From positions 78,482 through 142,481 of the forward strand of contig CAIRHC010000007.1 in the NCBI GenBank assembly GCA_903878275.1: 64,000 nt of DNA, read 5' to 3'. A program made the position numbers and the translations under genes. Position 1 is the first letter of the stretch, and each line of letters starts with the position of its first letter. Positions 1-64,000 of this stretch are shown here, piece by piece. This DNA is from Candidatus Vogelbacteria bacterium. GTDB taxonomy: Bacteria > Patescibacteriota > Minisyncoccia > Phycocordibacterales > XYD1-FULL-46-19. The notes under the pieces were generated by a model, which saw only the letters and a list, made by a program, of their open reading frames with translations, had not been told where the DNA came from and ran no database searches.

Positions 1-65
1 CCAAAGATACTTCTTCAAGTAAGAAATAACTTTTAACTCAAAAATTTCTAAACTAATAAACTAAA

Positions 66-434
66 ATGAAAGCCTTTCTTAAAAATTATCGTGAAGCTCC
101 CCGCAAAGTTCGACTTGTGGCTGGCTTGGTGAAAGGCAAACCTGTCTCTGTCGCTATTTCCGAATTAAGTTTTTTAAGCAAGAAAGCTTCGTTGCCAATT
201 AAGAAATTGATTGATTCCGCTGTTGCCAACGCCAAAAATAATTTCAAAGCCAACACCGAAGATCTTTTTATAAAAAATATCACAATCAACAAAGGTAATG
301 TTTTGAAACGAAGTATGCCAATGTCTCGCGGTCGGGCGTTTCCGATTCACAAGCATATGAGCCACATCGAAGTGACTTTGGAAGAGAAAAAAGGGGCGAG
401 CAAGAAAGTTAAGCAAATTACTAAAAAGTGGTAG
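66..434 (+). CDS. rplV: 50S ribosomal protein L22
   Basis: 122 aa; sequence recognisably L22; first gene of the L22-S3-L16-L29-S17 run. Confidence 0.9.
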   Translation: MKAFLKNYREAPRKVRLVAGLVKGKPVSVAISELSFLSKKASLPIKKLIDSAVANAKNNFKANTEDLFIKNITINKGNVLKRSMPMSRGRAFPIHKHMSHIEVTLEEKKGASKKVKQITKKW

Positions 435-452
435 AAATTTTTAAATAATATT

Positions 453-1118
453 ATGACCCATTGCGTCCATCCATATTCCCATAGATTAGGCATCATCCGA
501 GATTGGAAATCTCGCTGGTTTGGGGTGGGACGCAAATATCAAGAATTTTTAAAGACTGATATTTTGTTGCGAGAATTTTTGACCAAGCGTCTCCGCGGTT
601 TTTATGTGGATTCTCTCGAAATGGAACGCAGTCAAAATGCTTATAAAATTTTAATCAAGACTTCTCGCCCCGGTATGATTATCGGTCGCAACGGTGAAGG
701 TGTGACCAAACTTAAAGCTGATGTTTTGGCACAAATTCGAAAACTAAAAGTAGAATTGCCAAAAGAATTTCATATTGATATTGAAGAGGTGAAGGAGCCA
801 GAAGCTCACGCCGCCATCGTCGCCTATATGATTGCCGAGCAACTTGAAAAGCGTTTACCTTTCCGACGTGTTTTAAAGCAAACGGTTGAAAAAGTTTTGG
901 CGAGCCGAAGCGTCAAAGGAATCAAGATTGTTTTGTCCGGTCGTCTTGGTGGGGCTGATATGAGCCGAACTGAAATGCTTAAAAAAGGTCAAATTCCTTT
1001 GCAGACTTTCCGTGCTGATATTGATTTTGCCAAAGAAAAAGCCAATATGTATTACGGTGCCACTGGTATCAAGGTCTGGATTTACCGCGGAGAAATTTTT
1101 AATGAAAAAGCCAAATAA
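453..1118 (+). CDS. rpsC: 30S ribosomal protein S3
   Basis: 221 aa, KH-domain S3 (VHP..RLGI..DWKSRW); gene order. Confidence 0.92.
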   Translation: MTHCVHPYSHRLGIIRDWKSRWFGVGRKYQEFLKTDILLREFLTKRLRGFYVDSLEMERSQNAYKILIKTSRPGMIIGRNGEGVTKLKADVLAQIRKLKVELPKEFHIDIEEVKEPEAHAAIVAYMIAEQLEKRLPFRRVLKQTVEKVLASRSVKGIKIVLSGRLGGADMSRTEMLKKGQIPLQTFRADIDFAKEKANMYYGATGIKVWIYRGEIFNEKAK

Positions 1119-1124
1119 AATATT

Positions 1125-1541
1125 ATGTTACTCCCGAAAAAAGTAAAATTCAGAAAGTGGCAAACAGATCGTGTCAATCCTAAAAAGAATCGATCAGATA
1201 CTCGAGGTATTACCTTGGCTTTTGGTTCGTATGGTTTGAAAGCGGAAACGGCTGGTCGCGTTCGTTCAAATCAAATTGAAGCCGCTCGTAAGACGATTGC
1301 TCGTCAGATGGGTAAGACTGGCAAACTTTGGATTCGGATTTTTCCGGACCGTCCTTTTACTGCCAAAGCCGCTGAAGTGGGTATGGGTAAAGGTAAGGGT
1401 GATCCACAAGGTTATCAGTTTCAAGTTTTGCCTGGACGGATGATTTTTGAAGTGGATGGTTTGACTGATGCGATTGCCCGTGAAGCGATGCGTAAAGCTG
1501 GTGCGAAATTACCCGTTAAGACTCGTATTGTAAAAAGGTAA
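1125..1541 (+). CDS. rplP: 50S ribosomal protein L16
   Basis: 138 aa, [12 protein letters not shown]-terminus typical of L16. Confidence 0.93.
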
Positions 1542-1654
1542 TGAATAATACTTGTCCCGTTAAAATTTTACATTTAGTTAAATAAATGGTAGAAATGGAT
1601 GGCGGAAATTAGTTAAGAATAACCAAAAATATTAGAAAATAAAATTTTAATGGG

Positions 1655-1840
1655 ATGAAAAAAGTTAATTTTCAAGATAAAACCGAAAAAGAATTAATGA
1701 AATTGCTGAACGACAAGCGAGAGGCTTTTACAAAATTTAAATTTGGTATTTCTGGTAGTCGAACCAAAAATGTAAAAGAAGGTCGGACATTGCGTCGTGA
1801 AATGGCCTCGATTATTACCGCTCTTGGCAAAACCAAATAA
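1655..1840 (+). CDS. rpmC: 50S ribosomal protein L29
   Basis: 61 aa, KELRE..L..LR-like helical protein; position between L16 and S17. Confidence 0.85.
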
Positions 1841-1848
1841 TATATTTT

Positions 1849-2091
1849 ATGGAAAAAGTAACAAAAACAAAAATGTTGAAAGGGACGGTCGTTTCCGACA
1901 AGATGGACAAGACCGTCGTGGTTGCCGTCGAAGATTTTGTAAAACACCCAAAGTACGGTAAGTTTATGGTGCGCACTAAAAAATACAAAGCTCACGACCC
2001 AGAAAACAAGAGCAAGGTTGGAGCCGTTGTATTTATCAAAGAAGTCCGTCCAATTTCCAAAGACAAATGTTTTGAGGTCGTGTACAAATAA
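1849..2091 (+). CDS. rpsQ: 30S ribosomal protein S17
   Basis: 80 aa, [14 protein letters not shown] motif. Confidence 0.9.
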
Positions 2092-2106
2092 TTCAGATAA
2101 AATAAT

Positions 2107-2478
2107 ATGATTCAACCACAATCCATTGTTAAAATCGCAGACAATTCCGGCGCCAAAATCGGACGGGTTTTTAAGATTCCGGGCGGTTCCAAAAAGCGCT
2201 ATGCTCAAATTGGTGAGTTGGTCATTTTGTCAGTGCAAATTGCCGAACCGCGCAAAGCGGTGAAAAAGAAAGAAGTTTTACGAGCGGTGGTTGTTCGTCA
2301 GCGAGCACCATTTCGTCGTGCCGATGGATCATATCTTCGCTTTGATGAAAATGCGGTGGTGGTTTTAGAAAAAGGTAAAATGGAACCAAAAGGTGGACGT
2401 ATTTTTGGACCAATTCCACGAGAAATTGCCGAACGAGGTTATCAGAAAATTGCGTCCTTGGCTCCAGAGGTTGTTTAA
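2107..2478 (+). CDS. rplN: 50S ribosomal protein L14
   Basis: 123 aa, MIQ..S.L.VADNSGAK N-terminus. Confidence 0.93.
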   Translation: MIQPQSIVKIADNSGAKIGRVFKIPGGSKKRYAQIGELVILSVQIAEPRKAVKKKEVLRAVVVRQRAPFRRADGSYLRFDENAVVVLEKGKMEPKGGRIFGPIPREIAERGYQKIASLAPEVV

Positions 2479-2488
2479 TCCTACGAAT

Positions 2489-2794
2489 ATGAAAATCAAA
2501 AAGAACGACAATGTAATAATCATCACCGGCAAAGACAAAGGTCAAAAAGGCAAAGTCTTGAAGGTTTTTCGTGAGACGGAAAAAGTTTTGGTGGAAGGCG
2601 TCAATTTAAAAAAGAAACGACAACGCCCACGAAAACAAGGTGAAAAAGGTCAGACCATCGATATGCCACACCCAGTCAGTTTTTCGAATGTTGCCTTGTA
2701 TTGTTCGAGCTGTGGCAAAGGTGTCCGTGTCGGCTCGTCTTTAAACGGCAAGAAAAAAATTCGGGTTTGCAAAAAATGTGGCAAAGAAATATAA
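2489..2794 (+). CDS. rplX: 50S ribosomal protein L24, Cys4 (zinc-ribbon-like) C-terminal variant
   Basis: KOW motif IIITGKDKGQKGKV; start chosen at internal MKIKK (the ORF-track ORF from 2393 overlaps L14); C-terminus has CSSCGK...CKKCGK. Confidence 0.85.
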   Translation: MKIKKNDNVIIITGKDKGQKGKVLKVFRETEKVLVEGVNLKKKRQRPRKQGEKGQTIDMPHPVSFSNVALYCSSCGKGVRVGSSLNGKKKIRVCKKCGKEI

Positions 2795-2800
2795 AATCAT

Positions 2801-3349
2801 ATGAATACCTTAAAGCAGAAAATCGAAAAAATAATTCCGGAGCTTAAGAAAGAGCTTGGTGTTAAAAATGTTATGGCTGTACCACGAATTATGAAAGTGG
2901 TGGTCAATTCTGGTACCGGTAAGGCTAAAGATAAAAAAAGAAATGAATTGGTGGCGAATCGTCTGGCGAAAATCACTGGTCAAAAAGCTTCACCTCGTGG
3001 TTCTAAGCAATCTATCGCCAGCTTTAAAGTTCGTGAGGGAGATATCATCGGTTACTGTGTGACTTTGCGTGGTCAAAGAATGTACAGTTTTTTGGATATG
3101 CTTTTGAGTATCTCAATTCCTCGTATCCGTGACTTCAAAGGTTATGATGCTAAATGTATTGATGAAGTCGGCAATATGACCATCGGTATCAAAGAAAATG
3201 TTGTGTTTCCACAAACTGCCGACGAAGAACTAAAAGATGTTTTCGGTTTTTCCGTCACGATTGTGACCACCGCTAAAGACAAGAAGCAAGCCCTCGCATT
3301 TTTCAAAGCTATCGGTTTTCCTTTTAAGAAAGAGATTGCAAAGAAATAA
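2801..3349 (+). CDS. rplE: 50S ribosomal protein L5
   Basis: 182 aa; typical L5 N-terminus and position. Confidence 0.92.
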   Translation: MNTLKQKIEKIIPELKKELGVKNVMAVPRIMKVVVNSGTGKAKDKKRNELVANRLAKITGQKASPRGSKQSIASFKVREGDIIGYCVTLRGQRMYSFLDMLLSISIPRIRDFKGYDAKCIDEVGNMTIGIKENVVFPQTADEELKDVFGFSVTIVTTAKDKKQALAFFKAIGFPFKKEIAKK

Positions 3350-3360
3350 AATGAAAGACA

Positions 3361-3390
3361 AATACCGCCCGACTTTCCAGTCGGGCGGTA
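3361..3390 (+). terminator. GC hairpin ataccgcccgac-tttcca-gtcgggcggtat followed by T-rich tract
   Basis: perfect 12-bp stem read directly after the rplE stop. Confidence 0.5.
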
Positions 3391-3408
3391 TTTGGTTATA
3401 ATACTATT

Positions 3409-3945
3409 ATGAAAATCGCTATTATCTCCGACACTCACGATAACGAGCTTCACGTTCAAAAATTTTTGACTTGGGCAAATGCCAATCAAATTGAAGGCAT
3501 TATTCATTGTGGTGATATCGCTCGTTCGGACACGTTGCATCTTTTACTCGACAACTTTAAAGGTTTGATTAAAGTGGTTTTTGGTAATGCCGAGCTGGAC
3601 AAGGTCGAAATGCTTAAACTTCCAGCCAAGCATCTCAATCTCGAGATTCATTCCGAAGAGGGGGAATGGACGGTCGGTAAATGGCGCCTGTATTTCACTC
3701 ATAAACCAGATCAGATAAATTCACTAGCTGAAAGTAAAAAATATGATTTTATCTTCTATGGACATACTCACAAGCCGTGGATTACCGAAAAAGCGGGGGT
3801 CTGGTTGGTAAATCCTGGGACACTGTCTGGTGCTCTGGAGCATACCAGTTTTGCCGTTTGGGACAGCGAGACCGGTAAGGTGGAATTGAAGGTTTTGGAC
3901 CAGGTGGTGCCCACCCAAAATGAAATGAAGCCACCTCTTATTTAG
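3409..3945 (+). CDS. metallophosphoesterase (YfcE/MJ0936-like phosphodiesterase)
   Basis: IAIISDTHDN..GD, GNAE.D, GHTH motifs of the calcineurin-like phosphoesterase fold. Confidence 0.75.
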   Translation: MKIAIISDTHDNELHVQKFLTWANANQIEGIIHCGDIARSDTLHLLLDNFKGLIKVVFGNAELDKVEMLKLPAKHLNLEIHSEEGEWTVGKWRLYFTHKPDQINSLAESKKYDFIFYGHTHKPWITEKAGVWLVNPGTLSGALEHTSFAVWDSETGKVELKVLDQVVPTQNEMKPPLI

Positions 3946-4068
3946 GGGGTTTCGAGGCTGTCGAGCCGAGAATTTCAGGATTTTTTAAGCTTCGAAAAAT
4001 CTGTACCCTAAATAAGAGGGTGGCAAGTGAACATTTTGTGGCTGGGCACTAGATATTGCTAGTTTTCG

Positions 4069-4097
4069 TTGACAGGCAAGGCTCTTCTTGCTAGGAT
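4069..4097 (+). promoter_or_regulatory. sigma70-like promoter candidate (TTGACA-17 nt-TGcTAGGAT) upstream of rpsN
   Basis: hexamers and spacing read from sequence in the 155-bp gap after the inserted gene. Confidence 0.35.
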
Positions 4098-4132
4098 AGA
4101 AAGTGGCTCTTAGGAGCCTTATTAATTTATTT

Positions 4133-4318
4133 ATGGCTAAAAAATCCGTTATTGCCCGGGCTCAAAAGACCCCAAAATTTGCTTCGCGCGTCGTGCGCCG
4201 TTGCTTTAAATGTGGTCGCAAAAGAGCCTATATGCGAGATTTTGGCTTGTGTCGTATTTGTTTCCGAGAGTTAGCCAATGAGGGCAAAATTCCAGGAGTA
4301 AGAAAATCATCATGGTAA
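4133..4318 (+). CDS. rpsN: 30S ribosomal protein S14 type Z (zinc-binding)
   Basis: 61 aa from internal MAKKS start; CFKCGRK...CRIC Cys4. Confidence 0.88.
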
Positions 4319-4704
4319 CAGACCCAATCGCCGATTTTTTGGTTCAATTAAAAAACGCCAGTTCTGCCAAGAAAGAATATGTGGTGGCGCCTTTTTCTAA
4401 TGTTAAGATGGAAATCGCCAAGCTTTTAGAAAGAGAGGGTTATATTCAAAATGTTTCGCAAAAAGGGAAAAAAGTTAAAAAATATTTATACTGTGAATTG
4501 GTCTATGGCGAAAAAAGTCCAAAGATCAATGAATTCAAAAGAGTGTCCAAGACTTCCCGCCGAGTTTATGTCGGAGTTCACGATTTAAAACCAGTTCGAC
4601 AAGGTTTTGGTTTGGCGGTGGTTTCGACCTCAAAAGGTCTGATGACTTCCGGTGAAGCCCGAAGGGAAAAGATTGGTGGAGAATTAATGTTTAATCTTTG
4701 GTAA
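4312..4704 (+). CDS. rpsH: 30S ribosomal protein S8
   Basis: 130 aa, [12 protein letters not shown] typical S8. Confidence 0.92.
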
Positions 4705-4714
4705 AAATAATTTT

Positions 4715-5251
4715 ATGTCACGAATCGCCAAACAACAAATTACCTTGCCGGAAAATACCACTGCGACTATCGCTGATGGTACTTTTGCGGTAAAAGGGAA
4801 GCTTGGCGCATTGAGTCGTTTGTTTCGTCGTGAAGTAAAAATTTCTATCGAGGGTTCGGAAGTCAAAGTTGATCCAGTCGGCAAATCTATTACCGCCAAT
4901 GCGATGTCTGGCACGACGGCTTCTCATATTAAAAATATGATTGAAGGTGTGTCGAAAGGTTTTGAAAAGAAATTGATTATCGAGGGCGTCGGTCTTCGTT
5001 ATAATTTAAATGGTAATAAAATCAAATTAGATATTGGTTTTTCTCATCCGGTTGAAGTGGAGATTCCTGATGGTTTGAAAGTGGTGATTGAAAAAAGCAA
5101 TATGACCATTACCGGTTTTGACAAAGAGTTGGTCGGTAGTTTTGCCGCCAAGCTTCGTTCCCTGAAAAAAGCCGAACCATATAAAGGTAAAGGTATTCGT
5201 TATTCTGACGAGGTCGTTCGACGTAAACAAGGTAAGAAAGCCAGTGCCTAA
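4715..5251 (+). CDS. rplF: 50S ribosomal protein L6
   Basis: 178 aa, MSRIAKQQITLPE.. typical L6. Confidence 0.92.
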   Translation: MSRIAKQQITLPENTTATIADGTFAVKGKLGALSRLFRREVKISIEGSEVKVDPVGKSITANAMSGTTASHIKNMIEGVSKGFEKKLIIEGVGLRYNLNGNKIKLDIGFSHPVEVEIPDGLKVVIEKSNMTITGFDKELVGSFAAKLRSLKKAEPYKGKGIRYSDEVVRRKQGKKASA

Positions 5252-5259
5252 AAACTAAT

Positions 5260-5634
5260 ATGAAAGTCATCCGATTTAAAACTCAAAAAGAAAAAAACAC
5301 TCGTCGACATTTGCGTGTGCGAGCGAAAGTTTCTGGTACCGCGGAAAAGCCTCGCTTGTCGGTTTTTCGTTCCAATAAAAATGTTTTTGTTCAGCTGATC
5401 GATGACGCTTCTGGTAAGACCTTAGTTTCAGCCAGTAATACCGAATTGAAAGCCAAGAAAAGTGCCGATGCTTTTGTCAAAGTTTTTCAAGCCAATGAGG
5501 TTGGAAAATTGATTGCCGAAAAAGCGGTCGCCAAAAGTATTACCAAGGCTGTCTTTGATCGTGGCGGTTATCGTTTTTCCGGTCGGGTAAAAGCGGTGGC
5601 GGAGGGTGCTCGTGACGGCGGATTGACTATTTAA
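5260..5634 (+). CDS. rplR: 50S ribosomal protein L18
   Basis: 124 aa, RLSVFRSNK..VQLIDD motif. Confidence 0.9.
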   Translation: MKVIRFKTQKEKNTRRHLRVRAKVSGTAEKPRLSVFRSNKNVFVQLIDDASGKTLVSASNTELKAKKSADAFVKVFQANEVGKLIAEKAVAKSITKAVFDRGGYRFSGRVKAVAEGARDGGLTI

Positions 5635-5642
5635 AAAAAATT

Positions 5643-6212
5643 ATGGAAACCACTAAACCAACAACAACCAATAGACCACAGACCGGAGGTTTTGCTAGTC
5701 GCAAACCAGAAGGTTTTCGCCCGCGCCGATCTGGCGGTGATCGAAAATTTACCGAACGAGAAAAACCAGAATTTGACCATAAAGTCATCAATGTTCGTCG
5801 GGTGGCGCGTGTTGTCGCCGGCGGTCGTCGTTTTAGTTTCTCGGTCGTTGTTGTGGCTGGTGATCGTAAAGGGCGAGTTGGCGTTGGTATCGGCAAGGCT
5901 GGTGATACTTCGCTTGCCATTGAAAAAGCTCTAAACAAAGCGAAGAAAGAGATGATTCGCGTGCCTTTGACCGACAACAAATCAATTGCTCACGAAGTTG
6001 AAGCCAAATTTAAAGCCGCTCATATCATTATTCGTCCAGCCAAAGGACGAGGTTTGATTGCTGGTAGTTCGGTTCGCGTTTTGCTCAATTTGGCTGGCGT
6101 CAAAGATGTGAATGCAAAAATTTCTTCACGCAGTAAAGATAAATTAAATATTGCTCGGGCGACCATTATTGCTTTGTCTAGTTTGCCGAAGACCAATACA
6201 AAATCTGCCTAA
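5643..6212 (+). CDS. rpsE: 30S ribosomal protein S5 with ~45-aa Arg-rich N-terminal extension
   Basis: S5 dsRBD/core motifs (RVVAGGRRFSF.V..GD..GRVG.G.GKA). Confidence 0.9.
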   Translation: METTKPTTTNRPQTGGFASRKPEGFRPRRSGGDRKFTEREKPEFDHKVINVRRVARVVAGGRRFSFSVVVVAGDRKGRVGVGIGKAGDTSLAIEKALNKAKKEMIRVPLTDNKSIAHEVEAKFKAAHIIIRPAKGRGLIAGSSVRVLLNLAGVKDVNAKISSRSKDKLNIARATIIALSSLPKTNTKSA

Positions 6213-6232
6213 AGAAAAATAATTTTAATACT

Positions 6233-6664
6233 ATGCAACTACACGAATTAAAACGAAAAAATAAAAACAAGACCAAAAAAATAATTGGTCGTGGCGGTAA
6301 GCGTGGCACGACTTCTGGTCGGGGAACCAAGGGTCAGAAAGCTCGGGCTGGACGCAAGCTCCATCCGGAAATTCGTGATATGATTAAGAAGATTCCAAAA
6401 CTTCGAGGTTATCGTTTTGGGACCGTTGAGCCAAAAGCTTTTCCCTTAAATCTTTATATGATTGAGCGGACTTATTCGGCTGGTGAGACCGTTTCGCCTC
6501 AAACTTTGGTGCTCAAAAAAGTGATGACCAAAAGTGGCGGTAAATTCCCAGAAGTCAAAGTTCTCGGCTCTGGTAGTTTGACCAAAAAAATCATTGTGGC
6601 TGGTTGCGAAGTTTCGGCTTCGGCTCGGGAAAAAATCGAAAAAGTGGGCGGGGAAATAAAATAA
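6233..6664 (+). CDS. rplO: 50S ribosomal protein L15
   Basis: 143 aa, GRGGKRGTTSGRGTKGQK Gly/Arg-rich N-terminus. Confidence 0.9.
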   Translation: MQLHELKRKNKNKTKKIIGRGGKRGTTSGRGTKGQKARAGRKLHPEIRDMIKKIPKLRGYRFGTVEPKAFPLNLYMIERTYSAGETVSPQTLVLKKVMTKSGGKFPEVKVLGSGSLTKKIIVAGCEVSASAREKIEKVGGEIK

Positions 6665-6665
6665 T

Positions 6666-7937
6666 ATGTTGACAGCATTTTTTAATAAACTCAATTTAAT
6701 CTTAAGCGACAAAAGTTTAAGAGGCAGAATCCTGTTTATTGTTGGTGCTTTGGCTGTTTTTCGTTTTTGTGCCGCTATTCCAATTCCTGGTGTTAATGTT
6801 TTACAGCTTGAGAAATTTTTAAGCAACAACCAGTTTTTTGGTTTGTTGAATATTTTGTCTGGTGGTGGTTTGTCCAATCTTTCAATTATGATGCTTGGTG
6901 TCGGGCCGTTTATTACGGCGTCGATTATTATGCAACTTTTGACGATGGTTTCGCCGAAATTGAAGCAACTTTACCACGAAGAAGGACAAATGGGGCGACG
7001 TAAAATTGCCCAATACTCTCGTTTGCTGACTGTTCCGCTTGCTTTTTTGCAAGGTCTCGGTTACTTGGTCTTGCTCGAAAAACAAGGTATTTTGATGAAT
7101 CTAACTAGTTTTGAAAAATTAATAAACATTATCGTCATCGTCGCTGGCTCACTTTTGATTATGTGGATTGGTGAATTGATTACCGAATACGGTATTGGCA
7201 ACGGTGTCTCGATGATTATCTTCTCTGGTATCGTGTCTCGTTTGCCGTCGGCGATGTCTGAACTCGCCGTGACTTTTGAACCATCCCAAGCCCCAATGCT
7301 CCTTGGTTTTGGCGTGCTTATTGTGCTGGTCTTGGCGGGCATTGTTTTTATGACCGAAGCCGAGCGACCAATTCCGATTACTTATGCCAAGCGGGTGCGG
7401 GGGATGAAAGTTTATGGTGGCACTTCCACTTATTTACCGATTCGCGTCAATAATGCTGGTGTGATGCCGATTATCTTTGCTTTGTCGATTATTTTGTTCC
7501 CGCAAATGATTGCCAATTTTTTGGGTGCTTATGGTGGTGCCACCAAAACAGTTGCTGATTTTCTCAATGCCTTTTTTGCCAATCAATGGTTTTACGGCGC
7601 CTCTTATTTCTTGTTGGTCTTTGTCTTTACCTATTTTTATTCCGCGATTACTTTCGATCCAGAATCAATGGCGGTCAATTTGCAGAAAAATGGTGCTTTT
7701 ATCCCTGGTGTTCGTCCTGGTAAACCAACCGAAGAATATGTGACTAAGATTTTGACTCGTTTGACTTTGGTCGGCGCACTTTTCTTGGGTACGGTGGCGT
7801 TGTTGCCGATTATCCTCAAAGGTTTGACCGGTATTGCTACTCTGGCGATTGGCGGAACTAGTATTTTGATCGTCGTCTCGGTGGCGATTGAACTAGTGAA
7901 GCAGATCAATGCGCAGATTTCGATGAGAGAATATTAG
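6666..7937 (+). CDS. secY: preprotein translocase subunit SecY
   Basis: 423 aa multi-TM; position after rplO. Confidence 0.92.
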   Translation: MLTAFFNKLNLILSDKSLRGRILFIVGALAVFRFCAAIPIPGVNVLQLEKFLSNNQFFGLLNILSGGGLSNLSIMMLGVGPFITASIIMQLLTMVSPKLKQLYHEEGQMGRRKIAQYSRLLTVPLAFLQGLGYLVLLEKQGILMNLTSFEKLINIIVIVAGSLLIMWIGELITEYGIGNGVSMIIFSGIVSRLPSAMSELAVTFEPSQAPMLLGFGVLIVLVLAGIVFMTEAERPIPITYAKRVRGMKVYGGTSTYLPIRVNNAGVMPIIFALSIILFPQMIANFLGAYGGATKTVADFLNAFFANQWFYGASYFLLVFVFTYFYSAITFDPESMAVNLQKNGAFIPGVRPGKPTEEYVTKILTRLTLVGALFLGTVALLPIILKGLTGIATLAIGGTSILIVVSVAIELVKQINAQISMREY

Positions 7938-7947
7938 AGAGGGTAGG

Positions 7948-8112
7948 CATTTGAGTGTAACTTTTAAAACCACAGAAAAAGCCCCAGCGGGGCTTTTTCC
8001 TTTGCTTCAAGTCGCCATTTCGCCCTCGTTCGCCAAAGGCGAACAAAAACAAAGGGCGAAAACCATGCTGGCGATAATTCCGCAGAGGTTTTTAAAAGTT
8101 ACACTCAAATGC
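7948..8112. repeat. 25-bp inverted repeat (gcatttgagtgtaacttttaaaacc / ggtttttaaaagttacactcaaatgc) enclosing ~115 bp with nested hairpins
   Basis: arms read directly; the overlapping ORF 7951..8244 is probably spurious. Confidence 0.6.
7976..7998 (+). terminator. rho-independent terminator aaaaagccccagcggggcttttt after secY
   Basis: GC stem + T run. Confidence 0.6.
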
Positions 8113-8140
8113 CTTGTGGTGTGGGAAGGTTGGAGGCTAA

Positions 8141-8168
8141 AACCGCCCGAGGCAAGCCTCGGGCGGTT
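8141..8168. repeat. REP-like palindrome family 1 (aaccgcccgaggc-aa-gcctcgggcggtt)
   Basis: the same or near-identical palindrome recurs at 8879, 9763, 12655 and 19758; related ACCGCCC stems at 3361, 28789 and 39371. Confidence 0.6.
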
Positions 8169-8202
8169 TAGTTATCCACCGTTATCTTTCCAAAAATCTA
8201 GC

Positions 8203-8229
8203 GGGGGGGGGGGCTTTATTTGTTATACT
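8203..8229 (+). promoter_or_regulatory. poly-G(11) tract + extended -10 (TGtTATACT) promoter module
   Basis: G11 at 8203-8213; TATACT at 8224-8229; the module is conserved upstream of 9915 and 19947. Confidence 0.5.
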
Positions 8230-8294
8230 AAAATTAATTATTAGTTTTTTAACAATTAATCAGGTTGGTCTTTGAAAAGGCTGACCAAAAAATA

Positions 8295-8849
8295 ATGAAA
8301 AAATATCTTTTTGTCTCATTAGTTGTCGCTTCTTTTGTAATTTTGCCGGTGTTTGCCTCGGCACAAGCAGTTTCGTATCATCCAGCGGATACGAATAATA
8401 ATTATAAAATAGAGAAGGATGAATTGGTCTCATACGTTATCTCGTTTCTTTCGCCGACCGGTACCCTTGTTGGGGTGACTTTGTCTCAACTTGCACGAGT
8501 TGTTACTTTCTACAATGCTGGAGGTTATAAAGTTTATAATGGTACTAGCGATGGTTTTGCTCCTAGCCCAGCTTTTCACCCGGCTGATACCAATAAAAAC
8601 TATAAAATAGAATTATCCGAGCTGAATGCTTATCGAGAACTTTATAATCAAAAAATGATAACTTTAACTCAAGTATCAAGGGCAATTACTTTTTATAATG
8701 CCGGAGCTTATAAAGTTGATCCTAGTTCATCTGATGGGTTTGCTCCTCGACGAGTTGTGGTTAGCGAATCAGCCAATAGTGCTCAATTGGCAAGTATTGT
8801 GACCGCGCTGTCTTCTCTGTTGAATGAAATTAAGCAACTTGCAAAATAA
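8295..8849 (+). CDS. secreted protein with two ~65-aa tandem repeats (dockerin/EF-hand-like D.N.N.KIE..EL loops) and a conserved C-terminal amphipathic motif
   Basis: MKKYL signal peptide; repeats YHPADTNNNYKIEKDEL / FHPADTNKNYKIELSEL. Confidence 0.6.
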   Translation: MKKYLFVSLVVASFVILPVFASAQAVSYHPADTNNNYKIEKDELVSYVISFLSPTGTLVGVTLSQLARVVTFYNAGGYKVYNGTSDGFAPSPAFHPADTNKNYKIELSELNAYRELYNQKMITLTQVSRAITFYNAGAYKVDPSSSDGFAPRRVVVSESANSAQLASIVTALSSLLNEIKQLAK

Positions 8850-8878
8850 AACTAAATAAGATTAAGAAATGGAAAAAT

Positions 8879-8906
8879 AACCGCCCGAGGCAAGCCTCGG
8901 GCGGTT
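8879..8906. repeat. REP-like palindrome family 1 copy (likely terminator)
   Basis: aaccgcccgaggcaagcctcgggcggtt. Confidence 0.6.
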
Positions 8907-8940
8907 TGTGTTGCCAGAGCATTTTTTGTATACTAGAAAT

Positions 8941-9345
8941 ATGGAGATAACTCACCAACATAAGCTTGAAGTTGCTAAAATTGCCAAAAAATTCCAATTA
9001 AATCTAGTTGTTATTTTTGGTTCTTTTGCTAATGGAAAACAGCGAGAAGATAGCGATTTAGATATTGCCGTTTTGGGCGACAAAGAAATTTCTTTTAATG
9101 AGCAAATCGGCTTAATAAATGAATTATCTTTAATTTTTAATAAAAACATTGACTTGTCGGTGCTAAACCGAGCGAATCCACTACTACTTTTTCAAGTTAG
9201 CCAGAATTCGGTTATTATTTATGGCAGTCACGAAGAATTTTTGAAGTTTAAACTTTACGCTTTCAATGTCTACAATGATTATGCTCCCTATTTTGCGATG
9301 GAAAATAATTTGAATAAAAAAATAATCAATACTTATGCCAATTGA
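8941..9345 (+). CDS. minimal nucleotidyltransferase (MNT; MntA-like antitoxin)
   Basis: GSFANGK....DSDLD NTase motif. Confidence 0.75.
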   Translation: MEITHQHKLEVAKIAKKFQLNLVVIFGSFANGKQREDSDLDIAVLGDKEISFNEQIGLINELSLIFNKNIDLSVLNRANPLLLFQVSQNSVIIYGSHEEFLKFKLYAFNVYNDYAPYFAMENNLNKKIINTYAN

Positions 9346-9757
9346 TAAAAAACTTATAAGTCGAAAAATTACTTTGATCAACGGTGATTTAAAGAGTTTA
9401 AAAGGCTTAAACAAACTTTCACTCAAAATTTATTTAAGCAACGCGGAGTACGAAACACTGGCGGAAAGATATTTAGAAAGAATAATCGGGCGAATGATTG
9501 ATATTAATTATCATATTTTGTCAGAAAAAGAAAATGAAATGCCCACTGATTTTTACAGTTCTTTTGTTCTGTTGGGCAGAAAAAAGTATTTACCGATAAA
9601 ACTAGCTGAAACGATGGCTGGTTCGGCTGGGTTGCGGAATCGTTTGGCTCACGAGTATGATGAAATTGATGCTAAAAAAGTTTTCGGGGCGATCGATTCT
9701 TGCTTAAAAGATGTACCGAAATACCTAAAGAATATTGTTGCATCGCTGGGTTTGTAA
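9335..9757 (+). CDS. HEPN domain protein (DUF86/HepT-like toxin)
   Basis: RNRLAHEYDEID = HEPN R-x4-6-H motif; overlaps the MNT gene by 11 nt. Confidence 0.7.
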   Translation: MPIDKKLISRKITLINGDLKSLKGLNKLSLKIYLSNAEYETLAERYLERIIGRMIDINYHILSEKENEMPTDFYSSFVLLGRKKYLPIKLAETMAGSAGLRNRLAHEYDEIDAKKVFGAIDSCLKDVPKYLKNIVASLGL

Positions 9758-9762
9758 AAAAT

Positions 9763-9790
9763 AACCGCCCGAGGCTTGCCTCGGGCGGTT
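9763..9790. repeat. REP-like palindrome family 1 copy
   Basis: aaccgcccgaggcttgcctcgggcggtt. Confidence 0.6.
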
Positions 9791-9824
9791 TAGTTATCCA
9801 CCATTATTTCCCTAAAATCTATCA

Positions 9825-9851
9825 GGGGGGGGGGGCTTTATCTGATATACT
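9825..9851 (+). promoter_or_regulatory. poly-G(11) + TGaTATACT promoter module
   Basis: G11 at 9825-9835, then ctttatctgatatact. Confidence 0.5.
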
Positions 9852-9914
9852 GAATAAAATATTCGGCATTTTTAAGTTTTTAAAATTTATTATTAATAAC
9901 TAATTACAAAAATA

Positions 9915-12629
9915 ATGAAAAAATATCTTTTAGGTTTTTTACTCGTCGCTTCTTTGGTGGTGCTTCCGTCGGTGTCTCAAGCTGCTGAAGATTTAACGGT
10001 TACTTTGTATGGTTCGGGTTTGACGAAGGGTGTGGTCGGTGAGCCAGTGGTCCAAACCAGTTTTTCGGTCATGGTCACGCCAAACAACGGTGATGTTTAT
10101 TTGTATACGGGTGGGATATTAGGCATTCAACTTATTCAAGATGGAGGTCGCCCAATGCCCGATAATTGTACTTATAGCCAGAGCCTTACGGGGACATTGC
10201 CTATAGTTACGCATCCTCTAGGAAGCCAATATTATAAACTTGCCAGAGGCACCACTGCTCGTTTCAATGCATCTGTTTATTGTAAGATCAGTCAAATGCA
10301 TCCTGGTACTTATTATGGAAAACTTAGTCACGTAACATATAGCAAGACTGATCCTACGACAACAAACAGTTGGTATGATCAAAATATAGAAAACATCAGG
10401 ACACCAGCATCTATAAATATGTATGTTCTCGGCGAGACTGGTCCGTGGATTAGTTTGGCTGTGGCTAAGGCTGTTCAAGGTGGTTATGAGATTGTTTTAA
10501 CAGGAGAAAGATTGGGTCAGGTAAGAAGCGTGTTCCTGAACAACAAAACATACACTCCCTCAGCCAAACCTGGTGACTCTGTAAGTTTTTTTGCCAGTAT
10601 TGCTGATTTACCTGCCGGTAATTATCCTAGTTATGCTAATTTCTCTGGTGGTAAAAGTAATAATTTTTATCTGATGGTTGGAGGTAGTTCGATTGGAATT
10701 ATTTCACCCAATGGAGGGGAAAATTTAAATGAAGGTTTCGATTATCCTATAAGATGGACAAATTATAATATCACCTCGCCAACCGTTAACGTGGGAATTG
10801 AAAGATATGATAGTTCTGGGGCGTCTCAAGGTTCAACAAATATTATCACTGTCCCAACTACACAAAACAATTCCTATCTTTGGAGGGTTAATCCAAATTT
10901 AGCTTGGCAGGGAACACCGGTGAATCCTTCTTCTGGCCCTTTTAAGTATAAAATTTATGTTAATACTCCAGTCGGTGTTTCCCCAGTTGTTTCTGATTAT
11001 AGTGATAATTATTTTACTATAGCTGCATTAAATCCGACAGCCAAAGTCGCTGTCACCTCCCCAAAAGGAGGAGAGTCATTAGCTCAAGGCTCTACTTATA
11101 ATATTACGTGGAATGCTGCTAGTACTGTCACTAAAGTTGCCATCAGTCTTCTTAAGGGTGATATCGTTCGCTCTACTTCTATTATCAATCCGGTATCAGC
11201 TTCGGCGGGAACTTATGCTTGGAAAGTTGGAAACACCGCAGCGGGAATGATGGAGCCTGGGACTGATTATCGAATCAAAGTTTATGGTGTGACCGATGCC
11301 GGTGTCCCTATTGCGGATGCTAACAGTACCAGTAATTATTTCAGTATTGTGGTATCAGCACCAGCGACCGCTCCCACCATTAATAGTATTACTCCAAACA
11401 CCGCACCGATCGGAACTGCTTCTCGGGTAATCATCCGAGGCTTAAATTTCAGTATCGGTGATACTGTGTATCGTTTTGACGGAGAAATTCAAAGTCAACC
11501 ATTCTGTACTATCGGCGTTAACGCCAATGGGAACTACGACTGTCTTCCTGCTAAACTACCCGCTGGTGCGTACAAGCTTGCGGTGGTAAACTCTCGTGGG
11601 ACGAGCAATAAAGTGGATTTTACTTTTACTCCAGCTACGGCTATACCCACTCTTTCTGTGTCGCTAGATCCTTCTAACCCAACCAGACAAAACATCGGTG
11701 CGGGATCTATTGATCAAGTTTTTGTTAGAATTAAAGTTACCGCCGGATCGATGGATGTTAATAATCTTCAAGGAATCCAACTTGGTTCAGATTCTGCTAA
11801 TGCCAATGATTTTATAACCAACATAAAAGTTTTTGATGGGGCAAATCAGTTGGGTGGAACCATCTCTGGGTTGGACAATAATGGAAAAATTTTTTATAAA
11901 TGGACTTATCCTACTGGCGTAATGATTCCAGCTGGTACCTCTAAGATTCTGACCATTGTCGCCGAAGTGAAATCGACAGCTTCTAGCAATAGCAATTTTC
12001 GTTTAGGTATAACTGGCTGGAATTTTGTTTTTCCGGGGACTGCTGTGGAGCCGTTCGGGACACCGATATATGGTAATTATATGACGATAACGGCTTTGAC
12101 AGATCAGCCGACAATCACCGCAGTAGCAATGGCTTTACCAAATTGTTCTCTTGGTGCGATCAACTGTACTTGGCAGGCGGGGACAGATGGATATTATCTT
12201 TGGGGTTACCTTAATCCTAATACTCCGACCGGTAATACCGTCTCGGTTAGTCTTTGTGCCCCAGACGGAATAACCTGTACGATAGCAAAAGATGCTTCAC
12301 TTAAGGATCTCAACAAAGTACCGTCAAAAACTGGAACCGGATTAGGTAACCTGAATTCTGATAAGGCACCGCTTGGTCGTGGTGTTTTAACCAACCCAGA
12401 TCTGGTGGGAGGGAAGAATCCTGTTATCGTCAATAATCAGTCAACCTTAAAAATCTGCCCAACCAATGCCGACGGTTCGCCTGTGACTAGTGGTATTTGC
12501 AAGGTTAGTCCGGTTTTTACCATTACTCCGCCAGCTACCGCTAGTAATTCTCTGGTGAGTCGACAGTTGGCAAGTATTATTACAGTTTTGTCGGATTTAT
12601 TGGCGAAGATTCGGGGATTGGCTTGGTAA
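9915..12629 (+). CDS. large secreted multi-domain surface protein (Ig-like SPNGGE..W..ITW domains, IPT/TIG-like module)
   Basis: 904 aa, signal peptide MKKYLLGFLLVASLVVLPSVSQA; shares a ~260-nt module with the 19947 gene. Confidence 0.7.
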   Translation: MKKYLLGFLLVASLVVLPSVSQAAEDLTVTLYGSGLTKGVVGEPVVQTSFSVMVTPNNGDVYLYTGGILGIQLIQDGGRPMPDNCTYSQSLTGTLPIVTHPLGSQYYKLARGTTARFNASVYCKISQMHPGTYYGKLSHVTYSKTDPTTTNSWYDQNIENIRTPASINMYVLGETGPWISLAVAKAVQGGYEIVLTGERLGQVRSVFLNNKTYTPSAKPGDSVSFFASIADLPAGNYPSYANFSGGKSNNFYLMVGGSSIGIISPNGGENLNEGFDYPIRWTNYNITSPTVNVGIERYDSSGASQGSTNIITVPTTQNNSYLWRVNPNLAWQGTPVNPSSGPFKYKIYVNTPVGVSPVVSDYSDNYFTIAALNPTAKVAVTSPKGGESLAQGSTYNITWNAASTVTKVAISLLKGDIVRSTSIINPVSASAGTYAWKVGNTAAGMMEPGTDYRIKVYGVTDAGVPIADANSTSNYFSIVVSAPATAPTINSITPNTAPIGTASRVIIRGLNFSIGDTVYRFDGEIQSQPFCTIGVNANGNYDCLPAKLPAGAYKLAVVNSRGTSNKVDFTFTPATAIPTLSVSLDPSNPTRQNIGAGSIDQVFVRIKVTAGSMDVNNLQGIQLGSDSANANDFITNIKVFDGANQLGGTISGLDNNGKIFYKWTYPTGVMIPAGTSKILTIVAEVKSTASSNSNFRLGITGWNFVFPGTAVEPFGTPIYGNYMTITALTDQPTITAVAMALPNCSLGAINCTWQAGTDGYYLWGYLNPNTPTGNTVSVSLCAPDGITCTIAKDASLKDLNKVPSKTGTGLGNLNSDKAPLGRGVLTNPDLVGGKNPVIVNNQSTLKICPTNADGSPVTSGICKVSPVFTITPPATASNSLVSRQLASIITVLSDLLAKIRGLAW

Positions 12630-12654
12630 GAAAAATATAGATTAAGAAACGGGA

Positions 12655-12686
12655 AAACCCCGCCGAGGCAAGCCTCGGCGGGGTTT
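12655..12686. repeat. REP-like palindrome family 1 variant / terminator
   Basis: aaaaccccgccgaggcaagcctcggcggggtttt. Confidence 0.6.
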
Positions 12687-12720
12687 TGCTTTTTGGTTAT
12701 GTTGGCGTTATGATTAGGAA

Positions 12721-13326
12721 ATGGAAAATCTCAAAACCTTTATTTTTATTGGTCGGTCGGGAAGTGGCAAGGGCACTCAAGCCGAGCTTCTTGTAAATCA
12801 CTTCAAAGAAACCGGTGTGATCAATGACCAAAATCCACTTTTTTACCTAGAGACCGGTCATCAGTTTCGTGAATTTATTACCAGCACTAGTCATACTGGG
12901 CGCTTGGCAAAAGCCGTGATGGATAAGGCAGAGCGCCAGCCGGATTTTTTGGCAGTGTGGTTGTGGTCGCATATGTTTGTGGAAAATATTGTCGGTGATG
13001 AGCATTTGTTTTTGGATGGCACACCACGTTCACTTAATGAAGCGCGAACTCTCGACACAGCGATGACTTTTTATAGCCGAAAAAATATTTGTGTTGTTTA
13101 TTTGGACGTCTCACGTGAAGAATCAAAACGGCGAATGGAAGAGCGTAGTCGGGCTGATGATAAAAAAGTTTCGGATATTGAAACTCGCCTGAATTGGTTT
13201 GATACCGATGTCTTGCCGGCGGTAAAATTCTACGAAGATAATTCCCGTTATCATTTTTTGAAAATAAATGGCGAACAGACACGAGAGAAAATTCACGAAG
13301 ATATCGTTTCGGCGTTGCCAAAATAA
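12721..13326 (+). CDS. adk: adenylate kinase (short type)
   Basis: GRSGSGKGTQA P-loop, LDGTPR motif; the usual gene after secY. Confidence 0.7.
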   Translation: MENLKTFIFIGRSGSGKGTQAELLVNHFKETGVINDQNPLFYLETGHQFREFITSTSHTGRLAKAVMDKAERQPDFLAVWLWSHMFVENIVGDEHLFLDGTPRSLNEARTLDTAMTFYSRKNICVVYLDVSREESKRRMEERSRADDKKVSDIETRLNWFDTDVLPAVKFYEDNSRYHFLKINGEQTREKIHEDIVSALPK

Positions 13327-13331
13327 AATTT

Positions 13332-14096
13332 ATGATTAAATTAAAAACTCCCGAACAGATAGAAATTTTGCGGGCTGGAGGCGAAAGATTGGCTAAGATT
13401 TTGGCGACGGTGGCGCGCGAAGTCAAAGCTGGCGTGGAAACTCGAGCACTTGACGATTTGGCGCAAAAACTTATTTTGGCGGGAGGTGATAAGCCCGCTT
13501 TTTTGAATTACCGACCAGCTGGGTCACGTCTGGCCTATCCAGCCTCTCTTTGTGTTTCGATCAACGAAGAAATTGTTCACGGCATTCCGAGTAATCGGAA
13601 AATTGCCGACAGTGATGTGGTAAGTATCGACCTTGGTCTGATTCACAATGGAATGTACACCGATATGGCAGTGACAGTGGCTGTGGGCGAGGTAGATAAA
13701 ATAAAAAAGAAAATGATTGAAGTGGCGCGCGAGGCTCTGAACGTGGGAATTAAAGAGGCAAAAATTGGGGGACATATCGGTGATATTAGTCAGGCAATCG
13801 AAGATTTTATTATCGGTCAAGGTTTCGATGTTGTCTTAGACTTGGCTGGTCACGGTGTCGGTTTCCAAGCCCACGAAGATCCGTTTATTCCCAATTATGG
13901 TAAAAAAGGTAAAGGGGAAAAAATCGAAGAAGGTTTGGTTTTGGCGATTGAGCCGATGGTGACACTCGGTGATGGAAAAATAAAACTGGAAAAAGATGGT
14001 TTTACTTTTACGACTCGCAACAAAGAATGGTGCGCGCATTTTGAGCATACGATTGCTGTTACCAAAAATGGTCCAAAAATTTTAACAAAATTATAA
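13332..14096 (+). CDS. map: type I methionine aminopeptidase
   Basis: 254 aa; pita-bread fold motifs; position after adk. Confidence 0.88.
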   Translation: MIKLKTPEQIEILRAGGERLAKILATVAREVKAGVETRALDDLAQKLILAGGDKPAFLNYRPAGSRLAYPASLCVSINEEIVHGIPSNRKIADSDVVSIDLGLIHNGMYTDMAVTVAVGEVDKIKKKMIEVAREALNVGIKEAKIGGHIGDISQAIEDFIIGQGFDVVLDLAGHGVGFQAHEDPFIPNYGKKGKGEKIEEGLVLAIEPMVTLGDGKIKLEKDGFTFTTRNKEWCAHFEHTIAVTKNGPKILTKL

Positions 14097-14112
14097 GGAT
14101 TAAACTTGCTTA

Positions 14113-14140
14113 CCGGAATTTTGCCCAGGCAAAATTCCGG
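14113..14140. repeat. REP-like palindrome family 2 (ccggaattttgcc-cag-gcaaaattccgg)
   Basis: same palindrome family as six copies in the pilin locus. Confidence 0.6.
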
Positions 14141-14156
14141 CAGGTTAAATATTATT

Positions 14157-14714
14157 ATGATAAAAGAAGAACAAACACTGATTGTCGTCAAACCCGATGG
14201 CGTCAATCGTGGTCTGGTCGGGGAAATCATTGCTCGTTTTGAAAAAGCTAGGTTCAAAATTATAGCGTTGAAGATGGTCGAAGTCGAAAAAACTTTAGTG
14301 CAAAAACACTACAACCACGACGACGCTTGGATGGAAAAAGTCGGCGAGCGGACGCGGGAATTTTACGAAAAACATGGCGAAGACGAGGGTGAGAAAATTG
14401 GCAAGATGACAAATAAAGAAATTGGTAAGATGATTGAAGATTGGAGTTGCGACTATATGACAGACGGTCGAGTAGTAGCGGTGGTCTTGCAAGGTCACAA
14501 TGCCATTCAAACGGTCCGTAAAATGGTTGGCGCCACTTATCCGAGCGAAGCTTTGCCGGGAACCGTCCGTGGTGATTATTCAAACGAATCACCCCTCTCC
14601 GCCAACATCAACAAACGTTGTGCCCACAATATCATTCACGCCTCCGGCAATCCCGAAGAAGCCAAATTCGAAATTGACCTATGGTTTAAAAATGAAGAAA
14701 TTTGCCAGAAGTAA
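14157..14714 (+). CDS. ndk: nucleoside diphosphate kinase with ~45-aa internal insertion
   Basis: TLIVVKPDGV, NIIHAS motifs; start set after the palindrome. Confidence 0.75.
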   Translation: MIKEEQTLIVVKPDGVNRGLVGEIIARFEKARFKIIALKMVEVEKTLVQKHYNHDDAWMEKVGERTREFYEKHGEDEGEKIGKMTNKEIGKMIEDWSCDYMTDGRVVAVVLQGHNAIQTVRKMVGATYPSEALPGTVRGDYSNESPLSANINKRCAHNIIHASGNPEEAKFEIDLWFKNEEICQK

Positions 14715-14740
14715 AAGGTTTGAATTATAATAAAGGGTAG

Positions 14741-14872
14741 ATCGTTTGATATAGTATTTCTAGCACAAATCATTTTTAACGGGAGTTTAATTATTACGAC
14801 TGGCTTTGGTCATATCGTTTAGAACACCCACTTGGATTTCCTCTAGGAAATACTATTATCAAACGATCTAAC
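14741..14872. repeat. ~28-bp imperfect inverted repeat flanking ~75 bp (gtagatcgtttgatatagtatttctag ... ctaggaaatactattatcaaacgatctaac)
   Basis: read directly; possible structured RNA or miniature element. Confidence 0.55.
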
Positions 14873-14931
14873 AAAAAAGTCACTACGGTGGCTTTTTTGC
14901 TTCTTCGCTGGTTTTTCGTTAGACTTAATGT

Positions 14932-15372
14932 ATGATTTTGAAAGTTTTTATTGGTCTCGAAGCTGTTATTCTTCCGCTACTCGGTATTTTAAACTATCTG
15001 GCGTTTAAGAATTATTGGTATTGGCGCTTTCGCTGGTTTGATCAGCCGATGCATTTTCTTGGCGGGCTAGCCTTGGGGCTTTTTGGAATAATCATCTATT
15101 TGTATTTTTTCAGAAACAAAACCGGAACAAAAAAAATCGATTGGAAAATGTGGCTTGTTGGTTTGTTTCCCGTCGCGCTTGTTGGTATAATATGGGAAGG
15201 TCTGGAATTTAAAGCTGATAAAATTCATTTGGCGAATGTTTATTTTAAAACTTTCGGAATGGTTTATCACGGACTTGCCGAATCGCTAAAAGATCTCTTA
15301 TTTAATTTGATTGGGGCTTTAACGGCGATTCTATTATTTTTAATCATTACTTTATGCAAGAAAAAAAACTAA
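14932..15372 (+). CDS. hypothetical integral membrane protein
   Basis: 146 aa, 4 predicted TM helices. Confidence 0.5.
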   Translation: MILKVFIGLEAVILPLLGILNYLAFKNYWYWRFRWFDQPMHFLGGLALGLFGIIIYLYFFRNKTGTKKIDWKMWLVGLFPVALVGIIWEGLEFKADKIHLANVYFKTFGMVYHGLAESLKDLLFNLIGALTAILLFLIITLCKKKN

Positions 15373-16718
15373 AAATTACTTTTTGTGGTGGTGTCGGAGA
15401 GGTGACCGGCGCCAATTTTTTACTCGAAGCCGAAGGTCTACCCAAGATGCTTGTCGATTGTGGTTTGTTTCAGGCGGGCAAAACTTTTGAAGATAAAAAT
15501 AAAGATGATTTTTCGTATAATCCGTCAGAAGTGGAATATCTTTTTGTTACTCACGCGCACCTGGATCATATCGGGCGTATTCCGTTTTTAGTCCGCAAAG
15601 GCTTCCGCGGTAAAATTTACTCGACGCCACCGACCAGAGAGATCGCCGAATATGCCCTGATGGACAGCTTGCATTTGCTTCAAAAAGAAAACGATGGCGG
15701 GGAACCTTTTTTTGATGAAAAAGATGTAAAGCAGACAATGTCGCAATGGGAGACTGTCGGCTATCACGAGCCGATTAAAATTGGTGATTTGGTGGTTGTG
15801 ATGCGAGATGCCGGGCACATCTTAGGTTCGACAATGTATGAGTTTAATTTAAATGGTAAAAAATTAGTGTTTACTGGTGACCTCGGTAATTCACCTTCAC
15901 CGCTTTTGAAAGATACCGAACAAATTACCGACGCTGATTATCTGGTGATGGAAAGTGTCTATGGTGATCGCAATCACGAAGATCGCGCCCAACGCAAAAA
16001 TATTTTGGAAGATGTGATCGAAGATACTGTCCGTTCCAATGGTACCTTGATGATTCCGGCTTTTTCGATCGAGCGAACTCAAGAAATTTTATATGAAATC
16101 GAGGGGATGATGCAAAGCTCGCGGATTCCATTGGTGCCGGTCTTTCTTGATTCTCCTCTTGGTATCGAAATCACGGCGGTCTACAAAAAATACGCCGATT
16201 ACTTAAATGATGAGGTGCGAAAATTGATAAAAAGTGGTGATGAGATTTTCCAATTTCCGCAATTACACAAGACCTTAAGTACCGCCGAATCCAAAGCGAT
16301 TTTTAATGGCAACCCTAAAAAAATAATTATTGCTGGCTCGGGAATGTCCACTGGTGGGCGGATTTTGCACCACGAACGACATTATTTGGGTGACAAAAAT
16401 AGCACTTTACTTTTGATCGGTTATCAGGCGGTCGGTAGTTTGGGTCGAGTTATTCAAGATGGCGCCCGGACCGTGAAAATTATGGGCGAAGAGATCGCGG
16501 TTAATGCCAAAGTCGCAAACATTCACGGCTACTCGTCTCACAAAGATTCTGATCATTTGCTCGAATTTGTTCGCGACACCGCCGATACTGTGAAAAAAGT
16601 TTTTGTTTTAATGGGCGAACCGAAAGCGTCATTGTTTTTGGTTCAGCGTCTGCGAGATTATCTCGGAGTTGATAGCTTGGTGCCTGCCGAGGGGCAATCG
16701 ATCGAAATAAGTTTCTAA
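15354..16718 (+). CDS. MBL-fold beta-CASP ribonuclease (RNase J/CPSF-like)
   Basis: HAHLDH metallo-beta-lactamase motif; ~450-aa beta-CASP architecture. Confidence 0.75.
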   Translation: MQEKKLKITFCGGVGEVTGANFLLEAEGLPKMLVDCGLFQAGKTFEDKNKDDFSYNPSEVEYLFVTHAHLDHIGRIPFLVRKGFRGKIYSTPPTREIAEYALMDSLHLLQKENDGGEPFFDEKDVKQTMSQWETVGYHEPIKIGDLVVVMRDAGHILGSTMYEFNLNGKKLVFTGDLGNSPSPLLKDTEQITDADYLVMESVYGDRNHEDRAQRKNILEDVIEDTVRSNGTLMIPAFSIERTQEILYEIEGMMQSSRIPLVPVFLDSPLGIEITAVYKKYADYLNDEVRKLIKSGDEIFQFPQLHKTLSTAESKAIFNGNPKKIIIAGSGMSTGGRILHHERHYLGDKNSTLLLIGYQAVGSLGRVIQDGARTVKIMGEEIAVNAKVANIHGYSSHKDSDHLLEFVRDTADTVKKVFVLMGEPKASLFLVQRLRDYLGVDSLVPAEGQSIEISF

Positions 16719-16742
16719 ATAATGCAAAATTGAAAAATCAAA

Positions 16743-17135
16743 ATGGAAAATGACAAGGCAAAATGTCAAAATGATAAAGAAAAATTCAAAAACGAGTTTA
16801 AAAGAAGAATTTATAGTTGGGTATTGAGATTAATAAAGTTCATTGATTGCTTACCTAAGAATCAGAGCGCTAATGTCATAGGCAAACAATTGATAAGAAG
16901 TGGAACAAGTATTTTAGCTAATTACGTTTAGGCAAATTCTGCTAGCTCAAAGAAAGATTTTATAAATTTTTTTACTTACTCATTAAAATCAGCTAACGAA
17001 TCAAAAGTCTGGATATCCCTACTTAAAGATACTGGTCAAGGAGAGATAAATGAGTTAGAGTATTTATTGAAAGAGCTGGTTGAAATATCAAATGTGGTGG
17101 CGAGTAGCATATTAACAATGAAAGGGCGTAAGTAA
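16743..17135 (+). pseudogene. four-helix-bundle protein (23S rRNA IVS-protein family) interrupted by an in-frame TAG at 16929
   Basis: ..IGKQLIRSGTSILANYV-TAG-ANSASSKKDFINF..SANESKVWISLL matches the family across the stop. Confidence 0.6.
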
Positions 17136-17194
17136 TTTTATAATTTTGTAAATGTCATTTTTCATTTTGATTTTTACATTTTAAATTAATAAAT

Positions 17195-17800
17195 ATGAAT
17201 GATCTAAGAAACGAACATTTGAAAATAAAAATCTGTATTTCAGGTGCTGCCGACACAACCTTTTGTGGTGATGGTGCTTTGGAAATTGCCAAAGAGCTCG
17301 GTCGGGAGATTGCTCGGCAAGGGGCGACGATTGTGACCGGTGCCACGACTGGTTGGCCACTGTGGTCAGCAATGGGGGCTAAGGAAGAAGGGGGAATGTC
17401 TATTGGTTTGTCGCCCGCGGCGACCGAAAAAGAACACGTCGAGCAGTGGGGCTTACCGCTTGATTATCAAGATGTCATTATTTATACAGGGCAAGGCTTC
17501 CCCGGGCGAGATATTTTGCTGACTCGCACTTCCGATGCGGTGATTCTGGGTTGTGGTCGGATTGGCACGATTCACGAATTTACGGTGTCGTTTGAAGACG
17601 GCAAGCCGATCGGCATTTTGGAAGGTGCTTGGGAAATGGACGATACGTTAAAAGAAATTATTGCCCACGGTCATCGTCCAAATGATAAAATTATTTTTGA
17701 TAAAGATCCCAAAAAACTAGTGGAAAGAATTATCGAAATGGTTAAAAAAGACAAAGAGGCACTTGATAAAAAACCAGTTCAAACTTCAGCAGAAAAGTAA
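17195..17800 (+). CDS. LOG/TIGR00725-family Rossmann-fold protein
   Basis: ISGAAD..C....A.ELG..IA..G..IVTGATTG pattern. Confidence 0.6.
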   Translation: MNDLRNEHLKIKICISGAADTTFCGDGALEIAKELGREIARQGATIVTGATTGWPLWSAMGAKEEGGMSIGLSPAATEKEHVEQWGLPLDYQDVIIYTGQGFPGRDILLTRTSDAVILGCGRIGTIHEFTVSFEDGKPIGILEGAWEMDDTLKEIIAHGHRPNDKIIFDKDPKKLVERIIEMVKKDKEALDKKPVQTSAEK

Positions 17801-17883
17801 AGCTAACTAAATTTTACCTGTTGGTGGCGGTTGTGATATACTTAAACAAGTTTTTATTATCAATTATTAATTAATTTAAATAA

Positions 17884-19713
17884 ATGAAAAAATATCTCGT
17901 AGTTTTAATACTTGTCGGACTAATCATCTCGACTCCTTTGGCAACCCAAGCTTTTAGTGGAGGGGATCTCTCTTCGCTTATTACTAAAATAGAAAATCTT
18001 ATTGTTCAGTTGAAGCAAGTGCAACTGGCAGCGGTTTTTAGTAGAAACCGGGTAGTCAAAAAAGCCCCGACACCGACACCTACACCAGCCACGGGTACTT
18101 ATTATGTCGATTGTGCCAGTACTGCCAACGATAATAATGCTGGTACTAGTGCAACAAAGCCTTGGCATACCATCGGCCGTGCTTCTTGTATGAGTGATAA
18201 TCCGCAGTGTGGCTCTTTTAAACCTGGCGATACTATTTTGTTTAAACGGGGTTGTACCTGGACTGGCGAGCAATTAACCATCAACACGTCTGGCACTGCT
18301 GGTAAGCCAATTACTATCGCTGACTACGGCACTGGTAATTTGCCGATTATACAGGGCAGTGTCTCTGCTCCAGTTGGTGTTGGTAACGTAAGAGATATGA
18401 TTAATGTAAACGGCAAGAGCTATCTGACATTTCAAAATCTAGAAATAAGATATGCTGAAAATCCGGTGGTTGTAAATAATTCTAGCAATATTGTTTTAAA
18501 TAATCTTAATATTCATGACAATATCGGCTACGGTGCCATTCTTTTAACCGCTGATAGTCAGAGTACAACAAATAATACCGTAAGTAATACTACAATATAC
18601 AATACCAAAGCCAGTACCGAATCAGGACAGATTGGCGAAAATGGCGACCCCAATAGTCGTGGTCATGGAATTTTTATGTTTTCTAATTCAAGTCAGTCAT
18701 TGGTAAATAATAACATTTTTACCGGCAATACTATTTATAATAATGGTGAGTCTGGTATCGACATGATTTTGGGATCAAATAATCGCTTTAGTCAAAATAA
18801 AATTTATAACAATGGCAGTTCCGGCATTAGTTTGGTAAGTGTTAACGGTGAATCTAATGGTAATATTGTTGAGAACAATCTTGCTTACAATAATGGTCAA
18901 ACAACCGACGACGTTGCCGGTATCGATTTGCATCGTATCGGTAGTAATAATATTGTAAGGTATAATGCGGTTTATAATACAGTTGATGCTTTAATAGCGC
19001 CGACAATCCCAGCTCGTCCATGGAATAATGGTACAAAATACGGCAACGTTGGCATTAGATTTGATAGTAATACTGACCAGTCAGTACCGGTGATTGCTGC
19101 CACTGGTAATCAAGTTTATTACAATCTAATCGTTGGCGGCACTTATAATTTTATGAATATTCGCAATACCGGTCTATCATTCTTCAACAATATTCTACAT
19201 AACAGCTCATCGGATAATGTCCGAATTCATAACAGTAAAGATGTTCTTGATTTTGTTTTTAAGAATAATATTCTTACTCGTAATAGTAATAACGAAAACG
19301 TTTATTTTGTTCGCATTCAAGATGCTAAAAATGTTACTGATCCTGCTAAGTTCAACAATAATATGTATTATTCTTCGGTCGCTGGTGGCAAGTTCTGCGC
19401 GCTTACAGATAAAGATGCTTGGTGCTTAAATCCGGTTACGACGCTGGCTGATTGGCAAAGTCAAAGTGGCTTTGATAAAACAAATTCGTTAATAGCTAAT
19501 CCTCAATTTTCAGCAACTGCTCCGACAAGTGTTTCGGCAACTAATATTGAGAGCGCAGTCAGTAGCTTTAAACTAAACGCTACTTCACCAGCCTTGGATA
19601 AGGGTGCCACAGATGTGACTGCTGGGTTATCGTTAGCTCAAGATTATTTTAGTCAAAGCGTGCCGTACGGCAGTAGCTTACCAGATCTTGGCTTTAGCGA
19701 AATTGCTAAATAA
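17884..19713 (+). CDS. secreted right-handed beta-helix (pectate-lyase-fold) protein
   Basis: signal peptide; PTPTPTP linker; repeated NN..IxNN and IYNNG.SGI PbH1-like turns. Confidence 0.7.
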   Translation: MKKYLVVLILVGLIISTPLATQAFSGGDLSSLITKIENLIVQLKQVQLAAVFSRNRVVKKAPTPTPTPATGTYYVDCASTANDNNAGTSATKPWHTIGRASCMSDNPQCGSFKPGDTILFKRGCTWTGEQLTINTSGTAGKPITIADYGTGNLPIIQGSVSAPVGVGNVRDMINVNGKSYLTFQNLEIRYAENPVVVNNSSNIVLNNLNIHDNIGYGAILLTADSQSTTNNTVSNTTIYNTKASTESGQIGENGDPNSRGHGIFMFSNSSQSLVNNNIFTGNTIYNNGESGIDMILGSNNRFSQNKIYNNGSSGISLVSVNGESNGNIVENNLAYNNGQTTDDVAGIDLHRIGSNNIVRYNAVYNTVDALIAPTIPARPWNNGTKYGNVGIRFDSNTDQSVPVIAATGNQVYYNLIVGGTYNFMNIRNTGLSFFNNILHNSSSDNVRIHNSKDVLDFVFKNNILTRNSNNENVYFVRIQDAKNVTDPAKFNNNMYYSSVAGGKFCALTDKDAWCLNPVTTLADWQSQSGFDKTNSLIANPQFSATAPTSVSATNIESAVSSFKLNATSPALDKGATDVTAGLSLAQDYFSQSVPYGSSLPDLGFSEIAK

Positions 19714-19757
19714 TAATATTTAAATTTAGTTAAGATAAATAAAAGATTGTAAGAATA

Positions 19758-19791
19758 AATCCCGCCCGAGGCTAGTCCTCGGGCGGGATTT
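19758..19791. repeat. REP-like palindrome family 1 variant / terminator
   Basis: aaatcccgcccgaggctagtcctcgggcgggattt. Confidence 0.6.
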
Positions 19792-19875
19792 GCGGTGAAG
19801 CTAATTAGAATGGGGATAACCCGTGAGCCGTGCGAACGGAGCAGTCCCCCGAAGTGGGGATAACTAAATTATACT

Positions 19876-19901
19876 GGGGGGGGGGCTTTCTGTGATATAC
19901 T
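19876..19901 (+). promoter_or_regulatory. poly-G(10) + TGaTATACT promoter module
   Basis: G10 at 19876-19885, then ctttctgtgatatact. Confidence 0.5.
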
Positions 19902-19946
19902 TAAACAAGTTTTTATTATCAATTATTAGTTTAATTTATTTTATTT

Positions 19947-21779
19947 ATGAAAAAATATCTCGTAGCCTTGGCACTAGTCGGGCTAATCATCTCGACTCCT
20001 TTGGCAACCCAAGCTTTTAGTGGAGGGGATCTCTCTTCGCTTATTACTAAAATAGAAAACCTTATTACTCAATTAAAACAATTTCAATTGGGTGCGGTCG
20101 GAACTATCACTGGAGAATCAGCGATTTTAAGTGATTTTGTTTTTACTCCATCCTCACCGTTGGCGATCAACACTACTATCACTGGGAAAGTTAAAATTAC
20201 CAACAACGGCACTGTCGCTCTTCCTGGAGCTGGATATGGTTTGAGGGCGACAAATGTGACAGATTCTAAATTTCTATTTTCTGTTTTTGTGCCCACTATT
20301 CAGCCTGGAGCTTCGGTTGTTCTCCAAAATGGTATGACCTTCTCGTTCCCGACAGCTGGCTACAAAGATACTTTGTGGGAATTAATAAAGGTGGGCAGTA
20401 CTGTGCCTTTGACGACGACTCATCAATATCTCGTGGCGGGGGAAAGTGCCGGTCTTCTTTTTGATTCTTTCTCGCTGGCTTCTCCTGTTGCTCCAAATAC
20501 CAATGTCACCGCGAGTATCAAAGTGGTCAGTAATGGTACCGCTTTATCTGGCTATCAGCTCGTCGGAACGAGTGACACTGGTTTAGTTATCCCAACTATT
20601 ACTGATGTTTCTGTCCCCTCGGCTAGCCCGGCTGGTATTCAAATTAAAACTTTTACCACCCCACCATTTAATTCTGGTACATCCGGAAACTCGGTCATTA
20701 CTTGGAAATTAATTAAAGGCACTACGGTTTTGGGAAATGCGGTGACGGGGACTTTGATGGTGGGTCAAGCAACTCCTTCTATTGCTGTAATTTCCCCAAA
20801 TGGAGGAGAAAATTGGAAAGTGGGTGAAACACATAATATTACTTGGAAGACTAAAGACCTTCCGTCGTCAGATATAATTAATATTAATTTGTTACAGAAG
20901 AATAATGCAATGTTGTTTGTGGCCAATGCTATTAATTCCGGTTCTTATTCTTGGACGATCCCTGTTGAAATGCATGGTTTCAATTTAAATGAGGACGATA
21001 ATTATAAAATACAGCTTCTCGATAATAAGGCGCAACCTTCTTATTTTTCTGACTTGAGCGATACTTATTTTAGTATTTTGGAATCACCTACCACTCCCAC
21101 CGTCAATAGTATTACTCCAAACACCGCACCGATCGGAACTACTTCTCGAATAATAATCAGAGGTTTAAATTTCAGCATCGGTAGCACCATCTATACTTTT
21201 AATGGAGAGACGAAGGACAAACTGTTCTGTACTATCAGCGTCAACGCCAATGGGAACTATGATTGTCCTCTTCCTGCTACTTTTTCCGCTGGTGCATACA
21301 AACTTGCGGTGGTAAACTCTCGTGGGACGAGCAATAAGGTAGATTTTACGTTTACTTCTATTCCTGTTATTACTAATTTAACTGTGGCGTCTACCTCAGC
21401 TATTTTAGGTCAAGGTATTGGTAGTCCGGTCGATCGTTATCCTGTCACTTTTTCTTTTACTCTGGTTAATTCAGGCGATATTCCTTTGTATTTGTCGAAT
21501 AATCCTTCAATTGCATTTGCAACAGTGACATCTCCCGTAAATTCTCCATCTAGTGTTTCTTCTTTTCTTGCGTCTCTTTTACCGGGGGATTCACCTGGTG
21601 CATATGTTATACCGGCGAACGGACAGAGAAGATTCGTAGCTTCTGGACTGATTATGAGTTCTCTTCAAGGAGCAGGGTTACAAATTGTGAGTATATTTTA
21701 CGGTACTTCAGCCAGTGATTTGAGAGCCCTGAACATAGATGTTTCTCGTAAAGGTTTGGGTCAAATGGTGCTTAATTAG
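19947..21779 (+). CDS. secreted surface protein (paralogue of the 17884 N-terminus; Ig-like and IPT-like modules)
   Basis: first ~45 aa near-identical to the 17884 gene; IPT module ~85% nt identical to 11383-11640. Confidence 0.7.
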   Translation: MKKYLVALALVGLIISTPLATQAFSGGDLSSLITKIENLITQLKQFQLGAVGTITGESAILSDFVFTPSSPLAINTTITGKVKITNNGTVALPGAGYGLRATNVTDSKFLFSVFVPTIQPGASVVLQNGMTFSFPTAGYKDTLWELIKVGSTVPLTTTHQYLVAGESAGLLFDSFSLASPVAPNTNVTASIKVVSNGTALSGYQLVGTSDTGLVIPTITDVSVPSASPAGIQIKTFTTPPFNSGTSGNSVITWKLIKGTTVLGNAVTGTLMVGQATPSIAVISPNGGENWKVGETHNITWKTKDLPSSDIININLLQKNNAMLFVANAINSGSYSWTIPVEMHGFNLNEDDNYKIQLLDNKAQPSYFSDLSDTYFSILESPTTPTVNSITPNTAPIGTTSRIIIRGLNFSIGSTIYTFNGETKDKLFCTISVNANGNYDCPLPATFSAGAYKLAVVNSRGTSNKVDFTFTSIPVITNLTVASTSAILGQGIGSPVDRYPVTFSFTLVNSGDIPLYLSNNPSIAFATVTSPVNSPSSVSSFLASLLPGDSPGAYVIPANGQRRFVASGLIMSSLQGAGLQIVSIFYGTSASDLRALNIDVSRKGLGQMVLN

Positions 21780-21841
21780 GAGTGAGGTCGAACCTCACCT
21801 AGGGGATGTCGTTTGTGTTGTAATGTTTTATCTAAAAAATT

Positions 21842-22063
21842 ATGACTACTATCTCGGTACCGTTAAATGCTAAATTAGAAAAAGCTATTAACCATTTGAT
21901 TGAGTCTGGTTATGGCTCTAATAAAATCGAAGTTATTCATCGAGCTGTTATTAGCGCCTCAGAAGAAGAGGCTATCGGAATAGTTCTAAGAGCTAAAAAA
22001 GAGATATCTCTGGGGAGGGGCATAAAAGGTGGTTTAAAAGAATTGGTTAAAAAGTTTAAATAA
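21842..22063 (+). CDS. ribbon-helix-helix (CopG/ParD-like) small protein
   Basis: TISVPL beta-strand followed by two helices. Confidence 0.45.
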   Translation: MTTISVPLNAKLEKAINHLIESGYGSNKIEVIHRAVISASEEEAIGIVLRAKKEISLGRGIKGGLKELVKKFK

Positions 22064-22097
22064 CATTCTAACTCACCGAGAGGTGAATGATAAAACA

Positions 22098-22131
22098 AAA
22101 AAACGGAGAAGTTAAACTTCTCCGTTTTTTT
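22098..22131. terminator. bidirectional terminator aaaaaacggagaagttaaacttctccgttttttt
   Basis: hairpin between convergent genes. Confidence 0.65.
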
Positions 22132-22142
22132 TGTTTTTAAAT

Positions 22143-22490
22143 TTAAGCTTTAGCTTGGCTGACGACTTGGGCGTAAACTTCGGGGTTGTTTTCAGCTAAT
22201 TCAGCAAGCATTTTGCGGTTTAGTCCGATATTTTTCTTCTTTAACATTCCAATAAATTTGCTGTAAGAAAGCTCGAATTCGGCAAGGCTGGCGCCGATCT
22301 TGATATTCCACAAACGACGAAAATCATTTTTCTTATCTCGGCGGTGGGCAAAAGCGTTGACACCAGCTTTTCGGATAGCAACTTTAGCTTCTTTTTCTTT
22401 GGTGCTTCGTCCGAAGCGATAACCCTTGGCGTCTTTCAAGACGTTGCGGCGGTGCTTCATTGAAATTGTTCCTCGTTTTACTCGGGTCAT
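22143..22490 (-). CDS. rplT: 50S ribosomal protein L20
   Basis: 115 aa; sequence recognisably L20; infC-rpmI-rplT order. Confidence 0.92.
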   Translation of the reverse strand: MTRVKRGTISMKHRRNVLKDAKGYRFGRSTKEKEAKVAIRKAGVNAFAHRRDKKNDFRRLWNIKIGASLAEFELSYSKFIGMLKKKNIGLNRKMLAELAENNPEVYAQVVSQAKA

Positions 22491-22516
22491 AATATTTTAT
22501 TAAAAATTATAAATTT

Positions 22517-22711
22517 CTATCGATTTACGGCAAGTGGTAAATAACGACTAACATCCTTGTTTTTTAAAGTGATAACTCTCATTTTCTTGCCTTTCATTTG
22601 AGTGTTTCGGGATTCTTTGGCATTGAAGTGGTTTTTGCCCGCTTTGCGCGCTAAAATCTTCCCAGTTTTGGTGATCTTGAATCTTTTAGATAGTGATTTT
22701 TTGGTTTTCAT
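22517..22711 (-). CDS. rpmI: 50S ribosomal protein L35
   Basis: MKTKKSLSKRFKITKTGK; start set at the internal M of the longer ORF. Confidence 0.85.
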   Translation of the reverse strand: MKTKKSLSKRFKITKTGKILARKAGKNHFNAKESRNTQMKGKKMRVITLKNKDVSRYLPLAVNR

Positions 22712-22790
22712 AGTATTTTTGCCGTCTAACAAACAAAAGAACAGAACCCTGTTCTTACCAAATAAGTGTACTACAAACAGCTTTTTTTGT

Positions 22791-23369
22791 CTATTGTTTA
22801 GGCTCCAATGGCTCTTCTTGGGGTTTGGTCGCTGTTTTTGGTGCCTCTTTGGCTGGGCTCGATTCTTTGGCTCGCTCAATAGTGACCGACAGACCTTTGG
22901 GGCTTTTCTTTGGCTCCTCGGAAATTTTATGATTTTCGGTAATTAAATTCAAGATGCGATTTAGGCGTTCTTTCAAGAAATTGAAGTCGAAATACTTGGT
23001 TCGTCCGGGCAAAAATAGGTTGATTTTGACGCGGTGACCATCTTTAAGAAAAGCCGAGGCTTGCTTGGCTTTAAGCTCTAGATCGTGCTCGCCAGTGCCA
23101 ATTTTGATCTGTAGGGCTTTGGTTTCGGTCGAATGAGTCTTGGCAAGTTTTTGCTTTTTTTGCTCTAAATACTGAAATTTGCCGTACTCCATAATTTTGG
23201 CAACTGGGGGCATCGCTTGAGGTGAAACCTCAATTAAATCAAGCTCGCGCTCGCGGGCAACAGCCAAAGCTTCTTCGGTTTTGAGAACACCCAAATTATT
23301 GCCTTCTTCGTCGATAACTCGCAATTCGGCCGCGCGTATTTGGTTGTTTATTCTAATGAAAGACTTCAA
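22791..23369 (-). CDS. infC: translation initiation factor IF-3
   Basis: IF3 N and C domains; start uncertain (TTG at 23369 or the atypical ATT four codons downstream). Confidence 0.85.
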   Translation of the reverse strand: MKSFIRINNQIRAAELRVIDEEGNNLGVLKTEEALAVARERELDLIEVSPQAMPPVAKIMEYGKFQYLEQKKQKLAKTHSTETKALQIKIGTGEHDLELKAKQASAFLKDGHRVKINLFLPGRTKYFDFNFLKERLNRILNLITENHKISEEPKKSPKGLSVTIERAKESSPAKEAPKTATKPQEEPLEPKQ

Positions 23370-23438
23370 AATAGTGTTTATTTATACCAAAAGTCTAACC
23401 TTTTTAGCCTTTTTAGTCAAATATGGTAAGATTACAAG

Positions 23439-23894
23439 ATGGCGAATTTAGTCGAAAACAAAAAAATATTCCTTAATTATGAAGTGCTCGACGAATATGA
23501 AGCGGGCATTGAGCTTTTGGGGGCGGAGGTCAAAATGATCAAAAGTCATCACGGCTCACTTGAAGGTGCTCGAGTTTTGATTCGTGGAGCCGAAGCTTTT
23601 TTGGTCGGTTTTAATTTGCCAATTTATCAACCAAACAATCCCAGCTCGGCTTATGAATCCGAACGAACGCGAAAATTAATGTTGAAGAAAAAAGAAATCG
23701 CGGAGCTTGTCGGCAGAGGGGAACAGAAAGGATTGACAATCGTGCCAATTTCAATGTATAATAAAGGGAGGTTAATTAAGGTAAAAATCGCCGTGGTACG
23801 CGGGAAGAAAAAATTTGATAAACGCGAGAGCTTAAAGAAAAAAGAAGCCAAGCGTGACGTCGCTCGTGAGATGAAGGGCTCTTTGAAAAATTAA
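23439..23894 (+). CDS. smpB: SsrA-binding protein
   Basis: 151 aa; sequence recognisably SmpB. Confidence 0.9.
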   Translation: MANLVENKKIFLNYEVLDEYEAGIELLGAEVKMIKSHHGSLEGARVLIRGAEAFLVGFNLPIYQPNNPSSAYESERTRKLMLKKKEIAELVGRGEQKGLTIVPISMYNKGRLIKVKIAVVRGKKKFDKRESLKKKEAKRDVAREMKGSLKN

Positions 23895-23899
23895 TAAGG

Positions 23900-24166
23900 A
23901 TGAAACATACCGTTTATATTTTATTTAGCCATAAAGATAAAAAACTTTATGTTGGTTGTGCTAAAGATGTAATGGAAAGGCTGAAGAGACACAATGCAGG
24001 GTCGGTGCTTGCGACTAAAAATCGTAGACCTTTTTCTTTAATTTATACTGAAACTTTTACCGATAAAGCCGAAGCTTTTAATCGGGAAAGATTTTTGAAA
24101 AGTTTATGGGGCGCTAGATTAAAGAAAAAGGTCTTGGACGATTTTTTAAAGGCCAAGGCTAAATAA
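23900..24166 (+). CDS. GIY-YIG nuclease-superfamily small protein
   Basis: VYIL.S..DKKLYVG....ERL..HN. Confidence 0.7.
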   Translation: MKHTVYILFSHKDKKLYVGCAKDVMERLKRHNAGSVLATKNRRPFSLIYTETFTDKAEAFNRERFLKSLWGARLKKKVLDDFLKAKAK

Positions 24167-24248
24167 ATTTTGAAGTATGTTTTATGGCTAAAACATTTTT
24201 GCAAGCAAAAATGTTCGCCCGAACAAATTTCTTTGAAATTTGTTTTAG

Positions 24249-24652
24249 GGGGATGATCGGCTTCGACAGGTAGCCTTTCTCTAGTGTGTATGTGGAGACT
24301 CCGAATCCTCCTTAAACATCGGAAAAACAGTCAAATGCCAACGCATCTGACAAGGGACTTGTGGCTTCGCCATATTTCTCTCCAGCCTTGGCTTTAGCCT
24401 AACGCTGGTGCTGGCTTAAATCGCAGTCTGGATGATTTAAGTTGGTATAATAAATTCTGGACTAGCAATTAAACATTTCTCGGTTTAAAAGCGAAACAAA
24501 GAGAATCGACTAATTAAGGTTTTGTTTGTTTAACACTTAGTTAGTTTAAATCCGCTCGGCGATTAGCCGAGCGGGACATAAACAATCTACACATATAGAT
24601 TCACTAAAGTAACCTATTTGCACGGGGGTTCGATTCCCCCCATCTCCACCCA
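24249..24652 (+). ncRNA. ssrA: tmRNA (ssrA)
   Basis: 5' GGGGATGATCGGCTTCGACAGG; 3' tRNA-like GGGGGTTCGATTCCCCC T-arm + CATCTCCACC with a G3:U wobble; internal tag ORF ending ..PALALA-TAA at 24337-24402. Confidence 0.8.
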
Positions 24653-24761
24653 AAGTTGACAATTTGTGTCAAAAGCATAATATATTGGTATAACTATGGA
24701 AGAGACCCTTATGTAGATACGTCTGCATCGGGGGCTTTTTCTTTTTGATTGGGCTTAAAGT

Positions 24762-25247
24762 TTAAGATGATTTTTTAGAAAACTTGTGATAATGTTCGTT
24801 AAGAAAAGTAATTTCGGTATTTTTATTTCTTAACAAAATTGAGCACTTGTTTTCGTCAGGAGAAATAACTCGATCTAAAACAGAATTATTATCCAAAAAT
24901 TCCACCAAGCAACCAAAATCGCCATCACCAGAAACGAGAATACATTTATCAAACGCTTTGTTATAAAAGTCAGAGACAGTTTTTAAAACCAGTTCGGCAT
25001 CGCAATTACCCTTAATTACTCCTCCAACCGAAACGGTTTGTTTGAAAACTAAAATAAAACCACATTCTTGCAGATGCTCGTAAAATTTGGTTCTCGTTGG
25101 AACGAGACCGATAAAAAGGTAGATATTTGAAGTGTCATATTTTTGCCGAAGCCAACCATAAAATTTTTTGTAATCAATTCCAAAACCAAGTTCTTTGGCT
25201 CCGCGATATAAATTATTGCCGTCAATATAAATGTTGGTTCTAATCAC
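24762..25247 (-). CDS. NYN-domain (LabA/DUF88-like) protein
   Basis: IYIDG.N...LVSGDGDF pattern. Confidence 0.65.
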   Translation of the reverse strand: MIRTNIYIDGNNLYRGAKELGFGIDYKKFYGWLRQKYDTSNIYLFIGLVPTRTKFYEHLQECGFILVFKQTVSVGGVIKGNCDAELVLKTVSDFYNKAFDKCILVSGDGDFGCLVEFLDNNSVLDRVISPDENKCSILLRNKNTEITFLNEHYHKFSKKSS

Positions 25248-25788
25248 GAAATTATTTTAGTATAGTTTCATCAAAAGACTGCTAAATATCCATATTCCTC
25301 AATCAGTAAGCATTAAAGGGTTGCGCTTATTTAAATTTTATATTTTTTATAAAAATAGGATAAATTTTGTTTTAATTTATTAATTGCTACTATTCGGAAA
25401 CAAATGTTTAACGGCGACCAAAAGCATTGTTGTGACTTGGGTTATGGTGGCAAAGATAACAAGGTTAAAACTCCATTCTTCTAAGTGAAATTGCAGAAAT
25501 TTGAAACCTTGGAAAAAGGCGATGATAAAAATAATGACAGTCTCGGCGGTCAAAAGGTCAAAAAGTAAAGATAAGGTTGTGCCTTTTAAATTTATATTTT
25601 GTTCGAACGCTTGATTTTCTAGTTGCCCCTTTTTAATTTTTATTTGTTCGTCGATGCTTCGCGGAGTAATAATTGGGTAACGATTAATTTTCTGCGGTTC
25701 AACTGGTCTTTTGACTAAAATTTATCGGATCCGCTGTTTTTGGTCAGTGATAGTCTCAAGATTTTTTTCTTCGGGCGTCTGCATAGTG

Positions 25789-26325
25789 CTATTCTTTGAT
25801 TAGCTCTAGTTTTGTAAGTCTGATCGTCATAGCCAAAACTGAAACGTTGAATATTTTTGCACACTCTTCTATATTTTTTAATTCTTTCCAAGCTTTTGCG
25901 ACTTGGTTTTCTGGCATAATTAAGGCGGCGGCAAAATTGTTGGCTTCAATCTCGATGGAGGTAGCGACTTGGTCGTCCAGCCTAAACAATGTCCGCCCTT
26001 CAAGAGTGGCGTCGTCATCGACAATTGGTTCTTCTTCGGTGATGAGATTTTGGTGGAGAAAATAATGTCCTAGCTCGTGGGCAATCGTAAAATGTTGTCG
26101 GGTTTGCGGTTTGTTTATATTGATAATGATCGTGAACTCGGCATCGTTTTTGTTGTAGGTAATTGCGCCAGAGATATTGTTGTCTTCTTGATCCATTTCT
26201 ATCAAAACAATTTTCAGATTTTTTTTATCTGCTTCAATATTTTCGTACGGAAAAGGGGAAAGTCCGTCGGGGTTATAATCAGTGATAATTTTTTCCGCTA
26301 ATTCTCGGCATTTTTGCACGTTCAT
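25789..26325 (-). CDS. ImmA/IrrE-family zinc metallopeptidase (DUF955)
   Basis: HELGHYFLH HEXXH motif. Confidence 0.7.
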   Translation of the reverse strand: MNVQKCRELAEKIITDYNPDGLSPFPYENIEADKKNLKIVLIEMDQEDNNISGAITYNKNDAEFTIIININKPQTRQHFTIAHELGHYFLHQNLITEEEPIVDDDATLEGRTLFRLDDQVATSIEIEANNFAAALIMPENQVAKAWKELKNIEECAKIFNVSVLAMTIRLTKLELIKE

Positions 26326-26442
26326 TGGTAATATTATTATACTATGTTTGATATAAAATCAATATTTTGTTTAAAAATAATGCCCGTTTTTTCTTGCGAG
26401 AAAAAACGGGCAGGTTTTTGGCTACTATTTTATTTTACCGAA

Positions 26443-27624
26443 TTACTCAACCGCGGATACAAATTTCGGGTTGATGCCGTTGAAAACTTTGCGGTCTTGA
26501 TAAAGGACGCGACCAACACCGGCGAGATCGACTTCGTTGAGCTGGGCACCAGCTGCTAATTTTGCCCAAACGTGGGGAATCGCAAATCTGGTGGCGTGGC
26601 CGCCGAGTTTGATTTCGGTCAGCATATCGCCGTCGCTTTGAGGAACGAAAACATCGCAGATATTGTCTGTCCCGATTTGGATGGGCACTTTTTGTTTGAT
26701 CAGCTCCAAAACTCGAGCGATACTGTTGTGCGTCGGCGAAAGATTTGGTCGGAGTTGACGCATTGAGATTGCCGCCGTCGGGCAAATGATGACCCCGATG
26801 TGATATTCCAAGAGGGAATTGATCAATCGAGCAAAACGCTCTTCGTTGTAGCACGACGGCGAGATCATATGGATTACCCAAATGGTCGGTCCGGGGTGAT
26901 TGGGAATTTTGGGCTGGTCAAACCAACGCAAACCCTCAATCAATTTTTCCGTGCCATTTTCCCTTGGATCGTTGGCTTGATCTAAGTGAATATGAACCTC
27001 TTTTTTTAGGTCGCAACCAAGCTCAATGACTTTACGTAAATGTCGACAGAAACCGATTTTGCCGTGACGCAGACTAGTATCAGTGTAGTCATCTTTTTCT
27101 GGTAACACTGAAAGAAAGTCGGCGTGTTTAGCGGCTTCGGCAAATATTTCCCAACGCCCACTGTCTTCTTTGAAACCAAATATCGGATTGGGAGCAATTT
27201 GGATCGTGATATCTTCGGCAAATTGGGCTTTAATTTCCATTGCGACACGCAAGGCGAGTAGTCCGTTTTCGCCAATATCTCCGGTCGTGTCGATGCAGGT
27301 GGCGAGCCGGGTGGTGCCGTAGCCAATCATTCTTTCTACTACACTGGTCATTCGTGTGCGCAAGTCGGCTTCAGAGTAAGCCAAACCGCGATGCAAATCG
27401 CCAGTTAAGCTTTGTTTGACCGACAAGGGCAAACTGCTGGCTTCTAGTGGGGTAGTGTTTATGTGACGCAGGTATTCGTCTGCCAATGTGTCCGCTCGAT
27501 CCAAATGAGCGTGGGCATTGTTGAATCCACCGTGAGCGCGCACGGCTTCCAAGAGTATTTTGTCGTACGGCGACAATGATCTCGGAACGAGCAATTCCTT
27601 TTTTAAAGGTGCTTTATTAAACAT
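26443..27624 (-). CDS. amidohydrolase-superfamily protein (cytosine-deaminase-like)
   Basis: HAHLD metal-binding motif; start set at the internal ATG preceded by AAGGAG; locally GC-richer. Confidence 0.6.
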   Translation of the reverse strand: MFNKAPLKKELLVPRSLSPYDKILLEAVRAHGGFNNAHAHLDRADTLADEYLRHINTTPLEASSLPLSVKQSLTGDLHRGLAYSEADLRTRMTSVVERMIGYGTTRLATCIDTTGDIGENGLLALRVAMEIKAQFAEDITIQIAPNPIFGFKEDSGRWEIFAEAAKHADFLSVLPEKDDYTDTSLRHGKIGFCRHLRKVIELGCDLKKEVHIHLDQANDPRENGTEKLIEGLRWFDQPKIPNHPGPTIWVIHMISPSCYNEERFARLINSLLEYHIGVIICPTAAISMRQLRPNLSPTHNSIARVLELIKQKVPIQIGTDNICDVFVPQSDGDMLTEIKLGGHATRFAIPHVWAKLAAGAQLNEVDLAGVGRVLYQDRKVFNGINPKFVSAVE

Positions 27625-27848
27625 CAGAAATCTCCTTTTCTGTTTATGGTTAAGGTTCCACGGTAATTGTGGCACCGTACAAAAGAGGTGTCAATTAATT
27701 TTTTAAACCCGCCATTTTCTGGAAAACCTGTGGAAAACTTGTTGGTAACTCGGGATAAGTTTTGTCTGGTTTTTTATTTCGTCCGGTTTATAATGGTCAC
27801 ATTACTAGATAATTAAAAATAATCGATTATTAATTAACTTAAATAAAT

Positions 27849-28766
27849 ATGAATAAAATAAAAATATTATTGCTGGTCTTTGTTTTGCTTGGGGTTAGTC
27901 AGGTGGCTTTGGCTGAAGATACTTCGGTTGTGCCGCCAGCAATGCCTGAAGTGGTGGTGCCACAAGTGGCAAATGAAATCGTGCCAGCTGGTTTGGATAA
28001 AGAAAATCGTTTGGAAAAAATTAAAATTGTTGGTGCTCGTTTGATTGCTGATCGCGTCAATGAGTTGAATAAGTTGGCAAATAAAATTAAAAAAGATAAG
28101 AGCGCTGTGGCAGCAAGTTCGACTTTGGTTGCTCGAATTGAAACCCAAAAAACTAGCTTGGTCGCTTTGGGTGATCAAATTAAGGCGGGGACCGAAGCTA
28201 GCTCGACCAAAGCTTTGGTCAAAACTATTTTAACTGATTATCGAATCTTTGCTGTGTTTATTCCGCAAGTTCATTATTTGAGAGCGATTGATACTCTGAC
28301 GAATCACATAAACAATTTGACTGGAAAATTTGTTAAAGTTCAAACGAATATTGATGCCGCGAAGGCTAAGGGTCAAGATGTCACTGCTCGACAAGCCTCT
28401 TTAGACAAAGCCAAGACAGCTTTGGTGGAAGTTAATGCTAGTTTGGTGGCTTTACGAGCAAAAGCTGATGGTCTTAAACCAGCTGATTATCCGGTGACAA
28501 GCAAAGCGGTTTTTGTGGAATTAAAAGCGGGGATTAAAGATGTGCAGGTTAAAATAAAGACTGTTCGGCAGTCTATCTGGCCAAGTCTTATCGCTAAAGT
28601 AAAAGCGGAAATTAAATTAGAAAACAAGGTAGAAAAGAAAGAGGCAAAAAAGATTGAAAGAGAAAACGCTAGTACGACCGGGACGACGACCGGATTGTCG
28701 AGCCCCTTAAAACAAAAAGAAGAGAAGAAAAATGGTAGTCCTTTGATGCGTCTGTTTGGACGATAG
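27849..28766 (+). CDS. secreted alpha-helical/coiled-coil protein of unknown function
   Basis: signal peptide; Lys/Ala-rich. Confidence 0.5.
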   Translation: MNKIKILLLVFVLLGVSQVALAEDTSVVPPAMPEVVVPQVANEIVPAGLDKENRLEKIKIVGARLIADRVNELNKLANKIKKDKSAVAASSTLVARIETQKTSLVALGDQIKAGTEASSTKALVKTILTDYRIFAVFIPQVHYLRAIDTLTNHINNLTGKFVKVQTNIDAAKAKGQDVTARQASLDKAKTALVEVNASLVALRAKADGLKPADYPVTSKAVFVELKAGIKDVQVKIKTVRQSIWPSLIAKVKAEIKLENKVEKKEAKKIERENASTTGTTTGLSSPLKQKEEKKNGSPLMRLFGR

Positions 28767-28785
28767 AAGATAATTGATAGGATAA

Positions 28786-28815
28786 AAAATACCGCCCCGC
28801 TTGTAGCGGGGCGGT
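28786..28815. terminator. bidirectional terminator taccgccccgc-ttgt-agcggggcggta
   Basis: ACCGCCC-type stem between convergent genes. Confidence 0.65.
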
Positions 28816-28833
28816 ATTTTATTTCTAAATTTT

Positions 28834-30540
28834 TTAATCAAAAACGCAATTTTTGTCGGTCAGTTTTTTGCCCAGCAGTTCATAAGTTTTTTGGCACAGA
28901 CTAATTAAGCTTGTTTTCTTGTGAAAGACGTGATCTTCGCCTGGATATTTAATTAGTTGGATATCTTGATCTTTACCTTTTGTTCGTAGCTCTTTAAATA
29001 AATAGTCCGCTTGGCTTGGTGAAACCGTCTTGTCTGCCTCGGCTTGGGCGATCATTATTTTTTGAGTCGTTAAGTTTTTGATTCGTTCATCGATAGCTGC
29101 TTGATAAAAGAGGTCGCTGTTTTCTTCTTGTACTGTTCCGCCAAATTGGACATTAAAAATAGAATTTTCCAGTTTGTTTAAAAGAACGTCCCAAGCGGTG
29201 ACACCGTTTATCGACAAAGCTCCACCAAAAGATTTCGGTTCTTCGACAATGGTTCGCAGGGCGAGATAACCACCATAACTATTACCCGATAAATAAGTTT
29301 GGCTGATTGAGTACTTTGATTTCAAAGTTTTTTGAGCTTCTAGCACGTCAGCGACATCACCTTTGCCGACATTTTTTGTAATTGATTCGGCGAAAGCTCG
29401 TCCGAAACCATAACTGCCACGATAATCAAGTTTGAGCACCGTCACGCCACTTTTGACCAAATCGTTAAGCATCCAATCATAAACCGCATAACTCAAATAC
29501 GAATGATAAAGCCAGCTGGCTTGGCGGTATGGTCCGCCGTGAAGCCAAATCAAAAGCGGTTGTTTGGCGGTTTTGGCAAATTTACTGGAACGCAAAACTA
29601 CGCCGTGTAAATTGCCCGTAGTAAATAAAGTGCTGGTCACCTCTGAATCTTTTGATGGATTGGCGACAATGTCTTTGAAATATTTTAATTTACCAGATGG
29701 CATGTTATAGATGACTGGGACAACCGAGTTGTTAATTATTTTAAGGTAAATTAAGTTGCCACTTTCTTTTTTTACTCTTTGATTGTAAGACAGATCGTCG
29801 TCAATCTTGGTTAATTTTTTTGTCACAAGATTAAATTTGTATAATGAAAAACGGTAAGGGTTGTCACGATTTGCGACAAAGACGATATTGTCATCATCTA
29901 AAAATTGAAAATCAGCCACCGAATAATTTTTGGCAAATAATTTTGTCCCGGGTAATGGTTTTTTGCTAAGCGGATCTAAATTGACTAGGTACAAAGTCGG
30001 GTAATTATCTTTGTCGTCCAAATAAAGTAAACGTTTTTCGTTTGGTGAAAAATCAAATAAACGTAATTCTTCGGTCAACAAATCCCAGTAGGCGGTTTTG
30101 GCGCTCAAACTGTATTTTTTTGGTGGGTCGGTTTTTAAATCAAGAAGAACGTGAGTTCTGGTCGTGGTTTTTCCGATGGTCGCTGGTTCGTAATAGGCGA
30201 GAAATTTTTTATGCAGAGACAGTGTCAATCTGGTGGCATTGCTTCGGTCGAAGTTTATGTCGCTAATTTTTTCGGTTAACGGTATATCTTTGTCGTTGAA
30301 AAAACTGGAAATTTCTTTTGGCGTCGCCACACCGAGGTTTTGGCAACTTAAACTAAAAGTATCACACAGGTAATTTGAAGAAATTTCTAGCCCACCATAT
30401 TGAACCAAGACCGAGCGGTTTCGGACTTCTAAAATTTTGGCGTATTTTAGCTCGGCGCCAAAAACATTTTGGTGAGGAATTAAAAATAATATTAATAAAA
30501 AAAACGACAAATAAAAAAAGCGAGATTTAAATTTAAACAT
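28834..30540 (-). CDS. S9-family serine peptidase (prolyl oligopeptidase/DPP-like) with N-terminal signal peptide
   Basis: GNSYGGY nucleophile elbow; alpha/beta-hydrolase C-domain. Confidence 0.75.
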   Translation of the reverse strand: MFKFKSRFFYLSFFLLILFLIPHQNVFGAELKYAKILEVRNRSVLVQYGGLEISSNYLCDTFSLSCQNLGVATPKEISSFFNDKDIPLTEKISDINFDRSNATRLTLSLHKKFLAYYEPATIGKTTTRTHVLLDLKTDPPKKYSLSAKTAYWDLLTEELRLFDFSPNEKRLLYLDDKDNYPTLYLVNLDPLSKKPLPGTKLFAKNYSVADFQFLDDDNIVFVANRDNPYRFSLYKFNLVTKKLTKIDDDLSYNQRVKKESGNLIYLKIINNSVVPVIYNMPSGKLKYFKDIVANPSKDSEVTSTLFTTGNLHGVVLRSSKFAKTAKQPLLIWLHGGPYRQASWLYHSYLSYAVYDWMLNDLVKSGVTVLKLDYRGSYGFGRAFAESITKNVGKGDVADVLEAQKTLKSKYSISQTYLSGNSYGGYLALRTIVEEPKSFGGALSINGVTAWDVLLNKLENSIFNVQFGGTVQEENSDLFYQAAIDERIKNLTTQKIMIAQAEADKTVSPSQADYLFKELRTKGKDQDIQLIKYPGEDHVFHKKTSLISLCQKTYELLGKKLTDKNCVFD

Positions 30541-30761
30541 AATTAGATTTTAACACTTTTAAGTGGCGAGAAAAACTATTTATCCTTGGGCGAACTTTTT
30601 TGTTGAAGGCAAAAAAGTTTTAGTCCTTTTTCTTGATGTATTCTTTGTAGTACCAGTAAGGGAAAGTAATGATGAAGATAAACTTATGCCAGTCCATATT
30701 TTTAAGTATAGCAAATTTATCAGAGCTTTCAAAAGTAAATAGTAAGTGGTAAATTTAAGTA

Positions 30762-31244
30762 ATGACAAAGATCGTAAAAATTGAGCCCTGTCTTTTTGAT
30801 ACCTATTTGCAGGTGATAAAAAATAGTGTGGGCTCGAAAATGTTTCGAAATTTTTATGCCAAAGTAAATGGTAAGAAAAAAGATGTTTTGAATGATGGCG
30901 ATTTAGCCTGTGCTTTTTACGTCTCATCGATTTTGGTGCAGTTTGGTTTGATAAAAAAAGTTCACTGCACGGTCGGTGGTACTGTTTTTGATTTAGAACA
31001 AAGCGGTTGGCGGAAAATAACTAAACCAAAAGTCGGAGCGGTGTTGGTCTGGGCGGAAAAATTTGGCACAGACGGTGAAGTGCACAAGCACATCGGTTTT
31101 TATTTGGGCAACAGTGAAGCGGTGAGTAACGATTCAAAAAAACGTCAGATTGCCAAGCATCATTTTACTTATGGCGAGCCGGGGAGTCGGCAGTTTCGAC
31201 TGATTTTAGAAATTTGGGAAAATCCGAATTTTGTGTTAAAATAA
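30762..31244 (+). CDS. hypothetical protein, possible NlpC/P60-like papain-fold hydrolase
   Basis: Cys (DLACAFY) followed by His (HIGFYLGN) in NlpC/P60-like spacing; weak. Confidence 0.4.
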   Translation: MTKIVKIEPCLFDTYLQVIKNSVGSKMFRNFYAKVNGKKKDVLNDGDLACAFYVSSILVQFGLIKKVHCTVGGTVFDLEQSGWRKITKPKVGAVLVWAEKFGTDGEVHKHIGFYLGNSEAVSNDSKKRQIAKHHFTYGEPGSRQFRLILEIWENPNFVLK

Positions 31245-31277
31245 CTCTCGTTAAGTTGGTTACTTTTTCTCAATAAT

Positions 31278-33236
31278 ATGGCGAAAAATAAAGATAAAAA
31301 AGAGCCGAAATTACCTTTCGGTCAAAATAAGATTGTTCGACAATTTGGCAGCCAGATTTTGCTGGCGGTTTTGATTTTGATGATTTTTGTTGGACTTTAT
31401 TCTTTGGCGACGGAAAAGAAAGACAACACGCCAATCGTGCCTTTGTCGCAAGTGGCGAGCGAGGTGATAAGTGGTCAGGTGGCGAAAATCAGTGTTCAAG
31501 GTGAAGATTTGACCGTTACGTTGAAAGATAAAAAAATACAAAACGCGAAAAAGGAAGTCGAAAATTCTTTGTCGCAATCTTTGGTCAACTATGGCGTGAC
31601 ACCAGAAAAATTGAGTGCGGTGTCGATTGAAATTTCCAATTCTTATGGTGCGAGTTTTTGGCTATTAAATATTTTGCCGATTCTCTTGCCGATTATTTTC
31701 GTCTTATTTTTATTTTGGTATATTTCGCGTCAGGTCAAAGGGGCGAGCGTGCAAGCTTTTACTTTTGGACAATCTCGAGCCCGTTTGATTGATCCGAACG
31801 ATACGAAGCAACGAGTGACCTTTAAAGATGTCGCCGGTGTCAAAGAAGCCAAAGAAGAATTGACCGAGATTGTAGATTTCTTAAAAAATCCCAAAAAGTT
31901 TTTAGATATCGGTGCGCGAATTCCCAAAGGTGTGCTGCTGATGGGAGCGCCGGGTACTGGCAAGACCTTGTTGGCTCGGGCGGTGGCTGGTGAAGCGCAA
32001 GTGCCGTTTATGTATTTGTCGGGTTCAGAATTTGTTGAAATGTTTGTCGGTGTCGGTGCTTCTCGGGTGCGTGATTTATTTAATATGGCAAAAAAATCGG
32101 CACCATCAATTATTTTTATTGATGAGATCGACGCAATCGGTCGCCATCGTGGTTCGGGTATGGGTGGTGGCAACGACGAGCGCGAACAAACTCTCAATCA
32201 GATTTTAGTGGAAATGGATGGTTTTGAACCGTCAGAAAAAGTGATTATTATGGCGGCGACCAATCGACCGGACGTGCTTGATCCGGCGCTTCTTCGACCC
32301 GGCCGTTTTGATCGTCGCGTGATGCTTGATCAGCCCGACAAAAAAGATCGCGAAGAAATTTTAAATATTCATTCTGGTAAAAAACCACTTGGTCCGGATG
32401 TAAATATGACCGTCATTGCCGAACGCACTCCCGGTTTTTCTGGTGCTGATTTGGCAAATTTAATGAACGAAGCGGCGATTCTGGCGGCGCGCGAAAATCG
32501 TACCGAGCTGACACAATACGATTTGTTGCGTTCGGTGGAAAAAGTAATGCTCGGACCAGAACGAAAAAGTCACATTCTTTCGACTCGCGAGAAAAAAATT
32601 ACCGCTTATCACGAAATGGGTCACGCCCTCGTGTCGTCACTGCTTGAATTTGCCGATCCGGTACATAAAGTTTCTATTATTGCTCGTGGTAACGCTGCTG
32701 GTTATACTTTGAAACTGCCCTTTGAAGATCGTCGTTTGCAGTCGCGTCGAGAATTTTTGGCAGATCTGGCGATGTCACTCGGTGGTTATGTCGCCGAAAA
32801 AATGATTTTCAATGATGTGACGACTGGTGCCTCAAATGATATCCAAGTGTCCACGGCTCTGGCACGTGATATGGTGACAAAATATGGAATGAGTGAAGAA
32901 ATTGGTCCGGTGGCACTCGATGGCACGTCGCGCGTCAATATTATGACTGGTGTGATGAGCGAACACGGCATTTCCGAAAAAACCTCATCGATTGTCGACG
33001 AAGAAGTGGCGAAACTTTTGACCGGCGCCTTAAATCAAGCTGAAGAATTATTGAAAGCTCATAAACCGGCACTTGATAAAATGACCGAAGAATTGGTAAA
33101 AGTGGAAACGCTCGAACGTGAAGATTTCGAAAAACTTTTGATTTTAAATGGCATCAAGCCAAAAGTAAAACCGGAGTTGGTTGGAAAAGAAGGTGGTATT
33201 TTTGCCCCGGGTTTAGATGGGGTGGAGGTGGTTTAA
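31278..33236 (+). CDS. ftsH: ATP-dependent zinc metalloprotease FtsH
   Basis: GAPGTGKT Walker A, HEMGHA zinc motif. Confidence 0.92.
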
Positions 33237-33302
33237 AACACAAATTATTTATTTTAACTTTGTGGGCAGGTTGTTTTTCAGATATTTACAACAACACTCC
33301 AT

Positions 33303-33343
33303 AATAATACTGCCGGCTTTTTAGACAAAAAAGCCGGCAGTAT
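33303..33343. terminator. bidirectional terminator aatactgccggcttttt..aaaaagccggcagtatt
   Basis: hairpin between convergent genes. Confidence 0.65.
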
Positions 33344-33360
33344 TATTGCTAATGAAACTT

Positions 33361-34689
33361 CTAGATATTTGGATTGTAACAAAACGGTGCACCATTTGGG
33401 CTATTTTTACAAATATCAGTTCCCCGGCAACAAAAATTATCCCCAGTATATTCTCCGGTGCCTGAACAAAAAACTGGTGCATCAACTGGACAAAACTCTT
33501 TTTTGGGTGGTGAACAGTAAATGGCTTCTGTTTTCGCTTTCTTATCTATCTTACAGCCATCTTTCGTCGGACAACAAACCGCTGTGCCATTATTTTTTCC
33601 GCAAATAACGTTATTTGGTGGTGCGCATGGTGGCGAGCAAACACCCATCGTGTATGGGAAAAGAACGGGCCAAACCCCAACCTCAAACGTTTTTATCGAA
33701 CAGATGTCACCCTTGTGACAACAAATCGCTCGGTCAGTATCCTTACCACACAGTTCTTCGTCCGGTAAACATTGTTTGTTGTTACACCGAAAGGTGCACG
33801 CCCCAAAGTTCTTTACCTCTTGATAAGGTTTCGGTCGACAGCAAAAACCATTTTTTTTAGGATCAGTTTCAGATTCAACATAATTACCAGGGCAACGTCC
33901 TGATTTGTTGGCATTATTTATGCCACGCCAAGCAGTATTGAGTACCCCTGAAGGATAGCCACCTATTTTGTCTGATGAGGCAACTTGAAGTGACGAACCA
34001 TTATTTGAATTGACAGTACAAACTGGAAAGACACAGGAACGTCTTCCCGTAGAAGCGTTTGGTAGACATTTGCCTCCAACACTTCTGATTACTCCACCAG
34101 CAGAGAGTGGCCCGGTATATTGACACTCTTTGTTGGTCACACATTCAGAACAACCACCATCGACACAGTATGGACTAGAACCTCCACAAGTCTTCACTGT
34201 TCCTGCGGGCAAAACACTGTCGTAAGCTGTGTAGTTGGCAAATGTTTTTTTCACTATTTTTCCTCTTGGATCCGTTGCGGTTATGGTGGTATTCCTACAC
34301 TGTAAGTAGATACCTGTACCACCACCGGAGTCACCGTTCATTGTCTCCCAGCAAGACGTCTTATCTCCACCGGGATAGGGAGACGGACCTTGCACTTCGG
34401 AAACCAATCGATAAAAATCTCCGTTTGGGGAACCCGTAAAGACCGAATATTCTAGTGTTTCGGGTTGATTCAGTGTGGGGTCTGGCCAGGCTTCTCTATC
34501 TACCAAACAAGGACAACCAACTAGGTTTTTTTGATAACTTGGGTCTTTGTATTCAAAACTGTTACGAGGACAGGATCTTAACGGCGGTGATATTGTAGAA
34601 GCATTTACTGATGATAGATTTGGAAGCCAGAAAGAGAGAAATAGAAAACTTAGCAAAAAATACAAGTGAAAAGTTTTTTTATTAGCCAT
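33361..34689 (-). CDS. secreted cysteine-rich protein
   Basis: signal peptide; C-terminal half with >40 Cys in CC/CxxC patterns. Confidence 0.6.
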   Translation of the reverse strand: MANKKTFHLYFLLSFLFLSFWLPNLSSVNASTISPPLRSCPRNSFEYKDPSYQKNLVGCPCLVDREAWPDPTLNQPETLEYSVFTGSPNGDFYRLVSEVQGPSPYPGGDKTSCWETMNGDSGGGTGIYLQCRNTTITATDPRGKIVKKTFANYTAYDSVLPAGTVKTCGGSSPYCVDGGCSECVTNKECQYTGPLSAGGVIRSVGGKCLPNASTGRRSCVFPVCTVNSNNGSSLQVASSDKIGGYPSGVLNTAWRGINNANKSGRCPGNYVESETDPKKNGFCCRPKPYQEVKNFGACTFRCNNKQCLPDEELCGKDTDRAICCHKGDICSIKTFEVGVWPVLFPYTMGVCSPPCAPPNNVICGKNNGTAVCCPTKDGCKIDKKAKTEAIYCSPPKKEFCPVDAPVFCSGTGEYTGDNFCCRGTDICKNSPNGAPFCYNPNI

Positions 34690-34697
34690 AATTAACA

Positions 34698-36653
34698 TTA
34701 TTTTTTAACTGATGGTACAATCGAGCAAACCGGTGTGCCATGATTTTTTTCGACGACGATCTTACTATTAACACCTTGGATACTTGGCAAAATGAAATTT
34801 TCTGGTGGCGTGGTAAAAACATTTTGCTGGTTGTATTGCTCAATTGACGAAAATAGTAATCGATTGCTGTTATCGTAAACTGAAATGTAATAATAATCTT
34901 CCCCGATCGTAGGTAGGGGGGAATTTTTCTGATCAATGAAAATTGGTAGCTCCGTCTCTGTCGTTGCCGGCTGAATCAAGGCCGAATCACAAGTTATTTT
35001 CGGGTTGCCATCTGTATCGTAAGTATAGGTTGTTTGAAAATATACTTTATTAGTGCGAGAAATTCCCGACGAGTCCTCGTATAAATTAACTGTCATCGGG
35101 TTTGAAGCGCAAATGTTTTGATCGCTGGCCAAGCAGATTTTTAATTGGTATTGTCCGGCGGGGATTGCTTTGTCGGTGATTTGTTCCCCGTAATTCTCTT
35201 TATTTCTGATAAAAACATTAATTGCCGTATTGTTAGAAGTTAAGGCGTCAACGTTTTTTATTGTGGTAGCCATTATGTTTTTGGCAATTACGTAGTCTTG
35301 GTTACCGTTATTTAAAATCAGTTTATAATGATTGAAAGAATCTAATCCGGTAGTTTCCCATTCAAGACTAAATGGTTGCCAGCGCTCAAAAGAATTGGCG
35401 CCACTGATGGCTGTCAACTTGGTAATTTTAATTTTAGGGACGATACTCCATCTGTCGTAAGTGCCCGAGAAGTCATTAAGGTTTCGATAGCTAATGTTGT
35501 TGTGATAAGGAGCATTGCCGACTACAAAATTATTTCTTTTACTAGTCCAAAACCCGCCGTTGCGACTATCTAAGAAAGAATAAGCTTGCCATGGGTGAAA
35601 GAAGCCACTAATTTCGCTAGTGTTTATGGTGGTATTTTCTGGAATCAAATTATCATTTCTTGTCCATGGAGACGAAACGCCTTTTACTGTGCTTTGGACA
35701 AAGACGGTGGCAGCTGGGGAATTTGGGAAATAACCCCAAAGATAAGATTTATAATTGGGAAATTCATTTGCTGGTTGGTTGATGTTTGGGTAGATAATGT
35801 TTTGTCCGGCGGTCGGGACAAAATTTGGGGGGACTTGATTGTTAGCAACGAGATTGCTGGTGCGGTTGATCCACGTCGGTGGAGTAGTGACAGGGTTGTA
35901 GATAAATACTGTTAAATTATTATTTCTGGTGTCAGTTCCCCAGAGGTGGATGCGATAATTTTTTAGGTCGTTGCTTAGCAGGACATAGTAGCCCGTGATT
36001 GGACGAAACCATTCTGGAATGCCAGGACCATCATAATTACCAAGAGTATTGCCGTAGTCGACGGTAGTTTGTGTCTGATTAACCCATTTGTTTAAGCCGG
36101 AATTAAAATTGAACAAACGCAAATTGTTTCCAACATCATATCCCCACAATTGGACAATGTATTTACTAATGTCTGTATCGCTAAATGCCGGCCAATAATA
36201 AGCGGTGAGTGGTTTAATATTTGCCGGGAGTAATCCGCTGGTGTTTGGCTGATCGGCACTTATGGCTGGGCCGAGCGAAGAGGTCTCATTACACCATTGT
36301 TTACTTTTTGTTGAATAAGTGAAGAAACTTAATACCGACGAACTATTGGCGTAACCCCAATACCAGAGTTTATAATGGTGATCGTTTATCTCACTACTAC
36401 TGTCTGGGCCATCAGGGATTAGGACGCTCGCTTTTATTTCAAAAACGCTGGGCAATTCGGATGAACACGTGGGTGCTTTTAGCGGAGCTTTTGCGACGAC
36501 GACAATTCCGACTGCCGCGAGTTGTTGTGTTGCCCAATTTGTAACCGAAGGTAAAGCAAGAGAAATCGACAAAGAAAAAAATACAACGACAAAACAAGCT
36601 AAAAGAATAAAGTAAGATTTACTAAAACGTTCCCAGCTTAAATTTTGTTTCAT
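34698..36653 (-). CDS. secreted protein with four Y(K/R)x.LWGY..N repeats
   Basis: 651 aa, N-terminal TM/signal; co-directional with the downstream Cys-rich gene. Confidence 0.6.
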   Translation of the reverse strand: MKQNLSWERFSKSYFILLACFVVVFFSLSISLALPSVTNWATQQLAAVGIVVVAKAPLKAPTCSSELPSVFEIKASVLIPDGPDSSSEINDHHYKLWYWGYANSSSVLSFFTYSTKSKQWCNETSSLGPAISADQPNTSGLLPANIKPLTAYYWPAFSDTDISKYIVQLWGYDVGNNLRLFNFNSGLNKWVNQTQTTVDYGNTLGNYDGPGIPEWFRPITGYYVLLSNDLKNYRIHLWGTDTRNNNLTVFIYNPVTTPPTWINRTSNLVANNQVPPNFVPTAGQNIIYPNINQPANEFPNYKSYLWGYFPNSPAATVFVQSTVKGVSSPWTRNDNLIPENTTINTSEISGFFHPWQAYSFLDSRNGGFWTSKRNNFVVGNAPYHNNISYRNLNDFSGTYDRWSIVPKIKITKLTAISGANSFERWQPFSLEWETTGLDSFNHYKLILNNGNQDYVIAKNIMATTIKNVDALTSNNTAINVFIRNKENYGEQITDKAIPAGQYQLKICLASDQNICASNPMTVNLYEDSSGISRTNKVYFQTTYTYDTDGNPKITCDSALIQPATTETELPIFIDQKNSPLPTIGEDYYYISVYDNSNRLLFSSIEQYNQQNVFTTPPENFILPSIQGVNSKIVVEKNHGTPVCSIVPSVKK

Positions 36654-36799
36654 AAATAATATTTGTTGAGGTTTTAGCTTGATCTAATTTTATACCTGAT
36701 CGTGACTAAAAGCAAAAATATTTTTTGACAATGATCGGTGTATAAGTTAAAAATAAAGTGGAATTTGAGATATTTGGTTTAAACGGAAAGGAGAGCGGA

Positions 36800-36904
36800 A
36801 ATGTTGTCGTATTTTGTGGTTGCCGTTTCGTGTTTTGTCGGCGGTTTTATTCTTGGCATTTTAGCTACGCTGTTGGTTATTGCGGCCGAAAGTGATAGCT
36901 AAAA
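36800..36904 (+). CDS. small hydrophobic peptide (~34 aa)
   Basis: AAAGGAGAG RBS 7 nt upstream; single TM; followed by terminator hairpin agtttgggcga..tcgcccaaactgctttttt. Confidence 0.4.
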
Positions 36905-37009
36905 TAATTGTGTTTAGCAGTTTGGGCGAAGTGTCGCCCAAACTGCTTTTTTGCAAAAAATTTAAATTGAAAAACTTAGTTTTTTAGGTTATATTTAATT
37001 ACGGTCGTT

Positions 37010-37082
37010 GCGCCTGTAGCTCAGTTGGTAGAGCGACGAGCTTATACCTCGTTGGTCCTAGGTTCGAGTCCTAGCAGGCGCA
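37010..37082 (+). tRNA. tRNA-Ile with anticodon UAU
   Basis: cloverleaf parsed by hand: acceptor gcgcctg/caggcgc, T-arm ctagg-ttcgagt-cctag, anticodon stem acgag/ctcgt, loop cttatac. Confidence 0.75.
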
Positions 37083-37090
37083 CACAAAGT

Positions 37091-39346
37091 TTATTCCCAA
37101 TGCGTCTCCTGTTTTTTGCTCGCCAACTTTTCGTTGAATTGCGGATAAGTTTTTAATTCGGGATCTTGGTCGATTATTTTTTCGGCTTCGGTTCTTGCCG
37201 CTTCAACCATTTTTAAATTTTTGATGGCTTCCATCCCGATGTCGGAAATGCCCCATTGTTTTTCTCCGGAGATGGTGCCGGAACCACGAAGAGCGAGATC
37301 GTGCTCGGCGAGCTCGAAACCGTTTTTGGCACTGACCAGAGCTTTTAATCGGCTCATCGATTTTTCATTTTTGGTTTCCGAAAAAATATAACAATAAGCT
37401 TGGTGATTGGAGCGAATGACGCGACCACGGAGCTGGTGAAGTTGTGCCAAGCCAAAACGTTCGGCACCTTCGATAATTATGATGGTGGCATTTGGTACAT
37501 TGACGCCGACTTCAATGACCGAGGTGGAGACGAGAATATTTATCTCGCCATCGGTAAATTGTTGCATCGTGTCCTCCTTGTCTTTTGGTTTTAATTTGCT
37601 GTGCATTACTTCAACCACGAATTCGGGAAAAACTTTATCTTGCAGGCGAATCGTCTCGGCTTTGGCGGATTTGGCTTGAACTGCCATTTCTTTTTCGGGG
37701 TCTGGTTCGTCAATGCGAGGGCAAATGACATAAGCTTGGCGACCAGCTTTTAATTCGGTGCGAATGTGCTCATAAGCTTCGTCGCGTTTGTCTGGCGGTA
37801 TAATTTTAGTAATGACGGGTTTTCGTCCGGCGGGCATTTGATCAAGTAAGGTCAAATCAAGGTCGCCAAAAACGGTGAGGGCGAGAGTGCGCGGAATTGG
37901 AGTGGCGGTCATCGAAAGTAGGTGAGGGAGTGGCTCCGGTTTGTTTTTGCCTGCACGAACGCCACTGGCGGGCGGGTCGCTGGTTCGACGGACAAGTTTG
38001 GCTCTCTGCATTACACCGAATCTGTGCTGTTCGTCGATAATTGCCAGACCGAGTTTTTTGAATTTAACCTTTTTTTGAATGAGCGCGTGGGTGCCGACGA
38101 GAATAGGGATTTCACCATTGGCGACCCATTTTAATAATGTGGTGCGAGAAATGTGGGTGGAATCGTGCGGGTCGATTTTTGAAGGAAATTTTTTACATTC
38201 TTTGCCGGTGATTAGCCCGATTTGAATATTCATATGCTCGAAATATTTTATAAATGATTCAAAATGTTGACGGGCGAGAATTTCGGTCGGTGCCATATAT
38301 GAGACTTCCAGACCGGCTTTGACCATCGCAAAAGTGGTGGCGGCGGCGACCATCGTCTTGCCCGAGCCGACATCGCCTTCGAGGAGGCGAACCATTGGTT
38401 TGTCGTCGGCAAAATCGGCTAAAATAATATCAATGGCTTTGGTTTGGGCGTCGGTCGGTTTAAAGGGAAAGCGATCAAGAAATTCTTTTAAATCTTTGCG
38501 ACCTAGTTTGGTTTTGAAGCTTGGGTTGCTTTGATAAATTTTCTTGTCCCGCAAACGAGCGAGTTGGATAAAAAAAACTTCTTCAAAAGCGAAACGTTTG
38601 CGAGCGGAAATAGAATCTTCTACTTTTTTTGGCAAATGAATCCAAACCAGCGCGGTTTTTAGCGACGGCAAATTATATTTTTTTAAAATTTCAGGTGGAA
38701 TCGGGTCAGTTATTTTGTCGTGCAGGTTGTTGCTAATTAATTTTTTGATGTGATAGTAAAACCAACCAGAAGAAATGCCTCGGGTTTCGGGATAGACTGG
38801 GATTAAAAAATTGTCGAGGTTGTTGCCGGAATCGCCTTCATAAAAAAGTGATTCTTTTTGGGCTTGCCAGCCAAGCGTGTCGCGGACTTCGGGGTTGGTG
38901 ATGTAGAGCTCGCCAGTTGGTGAAGACTTGGATGGCTCGCTGGTGCCCGCCGGCGACTTGTCGCCGGCGGGATGGTTCTTTCTTTTTTGCGACACTTTTC
39001 CGCGAAACTCGGCAAATTGTCCCTCGGCAATTTTTTTGGCGAGATATGGTTGATGAAACCAAACGATTTTTATTCGTCCGGTTTCATCTTCGACCACGGC
39101 TTCACCCATTGGAATTTTACTGCGGAAGCCTTTTTTGGTTTGAGCAGAAATAACTTTGCCGTAAATTACCACTTCATCGCCAGCTTTTAGGTCGGCAATT
39201 TTTTGGCGGTTGCCACTTTGTTCGTAACGGCTCGGCAAACACAAAAGCAAATCAGCCAAAGTTTCAACCTTTAGTTTTTTTAAGGCAACTTTTTGCAGGG
39301 GATTAAGTCGGAAGACTCGATCGATGTTGTCTTGAAGTTCCATCAA
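37091..39346 (-). CDS. recG: ATP-dependent DNA helicase RecG
   Basis: GDVGSGKT, DEQHRFG helicase motifs; N-terminal wedge domain. Confidence 0.88.
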   Translation of the reverse strand: MMELQDNIDRVFRLNPLQKVALKKLKVETLADLLLCLPSRYEQSGNRQKIADLKAGDEVVIYGKVISAQTKKGFRSKIPMGEAVVEDETGRIKIVWFHQPYLAKKIAEGQFAEFRGKVSQKRKNHPAGDKSPAGTSEPSKSSPTGELYITNPEVRDTLGWQAQKESLFYEGDSGNNLDNFLIPVYPETRGISSGWFYYHIKKLISNNLHDKITDPIPPEILKKYNLPSLKTALVWIHLPKKVEDSISARKRFAFEEVFFIQLARLRDKKIYQSNPSFKTKLGRKDLKEFLDRFPFKPTDAQTKAIDIILADFADDKPMVRLLEGDVGSGKTMVAAATTFAMVKAGLEVSYMAPTEILARQHFESFIKYFEHMNIQIGLITGKECKKFPSKIDPHDSTHISRTTLLKWVANGEIPILVGTHALIQKKVKFKKLGLAIIDEQHRFGVMQRAKLVRRTSDPPASGVRAGKNKPEPLPHLLSMTATPIPRTLALTVFGDLDLTLLDQMPAGRKPVITKIIPPDKRDEAYEHIRTELKAGRQAYVICPRIDEPDPEKEMAVQAKSAKAETIRLQDKVFPEFVVEVMHSKLKPKDKEDTMQQFTDGEINILVSTSVIEVGVNVPNATIIIIEGAERFGLAQLHQLRGRVIRSNHQAYCYIFSETKNEKSMSRLKALVSAKNGFELAEHDLALRGSGTISGEKQWGISDIGMEAIKNLKMVEAARTEAEKIIDQDPELKTYPQFNEKLASKKQETHWE

Positions 39347-39365
39347 AACATTATAGCAAAACAGA

Positions 39366-39400
39366 AAAAAACCGCCCCGTCCTTTGGCGGGGCGGTTTTT
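39366..39400. terminator. bidirectional terminator aaaaccgccccgtc-cttt-ggcggggcggttttt
   Basis: ACCGCCC-type stem. Confidence 0.65.
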
Positions 39401-39406
39401 AAAGTT

Positions 39407-39598
39407 TTAGCCTCCAACCTCGTTACTTATTGACGTGCCAGCGGGAATGTTTGGTTCACCCGTCGGGACAACCGTGGTTGTGGTAGGAATGATCGCTGGA
39501 GCTTCTGGAGCTTGAGCCGTATTTTTACTTGCAAAAAACCAAACTCCACTTGCGATAATAATGATAACGATAATTCCAATGATGTAGTTCTTATTCAT
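39407..39598 (-). CDS. small membrane-anchored protein (63 aa)
   Basis: N-terminal TM then Pro/Thr-rich tail; a second ~47-aa TM peptide is readable on the - strand at ~39630-39773. Confidence 0.4.
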   Translation of the reverse strand: MNKNYIIGIIVIIIIASGVWFFASKNTAQAPEAPAIIPTTTTVVPTGEPNIPAGTSISNEVGG

Positions 39599-39799
39599 AA
39601 TGTTTTATTTTAATAATATTTTTTTTAAATTTATTGTGGCTGACCAGGTCTTTCATTACATGGCCATAGCCCATTACAATCCTGTGCTCTTTTTGTTTTG
39701 ACAAAAAATAATACTGCGAAGGTCGATACTAGTAAAATAATAACAATTGCAATAATTAAATAAATTCTTTTCATATCTTCTAAATTTGTTTTGTTGTCG

Positions 39800-40003
39800 T
39801 TGTTGGGCAGGGATTTACCCTAAAGGGTATGAACTTCTCATCTCCGGCCTTCCGAGCAGAAGCCCAAAATTTGATAAAGAATTATCAAATTTTAAATTTT
39901 GCGGAGAGGCAGGGATTTACCCTAAAGGGTATAAACTTCTCATCTCCAGCCTTCCGTGCAGAAATTTAAAATCCGATACAAAAGTATCAAATTTTAAATT
40001 TTG
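39800..40003. repeat. two ~100-bp tandem direct repeats, each beginning with a copy of the tRNA-Ser 3' end (ttttgcggagaggcagggatt)
   Basis: read directly; the overlapping ORF 39786..40049 is a translation artefact. Confidence 0.6.
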
Positions 40004-40092
40004 CGGAGAGGCAGGGATTCGAACCCTGGAACCGATTTTACTCGGTTAACACATTAGCAGTGTGCCCCTTTCGGCCACTCAGGCACCTCTCC
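40004..40092 (-). tRNA. tRNA-Ser (anticodon GCU), class II long variable arm
   Basis: acceptor ggagagg/cctctcc, T-arm cagggttcgaatccctg, anticodon loop ctgctaa. Confidence 0.7.
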
Positions 40093-40179
40093 GTGATTAT
40101 TTAATTCTAGTCTAACCTTTAGACTTTATCACAATTTTGTATCTATGCCAAATGAGATTTTGGTGGTATATTTTAAACA

Positions 40180-40713
40180 ATGAATCAGAAAAATATTATT
40201 TTTAGCTTTATTATTTTGTCGCTTATTTTGATGGTAAGCTTTTTGGCCCTTAAATTTATTTCCCCTGCTTCACCTGTTGGTTTACCAAATCCCGCTTCGG
40301 TCAATTGTGAAGAAGTCGGTGGGACATTGGAAATTCGCACCGATTCAAATGGCGGGCAAACCGGCTATTGCACTTTGCCCGATAAAACTGTTTGTGAAGA
40401 ATGGGCGCTTTTGCGGAATGAATGTCGTCCTGCAAAGTGTGTTGATTGTGGCGTAGGTGGTTGGCAAAAAATGAGCGAAGTCTGTGTCCAACCTGTCCCT
40501 ACTAAAAACGACGCCAGAGGTTGTTTTATTAATTTTAGTTGGTCATCCGTTACCTCAACCACAAACATTGATGAAATAAAAGACGGATATATTGAAATAG
40601 GTGGCTTGGAAGTTCTTAAAAATCCAACCATCAAATCAATAAAAGTTTTTATTTATCATCAATGGGCGATTGACGAAGAAGGGAACCTGTATCTGTTGGG
40701 ACAGTTGGGATAG
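40180..40713 (+). CDS. DUF333 (putative-hemolysin-like) domain protein, membrane-anchored
   Basis: GLPNPASVNCEE.GG ... CEEWA..R.EC signature. Confidence 0.65.
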   Translation: MNQKNIIFSFIILSLILMVSFLALKFISPASPVGLPNPASVNCEEVGGTLEIRTDSNGGQTGYCTLPDKTVCEEWALLRNECRPAKCVDCGVGGWQKMSEVCVQPVPTKNDARGCFINFSWSSVTSTTNIDEIKDGYIEIGGLEVLKNPTIKSIKVFIYHQWAIDEEGNLYLLGQLG

Positions 40714-40847
40714 AAGATAAAAATTTGAAATCAAATTGGGTATAATTAATCAATGCGAAATTAAAAGAAAGAGGATCGCCCTTGTATTCAGCTGATTATT
40801 AAAAAATTAGGTTTGGTTTCGATATCTTATTTGTTATTATTTAGTGG

Positions 40848-42194
40848 ATGGATAAAAACAATAAAATGGTCGCTTGGTTTTTGTTGCTTGGTGTCAACAG
40901 CTTGCCTTTGTTGATCTGGCTTTTTATGGCACCTTGGTCAGAGCGGTTTGGTGGCTTCTGGCAAATTTTGACGAGCCTAGGGCAAATCTCGGCTTTGCTT
41001 GGTTTTTCTTTGATGGCGACGACGATAATTTTGACGGCACGTTTTCGCTGGCTGGAAAAAAATCTGCGTGGTTTGAATCGGGTTTTTATCAATCATCATT
41101 TGCTTGGCTCACTGTCTTTTATTTTGTTACTGTTTCATCCGCTGGTTTTGGCGATTCGTTATTTGTCGCTATCTATTAATAGTGCCGCGATTTTCCTTTT
41201 GCCAAGTTTAATTTTTTGGCAACGGACTCTCGGTACAATATCGCTTGCCATAATGATACTTCTGCTCATTATTACTTTTTATCTTGGCTGGCGTTATCAC
41301 CTTTGGAAATTTTCGCATCGTTTTTTGGTCTTGGCTTTTTTGATTGGCTTTTTACATACGGCTTTTATCGAAAGTGATGTTTCGCGAAATTTATTTTTGC
41401 GGTTTTATCTATTATCGCTTGGCGGTATTACTTTGATTGCCTATGCTTGGCGTTTGGCGGTGGAATTTGGCGGAATTGGCAAGAAAAAATATGTCATTTC
41501 AAATTTGCAGGAGGTTATCACGAATGTTTGGGAAGTGAGTTTGCGACCAAAAGGTGAAATTCTAAACTATCAAGCTGGTCAATTTGCTTTTTTATCGTTC
41601 ATTCAAGCGGGAATAAAAAGCGAAGAACATCCTTTTTCTTTCACTTCGGCGCCGGGTGAGTCGGAATTAAAATTTGTTATTAAAAATTTGGGGGATTTTA
41701 CTAGTCGATTAGGTGAATTAAAAGTGGGCGCCGAAGTTTTGGTGGAGGGTCCTTATGGTGTTTTTGGGCAGAGATTGGAAGATGCCGGCAGAATTTCTGC
41801 CGAAGCAGAAATTCTGCCGGCGGGTCAAACCTCCGAAATCTGGATCGCTGGCGGAGTTGGCATCACACCATTTATCAGTCTGGCGAAAGATTTAAAAAAC
41901 AATAATCGCCAGGTAGATTTGTATGTTGTTGCGAGATCAGAGAAAGAGGCGATTGGCATTGTCGAACTTAAACAAATTGCTCAAATGGCACCAAATCTCA
42001 AACTAATTCCGTATTATGATGATAGCGGTCAAGGTTTTTTGTCGGCTGATAAGGTTGAACAATTAAGTGGTTCGCCGCTTGGTCGCCAAATTTATATTTG
42101 TGGTCCGGCGCCAATGATGCGCTCACTTAAAACCCAATTTATTAATAAAGGTGTTGATACTAAAAATATTCATACCGAAGAATTTAGCTTGTAA
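40848..42194 (+). CDS. NOX/ferric-reductase-like flavocytochrome (TM heme domain + FAD/NAD-binding domain)
   Basis: 6 TM helices with His pairs; HPFSFTS FAD motif; GGVGITP NAD motif. Confidence 0.7.
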   Translation: MDKNNKMVAWFLLLGVNSLPLLIWLFMAPWSERFGGFWQILTSLGQISALLGFSLMATTIILTARFRWLEKNLRGLNRVFINHHLLGSLSFILLLFHPLVLAIRYLSLSINSAAIFLLPSLIFWQRTLGTISLAIMILLLIITFYLGWRYHLWKFSHRFLVLAFLIGFLHTAFIESDVSRNLFLRFYLLSLGGITLIAYAWRLAVEFGGIGKKKYVISNLQEVITNVWEVSLRPKGEILNYQAGQFAFLSFIQAGIKSEEHPFSFTSAPGESELKFVIKNLGDFTSRLGELKVGAEVLVEGPYGVFGQRLEDAGRISAEAEILPAGQTSEIWIAGGVGITPFISLAKDLKNNNRQVDLYVVARSEKEAIGIVELKQIAQMAPNLKLIPYYDDSGQGFLSADKVEQLSGSPLGRQIYICGPAPMMRSLKTQFINKGVDTKNIHTEEFSL

Positions 42195-42199
42195 CCAAT

Positions 42200-42739
42200 A
42201 TGAAAAAATATATTTCTATTTCTTTATTTGTATTTTTTTTAATTATTACCGTAATTTTGGTTTGTGGATTAGTTTTTAACGGACAAACTGGTCAAAATGT
42301 TCAATATACAGCGACAAGTTCGGTTTCGGTGGCTACCCCTTCAGCTGTGTCTGGCGGCACACCAGCCAATCCGACAATCAAACCGACAACAAAAGTTTTA
42401 GATATGAACGAAGTGGCGAAACACAATCAGGCTTCAGATTGTTGGCAGGTGATTGGTGGTAATGTCTATGATTTCTCGCCTTACTTAGCACAACATCCGG
42501 GCGGTGAGCGAGCGATGGTTCCATATTGTGGTCAAGAGGCGACACAAGCTTATGATTCAAAGGGCGGGCGAGGGCAAGGTCATTCGTCTCGAGCCAAAAG
42601 TGAATTGTCCAGCTTTCTTGTTGGTCCGCTTGGTCAAACGGTTTCCGTTTCGCAAAATCCAGTTGCCCCGGTGGTTTCACCGCAAGTCCAAAACTCAAAT
42701 ACCAGCAGTAGATTTTTCGGAAATAGGGAAGACGACTAG
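42200..42739 (+). CDS. membrane-anchored cytochrome b5-like heme-binding domain protein
   Basis: H.....D.W....G.VYD.S.Y...HPGG motif. Confidence 0.7.
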   Translation: MKKYISISLFVFFLIITVILVCGLVFNGQTGQNVQYTATSSVSVATPSAVSGGTPANPTIKPTTKVLDMNEVAKHNQASDCWQVIGGNVYDFSPYLAQHPGGERAMVPYCGQEATQAYDSKGGRGQGHSSRAKSELSSFLVGPLGQTVSVSQNPVAPVVSPQVQNSNTSSRFFGNREDD

Positions 42740-42740
42740 A

Positions 42741-43445
42741 TTAGCCATGCGCCCAAGTGAGACCAAAAACTTGCTTCGCGCCGGATTTTTTCAATACTTT
42801 GCGAATTTCTTCGATGGTCGCACCAGTGGTGCAAATGTCGTCGATAACAATTATGGTTTTGTTTTTAAGGCGCTTTTTGTGCTGGGCACAAAAAGCGCCT
42901 TTTAAATTATCTAAACGCTCGCGACGGTTTCGCATTGACACTTGTGGCGGTGTCTCTTTTGTTTTTACCACCAAATTTGTTTCTAAACTAAAATTTTTTG
43001 GATCAAAATCTGTAAAATGCCTAGCAATTTCTTCGGCCTGATTAAAACCGCGTTGGTGTAAACGTTTTTTCGCTAGCGGTGCTGGTATCACCAAGATTTT
43101 TTCTTTATTTTGATTAAACAAAACTTCGTCGGCAAGCTCATTTAGCGCCAATTCGTACATCGGACGTGCCATTATTTGTGCCAGATCTTTAATGCCACGA
43201 TATTTTAACAACCAAACCACTTGTTTGGTTGTCGGATTTTTGTAATTAAATACCGAAAAAATTTCGTCAGAAATTTTTTCGGTATTAATTGGTAAACTTG
43301 CCAAACAATTATCACACAAAAAAGTTTCAGCTTGTTTACAACCAGCACAATGAGGTAAAAAAATCAGCGTAATTAGTTTGCGAAAGAAAACAAAAATAAA
43401 AAAATTTTGCCAGAAATCTTTTTGTGGATAAGTCGTCTTTTTCAT
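42741..43445 (-). CDS. comFC: ComF-family competence protein (phosphoribosyltransferase domain)
   Basis: N-terminal Cys4 + C-terminal VIDDICTTGAT PRTase motif. Confidence 0.75.
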   Translation of the reverse strand: MKKTTYPQKDFWQNFFIFVFFRKLITLIFLPHCAGCKQAETFLCDNCLASLPINTEKISDEIFSVFNYKNPTTKQVVWLLKYRGIKDLAQIMARPMYELALNELADEVLFNQNKEKILVIPAPLAKKRLHQRGFNQAEEIARHFTDFDPKNFSLETNLVVKTKETPPQVSMRNRRERLDNLKGAFCAQHKKRLKNKTIIVIDDICTTGATIEEIRKVLKKSGAKQVFGLTWAHG

Positions 43446-43515
43446 TTGCTATTTTTTAATCTACATATGATATAATAAAAGTTGAATTAAATTAAGTTTT
43501 CAAACTTAAATATTT

Positions 43516-44673
43516 ATGAGTATTCTCGATAGCGTATCAAAAATAGTCAAAGACAATTTTGGCAAAAAAGAAAAAAGCGTTGTCGCCATTGACTTCGGTA
43601 TTTCTTCGGTGAAAGTTATTCAACTTCGAAATGAAAAAGGTTTAGCGGTTTTGGAGACTTACGGCGAGTTGGCTTGTGGTCCATATGGCGATTTGGCTGT
43701 CGGGCAATCTTCAAATTTACCACCAGAAAAAATATTTGAGCTGGTCAGTGATTTATTTCGCGAGGCAAATATTACCGCCAAGGTTGGAGCGATTGCGGTG
43801 CCTTCGCGTACGAGCCTGATTGTCTCAATTGGAATTCCGGAAATGGAAGAAAGCAAATTGGCAGAAGTTGTCCCGATTGAAGCCCGAAAATATATTCCGG
43901 TACCAATTTCGGAAGTGATTCTTGATTGGTGGGTTGTTCCGAAAAATGCTCAAGAAAACGAAGCCGAAAAAAATCGAAAAGTTGAAGCTGGCGGTCAAGA
44001 CGGCACTAGTGCCGACCAAAAATATGGCAAAAAAGTTGAGGTCTTGATCGCGTCGATTCACAAAGATGTTATCCGCGCTTATCAAGATTTGAGTACTAAG
44101 CTCGGTTTGGAAGTTGATTCGTTTGAAATTGAGACCTTCAGTGCCATCCGGGCGGTCATGCCAAATGATCTTTCTGCGACCGTGATCTTTGATATTGGTG
44201 CTGGTACTTCAAAAATTTCTATCGTCGACTATGGTATTGTTCGACTTTCTCACACGATCAACAAAGGCTCACAAGATATTACGGTTTCTATTTCAAAATC
44301 CCTAAATATTCCGTTTGGCAAAGCCGAAGAAATAAAACGTCGTTACGGCTTAGTGGGAGATATTGAAAAAGGCGATCTGGTAGAGTCGATCAGTCCGACC
44401 GTAGAGTATATTTTTGCAGAAGCAAACAAAGTGATGCTGACTTACCAGAGAGAGCGAAGCCGAGCCGTGGACAAAATGATTCTGATCGGTGGCGGAGCGT
44501 TGCTCAAGGGTATTTTAGAAACAGCGAAAAGTATCGTGTCAGTGCCGGTCGTGGTCGGATTACCTTTTGATAAGGTAGAAACCCCGGCGTTTCTTAATAG
44601 TGTATTAAAAGAATCTGGGCCAGAATTTGCAGTGGCAATTGGTCTGGCTTTGCGAAAATTAGAAGACTTATAG
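43516..44673 (+). CDS. pilM: type IV pilus assembly protein PilM
   Basis: actin-like ATPase fold; AIDFG.SS.KV.QL N-terminus. Confidence 0.8.
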   Translation: MSILDSVSKIVKDNFGKKEKSVVAIDFGISSVKVIQLRNEKGLAVLETYGELACGPYGDLAVGQSSNLPPEKIFELVSDLFREANITAKVGAIAVPSRTSLIVSIGIPEMEESKLAEVVPIEARKYIPVPISEVILDWWVVPKNAQENEAEKNRKVEAGGQDGTSADQKYGKKVEVLIASIHKDVIRAYQDLSTKLGLEVDSFEIETFSAIRAVMPNDLSATVIFDIGAGTSKISIVDYGIVRLSHTINKGSQDITVSISKSLNIPFGKAEEIKRRYGLVGDIEKGDLVESISPTVEYIFAEANKVMLTYQRERSRAVDKMILIGGGALLKGILETAKSIVSVPVVVGLPFDKVETPAFLNSVLKESGPEFAVAIGLALRKLEDL

Positions 44674-44697
44674 GTCGAAAATATAAGAAAATTTTTT

Positions 44698-45315
44698 ATG
44701 GAAAATAACTCATTTAAATCATTTATACCAAAACAAGCAATCGGCGATTCTCTAAAAAAGAAAAAACCGCCCATTGATTTGATCACTTACTCGGTCGTTA
44801 TTGTGTTTGTTTTATCGTTTGCGTATTTTGCGGGAATGTATGCCTATCGTTTTTATCTTTATGACAATATTAATCGTTCTTGTCCTGACAATAGTGCCTC
44901 CGTCGCTTCTTGTGGTTTGCTCGCGACACTAGAAAAAGAAAAACAGAATTTCAATTACGATGAAATGGCACACTTGAAGCGGATGGATACAAAATTAAAA
45001 GGCGGGGTCAGTATTCTAAATAACCACCAGACTTTGTTGCCATTTTTCTCGGCACTCGGAAAAATGACTTTAGCTAGCGTTCAGTACACCAGTTTTACTT
45101 TTGACAAAAATGGCATTACGCTCGAGGGTATCGCTCCAAATTATGAAGCTATTGCCAACCAGCAAAAAGTTTTTTCCGAGCAACAAAGTCAATACAAATT
45201 TGCCAGCTTTGTTTTCTCTGATTTCAAAATAAATCAAAACAATAAAGTCGCGTTTAAACTGGCTTTATCGGTCGACAAATCGTTATTATCATATACAAAT
45301 AACCAAGCCCAATAA
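44698..45315 (+). CDS. pilN: PilN-like membrane protein
   Basis: short cytoplasmic N-terminus, single TM, position after pilM. Confidence 0.55.
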   Translation: MENNSFKSFIPKQAIGDSLKKKKPPIDLITYSVVIVFVLSFAYFAGMYAYRFYLYDNINRSCPDNSASVASCGLLATLEKEKQNFNYDEMAHLKRMDTKLKGGVSILNNHQTLLPFFSALGKMTLASVQYTSFTFDKNGITLEGIAPNYEAIANQQKVFSEQQSQYKFASFVFSDFKINQNNKVAFKLALSVDKSLLSYTNNQAQ

Positions 45316-45316
45316 T

Positions 45317-45919
45317 ATGACAAGATTATTCGTATCAATATTTCTCCTTATTACTTCTTTATCTCTCGTCTTTTATTTTGGAGCGATAATTAAAAATGGT
45401 AGTACCGATGCTTGGGCGCAGGGTTATCTTCTAAACAATTCCGACAAAGGCATCACTGGTTTGAAAGCCCAAGAGTTAGGCTTAAACGAAGCTTTAGGCA
45501 ATGCTCGAACCTTAAAAACAAAAATAAACGAATTGTCCAAGATCGAGCAAGCTATTCCCCAGCTTGATCGAGACAGGTTAGACAAGTTCATCCCTGACAG
45601 TATCGAAAACATCAATTTAATTATTGATATCAATACCATTGCGGTAAAGAATGGAATGATCATAAAAGATGTCCAATTCAAATCGACCGGCAATGAAAAA
45701 GCCGTCAGTGATGCGGCCGCCAAAGCGACAAATAGCGTCAAAATCGCCGAAACCGCCATTTCTTTTTCCGTGACTGGTGGCTATAAATCTTTTGCCGAAT
45801 TTCTAAAAGGTCTGTCTGATAGTATCCGCGTCACTGATGTTTCATCTTTGTCATTTAAGGTCGATGACAAAGGGCTAAATCAATACAATTTCGAGGTTAA
45901 AACTTACTGGGTAAAATAA
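45317..45919 (+). CDS. pilO: PilO-like membrane protein
   Basis: N-terminal TM + coiled-coil; position. Confidence 0.5.
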   Translation: MTRLFVSIFLLITSLSLVFYFGAIIKNGSTDAWAQGYLLNNSDKGITGLKAQELGLNEALGNARTLKTKINELSKIEQAIPQLDRDRLDKFIPDSIENINLIIDINTIAVKNGMIIKDVQFKSTGNEKAVSDAAAKATNSVKIAETAISFSVTGGYKSFAEFLKGLSDSIRVTDVSSLSFKVDDKGLNQYNFEVKTYWVK

Positions 45920-45924
45920 AAAAT

Positions 45925-46362
45925 ATGGATTCAAAAAATATAAAAATAGGAGTGGTAGCAATTCTTCTTTTGGTCGTAGCTTATTTTGCTTATGGTTATA
46001 TTACTGGCGATTCGATTCCACCACCAGCTGGCGGGGTGACGGTTACTAGTGGCGAGGGGGCAAGTGTGGCTCAAGCTTCTGGTATTGATGATCCATTTTT
46101 TGATTTACTGTTGGGCTTAAACACTGTCACTTTGTCAGAAAAATCTCTTTTGTCTGATCCGATTTTCAAAGATAAAATGCAAGATTTTAGCCAACCTTTG
46201 CCAACACCGGAAATTGGTCGAGCCAATCCATTTTTACCGGTTGGTTCAACTACCTCGGCAACTGATGGCTATGGTTTCAATAATAACACCGCCACCACCA
46301 CTATCTCCACAATAAATACTAGTAGTACGACCAGTAGCACGACAAAACCATCGGGAATTTAG
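45925..46362 (+). CDS. hypothetical TM protein with Ser/Thr-rich C-terminus (PilP-position)
   Basis: position in the pilMNO cluster. Confidence 0.4.
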   Translation: MDSKNIKIGVVAILLLVVAYFAYGYITGDSIPPPAGGVTVTSGEGASVAQASGIDDPFFDLLLGLNTVTLSEKSLLSDPIFKDKMQDFSQPLPTPEIGRANPFLPVGSTTSATDGYGFNNNTATTTISTINTSSTTSSTTKPSGI

Positions 46363-46403
46363 TTGAAAAAGTTTAAAAGTTTTTAGCGGACAAATTATTT
46401 CTT

Positions 46404-47975
46404 ATGGATGATTATGGTGATGTTCCTATAAAAAAACTAGACGACCAAAAGATCGCTTTTGAGGTTCTAAAATATATTCCTTCCGAATCCGCGATTTATT
46501 ATCAGCTGGTGCCTTTTGCTGTCCAAGATGGTGTGTTGGAGGTCGGAATGGTCAACCCAGATGACGCCGAAGCTCGCGATGCTTTGCAATTCATTGCATC
46601 TAAGACTGGTGCACCGTTCAAAATTTATCTCATATCAAAAAAAGATTTCGATGTTGCCATAAAAAGTTATGAAGGTTTGGCTGGTGCCAATATGGGTACG
46701 ACCGGCAACATCCAAACTGAAATTCAAGCGGCGGAATCCGCCGTGTCCAAATTTACTGGTGGTCGCGGTGAAAAAACTCCGACCGCGACGATCGTCGAAG
46801 ATGCCCCGGTGACAAAAGTTGTCTCGGTTATTATTCAAAACGCTTTGTCTGGCAATGCTTCTGATATTCACATTGAGCCGACCGCCGAAAATTTACAAGT
46901 TCGTTTTCGTGTTGACGGTATTTTGCACACCAGCTTGACGCCACCAATGACAGTCCACGAAGCGATTGTCGCGCGCATAAAAATTTTATGCAATTTAAAA
47001 CTAGACGAAAAACGTAAACCACAAGATGGTCGTTTTTCTTACGAGTTTGAAATGCGTAAGGTTGATTTTCGTGTCTCGACTTTTCCGACCGTTTGGGGGG
47101 AAAAGGTGGTGATGCGTATTCTTGATCCAACGAAAAAAGATGTCAATTTGAAATCGATTGGTCTGTCCGAAGAACAGCAACAAATCATCAAGGAAGCCCT
47201 AAACAAGCCCTATGGCCTAATCTTGCTCACTGGTCCGACTGGTTCTGGTAAGACGACGACTCTTTACGCAATGTTAAACGAGCTCGATAAAATAAAATAC
47301 AATATTGTCAGTCTTGAAGATCCGGTCGAGTACGATATTCCTGGTATTAGTCAGTCGCAAGTGCGACCAGAAATTGATTATACTTTTGCCAACGGTCTTC
47401 GCAGTATTTTGCGTCAGGATCCGGATATCATTATGGTTGGAGAAATGCGTGACGCCGAGACCGCCAAGCTCGCGATCCAGGCGTCACTCACTGGTCACTT
47501 AGTTTTGTCCACGCTACACACCAACAATTGCATCGGTGTTGTCCCTCGTCTGATCGATATGGGTATCGAGCCATATCTTATTCCGCCGACCTTGATTTTA
47601 TCGATTGGACAAAGACTTGCTCCGATTATTTGCGATGACGCCAAACGCTCCGAACCAATTGAAGAAAGTTTGAAAGTGATGATGGATCAAGAGTTTGCTG
47701 ATTTGCCCGAAGAGTTTCGTGCTAAGCTTCCTTCGTTTGACAATGTCTATCACGCGGAAAGTACGACCACTTGCCCGAGTGGCACCAAAGGGCGAATTGG
47801 CGTCTTTGAATTTTTGAGCATGGATACCGATCTTGAGCGGTTGATTTTAGATCGTCCGGGTGAAAATGAAATTTATAAGTATGCTCGGTCAAAAGGTTTT
47901 ATCTCAATGAAAGAAGATGCGATCTTGAAATCTTTCCAAGGTGTTATTTCTTTTGAAGAGGTAAACAAACTATGA
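46404..47975 (+). CDS. pilB: type IV pilus assembly ATPase PilB (GspE family)
   Basis: GPTGSGKTTT Walker A; Asp/His boxes; N-terminal GSPII_E_N-like domain. Confidence 0.88.
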   Translation: MDDYGDVPIKKLDDQKIAFEVLKYIPSESAIYYQLVPFAVQDGVLEVGMVNPDDAEARDALQFIASKTGAPFKIYLISKKDFDVAIKSYEGLAGANMGTTGNIQTEIQAAESAVSKFTGGRGEKTPTATIVEDAPVTKVVSVIIQNALSGNASDIHIEPTAENLQVRFRVDGILHTSLTPPMTVHEAIVARIKILCNLKLDEKRKPQDGRFSYEFEMRKVDFRVSTFPTVWGEKVVMRILDPTKKDVNLKSIGLSEEQQQIIKEALNKPYGLILLTGPTGSGKTTTLYAMLNELDKIKYNIVSLEDPVEYDIPGISQSQVRPEIDYTFANGLRSILRQDPDIIMVGEMRDAETAKLAIQASLTGHLVLSTLHTNNCIGVVPRLIDMGIEPYLIPPTLILSIGQRLAPIICDDAKRSEPIEESLKVMMDQEFADLPEEFRAKLPSFDNVYHAESTTTCPSGTKGRIGVFEFLSMDTDLERLILDRPGENEIYKYARSKGFISMKEDAILKSFQGVISFEEVNKL

Positions 47976-48136
47976 TATAATTTTGTTATAATATTTACAT
48001 ACTTGTCCGGTTGGATAATTTCAGATTGGGATGTTTTTTATAAAATAGTTTATAATAAAAAGGTCATAATAAATTTTAATTAAAAATTTTAGAATCACGA
48101 TAGCAATAAAAAACGATCTGAAATTTTTACAACGGG

Positions 48137-48532
48137 ATGGAAAATAACAACAATAAAAAAACTATTTTGATTATCGATGATGATAAGTTTTTGCTCGATA
48201 TGTATTCGATTAAGTTTAATGAAAGTGGTTTTAGTGTGGAGATGGCTTCCGGTGGTCCCGATGCCTTACGAAAATTAGAAGAAGGGCTTGATCCAGATAT
48301 TTTTTTAGTGGACATCGTGATGCCGGCAATGGACGGCTTCGAGCTAATGCAAGATCTTGCCGAAAAATTTAAAACCAAAAATAAAGTATTGATTTTCTTA
48401 TCAAATCTTGGTCAGAAAGAAGATGTCGAGCGAGGATTGGGGATTGGAGCTGACGGTTATATTGTCAAAGCCAGCACGACGCCGACCGAAGTGGTCAATA
48501 AAGTTTTAGAAATTGCGGGAAATAAAAGATAA
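48137..48532 (+). CDS. stand-alone response-regulator receiver domain (CheY/PilH-like)
   Basis: ILIIDDD...LVDIVMP..DG REC motifs. Confidence 0.75.
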   Translation: MENNNNKKTILIIDDDKFLLDMYSIKFNESGFSVEMASGGPDALRKLEEGLDPDIFLVDIVMPAMDGFELMQDLAEKFKTKNKVLIFLSNLGQKEDVERGLGIGADGYIVKASTTPTEVVNKVLEIAGNKR

Positions 48533-48544
48533 ATTTTAAAAAAG

Positions 48545-49609
48545 ATGAAAGATTATCGTAAAGAAATTGAAGAGTTGGTTTTGATTGTCGCCAAAGAAGG
48601 CGCTTCGGATTTGCATTTGTCGGCTGGTCGTCACCCGACGATTCGGGTTTCTGGCGATTTGGTGCCGATTGTTAAGAAGCCAGTTTTGACACCAGAAGAT
48701 ACTTTAGGTATTGCAATGGAGATTTTAAACGATGAAAACAAAAAAATCTTTCTCGAACAAAGAGAAGTTGATTTTTCTTATACCCCGACCGCCAATGTCC
48801 GTTTTCGTGGCAATGCTTTTTTCCAACGTGGCTTAGTCGGTATTGCTTTGCGTTTAATTCCGATGAATGTGCGGACATTGAAAGAATTAAATTTACCAGA
48901 TCGCCTGCTCGATTTCACCTTGAAAAAACAAGGCTTCTTTTTAGTTGTCGGACCGGTCGGTCAAGGTAAATCGACCACGCTCGCGGCAATGGTCCAAGTG
49001 ATCAACCAGCAACGTGCCGAGCATATTATCACGATCGAAGATCCGGTTGAGTATCTTTTTACCAGCGAACGTTCGATTATTGATCAACGAGAAGTGCGTT
49101 TTGATACTAAAAACTTTTTCACTGCTCTTCGCTCGATGTTTCGTGAAGATGTCAATGTGGCAATGATTGGAGAAATGCGTAATCCAGAGACAATCAGTAT
49201 GGCAGTCACCGCCGCGGAAACGGGGCACCTCATTTTATCGACTTTGCATACCAATAGCGCCGCTCAAACTATCGACCGTATTATTGACTCATTCCCTGGG
49301 GCTCAACAACACCAGATTATGACCCAGCTTGCCGGTTCGTTGCTCGGTATATTTTCCCAACGTCTGATTCCGCGTGTTTCTGGCGGTTTGATTCCAGCTT
49401 ACGAATTACTGGTCAATAATTCAGCTGTATCCAATCTTATCCGCGAAGGTCGCACCGCGGAAATCGACGTGATGATCGAAACCGGTAGTTCCGAAGGAAT
49501 GGTTGATCTAAATCGCGTGCTGGCCGAGCTCGTTCGGAGTGGTGAGATTTCCGCCGACAACGCTTTTCGTTATGCCATCAATCCAGAAAGTTTAACCAAA
49601 CTTATTTAA
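48545..49609 (+). CDS. pilT: twitching-motility ATPase PilT
   Basis: GPVGQGKSTT Walker A; 354 aa. Confidence 0.88.
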   Translation: MKDYRKEIEELVLIVAKEGASDLHLSAGRHPTIRVSGDLVPIVKKPVLTPEDTLGIAMEILNDENKKIFLEQREVDFSYTPTANVRFRGNAFFQRGLVGIALRLIPMNVRTLKELNLPDRLLDFTLKKQGFFLVVGPVGQGKSTTLAAMVQVINQQRAEHIITIEDPVEYLFTSERSIIDQREVRFDTKNFFTALRSMFREDVNVAMIGEMRNPETISMAVTAAETGHLILSTLHTNSAAQTIDRIIDSFPGAQQHQIMTQLAGSLLGIFSQRLIPRVSGGLIPAYELLVNNSAVSNLIREGRTAEIDVMIETGSSEGMVDLNRVLAELVRSGEISADNAFRYAINPESLTKLI

Positions 49610-49632
49610 ATTAGAAATAACCAAATAATACT

Positions 49633-50841
49633 ATGCTCTTTATTTACAAAACATTAGACAAGGCGGGGACAGAACAATCTGGCAGTATCGAAGCGCCCAA
49701 TATTGACTTGGCGATTAGTTCTCTTCAGCGACGAGGTTTGGTGATCGTCTCGGTCAAGCCAGAAGAAGTGGCTGGGCAGAATTTTTTGAGTCGCTTCAGT
49801 ATCTTTCAGCGTATTTCAAATAAAGACGTCGTGATGCTTTCCCGGCAAATTGCGACAATGTTCGAAGCCAAAGTTTCCGTGATGGCATCTTTTCGTTTGC
49901 TGGCAAATGAGAGTGAAAATCCGATTTTGCGAATGGCTTTGACCGATATCACCGATGACATCAAAGGCGGTATTCCAGTCTCGGCCGCCCTTGCCAAGCA
50001 TCCCAATATTTTCTCTGATTTTTATGTCAATATGGTCCGGGCCGGTGAAGAAACCGGAAAAATGTCTGAAGCGTTTTCTTATTTAGCCGATCACCTTGAT
50101 CGATCCTACGCTTTGTCGTCGCGAGCAAAAAATGCTCTGATTTATCCGGCGTTCGTGGTCGCCTCGTTCGTGGTGGTGATGGTTGTAATGATTATCTTTA
50201 TTATCCCACGCCTATCGGCGGTTTTGATGGAAACGGGTCAAGATTTGCCGATTTATACCAAAGTCGTCATCGGAATTAGTAATTTTGCTTCAAGCTACTG
50301 GCTTCTTTTCTTGGTAGCGTTTGGGGCGATTGGTTTTTATCTTTATCAATATACTTCTACCATAAAAGGCAAAGAAGCCCTGGCACGATTAAAAATCTCT
50401 ATCCCATATGTTGGTAGTTTGTATCGCAAGCTTTATTTAGCCCGTATTGCCGACAACATCAACACGATGCTTTCTAGTGGTATTTCAATGGTGCGGGCTT
50501 TGGAAATTACCGGTGCGGTGGTGGGTAATGAAGTGTACAAAAATATTTTACTCGAATCAGCCGAATCAATTAAGTCGGGAAGTACCGTTTCCGATATTTT
50601 TTCGCGTTATCCAGAAATTCCGGGGGTGATGGTGCAGATGATTAAAGTCGGAGAGGAGACTGGTAAGGTTGGTTTTACTTTGGAGAAATTATCGGTTTTT
50701 TATGAAAGAGAAGTAAATAATGAGGTGGATACTTTGGTGGGCTTGATTGAGCCGGTGATGATCGTGGTCTTGGGCGTCGGCGTGGGTTTACTTTTGACCT
50801 CGGTACTCGTGCCAATTTACAACTTGGCTTCAGCGATGTAG
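49633..50841 (+). CDS. pilC: type IV pilus platform protein PilC (GspF family)
   Basis: 402 aa, two GspF repeats, 3 TM. Confidence 0.85.
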   Translation: MLFIYKTLDKAGTEQSGSIEAPNIDLAISSLQRRGLVIVSVKPEEVAGQNFLSRFSIFQRISNKDVVMLSRQIATMFEAKVSVMASFRLLANESENPILRMALTDITDDIKGGIPVSAALAKHPNIFSDFYVNMVRAGEETGKMSEAFSYLADHLDRSYALSSRAKNALIYPAFVVASFVVVMVVMIIFIIPRLSAVLMETGQDLPIYTKVVIGISNFASSYWLLFLVAFGAIGFYLYQYTSTIKGKEALARLKISIPYVGSLYRKLYLARIADNINTMLSSGISMVRALEITGAVVGNEVYKNILLESAESIKSGSTVSDIFSRYPEIPGVMVQMIKVGEETGKVGFTLEKLSVFYEREVNNEVDTLVGLIEPVMIVVLGVGVGLLLTSVLVPIYNLASAM

Positions 50842-50848
50842 GTGAGAA

Positions 50849-50884
50849 CCCCCAGAATTTGCCAAGGCAAATTCTGGGGGTTCT
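50849..50884 (+). terminator. terminator cccccagaatttgcc-aa-ggcaaattctggggg + T-run
   Basis: perfect 15-bp stem. Confidence 0.7.
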
Positions 50885-50994
50885 GGTTTCCGAGGTCGAA
50901 CCTTAAATCCCCAAAAAGTTTACCCTGTAGTGAAAAATTCTCGTTTTTCTACTACCGGGGGTTCGACTTCAAATTTAAAAAACAAAAAATAATT

Positions 50995-51369
50995 ATGGTC
51001 AAAAAAGAAATAAAATCAAAAGTTACTCTAGAAAGTCTGAATCAGACGGTTGAAAATTTGGCGACCATCACCAATCGTCGTTTTGATGATACTCATAAAT
51101 TGATAGAAAATTTGGCTACCACTATGGCCAAGGGTTTTTCGAATACCAATGAACTGATAGAAAATCTCGCAATTAGCACCAAGGCTGGTTTTGATAAGGT
51201 AGATGAAAGATTAGATAAAGTTGAATCAGATATTACCGTCATAAAATCAGACATTACCGGCATCAAACAACGCCTGACCAGCCTAGACAACCGCCTAGAT
51301 ACGTTTGTCGATCACGAAAAGCGTTTGACCAAAGTGGAGTCCACCTTGAAAATCAGGGTCAAACATTAA
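50995..51369 (+). CDS. coiled-coil protein, paralogue 1 of 3
   Basis: MVKKEIKSKVTLESLNQTVENLA...; C-terminal 30 aa identical to the 55833 copy. Confidence 0.55.
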   Translation: MVKKEIKSKVTLESLNQTVENLATITNRRFDDTHKLIENLATTMAKGFSNTNELIENLAISTKAGFDKVDERLDKVESDITVIKSDITGIKQRLTSLDNRLDTFVDHEKRLTKVESTLKIRVKH

Positions 51370-51621
51370 AATAGCGGGGAATTATCCACCGTTTACTCTT
51401 AAACCTCCTAGGCATTGCAATCTCTCGGTGCTATAATTAAAAAATTAAAAACAACATTATTATTTAATAATCAATTATTTCCGGAAAATTTTGCCAAGCA
51501 AAATTTTCCGGTCAACAAATAAGCTTCCCCGAGGTCGAGTCGTTTCTCGGAGGTCGAACCTTAAATCCCCAAAAAGGTTTGACCTCGGATAATTCGACCT
51601 CGGGGAAACAAAAACATTTCT

Positions 51622-52131
51622 ATGAAAAAATATTTAAATAAATCTAGTGGTTTTACTCTTATTGAACTCCTGGTCGTCATCGCCATCATCGGTATCCTGG
51701 CGGGGATTGTGCTTACTTCGCTATCGAGCGCTAGAAATAAAGCCAATGATGCTAAAATTATTTCACAACTTGGTCAGATCCGTTCAGCTGCCGAATTAAA
51801 TTTTAACCCCAATGATGGTCAAGGCGGCTGGGGCCAGGCAAGCTCTACCCAGACCTGTGGCAATGCGGCCGCACCTACAACACCCCCCACCGTAGCCCCA
51901 CTTTTTAAAAAGCCAGAGTTAGTCAAATTAATTTCTAGTACCGCAGCCCTCTCTAGTGGTGGGACATATTGTAACGTGATCCCTGCCTCGGGTACCGCCC
52001 GAGCTTCTTGGTTATTCGGAGCAACACTTGTTTCAGATACTAGTAAGACCTGGTGCGTTGATTCTTCGGGCAATTCAAAACTAATTACGCCAGGAACAAT
52101 CTTCAACACTGCAATGACTGTTTGCCCATAA
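51622..52131 (+). CDS. type IV pilin (prepilin, class III signal)
   Basis: MKKYLNKSSG|FTLIELLVVIAIIGILAGIV. Confidence 0.88.
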   Translation: MKKYLNKSSGFTLIELLVVIAIIGILAGIVLTSLSSARNKANDAKIISQLGQIRSAAELNFNPNDGQGGWGQASSTQTCGNAAAPTTPPTVAPLFKKPELVKLISSTAALSSGGTYCNVIPASGTARASWLFGATLVSDTSKTWCVDSSGNSKLITPGTIFNTAMTVCP

Positions 52132-52170
52132 ATATAATTTAAAATTATTAACTAACATAATTCAAAATTC

Positions 52171-52671
52171 ATGATTCATAATTCATCTAAAAAAGGTTTC
52201 ACCTTGATCGAGCTTCTTGTTGTCATCGCCATTATCGGTATTTTAGCCGGCATTGTGCTGACTTCACTTAGCACAGCTAGGACCAAGGCTCAAGATGCGC
52301 AGGTTATTTCACAATTAGGTCAAATGCGTTCAGCTGCCGAAATTTATTATTCAGGTACTGGTGGAGGTACGTATGGCGTAGTCGCAAACACTTGCTCGAC
52401 AGGCAGTTCTTTGTTTCTTGATGATACTACTGGTATGGGTAAATTAATTACTTCTACTCTTGCGATTGCTATCGCTGCTAATGTCGATTGTGGTGTTCTT
52501 GCTGGAGGTTCTGCGTGGTCTGTCGCCGCAAAATTGCCCGGCGGTTTATGGTATTGTGTTGACAGTACTGGTGTCTCAAGAGGGAGCACTGCTGCTGGGG
52601 CTGCTTACACTGCTTTGACTGGTGCTGCTAGTGCTGCACATATTTCTGCTGGCGGTTCTGCTTGTAATTAA
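52171..52671 (+). CDS. type IV pilin
   Basis: KKG|FTLIELLVVIAIIGILAGIV; C-terminal Cys pair. Confidence 0.88.
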   Translation: MIHNSSKKGFTLIELLVVIAIIGILAGIVLTSLSTARTKAQDAQVISQLGQMRSAAEIYYSGTGGGTYGVVANTCSTGSSLFLDDTTGMGKLITSTLAIAIAANVDCGVLAGGSAWSVAAKLPGGLWYCVDSTGVSRGSTAAGAAYTALTGAASAAHISAGGSACN

Positions 52672-53547
52672 AGCTGGAGGAGGCTTCGCCTCCTCTCAAA
52701 AACAAGGTGAAACAAGGTGAGGCAAAAACAAGGGGAGGTTGAAACAAGGGGAGGTTGAAACAAGGGGAGGTTGAGCCTCCCCTTTGGCGTTGGTTGTGTT
52801 ATAATATAATCAATGTCTCGTAATATTGAATTAGCGATTGATGAATATTATCACATCTTTAATCATGGCAACGGTGACCGACTAATTTTTATTGACGAAA
52901 AAGATAAAGAGCGATTTGTTAAACTACTCTTTTTAGCTAATGGTTGTAACTCTTTTGATTTTGAAGATCTTTCTTCTGGTCAAGAATTCTCTTTTGATCG
53001 TGGTGAGACACTCGTCGCCATTGGCACGTGGTGTTTAATGGATAATCATTATCATCTATTAATTAAAGAAACCACCGATGGTGGAATTAGTCAGTTTATG
53101 CATCGTCTAGCAACTAGCTATACAATGTATTTCAATCGTCGTCATAGAAAAAGGGGAAGTTTGTTTGAGGGACGGTTTCGAGCAAAACACTTAGGTCAGG
53201 ATGAATATTTAAGACATATCTTTGCTTACACCCATCTCAATCCCGTGAAAATGATTGAGCCAAAATGGAAAGAGGTTGGGTTGAAGAATTTGCCGACAGT
53301 CACTAAATTTTTAAAAGAGTATAGATTTTCTAGCTATCTTGATTATCTCGGCGTTGAGCGAAAAGAAAATAAAATTCTTGATAGAGGAGCTTTTCCGCAA
53401 TACTTTTCAAACCCGGAAGAGATCGAGGTTGAAATGATGGACTGGCTAGATTTCGGTAATTTTTATTAGGGTTAATTTTGGGGTGGGGGTCATCAATATT
53501 ATAACACAAATGATACCCCTAGGGGAGGCTCAACCTCCCGACGGGCA
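52672..53547 (+). mobile_element. IS200/RAYT-like element: HUH Y1 transposase gene flanked by inverted hairpin termini (ggggaggttgagcctcccc ... ttgtgttataatat)
   Basis: left end 52765-52806 and right end 53489-53541 are reverse complements of each other; stuttered partial repeats (aacaaggggaggttga x3) at the left end. Confidence 0.65.
52813..53469 (+). CDS. HUH-superfamily Y1 transposase (IS200-like / REP-associated tyrosine transposase-like)
   Basis: NHYHLL (HxH) and YTHLNPVK (Tyr + NPVK) motifs. Confidence 0.7.
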   Translation: MSRNIELAIDEYYHIFNHGNGDRLIFIDEKDKERFVKLLFLANGCNSFDFEDLSSGQEFSFDRGETLVAIGTWCLMDNHYHLLIKETTDGGISQFMHRLATSYTMYFNRRHRKRGSLFEGRFRAKHLGQDEYLRHIFAYTHLNPVKMIEPKWKEVGLKNLPTVTKFLKEYRFSSYLDYLGVERKENKILDRGAFPQYFSNPEEIEVEMMDWLDFGNFY

Positions 53548-53833
53548 TCAGCGGTAGGGAAGTAGCAAAAAAGCAAAAAGGGGATAACTACTTTTTCTCG
53601 GTTTATTTTTTTGTGGTATCATGCTTAAAGTAATATCAAATTTATTAAAATTATTAGCTTTTAAGAGATGTCCAGAAAATTTTGCTTGGCAAAATTTTCC
53701 GGAAAAGGCTAAAACATCAAAAGACGTTCGCCTAAACAAAAAAAATATGAAAAAAATTAAAGAACTAACCGGAAAAATTTTTTCAGGAAAAAATTTTTCC
53801 GGTCAAGTCCAAAATAATAAAGCCTGCCCCGTA

Positions 53834-54298
53834 GTGAAAAATTCTCGTTTTTCTACTACTGGGGGCTTCACTTTAATCGAATTATTAGTCGTCATTGCCA
53901 TTATCGGTATTTTAGCCGGCATTATTTTGGTTTCCCTAAGTAGCGCCAGGACCAAAGCCAAGACCACTGCCACCTTTGCTTCACTGAATGGTTTAAGACC
54001 AGCGATCGCGATGTGTTGCGGGAATGGGAGTGACTTGGTTGGGGCTGGAACACCACCAGAAACACAAATACCAGCTGTCGGCGGAACAGACATCTGTGAT
54101 GCGGCTAATCCTGTCGGTGTCAATTTACCGACCGCTGCCCAACTTGGGGTTAATATTGTAGAATATACTGCGACGAAAGGTTGTTCTGATCCCGAACCAT
54201 ATTTTTCTGTTCAAACCTCTGGTTCTTCTAATCCTCTTTGTGATAGTGCCGGCACATACACCATCGGTGTCTCAACTTCGTCGTCTCCGTGCAACTAA
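53834..54298 (+). CDS. type IV pilin; GTG start at 53834 preferred, alternative ATG at 53747 would give a 40-aa leader
   Basis: ..KNSRFSTTGG|FTLIELLVVIAIIGILAGII; the sequence between 53747 and 53834 contains a REP-like palindrome. Confidence 0.7.
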   Translation: MKNSRFSTTGGFTLIELLVVIAIIGILAGIILVSLSSARTKAKTTATFASLNGLRPAIAMCCGNGSDLVGAGTPPETQIPAVGGTDICDAANPVGVNLPTAAQLGVNIVEYTATKGCSDPEPYFSVQTSGSSNPLCDSAGTYTIGVSTSSSPCN

Positions 54299-54584
54299 CA
54301 TTAATTAGTAGCGAAGAATTTTATTTTTACCTCAAATTCTTAAGGTTGTGAAAAAGAATAAAGAACTAACCGGAAAAATTTTTTCAGGAAAAAATTTTTC
54401 CGGCCAACCTCATCACCAAAAAGCCTACCCTGATTTCTCGGAGGTCGAACCTTAAATCCCCAAAAAGTTTACCCCGTAGTGAAAAATTCTTATTTTTCTA
54501 CTACTGGGGTTCGACCTCGGAGAATACAACCTCGGGAAAACAGGCTAAAACATCAAAGATGTTCGCCTAAACAAAAACATTTTT

Positions 54585-55163
54585 ATGAAAAAATATTTAC
54601 AACCCACAACCCAGAAACTACAACTTAGCCGTGGCTTCACCTTAATAGAGCTTCTGGTTGTCATCGCCATTATCGGTATTTTGGCGGGCATTGTCCTGAC
54701 TTCGCTTTCTAGCGCTCGAGCAAAAGCCAAAGATTCCGCCCTTATCTCTGGCTTGTCTGGTTTAAGATCGCAGATTGAGACGGTGGCTAGTGATAATTAT
54801 GGACCAATAGTTGGAGCTTGGGGAGTTAAATCGGACGGCACAGGGACAACTGGTTCTAAGGGTGTAACGGATTCGTCTGTTTGTTCTACTTATGCTAGTA
54901 CTGATGGTGGCGTAGTTTATAAAATGATGAAAGATCTAGCCAAACAATCTGGTAATAACGTCGTTTGTGCGGTGGGAGTTGGTGGAAGAACCTGGGTAAT
55001 TTTTGGAGTTTTGCCTAGTACCGCTAATCCTAATGACCCTACTACTGCTGATTATTATTGTTATGATAGTTCTGGTGGTTCTAAAAAACAGGTCGGTTTC
55101 CCGGTGAATGTAGTTGGTGCTGGAGTGGAAAATGTCAATCTTGATGTAAAATGTCAGTCATAG
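54585..55163 (+). CDS. type IV pilin
   Basis: ..LQLSRG|FTLIELLVVIAIIGILAGIV. Confidence 0.88.
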   Translation: MKKYLQPTTQKLQLSRGFTLIELLVVIAIIGILAGIVLTSLSSARAKAKDSALISGLSGLRSQIETVASDNYGPIVGAWGVKSDGTGTTGSKGVTDSSVCSTYASTDGGVVYKMMKDLAKQSGNNVVCAVGVGGRTWVIFGVLPSTANPNDPTTADYYCYDSSGGSKKQVGFPVNVVGAGVENVNLDVKCQS

Positions 55164-55412
55164 ACATTATTTAAATTTAAAAAAATTATCCCCGGAATTT
55201 TTGCTAGCAAAAATTCCGGGGATAATTCTCAAAACTAAATTTCCTGAAAATTTTAAAAATCGGCTGGCGCAACCGCTCGGATTTGCCAGGGCAAATCCGA
55301 GCGGTTGCCACTTTTCCTCTCTGCGAACCTCCAAACCAGTGGATAACTCCGTATGTAATCTTTTTTTTATATGTTATTATTTAGACAATGGTGAAAAAGA
55401 GAAATCATAATT

Positions 55413-55754
55413 ATGATTAAAAAAGAAATAAAACCAAAAGTTACTCTAGAAAGTATTAATAATACGATTGAGCACTTGGCTATAAGTGTGGCAAATGGTT
55501 TTGCTGCCGTCGATGAAAGATTTAATAAGGTAGATGAAAGATTTGAGCAGGTAGATAAAAGATTCGATAAGGTTGAAAACGATATTGTCGTGATAAAAAA
55601 AGACTTAAATATCGTCAAGACCGATGTCGCTGTCCTAAAGACCGACTTGCGAAAATTAGACCACAAGATTGGTCTGGTAGATAAAAGAAATCGCGAAGAT
55701 ATCGACGCTCTCGCTTCCGATATGGTGTTGGTCAAGAAAAAAGTGTCTTTATGA
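55413..55754 (+). CDS. coiled-coil protein, paralogue 2
   Basis: MIKKEIKPKVTLE..; FNKVDERFEQVDKRFDKVE heptads. Confidence 0.55.
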   Translation: MIKKEIKPKVTLESINNTIEHLAISVANGFAAVDERFNKVDERFEQVDKRFDKVENDIVVIKKDLNIVKTDVAVLKTDLRKLDHKIGLVDKRNREDIDALASDMVLVKKKVSL

Positions 55755-55832
55755 GTTTGAACCTTACCGGAAATTTTGACTAGTCAAAATTTCCGGTAAG
55801 GTTCCCCAAACATTTTTAAAATAAACATAATT

Positions 55833-56174
55833 ATGATTAAAAAAGAAATAAAACCAAAAGTTACCTTGGAAGGTCTGAACCAGACGGTTGAGAAATTGGC
55901 TACTAGTATGATCAAGGGTTTTGCTCATACTCACGAGCTGATCGAAAATCTGGCGATCAGCACCAAGGCTGGTTTTGATAAAGTAGACGAAAGATTTGAT
56001 AAAGTGGATGAAAGATTAGATAAAGTGGAGGGGAGATTAGGTAAGGTTGAAAACGACATCACTGGCATCAAACAACGCCTGACCAGCCTAGACAACCGTC
56101 TAGACACTTTTGTCGATCACGAAAAGCGTTTGACCAAAGTCGAATCAGCCTTGAAAATTAGAGTCAAACATTAA
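55833..56174 (+). CDS. coiled-coil protein, paralogue 3
   Basis: MIKKEIKPKVTLE..; C-terminus identical to paralogue 1. Confidence 0.55.
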   Translation: MIKKEIKPKVTLEGLNQTVEKLATSMIKGFAHTHELIENLAISTKAGFDKVDERFDKVDERLDKVEGRLGKVENDITGIKQRLTSLDNRLDTFVDHEKRLTKVESALKIRVKH

Positions 56175-56340
56175 CAAAATTCCCCGAGGTCGAACCTTTT
56201 TGGGGATTTAAGGTTCGACCTCGGCAAGATCCCCCAATATTTTTAATAAAAAATAACCATTTTAAAAATTAATTTCAAGGCTAAAACATTTCAACCCAAA
56301 ACGATTCTCGTTTGACTACGAAATGTTCGCCTAAATCAAG

Positions 56341-58110
56341 ATGAAAAAACAAATCATAATCATCGCCTCCATTTTTATCGCCATTTTTGCTCTAGCCTCC
56401 GCCTACCTCCCCGGCGTGCTAAGTAGTTCGTCAAAAAAAGCCGAAGCCGATACCGCCTCGACAGTTGACAGCCGTCTCTTGGGGTACATCTGGAGTTCAA
56501 ATATTGGTTGGGTCAAGTTAGATCCCAGCACTCCAGCTCCAAAATTTGAAGACGAAAAAAATAATGTCCGGATTATGTCCGATGGCACTGTCGTGGGCTA
56601 TGCGTGGAGCTCAAACATTGGCTGGATTAGATTTGATCCGGTTGTTGATCTTGCTATCCCCACCGCAACTCCCCCGTCTTATTCACCGATAGATGTTTAC
56701 AGTAGTAATACTTCAGTTCGGTACGACAAAGCTGCGAATAAATTTTCTGGTTGGGCAAGAGTTTGTTCGGTTTTTGTCGGTGATACTTGTGCCGGGGCAT
56801 TAAAAGACGACGTAGTCAGAGGTGGCTGGGACGGCTGGGTCCAAATGCGAAATGTAAGTATCGACTTGTCTGGGACAGAGACTGGCCAAGTAGGTTCTCT
56901 GGTTGGCTGGGCGTGGGGCGATCTAAATATCGGTTGGCTTAAATTTGACTGGAAACATATTCCTCCTGGCGGATGTACTCCAGATCCCGCCAATTGCGGT
57001 TGTTGCCCTGGTATTTCCTGTTCTTGTCCTCCACCTATTCCGACTCCGCCCAACGCCCTCTGTGTCGCCGAAGGAGGCATAAATGTGCTCGATGCGAGCG
57101 GTAATGTTGTCGGTGTTAATTTCCCTTTGAATACTCCACCAACCCCTATTGACCTTAAAGTTGGTTCTTTGTCTGGAGGAAACGGTAGTTTTGCTTATGA
57201 ATGGACACAAGACGTTGGAAATTTATCTCCCCTGATCGGAAGTTTTGATTCCGCTGTTCCCACTACGACTTTCCAGGTCTTTTATGGTACTGTCGGTGTT
57301 TACAATCCAAAAATCAAGATCACCAGCGGTGGGGCTTCAAATGAAATTGAGTGTTCTGCAAGCGGAATCACTGTTGATAATTTTTATACCTTTAATTGCG
57401 AAAACGGAATGATCACCGCCAACAGTACAACTTATTGTAATCACGAAACAGCGACGACAACACTGGCTAGTGTATTCCAAGGAGCTTCGGACTTTGCCTT
57501 TACGGCTGTTCCAGATACTGGGTATAAACTTGATGCTTGGGGAGGTTCTCTTTGTAATGGATCAGCTGCCGGCTCTAATTGTACGGACAATAACCACAAC
57601 GGTTCTTCTCAAACCATCACTGCTAGTTTTGTACCGGACACTGCAGATAGTTGTGGATTTAGTTTTAGTGATCCCAATGCCCTTGATATAAGTCTCTCTT
57701 TTGGCAACAGTCCGACGATTGGTTATTTTTATCCAAGTTCTCCTAGCAATTCTGCCACTATCATTTTCACCCCGGGTGACCCGAACTGTACAGGAGGAGT
57801 TAATTTGACAAGTAGTAATTACCCCGCTAATCCTAGCCTCGATGAACCTTTTTACGAATCACAAATGGTCTGTGCCAAGAAGGTGGGTTCCGGTTATTCA
57901 TCTTTTACGGTGGCTAATTGTACCGGTCTAAACGATGGTGGTAAGGTTGGGGTTTCAGCCAGAAGCACGGCTGATCTACAAGCTGATCTCGGTACCGCTT
58001 CGCCAATGATTAATTGTAAAATGGTAAAGATAAAAAATAAAGCGGCTGCTCCAGTTGCTGTAACCGAACAGGAAGTAAAGGTTTGTATTAACGATATAGT
58101 AATTAACTAA
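56341..58110 (+). CDS. large secreted/membrane-anchored protein with three (L/V)xG(Y/W)xWSSNIGW(V/I)(K/R)(L/F)D repeats and a Cys-rich segment
   Basis: 589 aa; N-terminal TM; lies between the pilins and pilD. Confidence 0.6.
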   Translation: MKKQIIIIASIFIAIFALASAYLPGVLSSSSKKAEADTASTVDSRLLGYIWSSNIGWVKLDPSTPAPKFEDEKNNVRIMSDGTVVGYAWSSNIGWIRFDPVVDLAIPTATPPSYSPIDVYSSNTSVRYDKAANKFSGWARVCSVFVGDTCAGALKDDVVRGGWDGWVQMRNVSIDLSGTETGQVGSLVGWAWGDLNIGWLKFDWKHIPPGGCTPDPANCGCCPGISCSCPPPIPTPPNALCVAEGGINVLDASGNVVGVNFPLNTPPTPIDLKVGSLSGGNGSFAYEWTQDVGNLSPLIGSFDSAVPTTTFQVFYGTVGVYNPKIKITSGGASNEIECSASGITVDNFYTFNCENGMITANSTTYCNHETATTTLASVFQGASDFAFTAVPDTGYKLDAWGGSLCNGSAAGSNCTDNNHNGSSQTITASFVPDTADSCGFSFSDPNALDISLSFGNSPTIGYFYPSSPSNSATIIFTPGDPNCTGGVNLTSSNYPANPSLDEPFYESQMVCAKKVGSGYSSFTVANCTGLNDGGKVGVSARSTADLQADLGTASPMINCKMVKIKNKAAAPVAVTEQEVKVCINDIVIN

Positions 58111-58115
58111 TTAAG

Positions 58116-58871
58116 ATGCTCGAGACAACCGTTCTTCTCGTTCTTGGTCTACTTATCGGCAGTTTCCTAAATGTCGTGATTCTAAGATACAACACGGGTC
58201 GCTCGCTTGGCGGGCGATCGGGTTGTCTCTCTTGCAATAAGCGTCTTCACTGGTACGAGCTTTTGCCGGTCTTTAGTTACTTGGCACAAAAAGGGAAGTG
58301 TCGTGGTTGTGCTAGTAAAATATCTATTCAATATCCGCTAGTGGAAGTTTCTACCGCAATCCTGTTTGCCTTGGTGGCGTGGCGTTTTGCCGACGATCTG
58401 GTCAATCTGATTTTCTTTTTGCTCGTGATACCAGTACTCGTGGTCTTGGTCGCTTACGACACCAAGCACAAAATCATTCCCAATTTTTTTGTTTATTTTT
58501 TTATTTTTCTGGCTTTAGTGAAAGTCTTATTGATTAGCCCGGGCTGGGATGGCTGGCTCGGGGGCTTGGTCTTGGCTGGTTTTCTTGGTTTTCTTTGGCT
58601 TGTGTCGAGCGGTCGCTGGCTCGGTTTTGGTGACGTAAAATTGGTTCTTGGTATCGGTCTGATTCTGGGCTGGCGAGGTGGCTTGTCGGCGTTGTGTCTT
58701 TCTGTCTGGATTGGTGCCGCAGTCGGTCTTATTTTAATTTTTATTGGTCGGGCGAAGTTGTTTCGTTTTCAAAAATATATTACAATGAAGAGTGAATTAC
58801 CATTTGCTCCATTTTTAGTGTTAGGATTTTTATTAAATCTTTTGTTCTCAATCAATGTTTTGCCTTTTTAA
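58116..58871 (+). CDS. pilD: prepilin peptidase (A24 family)
   Basis: N-terminal CxxC..CxxC zinc knuckle, polytopic; LGLLIGSFLNVVI. Confidence 0.85.
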   Translation: MLETTVLLVLGLLIGSFLNVVILRYNTGRSLGGRSGCLSCNKRLHWYELLPVFSYLAQKGKCRGCASKISIQYPLVEVSTAILFALVAWRFADDLVNLIFFLLVIPVLVVLVAYDTKHKIIPNFFVYFFIFLALVKVLLISPGWDGWLGGLVLAGFLGFLWLVSSGRWLGFGDVKLVLGIGLILGWRGGLSALCLSVWIGAAVGLILIFIGRAKLFRFQKYITMKSELPFAPFLVLGFLLNLLFSINVLPF

Positions 58872-58938
58872 CAAAAAAATAAAGTTGAACTTTGCAAAAA
58901 AACTTGCTTCCTATGAAGGTTCGGCGGTTTACCGGGTA

Positions 58939-59553
58939 GTGAAAAATTCTCATTTTTCTACTGCCCGGCGGGGATTCACGGTCATCGAATTGGTCGTGGT
59001 CATCGCTATTTTTATTATTATCACCGGTATTGTCGTGGCTGATATTCCATCTTTTCAAAATAAAAGTTCGTTGGATCTGACGGTCAGTGAAGTCGCCACT
59101 TATATCCGTGGAGCGCAGGTTTATGGAGCTGTGCAAAAGGATACACCATCAGGAGTAGGAAAATCTGTTTATGGAATTAGCTTAACGCAAGGAGCTTCTG
59201 AATTTTATTTATTTCAGAATGATAAAGCACCTCTTCCGCACAAGGAAAACTACGTCATCAAAGGTTTTGATATAGCTAAGATTTGCCAGAAATCTACTGG
59301 TGGGACTGTTGATTCTTCTGCTTCTAGTTTAGACATAGTCTATACTCCAAGTAATTACGAAGTGAACATCGGGACAGCCGTCGGGGCAATTTTTTATTCT
59401 AATTTTGACGCCGATAACCCTGACGACAATAAAATGTCCGGTATCGAATATGTCGATATAAAAATTAGCAACAAAAGAAATCCCACCCTACCGGGTTGTG
59501 TGCGAGTTTATTCCAACGGGCAGGTGGCTATTACTAATTGTGATGGTTGCTAA
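58939..59553 (+). CDS. minor pilin/pseudopilin (GTG start)
   Basis: (M)KNSHFSTARRG|FTVIELVVVIAIF. Confidence 0.6.
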   Translation: MKNSHFSTARRGFTVIELVVVIAIFIIITGIVVADIPSFQNKSSLDLTVSEVATYIRGAQVYGAVQKDTPSGVGKSVYGISLTQGASEFYLFQNDKAPLPHKENYVIKGFDIAKICQKSTGGTVDSSASSLDIVYTPSNYEVNIGTAVGAIFYSNFDADNPDDNKMSGIEYVDIKISNKRNPTLPGCVRVYSNGQVAITNCDGC

Positions 59554-59569
59554 AAAAAGATTTTTAAAA

Positions 59570-60175
59570 ATGTTTAATAAAATAAAAATTAACAAAGCTG
59601 ATCGGGGAGCGGAAAAATCGGGTCTTTCTGCCGTCCGCGGTTTTACGCTTGTCGAAATGATGGTTTCGGTATCTATTTTTGTCATCGTCGCTTTTATTGT
59701 GGTCTCTACTCTTCTTACGATGTCCGCCGCTTATCGTAAAGCCCAAGCAATGCGCCTGCTTCTGGATAATTTCAACTTCGTTATTCAGTCGATGTCACTT
59801 GGTATCCGAGAGGGGGTTAATTATCGTCAGGGTAGTTTGTGTTCCACGGCAGATAGTTGCATTCAGTTTTTACCGATTGATGCTTGGATGGCAAGTCCTA
59901 TGGGGGATCCTGTCTGCTATGATTATATTTCTCCTACAATATACAAATGTACAGCTTGTCCTTGCTCTGATGTGAACACCAGAACCCAAATCGTTTCTGG
60001 CGATATCATCGTTGATAAATTACAATTTGATATTTTTAACCTTGGAGTTCCCAATAAAAAGAAATTGGTTAAGATTCGGATTGGTGGAAAAACCGGGAAG
60101 ACGTCAAAAGATCTAAGCAGCTTTTTTATCCAAAACTCTGTTTCGCAAAGAAACAAGGATGTTGCGATTCCCTAA
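59570..60175 (+). CDS. minor pilin
   Basis: ..SAVRG|FTLVEMMVSVSIFVIV. Confidence 0.65.
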   Translation: MFNKIKINKADRGAEKSGLSAVRGFTLVEMMVSVSIFVIVAFIVVSTLLTMSAAYRKAQAMRLLLDNFNFVIQSMSLGIREGVNYRQGSLCSTADSCIQFLPIDAWMASPMGDPVCYDYISPTIYKCTACPCSDVNTRTQIVSGDIIVDKLQFDIFNLGVPNKKKLVKIRIGGKTGKTSKDLSSFFIQNSVSQRNKDVAIP

Positions 60176-60177
60176 AA

Positions 60178-60699
60178 ATGGCAAAAAATTATAAAAACAA
60201 AAAAAGAGGATTTACGTTGATCGAGACTTTTGTGGCGATTACGATTTTAATGATCGCCGTTCTTGGTCCGTTATCCTTACTATCTAGTGCTCTTAAAAAT
60301 GCTAGTTATGTGCAAAATGAGATTATTGCTACTTATTTGGCTCAAGAAGGTCTCGAGCTGGTGCTCGACTTAAGAAACAACGGACCGCTTTCGTATGATG
60401 GTGCCTCCGGTTATTTGAATGGGGTATTAATTAGTTTCACTACTCAAAAAGTCACCGACTATACGGGCAATATTTGTCTTAATTCCATTAGTGGTTACTA
60501 TACAGTAGCCGATGCTAATCTCTGTAATAGTGGTGACAAATCAACGATTTTTAAAAGGACAGTTACTATCCATCAGACGGTTTATGATGGCTCTCCATCA
60601 GACGGTCAATTTTGGATTTCTTCATATGTAGATATCGGTAGCCCAGCTCGAAGAGTCCAAACAAGTAATCGAATTTTTATAAATCCACCAACATCTTAA
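60178..60699 (+). CDS. minor pilin (PilV-like)
   Basis: KKRG|FTLIETFVAITILMIAV. Confidence 0.65.
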   Translation: MAKNYKNKKRGFTLIETFVAITILMIAVLGPLSLLSSALKNASYVQNEIIATYLAQEGLELVLDLRNNGPLSYDGASGYLNGVLISFTTQKVTDYTGNICLNSISGYYTVADANLCNSGDKSTIFKRTVTIHQTVYDGSPSDGQFWISSYVDIGSPARRVQTSNRIFINPPTS

Positions 60700-61298
60700 T
60701 GAAACATAATTATTTTAAAAAACAAGGATTTGCCTTACTCTATGCTATTTTGATCAGCGGTGTTATTGCTATTGTGGGTATTATTTTGGTAAACATAACT
60801 ACCAAGCAAATAGTTTTTTCTTCTCTTTCTCGTAATTCTGAAATTTCTTATTATTATTTAGCTAATTCGGCACGAGAATGTTTAGAGCACTATGTTGCGC
60901 TTAACCCAGGTTATATGTTTTATAATAAGGACTGGATTGATCCTTCGAATCACCCACTTGGAACGAGAGTCATTTTTACCGACACCACATCGGCACCCTT
61001 AAAATTAAGTTGTTTTGGAACAAAATATGATGTTGAGTTATTTCTGAATAGCGCCGACCCGAACTATCCAATTTATCGCACCAATGGTAATGTCACGATC
61101 AATGATGTAGCAGGCTCTCGACAAGTAAATTTATCGGTTCAGTTTAATAGTGATTGCGTCTTAAACTTGGGTCATTGTCCAAATTCAACAGGCACCTCTT
61201 TAATTACAAAAAATAGAGCGGTCATAACAACCTATGGCCAAAACCCATCGACTGGTTCCCAAGTGACAAGGAGAACGGCCGTGGCCGCTTTTAATTAG
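60699..61298 (+). CDS. minor pilin (PilX-like)
   Basis: KKQG|FALLYAILISGVIAIVG. Confidence 0.55.
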   Translation: MKHNYFKKQGFALLYAILISGVIAIVGIILVNITTKQIVFSSLSRNSEISYYYLANSARECLEHYVALNPGYMFYNKDWIDPSNHPLGTRVIFTDTTSAPLKLSCFGTKYDVELFLNSADPNYPIYRTNGNVTINDVAGSRQVNLSVQFNSDCVLNLGHCPNSTGTSLITKNRAVITTYGQNPSTGSQVTRRTAVAAFN

Positions 61299-61306
61299 AG
61301 GCAAAT

Positions 61307-61530
61307 AAGAAAAAGGCAAGGTTCAAAAAGGCAAGGTTCAACCTTACCTCTGGGTACCATTTGTGTTGTAATATTTTTAAGCTTAACGGGTATAAAAAAA
61401 GGCAAGGTTCAACCTTACCTCTGGGTACCATTTGTGTTGTAATATTTAAAACTGTTTCGAAGGTAGGAAAAAGGCAAGGTTCAACCTTACCTCTGGGTAC
61501 CATTTGTGTTGTAATATTTTTAAGCTTAAC
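61307..61530. repeat. tandem array of three ~52-bp units (aaaaaggcaaggttcaaccttacctctgggtaccatttgtgttgtaatattt), period ~77 bp
   Basis: three identical copies read directly; each is a hairpin plus a TTGTGTTGTAAT tail like the RAYT element termini. Confidence 0.7.
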
Positions 61531-61768
61531 GGGTATAAAAAATCTTTTTCAATTTGTCATCGCTAAAACATCTCTCCAGTGAACGTAAAATAGATTTTAG
61601 CGTTCCTCGATCAAGCTCTTCGTGCAGGGGAATAGTTATGAAATAAGCCACTTTACCGACTTTCATTACTAATCTGGCGTGGCTACCTTTTTGTCTAATT
61701 TTCAAAAAACCTTCGGCGAGAAGAATTTGCAATAGGTTTTTACCAGAAATTCTGCGAAGTTTAGGCAT
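61526..61768 (-). CDS. hicA: HicA-family mRNA interferase toxin
   Basis: MPKLRRISGK.L..IL...GF...RQKGSHARL. Confidence 0.8.
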   Translation of the reverse strand: MPKLRRISGKNLLQILLAEGFLKIRQKGSHARLVMKVGKVAYFITIPLHEELDRGTLKSILRSLERCFSDDKLKKIFYTR

Positions 61769-61988
61769 GAGCGATTTCCGAAAAATCCATATTCATCATC
61801 ACTGGTGGAAAAGCATTTTTGATGTTTTTACCAGAAAAATCGTCAAGGCTGATTTCGATTGCCTCACGAATATTATTAAGAAGATCTTCAAAAGTTTTCC
61901 CTTGCGTAATTATTGCCAGACTATCTGCCGATGCAACGTAAAAACCATCTTCTCCTTTTGAAATTTGAAAGGTAACAATCTTGTTCAT
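61761..61988 (-). CDS. hicB: HicB-family antitoxin
   Basis: small protein overlapping hicA by 8 nt; the upstream gene of the hicBA pair. Confidence 0.65.
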   Translation of the reverse strand: MNKIVTFQISKGEDGFYVASADSLAIITQGKTFEDLLNNIREAIEISLDDFSGKNIKNAFPPVMMNMDFSEIAHA

Positions 61989-62086
61989 AAGATGTATATT
62001 ATCACACAAAAGTAAGGTAAATCAAGCTAGCTTAACTACGTATTTGCAAATTTCCTATTTTTTCTTGTTTTCTCTATAATTAGCAG

Positions 62087-64000
62087 ATGGTAGGAGATGT
62101 TTATAAAAAAGCTAAAGCACGGGCGGAAAAGCTCCGGGAGATTTTAAACCATCACCGGCATCTTTATCACGTGGAGGATAAGCCGGAAATTTCTGATCAA
62201 GCTTATGATTCAATGGAGGAGGAGCTCCGGCTTTTGGAAGAGCGGTTTCCGGATTTGGTGACGCCGGATTCACCGACCCAACGCGTGTCTGGCAAACCAC
62301 TAGATAAATTTGAAAAAATTACGCACACTGTGGCGCAATGGTCTTTTAATGATGCTTTTACGCCGGATGATTTGCGCGATTTTGACAAACGGGTGAAGAG
62401 GATGCTGGGGACGCCGGCATTTTTGCCGGGGGCAAAAATGCCGGCCGAACCGACTTATGTTTGCGAATTAAAAATTGACGGTTTGCACACCGTTCTAACT
62501 TACAAAAATGGTTTGCTGGAAACGGCGGCGACTCGCGGTGATGGCGTGGTGGGAGAAAATGTGACCGCCAACGTCCGGACTATCGAAAGTGTCCCGCTTC
62601 GTTTGAAAGAACCGGTCTCGATTGTTGCCGAAGGTGAGATTTGGCTAGGCTTGGATCAAATGCAAAAAATAAATGCCGAGCGGAAAAAAAATGGCGAACC
62701 AGAATTTGCTAATCCACGTAATGCCGCCGCCGGCACAATCCGTCAACTTGATTCGCGGGTTGTCGCGGGGCGCAAACTCGATACTTTTATTTATGATCTG
62801 TCGGCTGGTGAAAATCCCGACACGCAAGTCGCCGAGCTGAAGCGTCTTGAAAAGTTGGGTTTTAAGGTGAACAAAGAATTTGCCGAATGCAAAAATATTG
62901 AAGAGGCAATTAAGTTTTGGCAAAAATGGCAAAAGAAAAAAGATACGCAAGATTTTTTGATTGACGGTATTGTGGTCAAGGTCAACGAAAGATATTTTCA
63001 GGAAAAATTGGGTTATACCGGCAAAGCGCCGAGATTTGCCATTGCTTTTAAATTTCCTGCCGAACAGGCGACGACCGTGGTGGAAAGTATTGTGTTGCAA
63101 GTCGGTCGGCAGGGAAATATCACACCAGTCGCCAATCTTCGCCCAGTTTTACTTGCTGGCTCGACGGTCTCGCGGGCGACCTTGCATAATGAAGATGAAA
63201 TAAAACGACTTGATGTCCGTGTCGGCGATACGGTGATTTTGCAAAAAGCGGGCGATGTAATTCCCGACATTGTGCAAGTCTTGCCAGAGCTTCGTACCGG
63301 TAAAGAAAAAGTTTTTAAATGGCCAGATCAGCTTGAAGCTTGCTTGCCCGTCGGAGTTTCGACGAATAGGGGCGGTGGGGCGATCGAAAGAATTACCGGA
63401 CAGTCGGCGTGGCGTTGTGTTAATAAAAATTCTTTTGCGCAACAAAAACGAAAGTTTTATCATTTTGCTTCGAAGGGTGCGTTTAATATTGAAAAGCTCG
63501 GTCCGAAAATTATTGATGTGTTACTGGAAAATAAATTGCTATCTAGTTATGAAGATATTTTTAGTTTAAAAAAAGGGGATTTGCTGGCTTTGCCAAGATT
63601 TGCGGAAAAATCGGTGGAAAATTTGCTCGGGGCGATAGAAGAACGACGAGAAATTACTTTGCCGAGATTTATTGTGGCGATGTCAATTCCCAATGTTGGC
63701 GAAGAAACCGCCGAAGATTTAGCGGAGCATTTTGAGACACTAGAAAAAATTGCCGAAGCGAAACTTGAAGAATTGCAAGCGATCGAAGGTATCGGTGGTG
63801 TTGTTGCCCAGTCGGTTTTTGATTGGTTTCGTCAAAAAGAAAATAAAAAACTAGTGTCTAATTTACTAAACAAAATAAAGCTCATTTTCCCCGAAACTAA
63901 GTTTCGGGGAAAGGGGAAACTGGCTGGACAGACTTTTGTTCTGACTGGCACATTACCAACTTTATCTCGTGATGAAGCAAAAGAATTAATCAGGAAAAAT
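62087..64000 (+). CDS. ligA: NAD-dependent DNA ligase LigA (5' partial, runs off the window)
   Basis: open frame from ATG 62087 to the window end; CELKIDGL adenylation-site lysine motif. Confidence 0.85.
   Translation, partial: MVGDVYKKAKARAEKLREILNHHRHLYHVEDKPEISDQAYDSMEEELRLLEERFPDLVTPDSPTQRVSGKPLDKFEKITHTVAQWSFNDAFTPDDLRDFDKRVKRMLGTPAFLPGAKMPAEPTYVCELKIDGLHTVLTYKNGLLETAATRGDGVVGENVTANVRTIESVPLRLKEPVSIVAEGEIWLGLDQMQKINAERKKNGEPEFANPRNAAAGTIRQLDSRVVAGRKLDTFIYDLSAGENPDTQVAELKRLEKLGFKVNKEFAECKNIEEAIKFWQKWQKKKDTQDFLIDGIVVKVNERYFQEKLGYTGKAPRFAIAFKFPAEQATTVVESIVLQVGRQGNITPVANLRPVLLAGSTVSRATLHNEDEIKRLDVRVGDTVILQKAGDVIPDIVQVLPELRTGKEKVFKWPDQLEACLPVGVSTNRGGGAIERITGQSAWRCVNKNSFAQQKRKFYHFASKGAFNIEKLGPKIIDVLLENKLLSSYEDIFSLKKGDLLALPRFAEKSVENLLGAIEERREITLPRFIVAMSIPNVGEETAEDLAEHFETLEKIAEAKLEELQAIEGIGGVVAQSVFDWFRQKENKKLVSNLLNKIKLIFPETKFRGKGKLAGQTFVLTGTLPTLSRDEAKELIRKN

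Follow-up and report, generated by a model that had tools for sequence, protein, structure and literature searches.

The only open reading frame in the region 52672-53547 of the window (by which we mean the whole 64-kb stretch of DNA that was analysed) encodes a protein of 218 amino acids, which is predicted to be a domesticated class-2 Y1 HUH single-strand DNA nuclease/ligase. The best explanation, to which we give a probability of about 0.7, is that of a resident RAYT-like Y1 enzyme in a REPtron/TIRtron-like arrangement, in which inverted copies of the cognate repeat stand on either side of the gene. Family membership, fold, repeat architecture, conservation over about 80 loci, synteny, purifying selection and low copy number are shown directly. 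Arrangements of this kind are already known; the lineage is new, and the variant features are the grammar of the hairpin apex and an apparently promoter-bearing repeat.

Sequence and predicted fold of the protein

The gene extends from 52813 to 53469 on the plus strand. The preliminary description had pointed out the motifs NHYHLL and Y..NPVK in its 218-residue product and had placed it among the Y1 HUH transposases, and both the reading frame and the assignment were borne out. NHYHLL occupies residues 78-83 and YTHLNPVK residues 139-146; the HUH motif is made up of H79 and H81, the catalytic tyrosine is Y139, and all three residues are invariant in an alignment of 44 homologues. The protein scores 35.8 bits against Pfam PF01797 (Y1_Tnp; gathering cut-off 23), a family that is matched by all 44 aligned homologues. 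An AlphaFold model built on this alignment is confident (pLDDT 91.5, pTM 0.89) and has the HUH fold, with the HUH motif and the catalytic tyrosine conserved. A phmmer/profile search of PDB chain sequences returned nothing significant, with 4er8 at E 0.27, and it is fold comparisons, not sequence, that are informative on the relation to PDB structures. The C-terminal part from about residue 146 to 218 is kept across the 44 homologues, including W152, W211 and the serines of a proximal-tail F-S-S-Y, of which S173 is invariant and S174 at least 90% conserved. Pfam gave no match to a C-terminal domain of the HTH/Bac_DnaA_C, HTH_23 or HTH_28 type in any of the 44 members at E <= 10.

Y1 enzymes with Y---NP were assigned to class 2 (TnpA_REP-like) and those with Y---Q to class 1/IS200 by Quentin et al. 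2018 (PMC6006769). The protein reads Y139-T-H-L-N143-P144, with N143 invariant and P144 at least 90% conserved in the 44 homologues, and on the strength of this class-2 signature and its other motifs we filed it as a class-2, RAYT-like Y1 enzyme. Judged from its sequence it is a Y1 HUH enzyme nearer to the RAYTs than to the TnpA of IS200. Transposases of the IS200/IS605 type (IS608, ISDra2, IS200) carry Y---Q and have about 130-150 residues, whereas here we find Y---NP and 218 residues; their elements are multi-copy, have distinct left and right hairpins on the same strand and often tnpB, none of which is seen here. One copy of the gene is present in the window, as in each related locus of 16-21 kb.

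Inverted hairpin units at both ends of the gene

A unit of hairpin and tail lies on each side of the gene. The left unit (52763-52809, plus strand; covariance model 60.3 bits, E 2e-16) and the right unit (53494-53541, minus strand; 61.4 bits, E 1e-16) form an inverted repeat. The left hairpin GGGGAGGTTGAGCCTCCCC at 52764-52782 recurs as its reverse complement at 53521-53539, with the 19-nt arms of the inverted repeat 100% complementary, loop included, and the tail TTGTGTTATAATAT at 52794-52807 recurs as its reverse complement at 53496-53509 with 14 of 14 positions. The order on the right side of the gene, tail and then hairpin, mirrors that on the left. Hairpin and tail are separated by a spacer of 10-12 nt, 11 nt on the left, whose sequence differs between left and right. 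The pattern of the GGGGAGGTTGAGCCTCCCC hairpin had no chance match in 100 shuffles. The reverse-complementary ends that had been reported before are, in other words, exact inverted copies of a 19-nt hairpin and a 14-nt tail. Rfam had no match at the hairpin units; its matches in the window were one tmRNA and two tRNAs only.

The left unit is preceded by a stutter (52701-52775, plus strand) of five tandem partial copies of 10, 16, 16, 16 and 16 nt, which contain the 5' flank, the 5' arm and most of the loop of the left hairpin. Tandem Repeats Finder reported this array at 52708-52774 with a period of 16, 4.2 copies and 88% matches, in agreement with the stuttered left end of the preliminary description, and a second, half-hairpin array at 61310-61341 with a period of 15 and 2.1 copies. 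Similar stutters are present in the related loci L001, L005, L008, L022 and L047. Within the window's clade, a half-hairpin stutter was seen at at least eight independent units, always on the side opposite to the tail.

Cognate hairpins across the family

The pairing of the gene with a hairpin of its own is not restricted to the window. Inverted units flank the Y1 gene in every syntenic relative, and the sample was extended by 80 further family loci taken from metagenomes. In 41 of the 70 loci with sufficient flanking sequence, the 150 nt preceding the start codon and the 150 nt following the stop codon have 13 or more consecutive nt in common, where the 99th percentile for mismatched locus pairs, used as a null, was 12 nt; the shared sequence was inverted in 26 of these loci, direct in 10 and palindromic in 5, and the remaining 29 of the 70 shared no flank sequence of this length. 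With few exceptions the shared sequences form hairpins whose apex is AGG-N5-CCT and whose stem base is specific to the lineage. Counting only perfect stems of 6 bp or more, hairpins of this kind occur up to 100 nt upstream of the gene in 46 of 78 loci, around the stop codon in 48 of 73, and on both sides in 37 of 69. Elsewhere in 314 kb of loci only 19 hairpins of this class were found (1.65 are expected per whole set of loci after shuffling), and several of these are identical to the local flanking hairpin.

The loop co-varies between left and right within a genome: in the window both flanks have TTGAG, and L005, L025 and L115 have TTTCG. Among 18 units of the window's clade, the three pairs of the apex are constant, whereas the stem base shows compensatory changes in three of the four basal pairs (three of all seven), with a score reached by none of 500 shuffles. 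Flank sharing, apex hairpins on both sides, co-varying loops and compensatory changes together argue for a protein and a hairpin that evolve as a pair, and as far as sequences can tell the pattern is the signature of such a pair, as in REPtrons. That the flanking hairpins are cognate to the gene, as had been proposed, is hence a property of the family and not of one locus. Variants exist as well: inverted doublets of the REPIN type occur in some family loci, hairpins within the Y1 reading frame in some, and in L008 and L009 the flanking copies are direct instead of inverted.

The tail as a putative promoter

The preliminary description had noted a conserved tail next to each hairpin. Its conservation was confirmed; it need not serve the transposase for recognition, however, and is best read as an extended -10 promoter. 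The tail has the form TGTG-T-TATAAT, a perfect -10 hexamer at 52800-52805 with a TG/'TRTG' extension, and the ATG of the Y1 gene starts 7 nt after the hexamer. A distance of 6-7 nt between a -10-like box and the start codon was found in 39 of the 64 family loci with such a box (80 were examined), as against 10 of 113 other genes, and a Shine-Dalgarno-like sequence was present in one of the 80 family loci. Because of the extended -10, the conserved spacing to the ATG and the near-absence of Shine-Dalgarno sequences, the putative promoter of the left unit most likely gives rise to a leaderless Y1 mRNA. From the 3' foot of the hairpin to the ATG the median distance in the family loci is 24 nt; the hairpin would accordingly lie immediately 5' of the core promoter, a position that would permit autoregulation. 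A simple sigma-70 scan did not call the tail a promoter, since the scan needs a -35 hexamer and the tail has no -35 box. We infer promoter activity from the extended -10 sequence of the tail and its conserved spacing to the ATG.

Extended -10 boxes without a hairpin are found upstream of other genes, for example TGTGTGATAAT and TGTGATATAAT, and the tail therefore looks like an ordinary strong promoter that was absorbed into the repeat in this clade. In L008 a unit that was outside the training set of the covariance model immediately precedes a Fic gene, again at a spacing of 7 nt. Mobile promoters, or promoter-bearing small repeats, are short repeats with a good -10 box upstream of unrelated genes, and the present units resemble them in that a unit with a -10 box stands upstream of the Y1 gene and of the Fic gene; mobile promoters have no known tie to a Y1 enzyme. 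The tail of the right unit is directed into the 3' end of the Y1 gene, and the promoters of three further units at 61.3 kb are likewise aimed at gene 3' ends, so not every copy is placed for regulation.

These observations bear on the possibility that the units are purely regulatory modules under selection, a terminator or insulator combined with a promoter, and that the Y1 protein has an unrelated host function such as the processing of single-stranded DNA that enters the cell by way of the type IV pilus. The two flanks would then resemble each other by local gene conversion. The tail as the organism's general extended -10 consensus, with the hairpin-less examples just given, is in line with this possibility, and so are the occurrence of units exactly where a leaderless promoter would be needed (at the Y1 gene, and at the Fic gene in L008), the low copy number and the location of the gene within a pilus/competence-like cluster in the window's clade. 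Independent regulatory needs do not explain, however, why a lineage-specific hairpin stands on both sides of the gene, in either orientation, in 37-41 of about 70 loci, nor do they fit with the right unit and the three 61.3-kb units that point at gene 3' ends, with family hairpins inside the Y1 reading frame or in REPIN-like doublets, or with distant homologues (66%, 55% and 50% identity) that are encoded outside pilus clusters. We therefore consider purely regulatory units unlikely and favour a resident Y1 enzyme with its cognate repeats.

Synteny and inheritance

The gene is part of a type IV pilus cluster with the order pilM ... pilB - response regulator - pilT - pilC - pilin(s) - Y1 - ... 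- prepilin peptidase (pilD) - pseudopilins - ligA. It is found at the identical position in three other lineages (L001-L004, L005-L006 and L115), whose Y1 proteins are 75-76% (L001 and L005 orthologues) and 73% (L115) identical to that of the window. The neighbours have diverged to a similar extent: PilC is 70-72%, PilB 72-75%, PilT 85% and LigA 75% identical. Among the syntenic Y1 orthologues dN is 0.12-0.19 and dS is saturated. Since the site is syntenic and the Y1 protein diverged like its housekeeping neighbours, the gene is an old resident and not a recent insertion; the neighbour-like identities, the low dN at saturated dS and the single copy indicate that it co-evolved with its neighbours under purifying selection. 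The earlier view of an insertion that split the pilin array is not supported for the genome of the window, as the L001, L005 and L115 lineages have the gene at the same place and at a divergence like that of PilB, PilC and LigA.

The comparison with empty sites that had been suggested showed three lineages occupied at the same site and one related lineage empty. The latter, L114 (PilC 72%), has the cluster without the Y1 gene; there, an ordinary terminator comes after the pilin gene and then the next promoter, without a hairpin unit, and the covariance model found no unit in this locus. A single gain or a single loss explains the pattern of presence and absence. This comparison covers relatives at the distances given, as the contigs of the closest PilC relatives (87-88% identity; labelled Candidatus Vogelbacteria or Paceibacterota) end at or just past pilC or have no DNA on file.

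An active IS of the IS200/IS605 type that moved recently into the pilin array, with the hairpins as its subterminal left and right ends, would likewise have a Pfam Y1_Tnp match, hairpins near both ends and an empty site in a related lineage such as L114. It is contradicted by the single copy, the identical inverted ends, the length of 218 residues, the Y---NP signature and the syntenic position in three other lineages, and we regard it as highly improbable.

The same low standing has to be given to an invertible or recombinogenic switch for pilin variation, comparable to Piv in Moraxella, with the inverted repeats as crossover sites and the Y1 enzyme as the agent that would rearrange pilin genes or their promoters. 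Inverted repeats do flank a recombinase-like gene between paralogous pilin genes, and the number of pilin paralogues around the gene varies among the lineages. Both promoter-like tails point inward, though, so that inversion alters nothing outside the segment; the flanking copies are direct in L008 and L009; most family members are not located beside pilins; and no variant of opposite orientation was found in the four contigs that carry the P0002 gene (L001-L004). Such a switch is very hard to reconcile with these data.

More distant Y1 homologues (the 66%, 55% and 50% identical proteins mentioned above) have unrelated gene contexts, and the link to pilins is thus a property of a small clade and not of the family. 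A protein search retrieved 964 relatives, nearly all of 215-235 residues and each typically on one to few contigs; those with a name are all Patescibacteria (Nomurabacteria, Vogelbacteria, Paceibacterota). A profile search in 1.84 billion cluster representatives gave 1,104 clusters (50% identity) at E <= 1e-30. The clade is large and, as far as named sources show, confined to Patescibacteria (CPR).

Dispersed units and copy number

A covariance model was made from 16 units of the window genome and its relatives and run on the whole window with filters off. It found exactly six full-length units with E <= 6e-13, and the next-best match had 17.9 bits. Besides the two flanking units, these are 21780-21828, 61329-61376, 61400-61447 and 61472-61519, all on the plus strand, and the six occupy four sites. 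TGTGTTRTAAT occurs exactly six times in the window and is preceded by such a hairpin in all six cases. The hairpin-tail repeat is hence a low-copy repeat, with six units at four sites in 64 kb.

The unit at 21780-21828 (49.0 bits, E 6e-13) consists of the hairpin GTGAGG-TCGAA-CCTCAC and the tail TTTGTGTTGTAAT and lies between the gene of a 610-aa surface protein and a 73-aa open reading frame. The three units within 61329-61519 (52.7 bits each) have a period of 71 nt and follow the half-hairpin stutter at 61310-61341; they have the last pseudopilin gene on one side and, on the other, a convergent hicBA module, whose 3' end they face. All units away from the Y1 gene are intergenic. The three copies at 61.3 kb are one tandem array and not independent insertions. 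The recurrence at 21.8 and 61.3 kb described earlier was found again, as four additional units, but with the three at 61.3 kb in a single 71-nt tandem array. With so few units, three of them in one array, the idea that they were mobilised around the genome rests on few events. In L001, L004, L005 and L114 the pseudopilin operon directly adjoins ligA and the block 61299-62086 is absent, which indicates that the three units together with hicBA are an insertion in the window's lineage. A degenerate inverted unit in the hicB promoter region (61994-62013, minus strand) was considered and rejected, as the alignment gave no support and the covariance model 9.1 bits (E 1.4). As this region is not supported as a unit, hicBA as a cassette flanked by units was rejected too.

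The dispersed hairpins, GTGAGG-TCGAA and GCAAGG-TTCAA, differ from the flanking GGGAGG-TTGAG and are therefore not recent copies of the flanking units. GTGAGG-TCGAA-CCTCAC is also present upstream of the Y1 gene in L001 and the GG-TTCAA-CC type downstream of it; since the variants recur in other genomes, the hairpin subfamilies must be older than these lineages. The covariance model detected units outside its training set in L008 and L022, and a second contig of GCA_964639285.1 (L025; the genome of L005) carries a unit with the same loop as L005. A pattern scan for the unit in species-representative genomes, which do not include that of the window, gave 22 stretches, mostly chance-like and in unrelated taxa.

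Relation to known systems and proposed mechanism

With the RAYT/REP systems (E. coli YafM, structure 4er8; the RAYTs of Pseudomonas) the arrangement shares a gene that is flanked by its own cognate palindromic repeat. The differences are considerable. In canonical REPs the hairpin foot carries the tetranucleotide GT[AG]G; our unit alignments show conservation of the AGG/CCT apex, of a GG within the spacer and of the tail, with neither GTAG nor GTGG at the foot. The 218-aa protein scores 42.8 bits against NCBIfam NF047646 (REP_Tyr_transpos), over the same region as the Y1_Tnp match and below the curated equivalog cut-off of 80. As it falls short of this cut-off and the repeat lacks a GT[AG]G foot, the system is not canonical RAYT/REP. 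The preliminary description was right in preferring a RAYT to an IS200 TnpA in so far as Y---NP brings the protein nearer to RAYTs, but not in the sense of a canonical RAYT. Furthermore, canonical REPs number hundreds per genome, and for the REPIN-associated RAYT groups 2 and 3 there are reports of 57-140 copies of flanking 16-mers, whereas here a handful per 64 kb, far fewer, is found, and there are no REPIN doublets in the 64-kb window. Finally, the unit of this lineage has a promoter-like tail, the C-terminal domain of the 218-aa protein is a different, conserved one, and the hosts are Patescibacteria instead of Proteobacteria.

The closest published relative, by published motifs only and not by HMMs or a tree, appears to be subclass 2.1 of Quentin et al. 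2018 (PMC6006769), which is described by NH[YF]H, Y[IV]HLNP, SS in the proximal tail and about 238 residues. In the same study, subclass 2.1 was equated with the TIRYTs of Di Nocera et al. 2013 (PMC3733652) and matched to Bertels group 1 (Table 1), and no REP-like structures were found for it, whereas the clade described here has a conserved hairpin on both sides. The likeness to TIRYTs and TIRtrons comprises NH[YF]H, a Y[IV]HLNP-like motif (here YTHLNP, with T for I/V), SS in the proximal tail (S173/S174), a length of about 220-240 residues (here 218), flanks that are inverted repeats rather than GTAG REPs, repeat families that are moderately abundant or absent, and TIRs that are in some cases partly self-complementary. 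In contrast, an HTH/Bac_DnaA_C-like distal tail is not detectable in the 44 members here, and the GGGGWSAS motif of many TIRs is not present as such, with GGGGAGGT matching it at 6 of 8 positions; the stems of other family members are unrelated. In a full-text search of the literature, of incomplete coverage, which combined RAYT/REPIN terms with the names of CPR taxa, we found no paper that treats both together.

How the system could work can be outlined by analogy. We infer nuclease activity, hairpin recognition, promoter activity and a role of the protein as spreader of the units from the comparisons above. The repeat of this lineage has about 47 nt: a short hairpin, in which the AGG-N5-CCT apex is conserved and the stem base varies, is followed by some 12 nt of spacer and by an extended -10 (TGTG-n-TATAAT). 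The left unit would supply the promoter of the gene and the right unit would aim an identical promoter antisense into its 3' end. The protein may recognise hairpins that are extruded in single-stranded DNA, as E. coli TnpA_REP and IS608 TnpA do, and, going by the biochemistry of these two enzymes, would cut beside the hairpin via a 5'-phosphotyrosine intermediate and rejoin the strands. Rare copying of units to other intergenic sites could account for those at 21.8 and 61.3 kb, and the flanking copies would be homogenised.

The textbook example of a mobile element that has settled in bacterial genomes for the long term and is passed on vertically is provided by the RAYT/REPIN systems. Most of those characterised come from Proteobacteria; further subclasses are on record for Cyanobacteria and Bacteroidetes. 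The present case extends a RAYT-like logic, that is, a single copy, cognate hairpins on both sides and purifying selection, to ultra-small genomes in which each repeat is a cost, and it does so with a different hairpin grammar: an AGG-N5-CCT apex, no GTAG and, in the lineage of the window, a putative promoter built into the repeat. For annotators this is a reason not to label such genes plain 'transposase' or as insertion breakpoints, and a 218-aa protein with a 47-nt unit offers a compact system for the study of hairpin recognition. It is tempting to go further and to speculate that Patescibacteria carry a phylum-wide, previously undescribed RAYT-like system, in which a domesticated Y1 nuclease keeps up a hairpin cassette and now and then spreads it, a cassette that in the window's lineage would include a complete leaderless promoter; in this breadth the proposal is doubtful. 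If it were true, the enzyme would distribute portable promoters and insulators within very small genomes, cleavage in the loop would have left the half-hairpin stutters as its footprints, and DnaA-box 9-mers outside the hairpins would point to a replication- or DnaA-assisted extrusion of the hairpin.

Further elements next to the units

Directly 3' of the stop codon of the pilin gene, at 52677-52695 on the plus strand, the window has an extra hairpin of the apex type, GAGGAGG-CTTCG-CCTCCTC, which has no tail. It was found by a hairpin scan and by DNA folding, and as a partial match of 13.7 bits by the covariance model, and its loop is of the type seen in L001 in the unit that precedes the Y1 gene.

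The DnaA-box 9-mer TTATCCACA is, for part of the family, about 29-fold enriched just outside the hairpins. Upstream copies of TTATCCACA keep a constant position, -60 to -72 relative to the ATG, and the window has this 9-mer in a version with two mismatches only.

Elements at the Y1 genes

The exact DnaA-box 9-mer TTATCCACA is enriched beside the genes that encode the Y1 HUH (RAYT-like) tyrosine nuclease. In flanks of 150 nt on each side of the Y1 genes of the family loci (homologous Y1 loci from Patescibacteria), its density is 0.86/kb upstream and 0.35/kb downstream, compared to a background of 0.03/kb in the rest of these loci; examples are L090, L010, L038, L042, L072, L087 and L093. The upstream copies are found at a constant distance from the ATG (−60 to −72), immediately outside the hairpin foot, and in both orientations. 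In the window, the 9-mer is present only in a version with two mismatches (53578-53586). A DnaA_C-like tail is a published feature of TnpA_Y1 proteins of subclass 2.1 (classification of Quentin et al. 2018, PMC6006769); in the Y1 proteins of the present clade, such a tail was not detectable.

Cognate hairpins are also present within the Y1 coding sequence itself, with the reading frame intact, in L048, L069, L081, L092 and L009. Two of them are located around 160 nt from the start and others close to the 3′ end. Such intragenic hairpins had previously been reported for TnpA_Y1 subclass 2.4 only.

The hairpins of several units, the repeats of around 47 nt that combine a hairpin with a promoter-like tail, are accompanied by stutters, i.e., tandem partial duplications of the flank, the 5′ arm and part of the loop. 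These were found repeatedly, at independent units and in several genomes: in the window (52701-52775 and 61310-61341), in L001 (9872-9900 and 9941-9958), L005 (9925-9956), L008 (9860-9890) and L022 (~3590-3620), and, in L047, upstream of its Y1 gene. They sit invariably on the side of the hairpin opposite the promoter tail, and might point to a site within the loop that is cleaved, or to slippage induced by the hairpin.

Lineages with and without the Y1 gene or the hicBA block

L114 (JGI Ga0376277_0000094), a related lineage, has the same pilus cluster as the window, with a PilC that is 72% identical. The intergenic stretch after its pilin gene (9764-9884) contains neither a Y1 gene nor a unit, only a plain terminator consisting of a hairpin and a T-run; this is an 'empty site'.

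An insertion, a block of ~790 bp (61299-62086), lies between the pseudopilin operon and ligA of the window, relative to L001, L004, L005 and L114. It consists of three tandem units and a toxin-antitoxin pair, hicB-hicA, in convergent orientation (61526-62009, minus strand). In L115, this junction is occupied by another, PaaX-like gene. In L008, units at 12636, 12690 and 13362 flank a relB-yafQ pair. Small toxin-antitoxin cassettes and units therefore tend to co-occur.

Other features of the window

At 51622-55163 and 58855-61298 there are numerous type IV pilin/pseudopilin paralogues that share the conserved N-terminus GFTLIELLVVIAIIGILA. Their number around the Y1 gene varies among lineages: upstream of it there are two in the window and L001, and one in L005 and L115. 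Scattered between the pilin genes of the window are three small paralogous coiled-coil ORFs (50842-51369, 55413-55754 and 55833-56174), in which TRF detected 21-nt tandem repeats at 55512-55573 and 55977-56044.

The 3′ portion of a tRNA gene (40004-40092, minus strand) is overlapped by a 102-nt tandem repeat (39806-40019; 2.1 copies, 89% matches), which could be an integration-site duplication.

What the first reader, a model, noticed from the sequence alone, without database searches (positions are those of the whole stretch)
61307..61530. Tandem array of three identical 52-bp hairpin+tail units next to hicAB
Three identical 52-bp units recur with a period of ~77 bp (the unit sequence is given in the features list); spacer 2 differs from spacers 1 and 3. 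The array is not CRISPR-like, because spacers are shorter than repeats and there are no cas genes. Each unit has a ggcaaggtt-c-aaccttacc hairpin, a KpnI-like ggtacc, and the TTGTGTTGTAAT tail shared with the RAYT ends. It is probably a REP cluster, and possibly a source of small RNAs or a recombination hotspot.
Basis: seen in the sequence. Interest (0 to 1): 0.6.

Follow-up and report, generated by a model that had tools for sequence, protein, structure and literature searches.

The report
Triplicated REP-like hairpin module beside hicA
Three identical copies of a 52-bp hairpin-plus-promoter-like element sit behind a toxin-antitoxin gene pair, and they belong to the small repeat family that brackets this Patescibacteria-type genome's single REP-type (RAYT-like) transposase gene, so this is a locally amplified, atypical REP-like element and nothing new in kind.

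Summary
The array is real. Three 100% identical 52-nt units start at 61325, 61396 and 61468, with a period of 71-72 nt, not 77. A 15-nt half-unit precedes them. Spacers 1 and 3 are identical because they copy the last codons of hicA; spacer 2 is unique.

Each unit is an 8-bp stem with a 3-nt loop, an 11-nt GGG-containing linker, and TTTGTGTTGTAAT. The same module lies upstream of a small RHH gene (21773-21827). It also flanks the RAYT-like HUH/Y1 gene (52813-53469) on both sides, in inverted orientation.

Orthologous RAYT genes in related Patescibacteria carry equivalent flanking modules with compensatory stem changes. Those modules show tandem copy-number differences and sit at rearrangement junctions. 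Relatives lack hicBA and the array at this site, and hicBA homologues elsewhere lack the module.

The tail matches the host's extended -10 promoter consensus (TRTGnTATAAT), but the array copies carry G at -11. On the hicA-sense strand each hairpin (G.U instead of C.A) is followed by U5-7, like a terminator.

Best reading: a locally amplified REPtron/TIRtron-type repeat that acts as the hicBA 3' terminator. RAYT involvement is inferred, not shown. CRISPR and known-RNA readings are rejected. True copy number (1 versus 3) cannot be settled from assemblies.

The parts
61310..61324 (+). Half-unit: a duplicate of the A-run plus the 5' arm of the hairpin (AAAAAGGCAAGGTTC). The break falls in the loop.
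61325..61376 (+). Unit 1: hairpin at 61330-61348, linker TCTGGGTACCA, tail TTTGTGTTGTAAT.
   Evidence: R1 covariance model 53.1 bits
61377..61395 (+). Spacer A': an ectopic copy of the hicA 3' end (TTAAGCTTAACGGGTATAA), identical to 61520-61538.
   Evidence: 75-nt identity; reading
61396..61447 (+). Unit 2.
   Evidence: 55.2 bits; flagged as terminator-like on the - strand
61448..61467 (+). Spacer B (AAAACTGTTTCGAAGGTAGG): unique in the window, origin unknown.
61468..61519 (+). Unit 3. Its tail ends 10 nt from the hicA stop codon and points antisense into hicA.
   Evidence: 54.3 bits
61526..61768 (-). hicA toxin gene. Its last codons lie inside the 75-nt repeat.
   Evidence: Pfam HicA_toxin 46.6 bits
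61761..61988 (-). 75-aa gene overlapping the hicA start: a putative antitoxin by position only, with no family match. Its promoter is TTGATT-16-GATAAT with an upstream TG.
21773..21827 (+). Solitary module of the same family, with its tail 17 nt upstream of a 73-aa RHH/ParD-like gene (21842-22063).
   Evidence: (48.9 bits)
52698..52773 (+). Run of five half-hairpin 'stutter' repeats (AAACAAGGTG..., AAACAAGGGGAGGTTG x3) leading into the module upstream of RAYT.
52756..52808 (+). Module upstream of RAYT: hairpin GGGGAGGTTGAGCCTCCCC, then TTGTGTTATAAT ending 7 nt before the ATG.
   Evidence: 64.4 bits
52813..53469 (+). RAYT/TIRYT-like HUH-Y1 gene (motifs NHYH and YTHLNP).
53495..53548 (-). Module downstream of RAYT, inverted, with its tail facing the RAYT stop codon.
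   Evidence: 59 bits

Best explanation
The array is a local amplification, in direct orientation, of one member of a low-copy REP/TIR-like repeat family. That family is tied to the genome's single, vertically inherited RAYT-like (TnpA-Y1 class 2) gene.

The module has three parts: a short G-rich hairpin with an AGGTyGArCCT core, an 11-nt GGG-containing linker, and a T-rich extended -10-like box (TTTGTGTTRTAAT). One copy sits at the 3' end of a hicBA cassette that was inserted between the type IV pilus cluster and ligA.

The unit was then duplicated together with about 20 nt of the hicA 3' end, with the junction falling in T-run microhomology. A further unit carrying a foreign 20-nt flank (spacer B) lies between the copies.

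Functionally, on the hicA-sense strand each unit is a hairpin followed by U5-7. This is an intrinsic-terminator-like stop for hicBA, facing the convergent pilin operon. On the other strand each unit carries a weakened promoter-like box pointing antisense into hicA.

Status of each step:
- Shown: the repeat anatomy, membership of the family, conservation of the RAYT flanking arrangement, and that this site holds an insertion.
- Inferred: that the RAYT-like enzyme (ssDNA hairpin cleavage and joining) or hairpin-stimulated slippage created the copies.
- Inferred: that the units actually terminate or initiate transcription.
For: - Identity and anatomy of the units.
- Covariance model R1 finds exactly six full modules in the window, including both RAYT flanks. 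Their E-values are 1e-13 to 1e-18, and the next hit is 7e-4.
- Stem covariation across 15 distinct modules: 90.8% of cells paired, and 4 of 8 pairs changed on both sides. No shuffle out of 500 reached these values. Slid registers gave 47-69% paired.
- The RAYT-like protein matches Pfam Y1_Tnp at 35.8 bits against a cutoff of 23. H79, H81, Y139, N143 and P144 are invariant in 45 homologues. The AF2 model has pLDDT 91.9, and its best PDB fold match is 4ER8_A, E. coli RAYT bound to a REP hairpin.
- Orthologues at 73-76% identity occupy the same slot in the pilus cluster. They are flanked by a sense module upstream and an inverted module downstream.
- Flanking hairpins persist around more distant homologues. 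A 50%-identical homologue has a different hairpin (CCGCTAGG) in inverted copies. A 55%-identical one has its hairpins in direct orientation.
- The array's hairpin core AAGGTTCAACCTT is identical to the hairpin core downstream of RAYT in L008.
- The modules are dynamic. L011 has 2 tandem copies where L008 has 1, although the RAYT protein is identical. L029 has 7 modules in 4.5 kb, a triplicated 114-nt block of module plus relB 5' region, and hairpin-only copies at a junction between gene fragments.
- Relatives have no hicBA or array between the last pilin-like gene and ligA. hicA homologues at 77% and 67% identity have no module downstream.
- The - strand hairpin is more stable and is followed by T5-7.
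- The tail equals the host promoter consensus, which is seen 36-46 nt upstream of several other genes.
- The module hairpins differ from the genome's usual long GC-rich terminators.
Against: - The canonical REP hallmark, GT[AG]G at the hairpin foot (PMC6006769, PMC3733652), is absent.
- The array copies are direct repeats, not inverted doublets.
- Copy number appears low: four loci in 64 kb here, and none outside the RAYT flanks in about 20 kb of each of three relatives.
- In L029 the copy downstream of RAYT is direct rather than inverted.
- The array's stem differs from this genome's own RAYT-flank stems at several positions, so recognition by this RAYT is not assured.
- NCBIfam REP_Tyr_transpos scores 42.8, below its cutoff of 80.
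- No transcription, cleavage or transposition data exist.
- A 1-copy contig that is otherwise 100% identical exists, so the copy number in the cell is uncertain.
Confidence: 0.6

Rival explanations
1. Ordinary transcription signals only. The unit is the hicBA terminator with an adjacent host-type promoter box, triplicated by replication slippage. It has no relation to the RAYT-like enzyme, and the resemblance to the RAYT flanks reflects shared terminator and promoter consensus.
For: The tail matches the host consensus TRTGnTATAAT, which is also found upstream of unrelated genes. The - strand hairpin with its T-run is terminator-like. Duplication junctions lie in T-runs. In L029 all modules sit upstream of genes in the sense orientation.
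Against: The genome's usual terminators are a different class of long GC-rich palindromes. The linker and loop are also similar between copies. The modules flank RAYT orthologues symmetrically in at least four lineages, with the downstream copy pointing antisense. The array and several copies upstream of RAYT have G at -11, which a purely promoter-driven constraint would not keep (the importance of A-11 is my own knowledge of sigma-70 promoters). Only some copies have a T-run after the hairpin.
Confidence: 0.2
2. Assembly artefact. The genome has one unit (as in contig L006), and the three-unit array is a mis-threaded path through a repeat that occurs at several loci or in several strains.
For: L006 equals the window minus exactly 143 bp and is otherwise 100% identical. 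The contigs carrying this region in other samples are short (873 and 777 bp), and one of them ends inside a unit.
Against: Two independent assemblies give the same U-A'-U-B-U order: the window, from a 150-kb contig, and L007, from other samples. Spacer B is flanked by units on both sides. Short-read assemblers usually collapse tandem repeats rather than expand them (my own knowledge). A perfect 75-nt repeat is exactly what would produce a collapsed 1-copy contig.
Confidence: 0.1
3. A small-RNA or antisense-RNA locus. Each unit's promoter-like box fires a short + strand transcript. Unit 3 would give an antisense RNA against the hicA toxin mRNA, in the manner of the inverted copy facing the RAYT gene.
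For: The extended -10-like box in unit 3 ends 10 nt from the hicA stop codon and points into the gene. The same geometry is conserved downstream of RAYT orthologues and behind genes in L023 and L024.
Against: The array's box is TGTAAT, with G at -11, and has no -35 element, so the promoter scan does not call it. On the + strand the hairpin is weak (C.A mismatch; z-score 0.19) and no U-tract follows it, so discrete sRNAs are not predicted. There is no Rfam match.
Confidence: 0.08
4. A CRISPR-like or other spacer-acquiring array.
For: Regularly spaced identical repeats containing a hairpin.
Against: Spacers 1 and 3 are identical and copy the neighbouring hicA gene. The spacers (19-20 nt) are much shorter than the 52-nt repeat. 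There are only three repeats. No Rfam CRISPR-DR family matches. The repeat is a dispersed element found singly elsewhere in the window.
Confidence: 0.01

Closest known systems
REP sequences in a REPtron (E. coli TnpAREP/RAYT with flanking REPs; Nunvar 2010 PMC2817692; Ton-Hoang/Messing 2012 PMC3479197; Corneloup 2021 PMC8266576)
   Same: A single-copy, vertically inherited HUH-Y1 gene with the class 2 Y...NP motif. It is flanked by short palindromic repeats in inverted orientation, and copies of those repeats are dispersed or clustered in intergenic DNA, mostly next to gene ends. The best structural match of the protein is 4ER8.
   Different: There is no GT[AG]G foot. A conserved 13-nt promoter-like tail plus an 11-nt linker is part of the repeat. 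The stems differ between copies through compensatory changes instead of being near-identical. The array is made of direct repeats rather than BIME/REPIN inverted doublets. Copy number seems low. The host is a Patescibacteria-type genome; a text search of the 2018 survey found no mention of that group.
TIRtron / TIRYT (Di Nocera 2013, PMC3733652), equivalent to TnpA-Y1 subclass 2.1 (Quentin 2018, PMC6006769) and Bertels group 1 (PMC5581495)
   Same: A RAYT-like gene flanked by longer terminal inverted repeats that are not GTAG REPs. Some of these include self-complementary tracts, form moderately abundant families, and occur as dimers or clusters. The protein motifs NHYH and Y[IVT]HLNP, the length of about 220-240 aa and the C-terminal extension fit subclass 2.1. 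A G-run lies in the repeat next to the hairpin.
   Different: The published TIR motif GGGGWSAS is not matched exactly (GGGGTATC, GGGTACCA, GGGGATGT). No HTH or DnaA_C Pfam match was found in the C-terminal part. Subclass 2.1 was reported as not associated with REP-like hairpins, whereas here a covarying hairpin is the conserved core.
Promoter- or terminator-carrying miniature repeats (Neisseria Correia/NEMIS, pneumococcal RUP/BOX, ERIC). This comparison rests on my own knowledge and the background section of PMC3733652.
   Same: A small intergenic repeat that brings a hairpin and promoter-like sequence next to genes and so can change the expression of neighbouring genes.
   Different: Those are MITEs with TIRs, mobilised by DDE transposases, and they leave target-site duplications. 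Here the likely partner is an HUH-Y1 enzyme, and no target-site duplication is seen around the units.
Rho-independent terminator
   Same: On the hicA-sense strand there is an 8-11-bp stem, a 3-nt loop and a U5-7 tail, 24 nt after the stop codon.
   Different: It is repeated three times with a conserved 24-nt 5' extension. It is homologous to elements that lack a U-tract elsewhere. It is also unlike the genome's standard terminators.

Membership tests
REP / REPtron (RAYT-associated repetitive extragenic palindromes) | The genome encodes a TnpA-Y1 class 2 protein (HUH motif, catalytic Tyr in Y...NP). | tested here: met
   NHYH at residues 78-81 and YTHLNP at 139-144, invariant in 45 homologues. 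Pfam Y1_Tnp scores 35.8 against a cutoff of 23. The fold is closest to 4ER8_A. NCBIfam REP_Tyr_transpos scores only 42.8 against a cutoff of 80.
REP / REPtron (RAYT-associated repetitive extragenic palindromes) | The gene is flanked by the repeats in inverted orientation. | tested here: met
   In the window the flanking copies are 52756-52808(+) and 53495-53548(-). The same holds in the L008, L012, L015 and L025 lineages and in L028 with a different hairpin. Exceptions: the L029 and L027 copies are direct.
REP / REPtron (RAYT-associated repetitive extragenic palindromes) | The repeat core is a stem-loop maintained by selection. | tested here: met
   90.8% of cells paired; 4 of 8 pairs with double changes; 0 of 500 shuffles reach this.
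REP / REPtron (RAYT-associated repetitive extragenic palindromes) | A conserved GT[AG]G tetranucleotide at the 5' foot of the hairpin. | tested here: not met
   The feet read AAAAA|GG, CAGA|GG, CCTA|GG and so on, on either strand. There is no GTAG or GTGG at the foot.
REP / REPtron (RAYT-associated repetitive extragenic palindromes) | High genome-wide copy number of near-identical copies, typically as inverted doublets (REPIN/BIME). | tested here: inconclusive
   Only 64 kb of the genome is available, holding 6 full copies at 4 loci. The array is in direct orientation. The rest of the source genome could not be fetched.
TIRtron / TIRYT (TnpA-Y1 subclass 2.1) | Signature motifs NH[YF]H and Y[IV]HLNP, length about 238 aa, and a C-terminal extra domain. 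| tested here: met
   NHYH and YTHLNP (T in place of I/V); 218 aa; a helical C-terminal region at residues 145-212 modelled with high confidence. Assignment to the subclass is by motif only; no phylogeny was made.
TIRtron / TIRYT (TnpA-Y1 subclass 2.1) | Flanking TIRs share GGGGWSAS. | tested here: not met
   The linkers read GGGGTATC, GGGTACCA, GGGGATGT and GGCGTTGG. A G-run is present but the motif is not matched.
CRISPR array | Several identical repeats separated by unique, similarly sized spacers of foreign origin; cas genes or a known DR family. | tested here: not met
   Spacers 1 and 3 are identical and derive from hicA. The spacers are 19-20 nt against a 52-nt repeat. There is no Rfam CRISPR-DR match. 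The cas gene content of the window was not scanned exhaustively.
Intrinsic (Rho-independent) terminator | A GC-containing stem-loop immediately followed by a U-tract, downstream of a gene on its sense strand. | tested here: met
   On the - strand: GGUAAGGUUGAACCUUGCC plus U5-7, -13.5 kcal/mol, z-score -2.5. One of the three units passes the consensus scan. Function was not tested.
Sigma-70 extended -10 promoter (TRTGnTATAAT) | TG at -15/-14, and a -10 hexamer with A at -11 and T at -7. | tested here: inconclusive
   The RAYT-flank copies match 11 of 11 positions. The array units read TGTGTTGTAAT, with G at -11. The promoter scan does not call them because there is no -35 element.

The most novel reading that the evidence does not exclude
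In Patescibacteria, a widespread RAYT-like HUH enzyme may copy and paste a portable 'hairpin + consensus promoter' module. That module would act as transcription punctuation: a terminator on one strand and a promoter or antisense promoter on the other. It would also act as a recombination joint that captures neighbouring gene fragments and shuffles small cassettes such as hicBA, relBE, an RHH gene and fic. On this reading the hicA array is a frozen intermediate of such events, including a junction (spacer B) imported from another locus.
Probability: 0.15. Interest if true: 0.6.

Novelty: new member of a known kind. Interest (0 to 1): 0.35.

Why it matters
RAYT/REP systems have mostly been described in Proteobacteria and Cyanobacteria. 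Here a RAYT-like family with 948 detectable homologues, those named by their sources being Patescibacteria, has conserved flanking hairpin modules. In this lineage the modules include the host's promoter consensus.

If the enzyme really mobilises them, tiny streamlined genomes would be carrying a domesticated system that moves terminator/promoter units and reshapes toxin-antitoxin neighbourhoods.

For this window specifically, the practical points are two. The array is a likely assembly-fragile, copy-number-variable site. It probably insulates the inserted hicBA cassette from the convergent pilus operon.

Tried and rejected
- **Rfam.** The whole window at gathering thresholds, and the locus at E up to 10, gave only noise at the array; tmRNA and two tRNAs lie elsewhere.
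- **GTDB representative genomes.** A scan for GGTAYCATTTGTGTTRTAAT returned only two single Flavobacterium matches, about the number expected by chance (my estimate); these were not examined further.
- **IMG/VR.** Three single matches, none recognised by the covariance model.
- **JGI metagenomes.** The array-type pattern gave 0 hits. A looser pattern gave 8 loci, mostly RAYT flanks of relatives. One of them (L021) has no RAYT homologue nearby and looks like a chance hit in unrelated DNA; this is my reading and its composition was not measured.
- **Fetching more of the source genome.** Exact-protein look-ups failed for the RAYT gene, a left-end gene and the pilin-like gene. The origin of spacer B and a genome-wide census therefore remain open.
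- **Did the module travel with hicBA?** No. hicA homologues at 77% and 67% identity have no module downstream.
- **Is the module hairpin just the genome's generic terminator?** No. The usual terminators are long GC-rich palindromes of a different sequence class.
- **PDB searches.** Sequence and profile searches found nothing significant. Only fold comparison linked the protein to RAYT.
- **CM hit at 22084-22145.** This weak hit is a plain bidirectional terminator without the tail.
- **Putative antitoxin.** It could not be assigned to HicB by Pfam or NCBIfam.

Full report
**1. Observation**

The window contains three 100% identical 52-nt units (AAAAAGGCAAGGTTCAACCTTACCTCTGGGTACCATTTGTGTTGTAATATTT) at 61325, 61396 and 61468. 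TRF and the repeat finder give a period of 71-72 nt, not about 77. A 43-nt core allowing up to 3 mismatches occurs three times, against none in 100 shuffles.

- Copies 1 and 3 are identical over 75 nt. The extra 23 nt is the 3' end of hicA. The hicA gene runs 61526-61768 on the - strand, and its stop codon and last five codons lie inside the repeat.
- So 'spacer 1 = spacer 3' because a piece of hicA was duplicated together with the unit. The junctions fall in T-runs: GCCTTTTT at the end of the unit and GATTTTTT in hicA.
- Spacer 2 (61448-61467) is unique in the window.
- A 15-nt half-unit, made of the A-run plus the 5' arm, precedes unit 1.
- The stem has a C.A mismatch on the + strand, which becomes G.U or G.T on the - strand. 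The - strand therefore folds better, both as RNA (-13.5 versus -8.2 kcal/mol) and as ssDNA (-6.0 versus -4.3).

**2. The unit is one member of a small family in the window**

The tail TTGTGTTRTAAT occurs six times with up to one mismatch (0.49 expected). Besides the array it lies at 21813(+), 52794(+) and 53498(-). At each place it is preceded, 11-12 nt upstream, by a hairpin with the core AGGTnnAnCCTnnCC. That core gives 9 matches against 0.08 expected, all at these four loci.

I aligned 15 distinct modules from the window and related contigs.
- The stem shows 90.8% pairing, and 4 of 8 pairs are changed on both sides. No shuffle out of 500 reached this, and slid registers gave 47-69% pairing.
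- A covariance model built from the alignment (R1) was run without filters. It finds exactly six full modules in the 64 kb, with E-values of 1e-13 to 1e-18. The next hit (7e-4) is an ordinary terminator.

**3. Link to the RAYT-like gene**

The copies at 52756-52808(+) and 53495-53548(-) bracket, in inverted orientation, a 218-aa ORF (52813-53469).
- It matches Pfam Y1_Tnp at 35.8 bits against a cutoff of 23. It has NHYH and YTHLNP motifs that are invariant in 45 homologues.
- These are the class 2 (Y...NP) signatures of Quentin et al. 2018, closest to subclass 2.1/TIRYT (PMC6006769).
- NCBIfam's RAYT model scores below its cutoff (42.8 against 80). PDB sequence searches find nothing.
- A confident AF2 model (pLDDT 91.9) has E. 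coli RAYT bound to a REP hairpin (4ER8_A) as its best fold match, followed by the IS608 and ISDra2 TnpA structures.
- The family has 948 homologues at E of 1e-10 or better. Those named by their sources are Patescibacteria.

**4. Comparative evidence**

Orthologues at 73-76% identity occupy the same slot inside the type IV pilus gene cluster in several metagenomic lineages. The gene is therefore vertically inherited, as is typical of RAYTs (PMC5581495).

Each orthologue is flanked in the same way as in the window:
- upstream, hairpin-linker-TTTGTGTTATAAT ending about 7 nt before the ATG;
- downstream, the inverted module with its tail next to the stop codon.

The stem sequences differ between lineages but stay paired. 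More distant homologues vary:
- The 50%-identical homologue (L028) has a different hairpin (CCGCTAGG) in inverted copies.
- The 55%-identical one (L027) has direct copies.
- L029 (66% identical) also has a direct copy downstream.

The array's hairpin core AAGGTTCAACCTT is identical to that of the module downstream of RAYT in L008. This REPtron/TIRtron-like arrangement is the strongest argument that the array unit belongs to an element associated with a RAYT-type gene.

**5. The modules are dynamic**

- L011 has two exact tandem copies of the module upstream of RAYT where L008-L010 have one, although the RAYT protein is identical.
- Half-hairpin 'stutters' precede modules in the window (61310-61324; 52698-52773) and in L008, L012 and L025.
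- L029 has seven modules in 4.5 kb. It also has a triplicated 114-nt block made of a module plus the relB 5' region.
- L029 further carries two 27-nt hairpin-only copies at the joint between a truncated relB copy and an N-terminally truncated capsid-like ORF.
- Tandem amplification with capture of adjacent gene fragments, as in the hicA array, is therefore a recurring behaviour of this family.

**6. The local context is an insertion**

In relatives the last pilin-like gene is followed directly by the conserved ligA promoter (AATTTCC...CTATAATT). In L015 a PaaX-like gene, flanked by a duplicated promoter block, sits between them. In the window, about 740 bp lies between these points (about 61310-62049, bordered by GCAAAT on both sides). 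This segment consists of the array plus hicA and a 75-aa putative antitoxin.

hicBA homologues in other Patescibacteria (77% and 67% HicA identity) conserve the hicA C-terminus but have no module downstream. The module was therefore added in this lineage and did not arrive with the cassette.

**7. What the parts would do**

*The tail.* It is the host's extended -10 promoter consensus, TRTGnTATAAT. The same motif lies 36-46 nt upstream of several unrelated genes, and the hicB promoter is of this type. The RAYT-flank copies match it perfectly.
- The upstream copy is placed to drive a leaderless or near-leaderless RAYT mRNA.
- The downstream copy points antisense into RAYT.
- The array units, the 21813 copy and several copies upstream of RAYT in other lineages read TGTAAT instead. 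That puts G at -11, the most critical promoter position (my own knowledge of sigma-70 promoters). So promoter activity of the array units is doubtful, and the constraint on the tail may not be purely promoter-related.

*The hairpin.* On the hicA-sense strand each unit is a hairpin followed by U5-7, 24 nt after the stop codon. This looks like an intrinsic terminator, present three times, facing the convergent pilin operon. The module hairpins differ from the genome's usual terminators, which are long GC-rich palindromes.

**8. Copy number**

Contig L006, from other samples of the same study, equals the window minus exactly 143 bp (two units) and is otherwise 100% identical. L007 reproduces the multi-unit order and ends inside the third unit. 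Two independent assemblies support the array. A perfect 75-nt repeat could produce the 1-copy contig by collapse, or both alleles may coexist. This cannot be decided without reads.

**9. Verdict**

The interpretation 'REP cluster' is partly supported. The array is a locally amplified member of a repeat family of REPtron/TIRtron type, linked to a RAYT-like gene. It is atypical in four ways: no GTAG foot, a promoter-like tail, direct orientation and low copy number.

- It most likely acts as the terminator of the inserted hicBA cassette.
- It marks a duplication-prone site.
- Involvement of the HUH enzyme in making the copies is an inference from known TnpAREP biochemistry (PMC8266576).
- CRISPR, known-RNA-family and plain-artefact readings are unlikely.

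Novelty is modest: a new member of a known kind, in a phylum where such systems have not, to my knowledge and in the library searches I ran, been described.

Noticed in passing
window ~3361, 8876, 9760, 12655, 19758, 28787, 39368: A second family of intergenic hairpins: long GC-rich palindromes (ACCGCCCGAGGC...GCCTCGGGCGGT) flanked by an A-run and a T-run. They are probably the genome's standard bidirectional terminators, and their stems are similar enough to one another to look like a repeat family.
   Followed up: partly
window 51481, 53672-53700, 54371, 55766: Palindromes of the form CCGGAAAATTTTG...CAAAATTTTCCGG recur next to the pilin-like genes of the type IV pilus cluster. They may be a regulator binding site.
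   Followed up: no
window 53580-53588; L008 ~10757-10768; L012 ~10712-10722; L015 ~10690-10700: A DnaA-box-like GTGGATAAC (GGGGATAAC in the window) is conserved a few tens of nt beyond the module downstream of RAYT. TnpA-Y1 subclass 2.1 proteins are reported to have a DnaA_C-like HTH tail (PMC6006769).
   Followed up: no
window 61310-61324 and 52698-52773; L008 9876-9900 and 9938-9955; L012 9925-9955; L025 ~9600-9650: Tandem 'stutter' repeats of only the 5' half of the hairpin (9-18-nt periods) precede many modules. The break often falls in or next to the loop. The mechanism is unexplained: slippage at the hairpin, or nicking in the loop.
   Followed up: partly
L015 15003-15045 and 15830-15872: At the same pilus-cluster/ligA junction where the window has hicBA plus the array, a relative has a PaaX-like gene. 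It is flanked by two copies of the ~40-nt ligA promoter block, so this junction is a recurrent insertion site.
   Followed up: partly
L029 11009-11065: Two 27-nt hairpin-only copies are read in frame (KKKVEPFV twice). They lie at the joint between a truncated duplicate of a relB-like gene and an N-terminally truncated phage-capsid-like ORF.
   Followed up: partly
window 52813-53469; L008, L012, L015, L025 at ~10001: The RAYT-like gene sits at a conserved position inside the type IV pilus gene cluster, between pilin genes, in several lineages whose proteins are 70-76% identical. This is an unusual, stable home for a transposase-derived gene.
   Followed up: partly
window 21842-22063: A solitary 73-aa RHH/ParD-like gene (weak TIGR02606 match, E 0.003) with no adjacent toxin gene lies directly downstream of a module and next to the rplT-rpmI-infC operon.
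   Followed up: no
window 24249-24651, 37010-37082, 40004-40092: tmRNA and two tRNA genes; ordinary.
   Followed up: no
window 61995-62045 (-): The hicB-side promoter region weakly resembles the module (R1 14.6 bits, E 0.07): palindrome AAGCTAGCTT, an ~11-nt linker and TTTTGTGTGATAAT. The duplicated hicA 3' spacer contains a related palindrome, TTAAGCTTAA. This may be coincidence.
   Followed up: no
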